From a virus (lineage: Duplodnaviria > Caudoviricetes): a stretch of 26,348 bases of DNA. A program made the position numbers and the translations under genes. Below, one piece after another: positions 1-26,348 of the stretch; positions within the stretch are counted from its first letter, which is position 1; each line of letters starts with the position of its first letter. The DNA is taken from positions 1 to 26,348 of the IMG/VR virus record IMGVR_UViG_3300027804_000198; one strand, given 5' to 3'. The notes beneath the pieces were generated by a model that did no database searches, had not been told where the DNA came from, and saw only the letters and a list, made by a program, of their open reading frames with translations.

Positions 1-1229
1 TTACTGTTTGCATTTGTGCCAGTACCAACTTCACTACCTGAAGATGTAACTGTGTTTATAGTTTCGCTAATAGTAGTTGACTTAATATAAATACTTCTTT
101 CCATTGCGTAATAAGAAGCCGTTGTACCTTGTTGACCAACAAGCGTAGCACCTGTTAAGCTATTAGTTGTATTAATGTAGAATAAATTGTTAGCCGTTCC
201 CGTTGCTGTATTTCTAATGGCTCTATTTAATATCTTAACCACGTCACCAGTTGCATAAGTATTGGCGGGTATAAGTATAGACTTCATTAAAGTGATAGCA
301 GTCGTTCCTGTTAAGGCTGTGCTATCAGTAATGTCTTTTGATACTATTTGTAAATAGTTACTTTGCTTATTTTTCCATAAACTTGTTGCACTATCGTATG
401 TTAATACATCGTTGTTAGCCACTCCATTTATTAAAACATTATGAAGCTCATCTAACTCATAACCATTATCAACCTTAACAAAAATAGTTCCTTGAGTTAT
501 ATGAGCATAAACTACATAACCAATAATAACCATATGATTTGGTGCAGTTGGTTTTACTTTTGTTATATTACCAGCAGTAGTTGGACTTAAATATAAAATA
601 TCTCCATCCGCCCAAGTTTCGCTTTGCAGTGAACCAGTTGTATTAATACCTCTTACTAATCCGCTTGTCGTTATAAAACCTTCTTGATTATTCGCTATTG
701 TTTCCGTTACTAAGCCAATAGTTTCAGCACTTAATAAATCATTTGTTGCTAAAGCTAAATCTACTTTTAATCTTTGCCCTTGCGCCCCTGTAACTCTTAC
801 TGCTTGATAATTACTTTCTAATAAAGTAATGTTTGTTGCTGTTTTATTTACTACTCTTGCAACTTGCTCTTGTCCTATTTGTAAAGTAACATTACCGCCT
901 TTTAATTTTAAATCTAAAGTTCCATCAGAATCATTCCAAACTACACTACCAGCAGTTGTAGGTATATTAGTTGGTGTATTATCAAATTCTAAATTACCTA
1001 ATTGAATACCAAACTCACCTAAATTAACATCACTTGTTGCACCTGTATAAGGCACAAAACTACCAGCACCTAAAAAAGATAAAGCACTAAGTTGAGTAGT
1101 TCCGTCACCAATTTTATAAGTTCCTGTTTGTTGCAGATAAACCATTTGCCCCACCTTTAATACAAGCGTTGCATTGGCTGTAAACCATGCACTATCTTTA
1201 TAACCTAATCTTATATCTACGTTTGCCAT
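1..1229 (-). CDS. Tail fibre / receptor-binding protein, partial (runs off the left end; absent from the ORF track)
   Basis: ATG at 1229 overlaps the upstream stop (TAATG) and the frame stays open to the window edge. N-terminus MANVDIRLGYKDSAWFTANATLVLKVGQMVYLQQTGTYKIGDGTTQLSAL resembles the Mtd_N/hyaluronidase-N anchor. T/G/N-rich, with the fibre motif LDELHNVLINGVANNDVLTYDSATSLWKN. Confidence 0.75.
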   Translation of the reverse strand, partial: MANVDIRLGYKDSAWFTANATLVLKVGQMVYLQQTGTYKIGDGTTQLSALSFLGAGSFVPYTGATSDVNLGEFGIQLGNLEFDNTPTNIPTTAGSVVWNDSDGTLDLKLKGGNVTLQIGQEQVARVVNKTATNITLLESNYQAVRVTGAQGQRLKVDLALATNDLLSAETIGLVTETIANNQEGFITTSGLVRGINTTGSLQSETWADGDILYLSPTTAGNITKVKPTAPNHMVIIGYVVYAHITQGTIFVKVDNGYELDELHNVLINGVANNDVLTYDSATSLWKNKQSNYLQIVSKDITDSTALTGTTAITLMKSILIPANTYATGDVVKILNRAIRNTATGTANNLFYINTTNSLTGATLVGQQGTTASYYAMERSIYIKSTTISETINTVTSSGSEVGTGTNANS

Positions 1230-1879
1230 TAAACTATTGGATCTATTATTGTTGCTGTATTGCTATTTATTGTATCAATTATTTGCTGTAACACCTCAAC
1301 GGTATAAGTGCCGCTAGTTGTAAAAGTTTGTAATGTATTTCCGTTTTGGTCTTGTATCAAAACTTGGAACGTACCTACATTTTGATTTATATTACCACCT
1401 ACATAAATATAATTATTATCTAAAATGTTTCCGCTATCAATAGGTAAATTGCACCCATCGTTACCCATTGCAGAACTGATTGTTAAATCAAAAAAGTGTC
1501 CACTAACATCGTCATCGTTACGCTCAGTAAAATCCGTTAACGAAATATTCATATCAGATTTAAACGGTCCTAATAACTTGCTATTGCTAACTTGTCTTAA
1601 GTAGTTTGGTACATCGTAACAAATACGCTCAGTATCACTCAACACCTGGTTAATATTGCTTATATCCTTATTTACTAAATCACTAATTACAATCATGTAT
1701 TTACGACTAACTACATTGTCAGTAACGCTACTACCCTGTAAAATAACATTCATAAATGGATAAACAATTTCTACGTTTGTGTCCGCTTCCGATTCATCCC
1801 CAAAGTAAAATGAGTTTATGCCTTTGTGCTTTAACGCAAAGTTTTTAAATAATTCTATATCTTGGTTTAATGTTATCAT
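1229..1879 (-). CDS. Putative tail terminator / tail completion protein
   Basis: 216 aa ORF with a YPFMNV motif and beta-rich pattern, located after the head-tail adaptor in the structural block. Confidence 0.5.
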   Translation of the reverse strand: MITLNQDIELFKNFALKHKGINSFYFGDESEADTNVEIVYPFMNVILQGSSVTDNVVSRKYMIVISDLVNKDISNINQVLSDTERICYDVPNYLRQVSNSKLLGPFKSDMNISLTDFTERNDDDVSGHFFDLTISSAMGNDGCNLPIDSGNILDNNYIYVGGNINQNVGTFQVLIQDQNGNTLQTFTTSGTYTVEVLQQIIDTINSNTATIIDPIV

Positions 1880-2455
1880 TTACTCTTCGTGTCTTCTCCA
1901 ATAATTAAAACGATTAAACTCTTCATTTCCAAAATCTAAATCACCACGCATGGCCACACCGTTTGTGTAATTTCTTACCGTTGGATTCATGCCTGTATTA
2001 CTTGTTTCTAAATATTTAGGAAACGTTGCAGTATTTTCAATTAAATAATCAGTCACTAATTGTGCGTATCTTTCAGCATGAATGCGCCATTTATCCATTA
2101 AGAATTTAACGTCACCCATATCCGCTGAACTTGAATTGTCGCTGCTCTTTACTTGTATGCCTTTATTTTGGTAAGCAAATTTAAAGTCAGGTGATGCTTC
2201 CATTTTAACGTACCAACATAAAGCCTTTGCAATATAATCGTTAATTAGTGCTTTCTCATTTGGATATAAAGCCATTGTTGGACTTGCAATTATTTTAGTT
2301 TTTAAATCATTATATAATTGCGTGCCTAATATTTTTTGTATATAAATATCTTGCACCATAATAATAGTGCTTTCTAATTTTTTCCAATCCACGTTGCCAT
2401 CGACACCCGCTAATTTTTTAAAGTAGTCTTCTTGTATAAATAAAACGTCAGCCAT
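1880..2455 (-). CDS. Putative head-tail adaptor protein
   Basis: 191 aa, mainly helical (QDIYIQKILGTQLYNDL), directly downstream of the portal. Confidence 0.55.
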   Translation of the reverse strand: MADVLFIQEDYFKKLAGVDGNVDWKKLESTIIMVQDIYIQKILGTQLYNDLKTKIIASPTMALYPNEKALINDYIAKALCWYVKMEASPDFKFAYQNKGIQVKSSDNSSSADMGDVKFLMDKWRIHAERYAQLVTDYLIENTATFPKYLETSNTGMNPTVRNYTNGVAMRGDLDFGNEEFNRFNYWRRHEE

Positions 2456-2458
2456 TGT

Positions 2459-4528
2459 TTATTTTTTCTTTTCTTTATTTCGTACCCTAGTTTCGGCATA
2501 CCATGAATGGTTGCAAGTGCTATCTATAAAGCTACCTTTGTTAGTAAATCCACCACGATAGTCCCAAGCATTGTCTCCAAAGTCATTAGACATACTATCA
2601 ATAGCTTCAAATTCCCAACTCATTCCTTTGTTTGTTAAACCTATTGTATCTTTGCAAAAATCATGTGAAGTGCTTAATAAATTTTTACTTATTTTATTTG
2701 GGTTACTTGCATAACTTACACCCTCGTTTAAATCGTAAGTATAAACAGTATAAATTTCTCTACTTACAATCGGTTCGGTTGGTTTATCCAATGCCTTTTG
2801 AGTAGGTTTAAAGCCATCAATAGTGTCATCTAAGAAACCATTTTTAGTTAAACGTGCAATTGATTCTTCTACTTTATAAAAATCACTTTGAGTAGTTTTT
2901 GCAATTTCATCAATAGACATACTAGAATTGCCTTTTAAGGCAGTTAAAACAGCGTTGTCTAGTTCTTGTATGCTAATCACTAAAGCATCGGCAAACTTCA
3001 TTATTTGACGTTCATATTTTAATGCTTCGTTTGAACTTTTTACTCGTTCTCTTTTAATTACTGTATAAGTTGTAGGATCTTCAATGATTGCACATTTTTC
3101 TAAGTGCGCTAAAAATTTATCTTTCTCTTTTGACATTTTAACCTCAATACCTAAAATCTTTTTAGCTTGCGTTTCATCAATGCCATAAGCAGTTAATCTA
3201 GTAACCGCTAAATGTTCATTAATTTTACCTTTGCTGTAATCTCTAACAATACGATACATATCGGCATTATCCGCAGCACTTAAACCTTTTAAGCTATCAT
3301 TTGTTTGAGTAGCTACAATAGGCAAAGGCTCACCGTTAACATCGGTAGGGATAGCAACCAATGGCTCATACCCTTTTAACTTTCTACGCTCATCCTGTGT
3401 TAAATCCGCATCGTTGCTTAAATCTGCTCCAATTAAACTGATAGGCTCAAACATCATTTCTAAATATTCACCAGTCTTTAAAAAAGATAAATAAGATAGG
3501 AACTCTAATAAGTCAGCTTGACGTGGCTCGATATAACCTTTAACAAAAAGTTCTTGCAAAATTAATAAATCGGGGCTACCACTTAAAAAAGATTCATCAA
3601 ATTTTATATTAAATAATTCGGGTGCCATTTCGTGTCCCGCAAATATTTTTTTCATTGCACGCTTTGAAGTAAACAAAAATTTCTCAGATAAATCATTTAC
3701 AGATACATCAACTACTTCGGGTGCTTTGTCATCTCTATCAGAGTGTGTAATCATTAAACTTTCGCCATTCTCGCCAGTGTAAGTTCCTTTGAATGAACGC
3801 TCAATTGAATGTATCATGTCATCGGTAGGTTGTCCGTTAAAAAAGTTTATAATCTTACCAACTGAAAATCCCGAAGACACATAATTTTTATTAAACGTAC
3901 TAATGTCCACATCGGTATTAATATCATTTACGATACTTTGATATTGTGCAATAGGATAAACGCTTTCTAACTTTGATGCACTTGCTGTGTAATACTTAAA
4001 GTCAATAAAGAATGTGCCGGCTGTTCCGTTATTCTCAAATTTATTGATACACTTAATATCTTTACTTTGTGTATTTCTATTCCAATTTTTACTAAAATAT
4101 AATTTAGTTTCACACTCAGATATTCTACAATTAGCAGAATTTAAAAAGTACATTTCAATCGGTTGACCTTGTAAGTTTGTAATTACTTCTACATAAACAC
4201 CGTTAAATAATTCAGTATTTAAACTTACTTTTTTACCAGCTTGATTTAAAGTTTCTTTACGGTTAAAATTATCAATAAACGTGTCAACTTTAATTTGATC
4301 TATCTCATTAACCGCCTTTAATCCTTTACCCCAAATGTAACGTGCTTTACGGTTAACAATAGCCCTATGCTCAGGATGCTCATTAAATAAACGCACCAAT
4401 TCTTGTGGGTACATATTATCTTTACCGTATTTAATGTACCCTTTTGTGTCCTCGCTAAACGTTAATTTAGGTAACGCTTTAAACGTTAACATGTGCTTGT
4501 TGTCAATGTATTGAAATTTAGCCGCCAT
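2459..4528 (-). CDS. Portal protein with long C-terminal extension
   Basis: 689 aa. The N-terminal ~370 aa has portal-like motifs (YGKDNMYPQEL, HRAIVNRKA..IWGKG, FKGTYTGENG, IFAGH). The C-terminus carries HDFC...WDYRGG...CNHSW. Confidence 0.75.
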   Translation of the reverse strand: MAAKFQYIDNKHMLTFKALPKLTFSEDTKGYIKYGKDNMYPQELVRLFNEHPEHRAIVNRKARYIWGKGLKAVNEIDQIKVDTFIDNFNRKETLNQAGKKVSLNTELFNGVYVEVITNLQGQPIEMYFLNSANCRISECETKLYFSKNWNRNTQSKDIKCINKFENNGTAGTFFIDFKYYTASASKLESVYPIAQYQSIVNDINTDVDISTFNKNYVSSGFSVGKIINFFNGQPTDDMIHSIERSFKGTYTGENGESLMITHSDRDDKAPEVVDVSVNDLSEKFLFTSKRAMKKIFAGHEMAPELFNIKFDESFLSGSPDLLILQELFVKGYIEPRQADLLEFLSYLSFLKTGEYLEMMFEPISLIGADLSNDADLTQDERRKLKGYEPLVAIPTDVNGEPLPIVATQTNDSLKGLSAADNADMYRIVRDYSKGKINEHLAVTRLTAYGIDETQAKKILGIEVKMSKEKDKFLAHLEKCAIIEDPTTYTVIKRERVKSSNEALKYERQIMKFADALVISIQELDNAVLTALKGNSSMSIDEIAKTTQSDFYKVEESIARLTKNGFLDDTIDGFKPTQKALDKPTEPIVSREIYTVYTYDLNEGVSYASNPNKISKNLLSTSHDFCKDTIGLTNKGMSWEFEAIDSMSNDFGDNAWDYRGGFTNKGSFIDSTCNHSWYAETRVRNKEKKK

Positions 4529-4913
4529 ATACTACTGTATTGTTTTCGTTGCCAGTATAAACTGGGTAATCACTTAATTGTGATACAACGTTTAATTTTC
4601 CTTTATCAATTAAATTTAATGCTAACAACGGATTCAAATTTGTTGTACTTGCTTGCTCGTAAACATTGTATTTGTAAAAACCACTTAATGTTAAACTAAA
4701 AGTACCATTCAATAAATTCTCAGTTACGTTTTCTATAAAATCAAATTCATTATACCTTAATTTATTTGTACTTATATCCGCTGCAATAAAGCATTTAACT
4801 TCATTACTCATGTCATTAATAACCTCAAATAAATACTTTGCATTGGTTAACGTTGTCTTTTCAGATAGCGTTAAAATAACTTTATTTGTTGTATTTTTAT
4901 TTATTAATATCAC
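4518..4913 (-). CDS. Putative head closure / connector protein (start revised to GTG at 4913)
   Basis: The ORF-track start at 4961 lies inside a terminator hairpin. The GTG at 4913 is in frame and sits 5 nt downstream of the repeated promoter motif. Product begins MILINKNTTNKVILTL. Confidence 0.5.
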   Translation of the reverse strand: MILINKNTTNKVILTLSEKTTLTNAKYLFEVINDMSNEVKCFIAADISTNKLRYNEFDFIENVTENLLNGTFSLTLSGFYKYNVYEQASTTNLNPLLALNLIDKGKLNVVSQLSDYPVYTGNENNTVVYGG

Positions 4914-4918
4914 TAATA

Positions 4919-4945
4919 TAATATAGTATTTTTTTAAACTTTTAC
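4919..4945 (-). promoter_or_regulatory. Candidate phage late promoter, copy 1 (GTAAAA-N11-TACTATATTA)
   Basis: Same bipartite motif and 11-nt spacing at 4919-4945, 7192-7218 and 16618-16644, each immediately upstream of a structural gene. Confidence 0.7.
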
Positions 4946-4950
4946 AAAAT

Positions 4951-4980
4951 AAAAAAAGCAACCTTACAGGGCTGCCTTTT
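4951..4980 (-). terminator. Intrinsic terminator after the major tail gene
   Basis: Minus strand GGCAGCC-ctgtaa-GGTTGCT followed by a T run. Confidence 0.65.
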
Positions 4981-5001
4981 AATATTTGTGTAATTAATTT
5001 A

Positions 5002-5508
5002 CTAAGTTAATAAACCCGCTAAGATAGTGTTGTCAACTTTAACAGCTGAAACGCTTGAACGTCCTTTGATTGTTAATGTGCTACCAATAAAGTCACCCAT
5101 TGCAGTACCTGATTCAAATTTAGAATCAATAGCATTTGAGCCATAAGTTCTACCTAACATCCAAGCATCACCGTTTTGCATTACTGCAATAAGCACTACT
5201 TTATTGTTTAAAATCAATTCTAATTCTTGTTGATCTAATGTATTTAAACCATGCATTTTGATTGAACATTCCCAGTCGTAAGCCTTAGAACCTGAAGCAG
5301 TTGTTCCTGCACCAGTATAAGACCACATACCTTGTTCAATTTCTTGCGCGATAGTTTTCCATGTAACTGTTTTAGTAATAGCAGTTACAACGTTTGCAGT
5401 TAATGTAGACGTTAAGACGTTAGCAAATGGTGTAATATACCATGAAGCTACGCCAGCTGTTGTTAAACAGTCTTTTAGTGTATAATTTTGAGTTAATGGA
5501 CAAGGCAT
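5002..5508 (-). CDS. Major tail tube protein
   Basis: 168 aa following the capsid gene; MPCPLT..Y...C...AGV N-terminus and SGTAMGDFIGSTLTIKG motif typical of siphovirus tube proteins. Confidence 0.65.
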   Translation of the reverse strand: MPCPLTQNYTLKDCLTTAGVASWYITPFANVLTSTLTANVVTAITKTVTWKTIAQEIEQGMWSYTGAGTTASGSKAYDWECSIKMHGLNTLDQQELELILNNKVVLIAVMQNGDAWMLGRTYGSNAIDSKFESGTAMGDFIGSTLTIKGRSSVSAVKVDNTILAGLLT

Positions 5509-5538
5509 TTTTTTATAATTTTATAATGTTAAAAATGA

Positions 5539-5562
5539 AAGGGGTTAAATTAATAACCCCTT
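5539..5562 (-). terminator. Hairpin / probable terminator after the major capsid gene
   Basis: Perfect 9-bp inverted repeat AAGGGGTTA (5539-5547) / TAACCCCTT (5554-5562), followed on the minus strand by TCATTTTT. Confidence 0.6.
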
Positions 5563-5569
5563 AATTTAT

Positions 5570-6574
5570 TTATCCTACGTATAACGTGTTGAAACGTTGG
5601 TTAGTTACGTGTGCAAAGATAGTGAACACTACATCGTAAAAATAATCTTTACGTGGTTGAGGAAACTTATCAATAACAACCATGTTTAAATCTTCCATTA
5701 AGTCAGTACACCATTTGATGTTACTTGGTAATGAAACAAACATAACGTTTTCAGCGATTGGCACAAATTTAATTTCTACACCTAAGTAGTAATATTTATC
5801 TGCAACCATGTCAACACTAAATACATCTCTGTATGTCAAGTTAACGTTTGCAATATTGATTAATTGCTTGTGAGAACGTGGAGCATAAATGAATGCTTTT
5901 TCGTCAGATGCAGATAAAGTTTCAGCAACGATACCAGCGTATAATAATTGGTATTGTGCAACGATTGTACTAGCAGTGATTGCAGCAGTACCTACAACTT
6001 TAATACGACCACCAACAGCAGCGTTATTATAGATAGCACGTGTAATAACCGAATCAAATAAAGTAGTTGGCATTGCAGCTACTAAAGTTTTTTCAGCAGC
6101 ACCAACAGATGTATTTGCAGTACCAGCAGTTAAAGCAGCAACAGCCGTTTTAGTTGTAGCAGTTGCACCGTTCCAAAATTTACTTTCAGCGTCAGCAGAG
6201 ATTGACTTTGCTACACCGTTTAAAACCATTTTAGCGAACTCATCAGATACATCATTCCAAGCACCCGGCTTCATATCACGATTAAAACGTGAAGTTCTTA
6301 AATCGTTTGGAGTGAATGCGTCTAAGTATTCAACCTTTACTGGAGTGATTAATACATCGTTAATTCCAATAGTTCCTGAAGCTGATGGATTAACTGCCCA
6401 GTTTTGCATTACGACACTGTTCACATTTTCCGAAAATATGGTGCCTGCTTTAATTCCTGTTTCAAAAGCTACTAAGCCTTCAGATATTGTTTTGTTTTCA
6501 AAGATAATTTCAGAGATTACTGGATCTGCAGCTACTCCGTTTATCGTTACTAATTGTGAATAAGATATTGCCAT
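5570..6574 (-). CDS. Major capsid protein
   Basis: 334 aa, downstream of the protease and scaffold genes, with a long A-rich leader and a hairpin downstream. Size fits an HK97-fold capsid protein. Confidence 0.7.
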   Translation of the reverse strand: MAISYSQLVTINGVAADPVISEIIFENKTISEGLVAFETGIKAGTIFSENVNSVVMQNWAVNPSASGTIGINDVLITPVKVEYLDAFTPNDLRTSRFNRDMKPGAWNDVSDEFAKMVLNGVAKSISADAESKFWNGATATTKTAVAALTAGTANTSVGAAEKTLVAAMPTTLFDSVITRAIYNNAAVGGRIKVVGTAAITASTIVAQYQLLYAGIVAETLSASDEKAFIYAPRSHKQLINIANVNLTYRDVFSVDMVADKYYYLGVEIKFVPIAENVMFVSLPSNIKWCTDLMEDLNMVVIDKFPQPRKDYFYDVVFTIFAHVTNQRFNTLYVG

Positions 6575-6610
6575 TGTTTTTTGTTTTTTATTTTTTAGTT
6601 TATATTATTT

Positions 6611-7159
6611 TTATCCTACGAATTTATTTTGTTTTCTTAATTTGAATAACTCCAAAGGAGTTAAATCGTTGTAATTTTTAGTTACTGTTTTGTTGTTAGC
6701 TTCTAAGTTTAAAGCAACTGAGTTTTTATCGATTGATTCAATAGCACTCAAAGCAACTTGTAAACCTTTTTTAGTTTCACTTAATTGCGTTTCTAAATTA
6801 GTTTGCTTTGCAGCGTAACCTTTTTCTAATGCTTCTAAGCGGCTTAATATTGCTTTCATTTCGTCTTCTAATGGCTCAGGTTGTACGTCAGCTTCTTTTG
6901 CTAAAATTTCAGTAATAACACCAGCTGCACAAATAACCTTAGTACCGTCAGCAAGTTCAAATTCACCTTCTGCTGGAACAGCAACACCGTCAGCGCCAAC
7001 AAATGAAGCCATTGCGCCTACTTCCATTTTGTCAACTGATAACATAGTGCCATCAATTAAAGCAACGTCTTCTAGTTTTACTACTTGAGTTGCTGGTAAT
7101 TCAATACCTAATTTTAATAATGCTGATTTTAAAGCATCTTTAGTTTCTTTTGATAACAT
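6611..7159 (-). CDS. Capsid scaffold-like protein
   Basis: 182 aa, acidic, with a PAEGEFELADG motif and C-terminal coiled coil, between the protease and capsid genes. Confidence 0.6.
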   Translation of the reverse strand: MLSKETKDALKSALLKLGIELPATQVVKLEDVALIDGTMLSVDKMEVGAMASFVGADGVAVPAEGEFELADGTKVICAAGVITEILAKEADVQPEPLEDEMKAILSRLEALEKGYAAKQTNLETQLSETKKGLQVALSAIESIDKNSVALNLEANNKTVTKNYNDLTPLELFKLRKQNKFVG

Positions 7160-7191
7160 ATTTAATTTAATTTAATTTAGTTTCGTTAATA

Positions 7192-7218
7192 TAATATAGT
7201 AAAATATTTACTTTTTAC
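7192..7218 (-). promoter_or_regulatory. Candidate phage late promoter, copy 2
   Basis: Plus strand TAATATAGTA (7192-7201), 11 nt, then TTTTAC (7213-7218). Confidence 0.7.
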
Positions 7219-7811
7219 AAAATATTTTTTATGATAGCTTCAATCTCGTTTTGATCTAATTCAATTTCTTGTTCTAAGTCAAAGAAACCCTCTAAACTAA
7301 CACCTTTAACTTCACCGCTTTTAATGCGTTTCCAAATGTCATCGTTGTTAATTTTCATTGAACAAAAGATAGTGCCATCGGGTAAATCAAAACCATCGGG
7401 CTGTTTAATGCCTCTACTAGCATCACTAATAAATACTTCAAATACAAACACACCTTTTGATAGGTCGCTTGTATCATGCGTTAATTTTACTTTGCGTTGG
7501 TTTCCGTCAAGCATATACTTTTGTAATATTTGCATATTGGTTTCCTTTTTATACACTACATAAAATTCTTTGTCATCGACTTTACGATAGATAGGTAAGT
7601 CCGCAACAATAACTGGAGCTGTTATTATTCTTTGCTCTTCTTGTAAAGCAAATTTAAACTCATAGGGTTTCTGCTCGCTAAAAGCTAAAAACTCAGTAAG
7701 CATAGCAGGGCTATCCACTAATGCAATATTCTGTATCCCTTGTTCTTTTAATTCTAAGCCCGATAAATCTTCGTTAATCGTAGCGTAGTAAATTGGTAGT
7801 TTATTTTCCAT
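7215..7811 (-). CDS. Prohead serine protease, XkdF-like (Peptidase_S78_2-like)
   Basis: Motifs IALVDSPA, EQRIITAPV, LTHD, DGTIFCSMKINNDDIWKRIKSGEVKGVSLEG. Confidence 0.75.
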   Translation of the reverse strand: MENKLPIYYATINEDLSGLELKEQGIQNIALVDSPAMLTEFLAFSEQKPYEFKFALQEEQRIITAPVIVADLPIYRKVDDKEFYVVYKKETNMQILQKYMLDGNQRKVKLTHDTSDLSKGVFVFEVFISDASRGIKQPDGFDLPDGTIFCSMKINNDDIWKRIKSGEVKGVSLEGFFDLEQEIELDQNEIEAIIKNIL

Positions 7812-7815
7812 AATT

Positions 7816-9828
7816 TTAAAATGTTGACTGTTTTTCTAATGTTTCTACTCTATTTGTTTTACTCGATACTTCGTCAACTCCTACGGTTGCTTTTACTTGT
7901 ATCGTTGGTTGCATCTGTTTTTCGTTGTCACCGCCTATTCTTTTACCCGTTTCATCAAACGATGTACTTTGATTTGTATTGTTTTGTTGCGTGCTTATAC
8001 TTGGTGGGCTTGGAATAGGTGGCGCACTTGGTAATGTAGCACCACCGCCGCCGCCACCACCGCCACCGCCAGCGTCAAATTTAGTACTTGCAATTTTAGC
8101 TATATTTGCAGCCGCTGCAATACCAACACCAACCGCAGTAGCTACTTTTAATACAGTGCCAAATGGTTCAGGAACAACTGACTGAGCAGATAAAGCATTT
8201 ATAACACCCTGTATTCCACTAATAACAGCCGATTGAATAGCTAGTGCTTTATTAATTTTAAATTGTTGTTCCGCTGATTTTCGCTCAGCGGCTGAACCCT
8301 TTTGTAGGTTTCTATTTTTAACCGCAAAGAAAGCATCTGAAAGTGCTTGATGAGATTGTGTACTCATTTGAGCAAAGTTTAAAATCTCATTTTGCTTAGC
8401 TAGTTCTAACGCTTTTTGTTTTTCAGCAGCGGCTTTATTAATAGCTTCAACATCGTTTTGATATTGTTGCTCTATTAATTTTTTACCCTCACTTGTTAAC
8501 ATAGCATCTTGTAATGCTATATCTCTTTTAACTTGTAATTGTGCTATTAAAGCATTTGTATCATTTTCATTTTGCGCAACTTTTAAAGCAGCATGCGTTA
8601 ACGCTTCTTGGTTTTCAATCGCTTGGTTTTCTAAATCGGCTTGTCTATTATAAGCAATTAAATCATCGTGTGCTTTTTTACTAGCAGCAATCATATCGGC
8701 TTCAGCTTTTTGCTCAGCTACTATTTTAGCAAACCAATCGTCAGCTTCTTGTTCGTTAATCCTTTTTAAATCTTCGGCATGTTTTAATCTTGCTGCTTTA
8801 GCTTCTTCATTTGCTTTTGCTTGTTTTTCACTTGCAGCTTTTGCAGCATCGTCATCAATTTTATTTATCCCTAATTGATAGCCAGCCCTTTTTTCTTTTA
8901 AATCTTTTAATAATTGTATCTGAGCATCTAGTTCTTTTTTTCTTTTCTCTTCATTTTCTTTTTCATCCCCTAAAACAAGGTCGGTTATTGAACCTTTAAA
9001 TTTTTCAGAAAGTTCAAAATTTTTACCTAATGCTTTGCCAGCCATATCAATAGCACCCAAAACTAAAGATAATGGCGCAGTTGTCATACTGATTAAACCC
9101 TGTAAAATTTCTTTATTTCTTTTTTCTGCCGCTTGTTGCGCTTGTTGAGTTTGTATGGTAGTTAGTAGTTGCGCCTCTTGTGCTTCGTAAACAGCATCTA
9201 ATTGTTTTATCTTAAGTGCTAATATTTCTTTTTCGCTTAAGCCCTGTAACTTTAAAGTATTATTAGAGGATTCTAATGATTTTAGTTTATCTTGTTCAAT
9301 GGATAAATTTTCAGCCGTAGCAGCATTAAGTCTTTTTTGCTCTTCGGTAACACCACTAACAGCACCTTTAATCTCATCCCAATAAGCAATAATAGTTCCA
9401 AGTAATACAACTAATGCACCAATACCAGTTGCAATTAAAGCACCCTTAACACCTTGTAAAGCTGTCTTTGCAGAAGTAGCAAATGCACCCATTCCCGATT
9501 TCATTGCAGCAATTCCAACTTTTACTTTTTCAAAATCGAGGTTCATTATTCCCTCTTTCATTTGAGCAAAGCCCTGAGTTAATTGTTCAACACCGCTACC
9601 TTTTAAAGACTTGGTGCTATCGTTTAAATCGTCAACTCTATCTTTTAAAGAAGCTACATTTTTACTTGCATCTAAATATTCTTTTGAGCCTTCACCAAAT
9701 GCGGCCGCCATTTTAACTTGCTCATCCTTTGCGGCCTTAATAGCGTTCTTTAAATCCTTTACTGATTCAATAGATTGCTCTACACCTTTGACTTCTAAAT
9801 CAAAGGCTATTTCATTTTTATCTGCCAT
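7816..9828 (-). CDS. Tail tape measure protein
   Basis: 670 aa, A/K/E/Q-rich coiled coil with hydrophobic segments (ALIATGIGALVVLLGTIIAYWDEI; VATAVGVGIAAAANIAKIAS) and a poly-Gly/Pro linker. Confidence 0.75.
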   Translation of the reverse strand: MADKNEIAFDLEVKGVEQSIESVKDLKNAIKAAKDEQVKMAAAFGEGSKEYLDASKNVASLKDRVDDLNDSTKSLKGSGVEQLTQGFAQMKEGIMNLDFEKVKVGIAAMKSGMGAFATSAKTALQGVKGALIATGIGALVVLLGTIIAYWDEIKGAVSGVTEEQKRLNAATAENLSIEQDKLKSLESSNNTLKLQGLSEKEILALKIKQLDAVYEAQEAQLLTTIQTQQAQQAAEKRNKEILQGLISMTTAPLSLVLGAIDMAGKALGKNFELSEKFKGSITDLVLGDEKENEEKRKKELDAQIQLLKDLKEKRAGYQLGINKIDDDAAKAASEKQAKANEEAKAARLKHAEDLKRINEQEADDWFAKIVAEQKAEADMIAASKKAHDDLIAYNRQADLENQAIENQEALTHAALKVAQNENDTNALIAQLQVKRDIALQDAMLTSEGKKLIEQQYQNDVEAINKAAAEKQKALELAKQNEILNFAQMSTQSHQALSDAFFAVKNRNLQKGSAAERKSAEQQFKINKALAIQSAVISGIQGVINALSAQSVVPEPFGTVLKVATAVGVGIAAAANIAKIASTKFDAGGGGGGGGGGATLPSAPPIPSPPSISTQQNNTNQSTSFDETGKRIGGDNEKQMQPTIQVKATVGVDEVSSKTNRVETLEKQSTF

Positions 9829-9964
9829 TTATTATGTTTATTAAATCTTCGTTACCAGTTGCTGCTATTTCAATACACATGTGAATACAAGCCATGCCGT
9901 CAAGTATTATTTGACTAGGTTGGTTATTCATTTGAGATTCTAAGTATTCTATTTTATCTATCAT
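9818..9964 (-). CDS. Small hypothetical protein, 48 aa (not in the ORF track)
   Basis: MIDKIEYLESQMNNQPSQIILDGMACIHMCIEIAATGNEDLINIINGR; overlaps the upstream stop (TAATG) and the downstream start. Confidence 0.55.
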   Translation of the reverse strand: MIDKIEYLESQMNNQPSQIILDGMACIHMCIEIAATGNEDLINIINGR

Positions 9965-11133
9965 TATTTTATTTCCGTAATTACAAAATTCATATCAGTA
10001 ACCGTAATGTTATTTGATCCAGTTGTATTTGCTGCGTGTATCTCTAAGTAATCACCTTGTTTATGAGTAACCACACAATTAAAGGAAACGTTTTCAGCAC
10101 GTCCAGCATTATTAGCAGTTGATTTTGTTCTGCTAGGTGTTCTAATTGTAGCTAAAACACTATCATAAAAACCAAATTCACAAACATTAGCATTTGTACT
10201 ATTAAATGATAAGTTGCATTGTATTAAAAACTTTCTAGGTATAATTGCATCGTTTGTTAATCTATTATTTGAATGTAAATATTTTTGATTATCTGCACTA
10301 GCTGTTGTTGTTCCTAATACTTTATAGAATACATTAGCACTTGCAACCGTTGTAACGGTAGCATTATTTTGCATATAAAGTTGACCGTTTACATTAGTAT
10401 TTGTAATACCTACACACGCTGTAAATAAAGCCTTGTTGCTTGTATCGGTAACTCCAGTTAAATAAGTACCGCCACCGCTAAAATTAACAGTATCTAAAAT
10501 ATACCTTTCATCTGTAATGGTTGCACTTGCTGAAAAGTTAATACTTGTTTCACCCGATAATGTTATAAATGATGAGTAAATTATTCTTAGTCTTCTTGTT
10601 ATATTAGCTGTTGAAGGTATTATTATTGAAGTCCCACTTGTTCTATTATCGAACAAACAATTACTAAATGCAATAGTACCAAATGTTCCATCGAATGTTA
10701 AACCCTGAGAGTTAATAAATGCGCTGTCAATCATTATAAAATTATTGTAATTCTTAATAGTTCCAACCGTTGCACAATCGGTAAAATTAACACCAAACAA
10801 ATCTAAGGCTTGAGTTGCATTTGCAGTAGCATCTAAGTTTAAAGCAGTACCATGTTCAATAGTTATATTACGAATAGGTAAAGACCATGCGCTACTAATT
10901 AAAGCAGTTGCTGCACTTAACCCTGTACTTTTTAAACGGCAATTTTCAGACGAACCACCTATGATAGTAGTGTTTGATGAACCTACTAATCTACTTCCAA
11001 CTAAATCAATAGTACTACAAATAAAGTAAGTAACATTTGATTCAAGTGTTATTACGCTAGTAATAGCAGCAGGGAAGTCATCAATAGAATTGATAAACTT
11101 AATATCTTTATTTGGTTGTTTTAAGTATGACAT
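9964..11133 (-). CDS. Putative tail spike / accessory structural protein
   Basis: 389 aa, T/S/N-rich with beta-helix-like periodicity and a possible C1q/BclA-like beta-sandwich C-terminus (GDYLEIHAANTTGSNNITV). Confidence 0.45.
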   Translation of the reverse strand: MSYLKQPNKDIKFINSIDDFPAAITSVITLESNVTYFICSTIDLVGSRLVGSSNTTIIGGSSENCRLKSTGLSAATALISSAWSLPIRNITIEHGTALNLDATANATQALDLFGVNFTDCATVGTIKNYNNFIMIDSAFINSQGLTFDGTFGTIAFSNCLFDNRTSGTSIIIPSTANITRRLRIIYSSFITLSGETSINFSASATITDERYILDTVNFSGGGTYLTGVTDTSNKALFTACVGITNTNVNGQLYMQNNATVTTVASANVFYKVLGTTTASADNQKYLHSNNRLTNDAIIPRKFLIQCNLSFNSTNANVCEFGFYDSVLATIRTPSRTKSTANNAGRAENVSFNCVVTHKQGDYLEIHAANTTGSNNITVTDMNFVITEIK

Positions 11134-11137
11134 ATTT

Positions 11138-14122
11138 TTATATTATATTCCAATTAGTACCATCCCATTGTAAAGTAACAGAATCGTATTGTGTGTATAT
11201 TGTATAAGTAGCAGCACCGTCTATTAAAGCACCGTTACCGTCTATTATAACATTGCCAGCACCGCTATCAACTTTCTTAATAGTTATTTGTTTGCCATAT
11301 TCTAAAGTAGTATCTACTGTATTTATATTTAAAATTATGCTACTTTCTAAAAACCCAATTTGTGAGTAAGCTAGTGTAACTGTTTTGTTAGTTGCGCCAG
11401 TTGTCATAAATACAACATCGTCGTAAGCCATAACATTATAGTTAGCAGATTTATTTTGTATTAATGCTTTTTCGTTATAGATAGTATTTGTCACCGTTCC
11501 ATTTATGTAACTAAATCCAATAGTGTTTTCAGGAACGCTAACATTGCTACCAATTACCGTTACATTCTCACAACTTGCCGGTATCATAATATTGTCACCG
11601 ACTGCTAAACAATTAGTCCCTCTATTTTGTATGTTAGTACCAACGTTTAAAGAACTATTTAAACGGTAATTTTGTGTATCAGTGCCAGCGTTAATTGAAG
11701 TACTATCACTTAATCTAAATTGTTGAGGTGTAAATACTTCGGTTTCTAATAACTTTACTAACTCAACATTTGTGCTTGTTAATTCTAATGGATTATAATT
11801 TTCTATTTTATTAACAATATAATAAGCACCGTCAATAAATAGTCTATTCCTAAAATTAAAATTATAAATATCTTTTGGGCTTAACCATAAGTATTTAGTT
11901 ACAAATTTAGCGTCCCTATTAATTAGATTATTTAAGTATTTAGCGTGATATCTATTATATAAATTATTAGTTGTAAAGTAAGCGTTTATGTAATTATAAT
12001 AAACCTCTTTTGGTGGCCCGAACATTAAAGATACAGTTGGATTAAATGGATCGTCTTCCATGCCAGCATATAAATAATCATTCGTTACTAAATCAGTTTG
12101 CCCTTGCTGTTTGTATGTATAAGAGTTAGGGCTTGTTTTAACAGCACAATAAAGTATTCTAATGTTAGCGGCTATTGTTTTTTTATTTGTCCCGTCTAAT
12201 TGATATATGCGAGGGTGAGCAATACCCATTCCATAGTTTGCAACGTTTGGAGTTCCCGAGAATATTAACTCATTCTTTTTATCACTTTTAATAAAATCAT
12301 TTTCAACATCAATTTGTTCTGTGCCATAAGTTTCGTTCCAAGTCTTTTGGTATAAATTATTATAATAATCGGCATCGGTTTTGTAAGTAAAGATATACCG
12401 TTTGCCCTCTAATAAGTTTGGGTTAATGGATTGGTCTTTTGCCAAGTCTGTTTTATTCTCATAGTCAACTATATCAGCATTGTAAAATTCATCAAAGTTT
12501 TCAATAATTAAATTATTCTCGTTGTCTTTATCTACGTCAACGTATAAATTAAAAGCCTGAACTATTGATTTAAAAAAGTCCTTTTGTTTTATTTTAGTTG
12601 GTAGTGCTGCATTTGCTGACAATGGATTACCCTCAACAACTTCTTTTTTAGTTACTAAGCCGTAAAACGAACATCCGTTAATTCCGCTTAATGCTTCAAT
12701 CGTAAAAGTAGGATTTCCTATTGGTGTTATTATTGTACCAGCTGAATTATAATATTTAGGACCATTACCGCTAATTAAATTAGTAGCAGCTGCTCTTACA
12801 TAAATAACATCACCAGCACTAAAAAACATTTCACCTGTTGCTACTTCATTTATTGGAGTTGTAACAAATGTATTAACTGGTATAATTGGCATCTGTATAA
12901 GGCTTTGATTATTAACCACTATACTACTTAATGGAGTTTGTCTTGTAATGCTATTATAAATACTTGCACTTGTACTAAGAGTCATTGCTACTACATTTGT
13001 GTCGGGATGCGTAAACTTAATTCTGTAAATTACTTTTGAAGCTATGTTATAATAACCACTTTCGTTAATTGTGACTAAGCCAGTTGTTGTATTATTTTGT
13101 AAACCATTATCAAAAAATGGTAGCGTTTCATTATTATGTACTAAAGTAGTAACGTTTTGAGTTACCTGAGTAACGTTACTTGTCAAACCTACATAAAATT
13201 GTTGGTTCTCTAATTGTGCTTGACTTAATTCAATCTTAGTTATATTAGGGTAACAATACAACTTTTTAAATTCTGCAGTATTTAAGAATGTACTTGTAAA
13301 TGTTCTACCCGTTGCTGTTATAATTTTACTAATATATTCGTAAATACTAAAGCAAGGTAAAAAATCTTTTACGTTCCAAACAATATCACTACCGCCATTC
13401 GTTCCCCTATCTATTAATGGATATACATATCCTGCGCCAGTGCCTAAATAAGTTGTTCGTGAAGCTATTTGATTAGCACGTGTATAATTGTGGTTGTATA
13501 TTCTAAAATCTAAATCCTCATTACTTGTTAATATACTTAAGTTAGTCCACGTTGTTGGTGTCGTTCCCGTTGCTAAAAATACGCAGCCATCGGTATTGAT
13601 AGTGCCACTATAAACACTTGCTACATTTGTAAAATTATCACCAGCTATAAAATCAGTTATTGTGTAATATCTGCCAACAACTAACAAGCCACTTGTTGCA
13701 GTTACTTGAGCATTCCCAACAATATACTTATCGCCAATGTCAACAAATACAGAACCACCCGCACCAATTATTGAACACTCGTAAACTATTGAATTATCGG
13801 GCTTAATGTTTATTTTAATTAACTGTAAGTCACCTGCAAAGTTTTCAATCCCATCTACAATATATTTACATGGTGTTTTTAAATTCTTATTGAAATACTG
13901 AGTCGCTACGTTTACACTAAAGATATTTTCAAATAGTTTATTTACTTTATTCGTTCCAAGTAAATTAATTGTTTTACTAAAACTAGCCTTGCGTTGGTCG
14001 GGGTTTCTAACATCGGCTAGGTTATAGTTAATGTTAATCGGTATATTTTTAGCAATAGGATAGTATTGTAATTTCTCACTCCCGTTTTTAGCTGCTATTA
14101 ATAAATCTGTTACTACCGCCAT
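11138..14122 (-). CDS. Tail tip / baseplate hub protein with C-terminal fibre module
   Basis: 994 aa. N-terminal motif INYNLADVRNPDQRKASFSKTI, internal QKDFFKSIVQAFNLY and YYIVNKIENYNP, C-terminal fibre-type ending YDSVTLQWDGTNWNII. Confidence 0.65.
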   Translation of the reverse strand: MAVVTDLLIAAKNGSEKLQYYPIAKNIPININYNLADVRNPDQRKASFSKTINLLGTNKVNKLFENIFSVNVATQYFNKNLKTPCKYIVDGIENFAGDLQLIKINIKPDNSIVYECSIIGAGGSVFVDIGDKYIVGNAQVTATSGLLVVGRYYTITDFIAGDNFTNVASVYSGTINTDGCVFLATGTTPTTWTNLSILTSNEDLDFRIYNHNYTRANQIASRTTYLGTGAGYVYPLIDRGTNGGSDIVWNVKDFLPCFSIYEYISKIITATGRTFTSTFLNTAEFKKLYCYPNITKIELSQAQLENQQFYVGLTSNVTQVTQNVTTLVHNNETLPFFDNGLQNNTTTGLVTINESGYYNIASKVIYRIKFTHPDTNVVAMTLSTSASIYNSITRQTPLSSIVVNNQSLIQMPIIPVNTFVTTPINEVATGEMFFSAGDVIYVRAAATNLISGNGPKYYNSAGTIITPIGNPTFTIEALSGINGCSFYGLVTKKEVVEGNPLSANAALPTKIKQKDFFKSIVQAFNLYVDVDKDNENNLIIENFDEFYNADIVDYENKTDLAKDQSINPNLLEGKRYIFTYKTDADYYNNLYQKTWNETYGTEQIDVENDFIKSDKKNELIFSGTPNVANYGMGIAHPRIYQLDGTNKKTIAANIRILYCAVKTSPNSYTYKQQGQTDLVTNDYLYAGMEDDPFNPTVSLMFGPPKEVYYNYINAYFTTNNLYNRYHAKYLNNLINRDAKFVTKYLWLSPKDIYNFNFRNRLFIDGAYYIVNKIENYNPLELTSTNVELVKLLETEVFTPQQFRLSDSTSINAGTDTQNYRLNSSLNVGTNIQNRGTNCLAVGDNIMIPASCENVTVIGSNVSVPENTIGFSYINGTVTNTIYNEKALIQNKSANYNVMAYDDVVFMTTGATNKTVTLAYSQIGFLESSIILNINTVDTTLEYGKQITIKKVDSGAGNVIIDGNGALIDGAATYTIYTQYDSVTLQWDGTNWNII

Positions 14123-14124
14123 AA

Positions 14125-15309
14125 TTATATACCTCTTTGTCTAGTTTCTGTAATACCTAAATCAATAGTAATAGCCAATTGTATTAACGACTCGTTGTTT
14201 AGTTGGTACTCTTCAAATGAAGTGTTTGTAACTTTGCATGATCGTAAAGTACTGTAATCCCAAACATAAACTATTGGGCTATCAAACAAATCTTTTAATT
14301 GTGTTATTTGCAACTGAGTTAACCAAGTTGTGTTTAAATCCATTGTAGATTCAATGGCCGTACTTATAACGTGGTCTTCTCTATCATAAGAAGTAGAGCC
14401 ATAAGCACCCGTTGTTGTATTTAAAACATTCTTATTTAAAGTAACGGTATTAACTTTTTTACTAAAATTCTTTTTACTCTTTTGCTCAAAATGAAATGAT
14501 AAGATATTACCATCTCTATCTAGATAGTAAATAACATAGTCTTGATACTTAGTACAAATGTCTTGGTAATCAAAAGAGTAGTTTAATAATACGGTTGTGC
14601 CATTTTTAAATTTAACCACAACTGTATTACCAACGGATGGGGACGTAAAAATATTACTACCTAAATATAATTGATAAATATCGTAAGGGGTTGCAGGTGT
14701 TGGTAGTGAAGCTATTGTAACCGTTTGCAATAAAGTGAAACCATTAAATAATTCAATAGTTATGCTATTTATTGCAGTAGTTGTATTATTGATAAAATGA
14801 TAAAATAATGGCTGGTTTAAAGTTATTCTATCGTCAGGTGTTATTGTATCAATAGTTTTAGACAAGAAATATTTGCCAGCTGTTTTTGCAAAAACATAAT
14901 TATTATAATTATAAGCACTAAAAGCAGCATCTGTTAATGAAGCATCAAAACCATTATAATTTAATGGCGTTGTGGATTGAACAGCCCCTGTATAATATTC
15001 CGATATTTCAACGTCAACCGTAACTGATTTGCCAGTAGCTAAATTTATAGGACTAGATAAAACAATATTATTAAATTCAAAATAATGTTCAATATAATTT
15101 TGTACCCATTCTTTTGCATTAAAAACTAAATATCCATCGGGACGTTGTAATATGTCCTCTGTATAAGTGTTAGCTGTATCACCGTTAACAACTACCGTTA
15201 CAATATATTTAAAATCAGCAATAGCTATTTGATTAGACTTCGCTGTAAATATCTGGTCGTTATAAGCTGGTGTAAGTGTGTCGGGTTGTTGATATACTGT
15301 TAATGCCAT
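14125..15309 (-). CDS. Putative distal tail / baseplate protein
   Basis: 394 aa upstream of the hub gene; motifs QQPDTLTPAYN, YLDRDG..SFHF, LNTTWL...DLFDSPIVY. Confidence 0.55.
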   Translation of the reverse strand: MALTVYQQPDTLTPAYNDQIFTAKSNQIAIADFKYIVTVVVNGDTANTYTEDILQRPDGYLVFNAKEWVQNYIEHYFEFNNIVLSSPINLATGKSVTVDVEISEYYTGAVQSTTPLNYNGFDASLTDAAFSAYNYNNYVFAKTAGKYFLSKTIDTITPDDRITLNQPLFYHFINNTTTAINSITIELFNGFTLLQTVTIASLPTPATPYDIYQLYLGSNIFTSPSVGNTVVVKFKNGTTVLLNYSFDYQDICTKYQDYVIYYLDRDGNILSFHFEQKSKKNFSKKVNTVTLNKNVLNTTTGAYGSTSYDREDHVISTAIESTMDLNTTWLTQLQITQLKDLFDSPIVYVWDYSTLRSCKVTNTSFEEYQLNNESLIQLAITIDLGITETRQRGI

Positions 15310-15310
15310 T

Positions 15311-15862
15311 TTATGTGTAACTACTTCTAATTTCTATTATAATATCTTCTTTAACTAATTCTGTTATCTCGCTTTGTAATTTTTCAATTCGTCCATCGTT
15401 AATCACTTCGTCAAAAAAGTTATTACCCTCATAACCCTCTTTGTGTATTTTCTTTGCTATTGCATAAGCTACTGATTCAACCGCTTGATCGTATGTTTGT
15501 TTTTTATAACTTTTTTTTATTTTCTTATTCTTTATCGTTGTTGCTTTTTCTGTTTTTCTTTTAGATATTTCAACTTTTAACTTTCTAGTTTTAATCCAAC
15601 GTATTAAGTTTTTTCTTAACGAGCCGTCCCCTCCTTTACTTGTTGGTTCACGTCCACTATTAACAGCATCCCAATAGTCATTCATTTTTAACCTAAATAC
15701 TATTTTACCACTTTCATAAGTTGTTTGTGGCTTAATGCTTGTACTTAACCTACTGTTTAAAGAACTATCTCTTTGCTTAGACTTTAAAGACTTTTGAGTA
15801 TCAATAACTAATTGTTTACCAAACTCACTAAGCAAGTCTTCTATATCATCTACTAGAGCCAT
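15311..15862 (-). CDS. Putative neck / tail completion protein
   Basis: 183 aa, basic; motif MNDYWDAVNSGR.P...WIK...AYAIAKKIHKEG. Confidence 0.5.
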   Translation of the reverse strand: MALVDDIEDLLSEFGKQLVIDTQKSLKSKQRDSSLNSRLSTSIKPQTTYESGKIVFRLKMNDYWDAVNSGREPTSKGGDGSLRKNLIRWIKTRKLKVEISKRKTEKATTIKNKKIKKSYKKQTYDQAVESVAYAIAKKIHKEGYEGNNFFDEVINDGRIEKLQSEITELVKEDIIIEIRSSYT

Positions 15863-16134
15863 TTAATGCTATTTCAAATTTACCTTTATCCTTTAAGTAC
15901 GCTAACTTGTTATAGTACCTTATCACACTCCATTCAAATATTTGGTCTTCGTTTAGATTAGTATCTTTAACAACTAAACCAACGCTGTATTCCCAGCCCC
16001 ATCTTTCAAAAAAGTCTGAAATTCTAAGTCTTCCATCATCATTTGATTCGCTTGCTCTATTACTTTGACTTGTTCCGCTAAACAGTCCTGAATAGCTTTT
16101 GTGTAAGTCATTAAATATTTTGAATAAAAAAAAA
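15846..16134 (-). CDS. -1 frameshift extension of the tail chaperone (gpGT-like)
   Basis: From the T9 run (16126-16134) the -1 frame is open for 93 codons: LFKIFNDLHKSYSGLFSG...FFERWGWEYSVGLVVKDTNLNEDQIFEWSVIRYYNKLAYLKDKGKFEIALNGSSR, stop at 15846-15848. Confidence 0.7.
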
Positions 16135-16612
16135 CAGCCCCAAGTGATTCGCTTAATTTTGATTTCTTAAATAGTTCAACATTTCGATTATGGTTATTTG
16201 AGTTATATACCCATTTACCGTTTTCGTATTCCTGATGACAAATAGCCATTAACTCAGGCAGCACTTTAAAATAGTTCCCCTCATTTGCCTTTACCATTTC
16301 CTTCCAATCCTTTTCCTGGCAAATATTATAATCATATAAATCTTTAATGTATCTAAACTTAACGCCAGCTAGTTTAATTTCATCGGGGCAAGCTAACTCA
16401 GTAATTGGTTTAGTTAAAAAGAAAGCATCTAACAAATAGTCGTAAACTTGTTTAGGGCTAAGTGATTCAATATAGTCAACATGTTCACCCGATAAAATAG
16501 ATAGCCTTAAAACAGCCTTGTCTAGTTTATCCAAAGTATCATTTGTTTTCAATTCCTCTAATTTTTGAAATTGCTCAACTGTTAAATCTTCGTATCTTTT
16601 AGGTATTTTCAT
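15974..16612 (-). CDS. Tail assembly chaperone (gpG-like, frame-0 product)
   Basis: 212 aa starting MKIPKRYEDLTVEQF, containing a G-T9-A slippery run at the GAVFFY codons. Confidence 0.6.
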   Translation of the reverse strand: MKIPKRYEDLTVEQFQKLEELKTNDTLDKLDKAVLRLSILSGEHVDYIESLSPKQVYDYLLDAFFLTKPITELACPDEIKLAGVKFRYIKDLYDYNICQEKDWKEMVKANEGNYFKVLPELMAICHQEYENGKWVYNSNNHNRNVELFKKSKLSESLGAVFFYSKYLMTYTKAIQDCLAEQVKVIEQANQMMMEDLEFQTFLKDGAGNTALV

Positions 16613-16617
16613 TGTAT

Positions 16618-16644
16618 TAATATAGTAATTTATTTGTTTTTTAC
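16618..16644 (-). promoter_or_regulatory. Candidate phage late promoter, copy 3
   Basis: Plus strand TAATATAGTA (16618-16627), 11 nt, then TTTTAC (16639-16644); 5 nt from the chaperone ATG. Confidence 0.7.
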
Positions 16645-16645
16645 G

Positions 16646-17809
16646 TTATTGAATAAAGAAAGTTGACTTTTTAAGTCGGTTTAAAGCTACATATCTAATT
16701 GCATCAATAGCATGGTTATAACTATCAATAGGTTGCGAGGTGTGTTTTCCGTCGTTATCCGTCACCCATTTATAGTTCCTTAGTTCCTTTATCAAATTAA
16801 CACTAGACTTCGTTACATTCAATTTAAACGCTTGTAAAGTATCTATTGAGTTCCTTATACTATCAGCACCTTTTTTAGCACCCTCAATCCTAAAACTTGC
16901 CCGTCTTAAATCCTCTATGCTTTTAGGCTCGGCTGAATCTGCAACTATCATTTGTTGACTTGTTACATTCAATTCCTTTAACCTAGCTATTAAATCACTA
17001 TTGGTTAATTTGGTTTGATATATCAATTCGTTTATATAAAGTTCACCGTTGTATCTATAAACTGCAATTAATGTAGATGGATCATTTGTGAAACCAAAGT
17101 CCATTCCGTATGCTATAAACTCAGCTTCGTTTGGTATGCTATCACATTGCTGCCAATTTTCAAATACGGTGCCTTGTAATGACCCGATATTCCCCAAACC
17201 ATAAACGCTCCACCAATTAGCCCAGTAAGTTGACGTTAACGCTTTCTCTTTTGCTTTCTCTATTTCTTTAACAATTGATAGGTCAAGGGCTTCATTATCT
17301 TTGTAAGTCAAAACCACAAAGTCCGTATCACTATCATTAATCAATTCGGTATCAACCCAAAATTCACTAACGGGGTTGTAGTCTAAATAAATAAAGCGTC
17401 TTGTTCTAATTGCTAATTGATAGTAAGCCTCCCAAGTTATATTATTGCATTCGTTTACAAATAGCACATCACGCCTTGCCCCTCTTAATTTACTTTCTGC
17501 ATCCGCACTAAAAAATTCAATATAGGCGCCATTACTAAATGTATAAACCAAACTACTTTTATTAAAGTTCTCAGGCTCATACATTCCAATCATATCCATA
17601 ATTTTAAGAAAGTCACGTAAGGCACCCCTCTTTAAATGTGGTATGGTTTCAGCAACTATTGATATTTCAGCAAGTGGATTTTTAACAGCATAGTCAATAA
17701 GGAATGGCACGATAGTAAATGTTTTACTTGCAGACGTTCCGCCCCTAACTACCCTTACTCTTTTATTGAGTTTAGATATTTTCGTTTGGGCTGTCGTTCG
17801 TTGTAACAT
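16646..17809 (-). CDS. terL: Terminase large subunit (PBSX-like)
   Basis: Walker A region RGGTSASKT, Walker B VLFVNE, nuclease motifs GMDFGFTNDP and NHAIDAIRY. Confidence 0.92.
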   Translation of the reverse strand: MLQRTTAQTKISKLNKRVRVVRGGTSASKTFTIVPFLIDYAVKNPLAEISIVAETIPHLKRGALRDFLKIMDMIGMYEPENFNKSSLVYTFSNGAYIEFFSADAESKLRGARRDVLFVNECNNITWEAYYQLAIRTRRFIYLDYNPVSEFWVDTELINDSDTDFVVLTYKDNEALDLSIVKEIEKAKEKALTSTYWANWWSVYGLGNIGSLQGTVFENWQQCDSIPNEAEFIAYGMDFGFTNDPSTLIAVYRYNGELYINELIYQTKLTNSDLIARLKELNVTSQQMIVADSAEPKSIEDLRRASFRIEGAKKGADSIRNSIDTLQAFKLNVTKSSVNLIKELRNYKWVTDNDGKHTSQPIDSYNHAIDAIRYVALNRLKKSTFFIQ

Positions 17810-18167
17810 TAATATCTATTCCGTTAAAGATAGGCTTCTCAGTTATTAGTTGGTTAATCGTTTGGCTCGGTACACCATGCACTCTGCTTATAAGAGTTTC
17901 TAAAGAATATAAAGTTCCTTTCTCTAAAGATTTACGCATAGCGTTTGCAATTGTACGTTCCAATATAGTAGCGTGTTCATCTTTAAATATATCGGCTAAC
18001 TCATTCAAAGTCATAGCCATCATATTCTCAATTGTTTGGTTTATATCCTGTTTGTTATACCCCATGTCTTTTAATTGACAAACGAATTTACGAGGTCGTC
18101 CGTTTGGGTTGCCTGTTTGACCTTTTGTATAAGGTATTAAGTTTTTGTGTCCGTCGCTACTTGGCAT
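17772..18167 (-). CDS. terS: Terminase small subunit
   Basis: KGQTGNPNGRPRK motif (DUF5681-like), directly upstream of and overlapping terL. Confidence 0.7.
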   Translation of the reverse strand: MPSSDGHKNLIPYTKGQTGNPNGRPRKFVCQLKDMGYNKQDINQTIENMMAMTLNELADIFKDEHATILERTIANAMRKSLEKGTLYSLETLISRVHGVPSQTINQLITEKPIFNGIDINVTTNDSPNENI

Positions 18168-19305
18168 AATCTATTCCGTTTCTTTTAATCTTAATTGTTG
18201 GTTCAAGTTTAATCATTCTATCAATAATTACTTGACAATATTTCGGGTCAAGTTCCATACCGTAGCACTTCCTTTTTAGTTGATGTGCAGCAACCATTGT
18301 AGAACCAGAACCACTAAAAGGGTCAACTAATAATTTGTAATCTTGGAAGTATTCAAGTAAATCGCTTAACAATTCTATTGGCTTTTGATGTGGGTGTGGA
18401 CTATCAATTCTTTTCTTTTGTTCTCTACTTACGTTAAAAACATTACCGCCAAATCTTGAATATTTAATATTACCTGCAACTATAATTGCTTCCCATTGTT
18501 CACTCATTCCACCTGCTCCATTAAGACCTGCATTCTTTTTATCCCATACTGCAATAGTTTTTAATTGCAATTCATTGTTTTCCAAAGTTTGTATTGCTTC
18601 CTTAAATGTTCTCCATTGTAAAAAGAAAACATAAGCATCGCATATTCTTAAATTAAAAAAGTCATTTACGCAATCAAATGTTTCGTCATTTAATATTGTT
18701 CTAACTCCTAATTGACCTCTACCATATTTTCCACTTGAACCATTACCATAAGGTGGGTCTGTAAATACTAATTCAGCCTTTTGTCCGTTCATTAGCTTTG
18801 CCACTTGGTCGCTATCCGTACTATCCCCACAAAGCAATCGATGCTCTCCAATCTCAAAAAAATCCCCTAAAACAATATCCGTTTCAATTCCATCTGCTGG
18901 GACTTCAAAGTCATCCTCCTCAGCTTCCAACTCAGTAACAAATTCAGCGGGCAAATCCAAACCCCAACTTTCCAATTCCAAAGCATCCCAATCATTTAAT
19001 AATTGCCAATCCCATTCACCACCGCTAACATTATCCTTAATAAGAAATTCCCTTTGTTTCTCCTCTGATAAGCCACTTACTTTTATAATAGATACTTCCT
19101 TTAAACCAGCTTCTTTGCACGCCTTAAAACGCATATTACCGCCCAATATAATCATGTCATCATTTACAACTATCGGTCGTATTTCTAACATCTCGGGAAA
19201 GTCTTTTATCGACTGAACTAACTTTGCAAACTTGTCATCCTTAATTAAACGGGGATTGTTTGGGTTAAGTTTAATTTTGTTTATGTTAATTTTTTCAGTC
19301 TTCAT
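18157..19305 (-). CDS. ParB-like domain fused to an N6/N4 DNA methyltransferase
   Basis: N-terminal NPNNPR...IRPIVV...GGNMR (ParB/Srx); then HRLLCGDS, DPPY, HPHQKP and DPFSGSGST (catalytic motif before SAM motif, beta-class order). Confidence 0.88.
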   Translation of the reverse strand: MKTEKININKIKLNPNNPRLIKDDKFAKLVQSIKDFPEMLEIRPIVVNDDMIILGGNMRFKACKEAGLKEVSIIKVSGLSEEKQREFLIKDNVSGGEWDWQLLNDWDALELESWGLDLPAEFVTELEAEEDDFEVPADGIETDIVLGDFFEIGEHRLLCGDSTDSDQVAKLMNGQKAELVFTDPPYGNGSSGKYGRGQLGVRTILNDETFDCVNDFFNLRICDAYVFFLQWRTFKEAIQTLENNELQLKTIAVWDKKNAGLNGAGGMSEQWEAIIVAGNIKYSRFGGNVFNVSREQKKRIDSPHPHQKPIELLSDLLEYFQDYKLLVDPFSGSGSTMVAAHQLKRKCYGMELDPKYCQVIIDRMIKLEPTIKIKRNGIDYAK

Positions 19306-19396
19306 TCCAAAAATTTATATGTTCGTATTCGTCTTGCATCAGTTCATTATATAAATAAAAGTTCGTTTCAATATCACCGAGTTAAAATAGTTAATC

Positions 19397-19615
19397 CTAA
19401 ACGGTTGGTGCGGCAATTCCCTCATTGATATGCGTTCCTTCATAGGTTATTGAAATCATTAAAATGTTATTTGTATAAAGTATTTGCCTTTCAATCGGTT
19501 TATACTTTTTAACATTTAGTTTTAAGTTCTTTTCGCATTCCTTACCAACTCGTAAGCGTTCTTTTGGATTCGGCTCGGTTTCGTAATCGAATGTATATTT
19601 AGCTTTAAACGGCAT
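19397..19615 (-). CDS. Hypothetical protein
   Basis: 72 aa ORF; its start overlaps the upstream stop. Confidence 0.55.
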   Translation of the reverse strand: MPFKAKYTFDYETEPNPKERLRVGKECEKNLKLNVKKYKPIERQILYTNNILMISITYEGTHINEGIAAPTV

Positions 19616-19854
19616 TACTTTTTACTTTTAGGTTTAACTTCCTCAGTTTGATTAAGGTACGCTAGTATAATTTTAAAAGCATCTTTGTAAATGTTTGTAC
19701 AAGTTGAACACTCAACAAGCGTTTCAACCGTTGCATCAATACCATGATAGGCTGCTAAAATTTCTTTAACATTATCATTTGAACTGTCAGGACGGATTAG
19801 ATCATGTGCTACTGCATAAATAAAATCCCTTTGTTTAATTAAAGTTTGATTCAT
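19615..19854 (-). CDS. Hypothetical protein with a CxxC motif
   Basis: 79 aa containing ECSTC; ATGA overlap with the upstream gene. Confidence 0.6.
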   Translation of the reverse strand: MNQTLIKQRDFIYAVAHDLIRPDSSNDNVKEILAAYHGIDATVETLVECSTCTNIYKDAFKIILAYLNQTEEVKPKSKK

Positions 19855-20360
19855 TTTAGTTTATTTTTTATTTCGTTTTTAAATTTATTGTTTTCGTATA
19901 TGAGTTTCCTTTGATTAACTCCAAGTTCACTAGCTATCTCCCTTGTTGAGGTAACCACTGACTTAAATAGTATTTCAGCTTTAAATGGTTGCTCTCTAGC
20001 AAATTTAACAGTTCGTTCAAATTTCATATCTATGTCAAAATTATAACTTTCTTCTGACAAATCAAAATTTACTTCATAATCATTATGCCGCTCAACTAAT
20101 GGATTCTTTGTATTAATTAATTTATTTGCCCTGTGCCGGTCCGAGTTCATCCCTTTTAAAACATTTGAGCAGTAAGCAATAAATTGCCCACGATTAACTT
20201 TGTCAATTAAAAACTCTTCGGGTTTCTCGCAAAGGTATAAAAGAAACTCTTGGAATAGATCATGTTGAATATCCCGATAATTACATAGCTTTGCAGTCAA
20301 TCCGATTAACATTCGGCTTGTTGCTGCTATGACTATCAGTTGTTCCTTATTGATTAACAA
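19851..20360 (-). CDS. Sigma-70/ECF-like transcription factor (candidate late sigma)
   Basis: Region-2-like HDLFQEFLLYL...FIAY and region-4 HTH-like STREIASELGV. Confidence 0.6.
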   Translation of the reverse strand: MLINKEQLIVIAATSRMLIGLTAKLCNYRDIQHDLFQEFLLYLCEKPEEFLIDKVNRGQFIAYCSNVLKGMNSDRHRANKLINTKNPLVERHNDYEVNFDLSEESYNFDIDMKFERTVKFAREQPFKAEILFKSVVTSTREIASELGVNQRKLIYENNKFKNEIKNKLK

Positions 20361-20811
20361 ATGTATTAAATTTCTCTAAGAATTCATCAAAGGTATGGCA
20401 AATAAAATAAATGCCGCCAGCACGTTCAATAGCTTGTTGATATTCCTTTTGTACTTCGCTTTGTTTATCCTTCATTTTAATTTCAATCTTTATTGATTTA
20501 CCTTTAAAAGTTGCAGATATATCAGCAGTTCCGTTGGTTCCTTGCCCCTTAATATATTTGCCTGTACCTATCTTTTTTTGGTTTCCAAGTACATCGGTTA
20601 CTATTTTACTGTCATCAATATACCTACCAGTGTTAGATATTCTTTCAGCTTGACCGCCTATAAAGTTAATGTAATCAGTTACACACTTTGTTAATCCGTT
20701 TGCAGTTGTATCGTTGTATTTAGTTTTAACTACATAGTTAGCAGGCATACGAGTACGTTCGCAAGCGTAAGCATGTTGGAGTTCTGAAAGTTGTTTTAGG
20801 GATGGTTTCAT
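20347..20811 (-). CDS. VRR-NUC / PD-(D/E)XK nuclease (resolvase-like)
   Basis: GTADI...IEIK...QSEVQKEYQQAIERAGGIY. Confidence 0.8.
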   Translation of the reverse strand: MKPSLKQLSELQHAYACERTRMPANYVVKTKYNDTTANGLTKCVTDYINFIGGQAERISNTGRYIDDSKIVTDVLGNQKKIGTGKYIKGQGTNGTADISATFKGKSIKIEIKMKDKQSEVQKEYQQAIERAGGIYFICHTFDEFLEKFNTFVNQ

Positions 20812-20918
20812 TTGTATTTACTTTTAAATAGTTTATAAGGCATTGTATTAAAATGTCCGTTAAATTCAAAGTCAATCAATTTAACTCCCTCGCTAGTATA
20901 GATGTTAATTATTTTCAT
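20808..20918 (-). CDS. Small hypothetical protein, 36 aa (not in the ORF track)
   Basis: MKIINIYTSEGVKLIDFEFNGHFNTMPYKLFKSKYK fills the gap exactly, with an ATGA overlap downstream. Confidence 0.45.
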   Translation of the reverse strand: MKIINIYTSEGVKLIDFEFNGHFNTMPYKLFKSKYK

Positions 20919-20919
20919 A

Positions 20920-23256
20920 TTAAAATGTATTATTATCAGTTATTAATTCAATATATCTTTGTCCCATACTATCCTGGCCTTTGGTTAATTCAATTTTATT
21001 AAATATACAATATTTCTCAACCCACCCCCAAAACCGCTTAGTTGATAGGTTATATTTTTTAAAGTCGGGATATTCCTCAATAAATATATTATAAATCATA
21101 TTTTTATTTAATCGTTCATTTTCTTTTAAAGTATCTTTATTAGCCCACTCATAAAATTCAAATGAAGTTTCTTTAATGTACTTCCTTATTTCTAAGTTCA
21201 CATATTCATAACTTACCAGACCATTAACTAAATACATTTGCATACATTTAACCATGTAATTATAAAAGTTAAGCCATTCGTTATTATTCCATTCATCAAA
21301 AAACATTCTGCCAAACTCATTAAGCGGAGTGTGTTTGTGACTAAAATAACTACTAAACTCAATCTCCCACTTTCTACGTTCAAATGATCCACCAACACCA
21401 CCAACAGTATAATTAGTTGTTATAATTATTTTAGGACTTCTGCTAACTGGTATCTTAATTGCATCCTTATTCTTTTTCTCTAAAGTTATGCCCTCAGTAA
21501 TTACGCTAAATAGATTTTCAAATTTAAAGTTTTTTTGTACATCATCAAATACTAATATCTGAGTATCGGCTGAAACTGTTTGATAAGGGAATGATTTTTC
21601 AAAACTAAATGATTTACCATTAATATCTGAAACCCTTTTTACTTTGCTTAGTGCATTCCAAAAAATACCCTTACCGCTACCGCCATTTGGATTCTCGCTA
21701 ATTGTTTCATCGTTTAATATAATAGCTTTATTATTTGCAGAAGTTTTAAAGGAGTGCATTAAATAACCAATAGTTGAAGTAATTGAGTTTACTTTGTCCT
21801 CATTCTTATTTGATATTAGTTCTATGAATTTACTGAAGTCACAATTAATATTATCAGTAATCTTAAAATCAAAATCAATAATGTGCTTTTTCCATACAAA
21901 ACCATCCAATTCTAAATAATCAATCAATTCAATATTATCGTATGTAACCTTTACAGCAGCATTCCTAAAATAAATATAACCAGTATCAATAGTGTCTTCC
22001 TTAAAAAAAATATTAGATTCACTTAAAATATTAAGGTAGTCATCTTTAAAATACTTTTGGTTACCAGCCATGTACTCATAAACTTTATGTTCATCCTGTT
22101 TAAGTAATTCATTCAATACATAATCTTTAATCTTAACTTCGTTTGTGTTATCAATTAAATTATTAGTAACCTTAACAAATATAAATGATTCGGAGTTCTC
22201 AGGGTAATATTTATAAAAACCATTTGATTCTAACCATAGCTTATAAAGATAATTTTCAATCTTAATACCTTTTTTAGTATGTACCCAAAAATCATTTATA
22301 GTTACATTTTCTTTAATTTCATTCAATACCCTTTCATCCACATTTGGCATTGATTCCTTAATTTCTTTAATCGTAGTTCCGGCCTTTAACTTAATAGATA
22401 TTTGTTTTAAAGTTTCGCTATCTTCAAAAAACTTCATACCAAAGTTAGATTTACACTTTGAGTAAGCTGAGCGTATCACTTTATCAATTTCATTAGCAGT
22501 AAAATCATTTGTAATAAACTGGTTACAAAATCGGTTAGTTTCTGATTCACTAATACCATAATCACTAAACGCCGATACCAATATAAATAAGTTATGGTTT
22601 CTGCTACCTTTGGCCATTGAATAAGATTTATTAAACCAGGACCATAAACGTTTTATAATTTCGCTTTCATTTTCTAATTTAATAGTTGGCGCATGATACC
22701 TATAATCAAATTGTTCATCCTCAATCTTTTCAGTCCATAATTCACTATCTTTATTAATATAAATATTTGGATCGTAGCTTTCAAAACATATCCTGCTTAT
22801 ATTTTTAGAAGTAGTATCAAAGTGAGTATTATCATAATATTTCTCTAAAGCATCAAAATACTTTTTATGATTCTCAATATCCTTAGGAATTTTAACAAGT
22901 AGCTTTATACCTATTCCACTAGGACTAATAAACATTGCAAAAGTATATTTATCTTTTTTTAATATTTTTAAATCAGCATCTAATAATTTTACTGATTCGT
23001 ATTTATCAAAGTCAAGGCAAACTAACCCACTATGTTCCGTAATGGAACTATCTGCTCTTTTTATAAATATTCCACAAAAACAAATGGCTGGTAATGTTGC
23101 TTTGATTTCATCTGCTAATTCTTTAGTTGGCTGCTTTCTAATTTCATCAACTATCAATTTAGATTTACCAACTTTAATTCTATTTAAAATAAAATCAATA
23201 TCCTTAATAAAAGGGGTATTGGTATTGTGTAAATTTTTAAATATTGTTACATTCAT
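20920..23256 (-). CDS. Primase-helicase: VirE-N/BT4734-like primase, PriCT-like domain and SF3/D5-like ATPase (start revised to ATG at 23256)
   Basis: KATLPAICFCG, HSGLVCLDFD, FISPSGIGIK; GSRNHNLF; Walker A GGSGKG, Walker B ILVFDD, IIITTN, SFERR. The ORF-track start at 23301 lies inside an RNA hairpin. Confidence 0.85.
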   Translation of the reverse strand: MNVTIFKNLHNTNTPFIKDIDFILNRIKVGKSKLIVDEIRKQPTKELADEIKATLPAICFCGIFIKRADSSITEHSGLVCLDFDKYESVKLLDADLKILKKDKYTFAMFISPSGIGIKLLVKIPKDIENHKKYFDALEKYYDNTHFDTTSKNISRICFESYDPNIYINKDSELWTEKIEDEQFDYRYHAPTIKLENESEIIKRLWSWFNKSYSMAKGSRNHNLFILVSAFSDYGISESETNRFCNQFITNDFTANEIDKVIRSAYSKCKSNFGMKFFEDSETLKQISIKLKAGTTIKEIKESMPNVDERVLNEIKENVTINDFWVHTKKGIKIENYLYKLWLESNGFYKYYPENSESFIFVKVTNNLIDNTNEVKIKDYVLNELLKQDEHKVYEYMAGNQKYFKDDYLNILSESNIFFKEDTIDTGYIYFRNAAVKVTYDNIELIDYLELDGFVWKKHIIDFDFKITDNINCDFSKFIELISNKNEDKVNSITSTIGYLMHSFKTSANNKAIILNDETISENPNGGSGKGIFWNALSKVKRVSDINGKSFSFEKSFPYQTVSADTQILVFDDVQKNFKFENLFSVITEGITLEKKNKDAIKIPVSRSPKIIITTNYTVGGVGGSFERRKWEIEFSSYFSHKHTPLNEFGRMFFDEWNNNEWLNFYNYMVKCMQMYLVNGLVSYEYVNLEIRKYIKETSFEFYEWANKDTLKENERLNKNMIYNIFIEEYPDFKKYNLSTKRFWGWVEKYCIFNKIELTKGQDSMGQRYIELITDNNTF

Positions 23257-23262
23257 ATAATT

Positions 23263-23344
23263 AAAAAACCCATGCCGTTGGAATGGTGGTTCCGCGAGCA
23301 ATGGGTTAATACTTTAGTTAATTTAGATAGCATCCACCAATGCC
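23263..23344 (-). promoter_or_regulatory. Structured 5' leader: two hairpins with complementary loops plus a U-tract
   Basis: Transcript reads GCAU-UGGUGG-AUGC ... AACCCAU..GGAA-CCACCA-UUCC..AUGGGUU-UUUU. Confidence 0.6.
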
Positions 23345-23354
23345 TTAACTTCTG

Positions 23355-23386
23355 CAAATATATAAAACATTTTTAATATAAACAAA
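23355..23386 (-). promoter_or_regulatory. Bacteroidota-type housekeeping promoter (leftward)
   Basis: Minus strand TTTG (23383-23386), 20-nt spacer, TATATTTG (23355-23362); matches the -33 TTTG / -7 TAnnTTTG consensus. Confidence 0.75.
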
Positions 23387-23396
23387 TTTATTTTTA

Positions 23397-23526
23397 AATA
23401 ACGCTTATAACGGATTAATAACGCTTTAACAACGGATTGCTTTGTACTGATACCAACACTTACAACGGAATAACGGATTGACTTCGGCAAAAACGAGAAA
23501 AAAAACACACCTAGTAAAAAAACGCT
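23397..23526. repeat. Iteron-like short direct repeats (candidate replication origin)
   Basis: AACGGA at 23409, 23431, 23464 and 23472; AACGCT at 23400, 23420 and 23521; non-coding and next to the primase gene. Confidence 0.5.
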
Positions 23527-23698
23527 ATAAGGGCAATAGGGGGGTAGTAACCTGTTATGTGTTATTCAACAGTTGCGCAACACCTGGCGGCCCATCTCAT
23601 ACAAAAACTATTACATTGATAATCAAGCAGTTACAAATTATTTTCATTTATTTTTAGTTTTGGGCCATAATATATTTTTTTATTAATTAAATAGTGTA

Positions 23699-23706
23699 TA
23701 CATTTG
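23699..23706 (+). promoter_or_regulatory. Possible rightward Bacteroidota -7 element
   Basis: TACATTTG about 30 nt upstream of ATG 23737; no correctly spaced -33 TTTG seen. Confidence 0.5.
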
Positions 23707-23736
23707 TATCATATTAATAACTTAAAAACTAAAAAC

Positions 23737-23901
23737 ATGACAACAACAGAAAAAAGAATTAATGATTTAAAACATGCAATGGAAATTGAATTAGTAAATA
23801 ATTTTCCTAATGGTGATTTATGGAATAAAATGTCTGATGAATTAGATGAGTTACAAAAAAAACCAAATACATTTGAAATATTATCATCTATACTTAAATA
23901 A
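23737..23901 (+). CDS. Hypothetical early protein, 54 aa (start revised to ATG at 23737)
   Basis: MTTTEKRINDLK..., preceded by the A-rich AAACTAAAAAC. Confidence 0.6.
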   Translation: MTTTEKRINDLKHAMEIELVNNFPNGDLWNKMSDELDELQKKPNTFEILSSILK

Positions 23902-23952
23902 CTAAACAGGGTGCAGCATCTGAAAAACTGCAATAACTAAAAAACAAACAAC

Positions 23953-24138
23953 ATGGAAATTCAGTATAATAAAAGGTATTTACTTGACGATTTAGAATTA
24001 CAATTAAAAAGAAAAAATGAAAACGTTTATACATTTAACGTTATGAATAAAGAAATGACAGTTAACATTTATGGAAATGTTGTTTATAATACTTGTATAA
24101 TTTCAAAAAGAATAAACGAATTAAAACTAAAATCATGA
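23953..24138 (+). CDS. Hypothetical protein
   Basis: 61 aa ORF with an A-rich leader. Confidence 0.55.
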   Translation: MEIQYNKRYLLDDLELQLKRKNENVYTFNVMNKEMTVNIYGNVVYNTCIISKRINELKLKS

Positions 24139-24284
24139 AAACAAAACAACCCAAAACAAAAGTTTATCCGATCCGTTTAGATACGGTATTATTAAACCAG
24201 GCACACAAAGTAATTGAGCCATCAGAATTAAGACTGAGAATTAAAAAGAAAATTAATAACTATTTAAAAACTTTAAACAAATGA
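24135..24284 (+). CDS. Small basic protein, possible ribbon-helix-helix DNA binder (start revised to 24135)
   Basis: MKTKQPKTKVYPIRLDTVLLNQAHK..., a beta strand followed by two helices; ATGA overlaps at both ends. Confidence 0.45.
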   Translation: MKTKQPKTKVYPIRLDTVLLNQAHKVIEPSELRLRIKKKINNYLKTLNK

Positions 24285-24358
24285 TACCTTTAATATTTTT
24301 AATAGCAATTATATCAATTATTAACTTTATGTATAGAGAATGGAAATCGCAACAATAA
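24281..24358 (+). CDS. Possible 25-aa membrane peptide
   Basis: MIPLIFLIAIISIINFMYREWKSQQ; ATGA overlap with the upstream stop. Confidence 0.4.
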   Translation: MIPLIFLIAIISIINFMYREWKSQQ

Positions 24359-24432
24359 TAAAAGCCGAATGGTGGGATAACTTTAATTTTGAATTATACA
24401 TTAAATATTTAAAAGCTAAAAGTAAAATATAA
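24340..24432 (+). CDS. Possible 30-aa protein whose stop codon is the TAA of the first TAAC site
   Basis: MEIATIIKAEWWDNFNFELYIKYLKAKSKI, stop at 24430-24432. Confidence 0.45.
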   Translation: MEIATIIKAEWWDNFNFELYIKYLKAKSKI

Positions 24433-24557
24433 CGTTTGCAGCTACCCGATGAAGGGGATTTTAACAACTAATCTAAATAAAAAGATATGAACGATAATAT
24501 AACTACTAAACTTTCCGAAGACAACACTACCCCCCTTTGTCGGGTAGGTGGTGTTAT
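24429..24557. repeat. attC-like imperfect hairpin site 1
   Basis: ATAAC-gtttgcag-CTACCCGA-tg-AAGGGG ... CCCCTT-tg-TCGGGTAG-gtggt-GTTAT. Confidence 0.75.
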
Positions 24558-24993
24558 GCCTTCGTGCTTTCTTATTCACTAATAATTTAATAACAAAAAT
24601 ATGAGCAGACAATTAAAATTCAGGGCTTGGGATGCCGAGCAAAACAAAATGATATTCACTTTTGATGGTGAGTATAAAATCATGGTAAACAGCGAAGATG
24701 GAACACTATTTTGTGGTGGTCATTTACCTAATGGAGATTGGAACGAACCACCATTGATGCAATTCATTGGCTTAACTGACAAAAAGGGAAATGAAATATT
24801 TGAAGGTGATATTGTCAAAACGAACACCGACAAAGCAATGGTAATAGGTTGGTCAGATAGACACGCTTCATTTACAATTGAAAGAGAAGGATGGGCTTTT
24901 CGTCATTATTTTGGTGAAGCAATGGAAGCCAATGAATGTGAAATTGTCGGGAATGTTTATGAGAACTGGGATGTCTTACAGCATGAGGCATAA
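24433..24993 (+). mobile_element. Putative gene cassette 1 (hairpin plus YopX gene)
   Basis: GTTATGCCTTCGTGCT (24553-24568) is nearly the reverse complement of AGCATGAGGCATAAC (24980-24994). Confidence 0.6.
24601..24993 (+). CDS. YopX family protein
   Basis: KFRAWD...LMQFIGLTDKKGNEIFEGDIV...EIVGNVYEN. Confidence 0.88.
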   Translation: MSRQLKFRAWDAEQNKMIFTFDGEYKIMVNSEDGTLFCGGHLPNGDWNEPPLMQFIGLTDKKGNEIFEGDIVKTNTDKAMVIGWSDRHASFTIEREGWAFRHYFGEAMEANECEIVGNVYENWDVLQHEA

Positions 24994-25039
24994 CGGACGC
25001 TAGCTAAGCCCTCGTTTTAATGGGGCTTAGGTTGTGTTA
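24991..25039. repeat. attC-like imperfect hairpin site 2
   Basis: TAAC-ggacgctag-CTAAGCCC-tcgttttaatg-GGGCTTAG-gttgt-GTTA. Confidence 0.75.
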
Positions 25040-25499
25040 CTTGCTGGCGGTACAGAATGCTGCTATAAGACTTTAATATAAAAAATATAGATATGATAAA
25101 TGAAAATGAAATAAGAGTAGGGAATATGTTTGAATATTCGGACAAGCATCCAGAAGCTAATTGTATGTTAGGAATACCAATGGTATGGACTGATGTAGAA
25201 TGGTATAGATTAGGAGATTGTATTGAAGATTTAGATTATTACAATCCAATAAAATTAACCGAAGATTGGTTATTGAAATTTGGATTTGAATGCTATGAAT
25301 TTGATAATGGAGAACCAAACCAATATAGATTTAAAAGTAGATTAATAGTAATAAGAAATGGATTTTTTTATGATTATGGAGCAGACGTTAAAATCGAATT
25401 TGTACATAAATTACAGAATTTATACAATGCTTTAACAAACGAGGAATTGGCAATTAGTAGATAAAAAATATTACTGACACCGCCACCGCTTGCAGGTAA
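24994..25499 (+). mobile_element. Putative gene cassette 2 (hairpin plus hypothetical gene)
   Basis: GTTACTTGCTGGCGGT (from 25036) is complementary, with a bulge, to ACCGCCACCGCTTGCAGGTAAC (ending 25500). Confidence 0.6.
25093..25464 (+). CDS. Phage hypothetical protein
   Basis: 123 aa with the motif pattern EIRVGN...PIKLTEDWLLKFGF...FVHKLQNLYNALTNEEL, which I recognise from Bacteroidota phage hypothetical proteins; function unknown. Confidence 0.7.
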   Translation: MINENEIRVGNMFEYSDKHPEANCMLGIPMVWTDVEWYRLGDCIEDLDYYNPIKLTEDWLLKFGFECYEFDNGEPNQYRFKSRLIVIRNGFFYDYGADVKIEFVHKLQNLYNALTNEELAISR

Positions 25500-25535
25500 C
25501 TACTCGCTAAAACCAATAAAACAATATCAATAACA

Positions 25536-25718
25536 ATGCAACTACTTAAATATAAAAAGGTTATAGGTTTTACAGAAACTCAAAAAAAAGCCTTTGAAAC
25601 CTTAGAAGATTATGGTATAAATGTAAACCATTTTATCCGTTTGGCAGTGAAAGAAAAACTACAAAAAGACTGGAAAACAATTAAAGAAAATAAACTAAAA
25701 ACTAAATGCCCTTTTTAA
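25536..25718 (+). CDS. Ribbon-helix-helix-like DNA-binding protein
   Basis: KKVIGFTETQKKAFETL...INVNHFIRLAVKEKL fits the CopG/Arc beta-alpha-alpha pattern. Confidence 0.55.
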   Translation: MQLLKYKKVIGFTETQKKAFETLEDYGINVNHFIRLAVKEKLQKDWKTIKENKLKTKCPF

Positions 25719-25719
25719 T

Positions 25720-26058
25720 ATGCTAAAAGAAATTCAATCACTCGAGGACCAGTTAATCTATTCATCAAATTGTGGTAGTAGTAGCTTATTATTTACCGTT
25801 ATGATGCACCGTACAAGCGAATGGATAGAAAGTAACAAGCCAAATGAAAAGCTACACATTAGCCCTTTTAAGGTAGAATTAGACAAGCAAGTTGACATGG
25901 TGGCTTACTACATTGAATGTGGTTACATCTTTGATACAGCTGTCAGAATGATCGGTAAAAACACTAGCGATTTTAGAAAGCAGTTAACGGACACGCACAA
26001 TTATATTATACAAGCTGCAAGAAAACAAAGAAAAATAAATAAACTAAAAAACAAATAA
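25720..26058 (+). CDS. Hypothetical protein
   Basis: 112 aa ORF contiguous with its neighbours. Confidence 0.6.
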   Translation: MLKEIQSLEDQLIYSSNCGSSSLLFTVMMHRTSEWIESNKPNEKLHISPFKVELDKQVDMVAYYIECGYIFDTAVRMIGKNTSDFRKQLTDTHNYIIQAARKQRKINKLKNK

Positions 26059-26061
26059 AAA

Positions 26062-26295
26062 ATGGAAACAAAAAACAATTCAGGAGCAATCTTTAAAAAC
26101 AACAAAACAAAAGAAAGCCAGCCCGATTATCGTGGAAAGGTAAAAGTAAACGACAAAGAAATGGAAATATCTTTGTGGGTAAAAGAAAGCCAAACAGGCA
26201 CTAAGTATTTTAGCGCATCGTTCCAAGAGCCATTTGTTAAGCCAACTACTACTGAGCCTTCAGTAACAAAGTCATTTGATGATATGCCTTTTTAA
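26062..26295 (+). CDS. Small ssDNA-binding-like protein (DUF736-like)
   Basis: NSGAIFKN...QPDYRGKV...ISLW...KYFS, with an acidic SSB-type tail DDMPF. Confidence 0.6.
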   Translation: METKNNSGAIFKNNKTKESQPDYRGKVKVNDKEMEISLWVKESQTGTKYFSASFQEPFVKPTTTEPSVTKSFDDMPF

Positions 26296-26297
26296 TT

Positions 26298-26348
26298 ATG
26301 GAAAAATTATATAGATTAGAGTTTAATGAAACAACTCAACAATTTCAT
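26298..26348 (+). CDS. Partial ORF running off the right end
   Basis: MEKLYRLEFNETTQQFH..., starting 2 nt after the previous stop. Confidence 0.4.
   Translation, partial: MEKLYRLEFNETTQQFH

Follow-up and report, generated by a model that had tools for sequence, protein, structure and literature searches.

A two-cassette array of attC-like hairpin sites in a phage contig and its probable link to a Bacteroidota tyrosine recombinase

Results

The phage contig and its small-ORF region

The window analyzed here, 26,348 nucleotides in length, is an entire viral record, with a completeness estimate of 82%. A profile search of its ORFs found that the minus strand codes for portal, terminase, tape measure, and methyltransferase proteins as well as a primase of the BT4734 type; from about 23,700 onward, small ORFs occupy the plus strand (Table 1). 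The family of the primase, matches to the sites described below in Bacteroidota genomes, and homologues of the ribbon-helix-helix (RHH)-like gene in Flavobacterium and Polaribacter phages all point to a host within Bacteroidota. At the start of the small ORFs lies the candidate −7 box of a promoter whose consensus we take to be that of Bacteroidota. It has an imperfect −33 box alongside in the window, and both boxes are fully matched in four of five relatives. This candidate promoter would drive the small-ORF operon through the array, which starts about 730 nt further on, so that an entry site at the far end of the array would be promoter-distal. A scan with the consensus sigma-70 promoter only gave matches at chance level.

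Three further observations concern the contig as a whole. Between the primase start and the early promoter (23400-23480) are six repeats with an AACG core, four of them AACGGA, spaced by 8-33 nt; they lie near the turn of the cumulative GC skew and may mark a replication origin. A conserved 49-aa ORF (24135-24284), for which the family search gave no match, looks by eye like a second ribbon-helix-helix protein. Finally, two neighboring ORFs of 198 and 182 aa (6611-7811) match consecutive halves of phrog_24921, a maturation-protease-like family, and are possibly a split gene.

Table 1. Features of the cassette array and its flanks in the window
Feature	Position	Strand	Remarks
Candidate −7 box, Bacteroidota-type promoter (presumed consensus)	23699..23706	+	Imperfect −33 box alongside
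Resident 30-codon ORF	24340..24432	+	Fixed left flank; stop is the TAA of the first TAAC
attC-like hairpin site 1, 127 nt, long class	24430..24556	+	Relatives diverge here
Cassette 1, 561 bp	24433..24993	+	Hairpin 1, outer arms, and YopX-family gene
31-codon leader ORF	24487..24582	+	Start inside the loop of site 1
YopX-family cargo gene, 130 aa	24601..24993	+	PF09643, E 6.5e-23; phrog_98; stop is the TAA of the second TAAC
attC-like hairpin site 2, 49 nt, short class	24991..25039	+	Hairpins 92-95% identical in L075 and L108, in other contexts
Cassette 2, 506 bp	24994..25499	+	Hairpin 2, outer arms, and 123-aa gene; arms reused by other genes
Cargo gene of cassette 2, 123 aa, function unknown	25093..25464	+	phrog_10066, E 1.3e-17
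attI-like terminal site, AAC-N7-TA	25497..25514	+	Fixed right flank; likely entry point for new cassettes
RHH-like gene, 60 aa, weak assignment	25536..25718	+	Occupies the recombinase slot of other phages

The hairpin sites of the window

A first-pass annotation of this DNA had described two imperfect hairpins, each running from a TAAC to a GTTA and followed by one gene, and had read them as integron-like cassettes that can circularize. The motifs are where it placed them (TAAC at 24430, 24991, and 25497; GTTA at 24553 and 25036), as are the limits of the two units. It had further noted that the DNA after each GTTA is complementary to the DNA before the next TAAC; indeed, the outer arms pair within their own unit with gapped scores of 8.5 and 8.0, against 0.8-2.0 with the other unit or with the flank of their own hairpin. 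Both sites fold better on the plus than on the minus strand, site 1 at −14.3 versus −9.9 kcal/mol (z −2.0) and site 2 at −10.1 versus −7.3 (z −3.2), although the site scanner partly builds in such a strand bias. A single hairpin on its own is only modestly unusual: 300 shuffled windows yielded 45 single sites, and zero adjacent pairs.

The stems of both sites are free of bulges and their arms are offset by 3-4 nt, an asymmetry that goes beyond the classical one, as had been suspected. The length of the outer stems, in contrast, had wrongly been counted as a departure from integrons because it exceeds 7 bp; 9-11 nt is normal for classical cassettes (PMC2727003, available in part). No Rfam family reached its gathering score in the window or in 13 related loci, where E-value matches were at chance level. 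The Flavo-1 RNA motif (RF01705) was considered and rejected, with no covariance match in the window or the 13 related loci; the six true Flavo-1 loci are a different repeat.

A variable slot among relatives

Relatives identified through the RHH-like gene align to the window until 24434-24444 (one of them, along a similar hairpin, until 24485), and the match resumes at 25497, or at 25650 where the RHH-like allele differs. A 22-base pattern from the left flank retrieved seven viral and four metagenome contigs, the window among them. Nine of the 10 other contigs with this flank span the slot and carry seven alleles with 12 cassettes, one to three per allele, in lengths of 405, 968, 393 (twice), 1406, 1037, 464 (twice), and 1069 bp; the tenth is cut, yet opens with another hairpin. 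These alleles have hairpin or arm sequence in common with each other, but not cargo, and nothing significant, cargo included, in common with the allele of the window. Related phages had been expected to show either different cargo or an empty site: the former was found, whereas none of the 10 contigs with the left flank has an empty slot. The alleles of the complete relatives all switch at the AAC core, in keeping with the proposed breakpoints. In one relative (L014, 3477-4180), an additional, unclassified ORF separates the RHH-like gene from the terminal site.

Public assemblies provided further alleles. Contigs of runs X2-X4 (one study) and X5 follow the window as far as 24436 and continue in another hairpin; one contig of X3 joins the window at 25497 coming from another cassette end. 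The unit of cassette 1 occurs at about 98% identity in X6 (24547-24994, nine differences and one gap) and X8 (24624-24995, eight differences), with different neighbors and, right after TAAC, different DNA. The circle junctions that had been predicted did not appear: the assembled contigs of eight of the 20 listed runs, a kind of data that drops rare forms, contained no joint for an empty site, a single loss, or a circle. In the five joints noted in run contigs, unknown sequence separates the two sides. Named phage records gave no DNA match to the array except weak YopX hits.

What the moving unit is

We tested arm pairing in 202 distinct pairs of adjacent phage sites. When the 12-base stretch behind GTT is set against the one that precedes the next AAC, 8.66 of 12 positions match; within one and the same site the figure is 4.75, and for random combinations it is 4.67. 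Complementarity runs to the next site, as the two units of the window had suggested. We also compared 291 units, obtaining 24 homologous pairs, 18 of which are at least 98% identical; three of those were set aside as same-context. This left 15 near-identical pairs from different contexts, not every one of them independent of the others. Their upstream hairpins agree to at least 93% in 14 cases and to 83% in the remaining one, whereas their downstream sequences never exceed 62% identity. The hairpin, then, travels with the gene downstream of it, in line with the original reading. Two loci (L077 and L108) have four identical cassettes in different order, and one of these also opens the array of L002, which lies in the same slot as that of the window. 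At the level of sequence comparison, these data show that the slot is real and exchangeable, with cassettes gained, lost, and reordered exactly at AAC.

A G after GTT is accompanied by a C before the closing AAC in five of six units, and by one before the opening AAC in none of the six. This pattern indicates that the crossover lies inside AAC, for site 1 presumably within 24431-24433, which agrees with the first proposal; the sequences place it no more finely than that, and a cut at AA|C is adopted from integron biochemistry. Relatives and reordered units both switch at this core, which is where the cassette boundaries had been set. We take the comparisons to show that a cassette consists of a hairpin, an outer arm, a gene, and a complementary outer arm, bounded at AAC.

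The tie between hairpin and gene can be broken. In X6 the YopX unit follows a different hairpin, and of the six unit pairs that have diverged further, several show hairpin identity close to background, random hairpin pairs being only 48% identical. Removing the extrahelical bases of a classical attC shifts some recombination to its other end (available part of PMC2727003), and such other-end exchange would produce hairpin swaps. The two arm frames of the window likewise both turn up around unrelated genes and in company with several hairpins. This reuse bears on the first making of cassettes, for which the frames would offer a tractable handle. The frame of cassette 2 (25036-25092 plus 25465-25500; also in L342-L353) is reused, with several hairpins, by at least six other unrelated genes. 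For the gene of cassette 2 itself, a single distant relative was found, and it is without sites.

The terminal site

The third TAAC had been taken for a hairpin that retains only part of its left arm. It reads instead AAC-N7-TA, an attI-like sequence matching the site beside host recombinase genes (see below). In 14 of 15 loci this motif immediately precedes the RHH-like gene. A search with the terminal-site pattern hit 27 loci, and in 17 of them a cassette end directly precedes the match; the remaining 10 hits arose by chance, are cut short, or could not be parsed, and the left flank of the window is seen in none of them. Additions at this position can be seen by comparing loci: L313 equals L315 plus one 190-bp cassette at the terminal site, and L044 exceeds L029 by one cassette there. 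The site at 25497 is the likely entry point for new cassettes.

The left end behaves differently. An identical right end is joined to unrelated left genes, and the first TAA is the stop codon of the resident gene in eight of 13 hand-picked arrays. The empty site that had been put forward is a reconstruction, and given this pattern it may not be one conserved ancestral site; its left half may rather be a secondary target.

Site family, polarity, and start codons

Sites were collected with a custom scanner of arm pairing, which misses bulged or degenerate ones and reported no site in several pattern-matched loci. The best fit is without a bulge for 440 of 536 sites and with a bulge in the 3' arm for 32, detection being biased to unbulged stems. 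The 5' arm is 3-4 nt longer, usually with a symmetric mismatch. The hairpin-first strand gives the better core pairing at 327 of 334 phage sites, a bias partly built into the scanner. Gene orientation differs between phages and hosts: it is hairpin-first in 129 of 141 phage units and classical in 46 of 50 host units. The claim that the hairpin precedes the gene therefore holds for phages, but not as a novelty of the site, whose polarity is classical; it is the phage gene that is inverted, and host arrays are arranged classically.

An in-frame start codon lies in the loop of 82 of 170 long phage sites, against seven of 136 in hosts. Leader ORFs such as that of site 1 are fused in frame to the cargo gene in other phages. 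Long loops contribute the start codon together with about 20 leader residues (window 24487-24582; L314, L318, L324, L325), and in one cargo family the N-terminus varies with the hairpin in front.

A tyrosine recombinase family at array ends

The site pattern led to 127 genome loci, mostly of Bacteroidota, 80 of them with flanks. They hold 16 tyrosine-recombinase genes in 14 contigs, and 12 of the 16 constitute one family of 315-538 aa. All 12 lie past the array end, on the minus strand, with the stop codon facing the array; the other four are placed otherwise. The end of the last cassette is 67-105 nt from the recombinase stop in nine of the 12, and the terminal site reads AAC-N7-TA in 11, the exception being L233, which was excluded from the alignment. 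A co-occurring tyrosine recombinase was among the things that the first-pass annotation had suggested looking for, and this family, at array ends in host chromosomes and with a related gene in some phages, is what we found. The enzyme and the arrays are linked by adjacency only.

We then approached the association from the enzyme. Homologues at E <= 1e-50 are present in 34 of the 101 genomes sampled in the phylum, about a third of them close. After one duplicate locus was dropped, the close set numbered 11, two from genomes already known to hold sites. Here AAC-N7-TA occurs 95-115 nt past the stop codon in eight, compared with none of 11 on the start side, used as a control, and a hairpin of the expected polarity lies within 1.5 kb in seven, with reversed polarity in none. 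The 22 distant homologues have no excess of the motif (four versus six on the control side).

In two of 107 viral loci (L080 and L105), the terminal site is immediately followed by the gene for a shorter relative of the recombinase, 42% identical to the host form over 212 aa. The cultured Polaribacter phage Leef_1 (L395, NC_062750, 4849-7864) has a related recombinase gene at the corresponding position: it carries cognate units, AAC-N7-TA, and, about 57 nt later, the annotated 'integrase'. With this full platform, it makes the system testable. The window had been described as having no recombinase in view, and this was confirmed for its relatives too: PF00589 was not found in 11 records, comprising the window (82% complete) and ten relatives, four of which are at least 90% complete. 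No recombinase or HUH family was found among the 34 window ORFs scanned. Given the absence of PF00589 in these records, the recombinase would be supplied in trans, by the host or by a co-infecting phage.

The candidate enzymes have PF13495 and PF00589 domains with the catalytic motifs kept. Against the IntI model TIGR02249 they score 189-208 bits, under the cut-off of 265, with a split match in six of six, and they are about 43 residues shorter than IntI4 at the place of its insertion. Their best sequence matches are archaeal XerA, and in a structure comparison the best fold match of the modeled host enzyme is Vibrio IntI4 (2a3v). They resemble simple tyrosine recombinases of the XerA/XerC/XerD type in domains and catalytic motifs, but differ from them in scoring below or at the family cut-offs and in standing at the head of cassette arrays.

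The 70 N-terminal residues of the host recombinase bear a weak likeness to HARP, XPB, and UvsW domains by three methods: a profile match to the HARP domain of SMARCAL1 (4o66, E 0.008), a HARP-like match at Foldseek rank 1 (E 0.08), and a match to XPB with a VIA Z of 7.1, below the caution line of 8 (rmsd 1.5, 53 aligned). This HARP/DUF5710-like domain (minus strand of L223, 11005-11214, and homologues) is absent from the phage forms. A look-up in the ESM Atlas returned only unnamed Bacteroidota clusters, below 0.9. The likeness to HARP is a lead, to be read as such. The domain is apparently multi-copy in L209 and L243.

Discussion

A probable mechanism and its alternatives

We consider it likely that the window contains a two-cassette array whose units pass between phages through exchange at the AAC core, probably catalyzed by a tyrosine recombinase of Bacteroidota that lacks the IntI insertion and would be supplied in trans. 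By analogy with integrons, the plus strand would fold as single-stranded DNA and be cut at AA|C. Exchange between two hairpins would release a circle whose outer arms make the site whole, and exchange between a hairpin and the terminal site would insert the cassette beside the RHH-like gene. With the phage genes set in reverse with respect to the sites, an incoming cassette would join at the end far from the promoter and be read from the upstream phage promoter. Long sites would often lend their start codon to the cargo, and occasional exchange at the GTT end would leave hairpins swapped. Both the enzyme and the single-strand mechanism are inferred, and the handling of folded DNA by an enzyme without the insertion is a candidate activity only.

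The system resembles integrons, above all sedentary chromosomal arrays and CALINs, in many respects. Its cassettes hold one gene each and are bounded at an AAC/GTT core in which G follows AAC; the outer arms are cognate, and the imperfect hairpins are strand-asymmetric; a tyrosine recombinase adjoins a simple site at the array end; and whole units are gained, lost, and reordered at one core point. Could it be an ordinary CALIN, its attC sites classical and mobilized by a genuine IntI encoded at another location? The shared core and arms would fit, and HattCI called one member of the site family, P12002L_attC1 of Polaribacter phage P12002L, an attC, as which it was treated in a study of phage CALINs (Qi et al. 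2023, PMC9892861, available in part). That same member, however, which belongs to a chain of cognate units, was the sole site of six that IntI1 did not recombine, and it had been delivered on the strand predicted here to be active. The IntI1-positive attC2 of P12002L is another sequence, which ends at the terminal TAAC of the array and is read oppositely. The arm offset and the rarity of 3'-arm bulges, even with detection favoring unbulged stems, also argue against classical sites, as do adjacent enzymes under the IntI cut-off. Moreover, IntegronFinder 2 reports one complete integron in Bacteroidetes proper, and integrons are described as nearly absent from Bacteroidota (PMC9024848, available in part). 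We regard an ordinary CALIN as quite unlikely.

Also quite improbable is machinery of the phage's own other than a tyrosine recombinase, for instance an RHH-like protein with an unseen nuclease, partly encoded outside the contig. The position of the terminal site just upstream of the RHH-like gene is what one would expect of it; about 18% of the genome is missing, and the search of whole relatives covered PF00589 only. Speaking against it are the 34 scanned ORFs of the window, with neither recombinase nor HUH family, and the fact that the same sites adjoin a tyrosine recombinase in hosts and other phages.

If repeated regulatory hairpins underwent homologous recombination, this would recall PeSL shuffling in T4-type phages, in which small genes bounded by hairpins are swapped in variable regions and mini-circles are likewise formed (PMC2839356, available in part). 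Hairpins and frames are indeed repeated and similar here. PeSLs, though, are promoter-terminator repeats, and no terminator-like site was found within 23250-26348. Exchange in our array is base-exact at AAC between dissimilar sites: breaks fall there even where neighbors have four to five bases in common, and also at the hairpin-less terminal site, and random hairpin pairs share only 48% identity. The recombinase beside which site polarity is fixed adds to the difference, and we find this explanation very improbable. That hairpins and arms act only in RNA (in processing, termination, or translation start), with incidental variation, is hardly credible: loop start codons occur in frame and the arms could pair around each gene in mRNA, but host genes lie on the opposite strand with site polarity unchanged, identical units are reordered base-exactly, and no Rfam family matches.

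Relation to integrons

We would class the probable recombinase-driven array as a variation on the integron principle, working like an integron, yet without the IntI insertion, without the extrahelical base, and with a different gene orientation in phages. The differences lie in the enzyme, which is short at the place of an insertion described as essential for integron function (PMC8138268) and in its host form has an extra N-terminal domain; in the sites, where the arm offset and a symmetric mismatch stand in place of an extrahelical base; and in the layout, with inverted phage genes, a promoter-distal entry site, and, in hosts, a terminal site that follows the recombinase stop codon. It is quite possible, if for now a tentative view, that these features together define a second kind of integron in Bacteroidota and their phages, characterized by a recombinase without the insertion, perhaps a HARP-like reading of folded DNA in the host form, inverted phage cassettes, loop start codons, reusable arm frames, and hairpin swaps at either end.

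If the preferred reading is true, it would reveal an overlooked, base-exact route of gene exchange between phages, explaining part of their mosaic small-ORF regions, and the IntI insertion would not be required for recombination at hairpin sites. We found no published description of this system, most subscription journals being outside the search. In the part available to us, PMC8618304 names Bacteroidota among the phyla with integrons without detail, and the available part of Qi et al. (PMC9892861) does not recognize the site family, its polarity, or the cognate enzyme. In the terminal site of P12002L (L306, NC_028924, 29239), TA is one base nearer to AAC than in the consensus. One exact 17-base pattern of the site family is estimated to occur in about 1900 archived stretches of genomes and about 290 of viruses.
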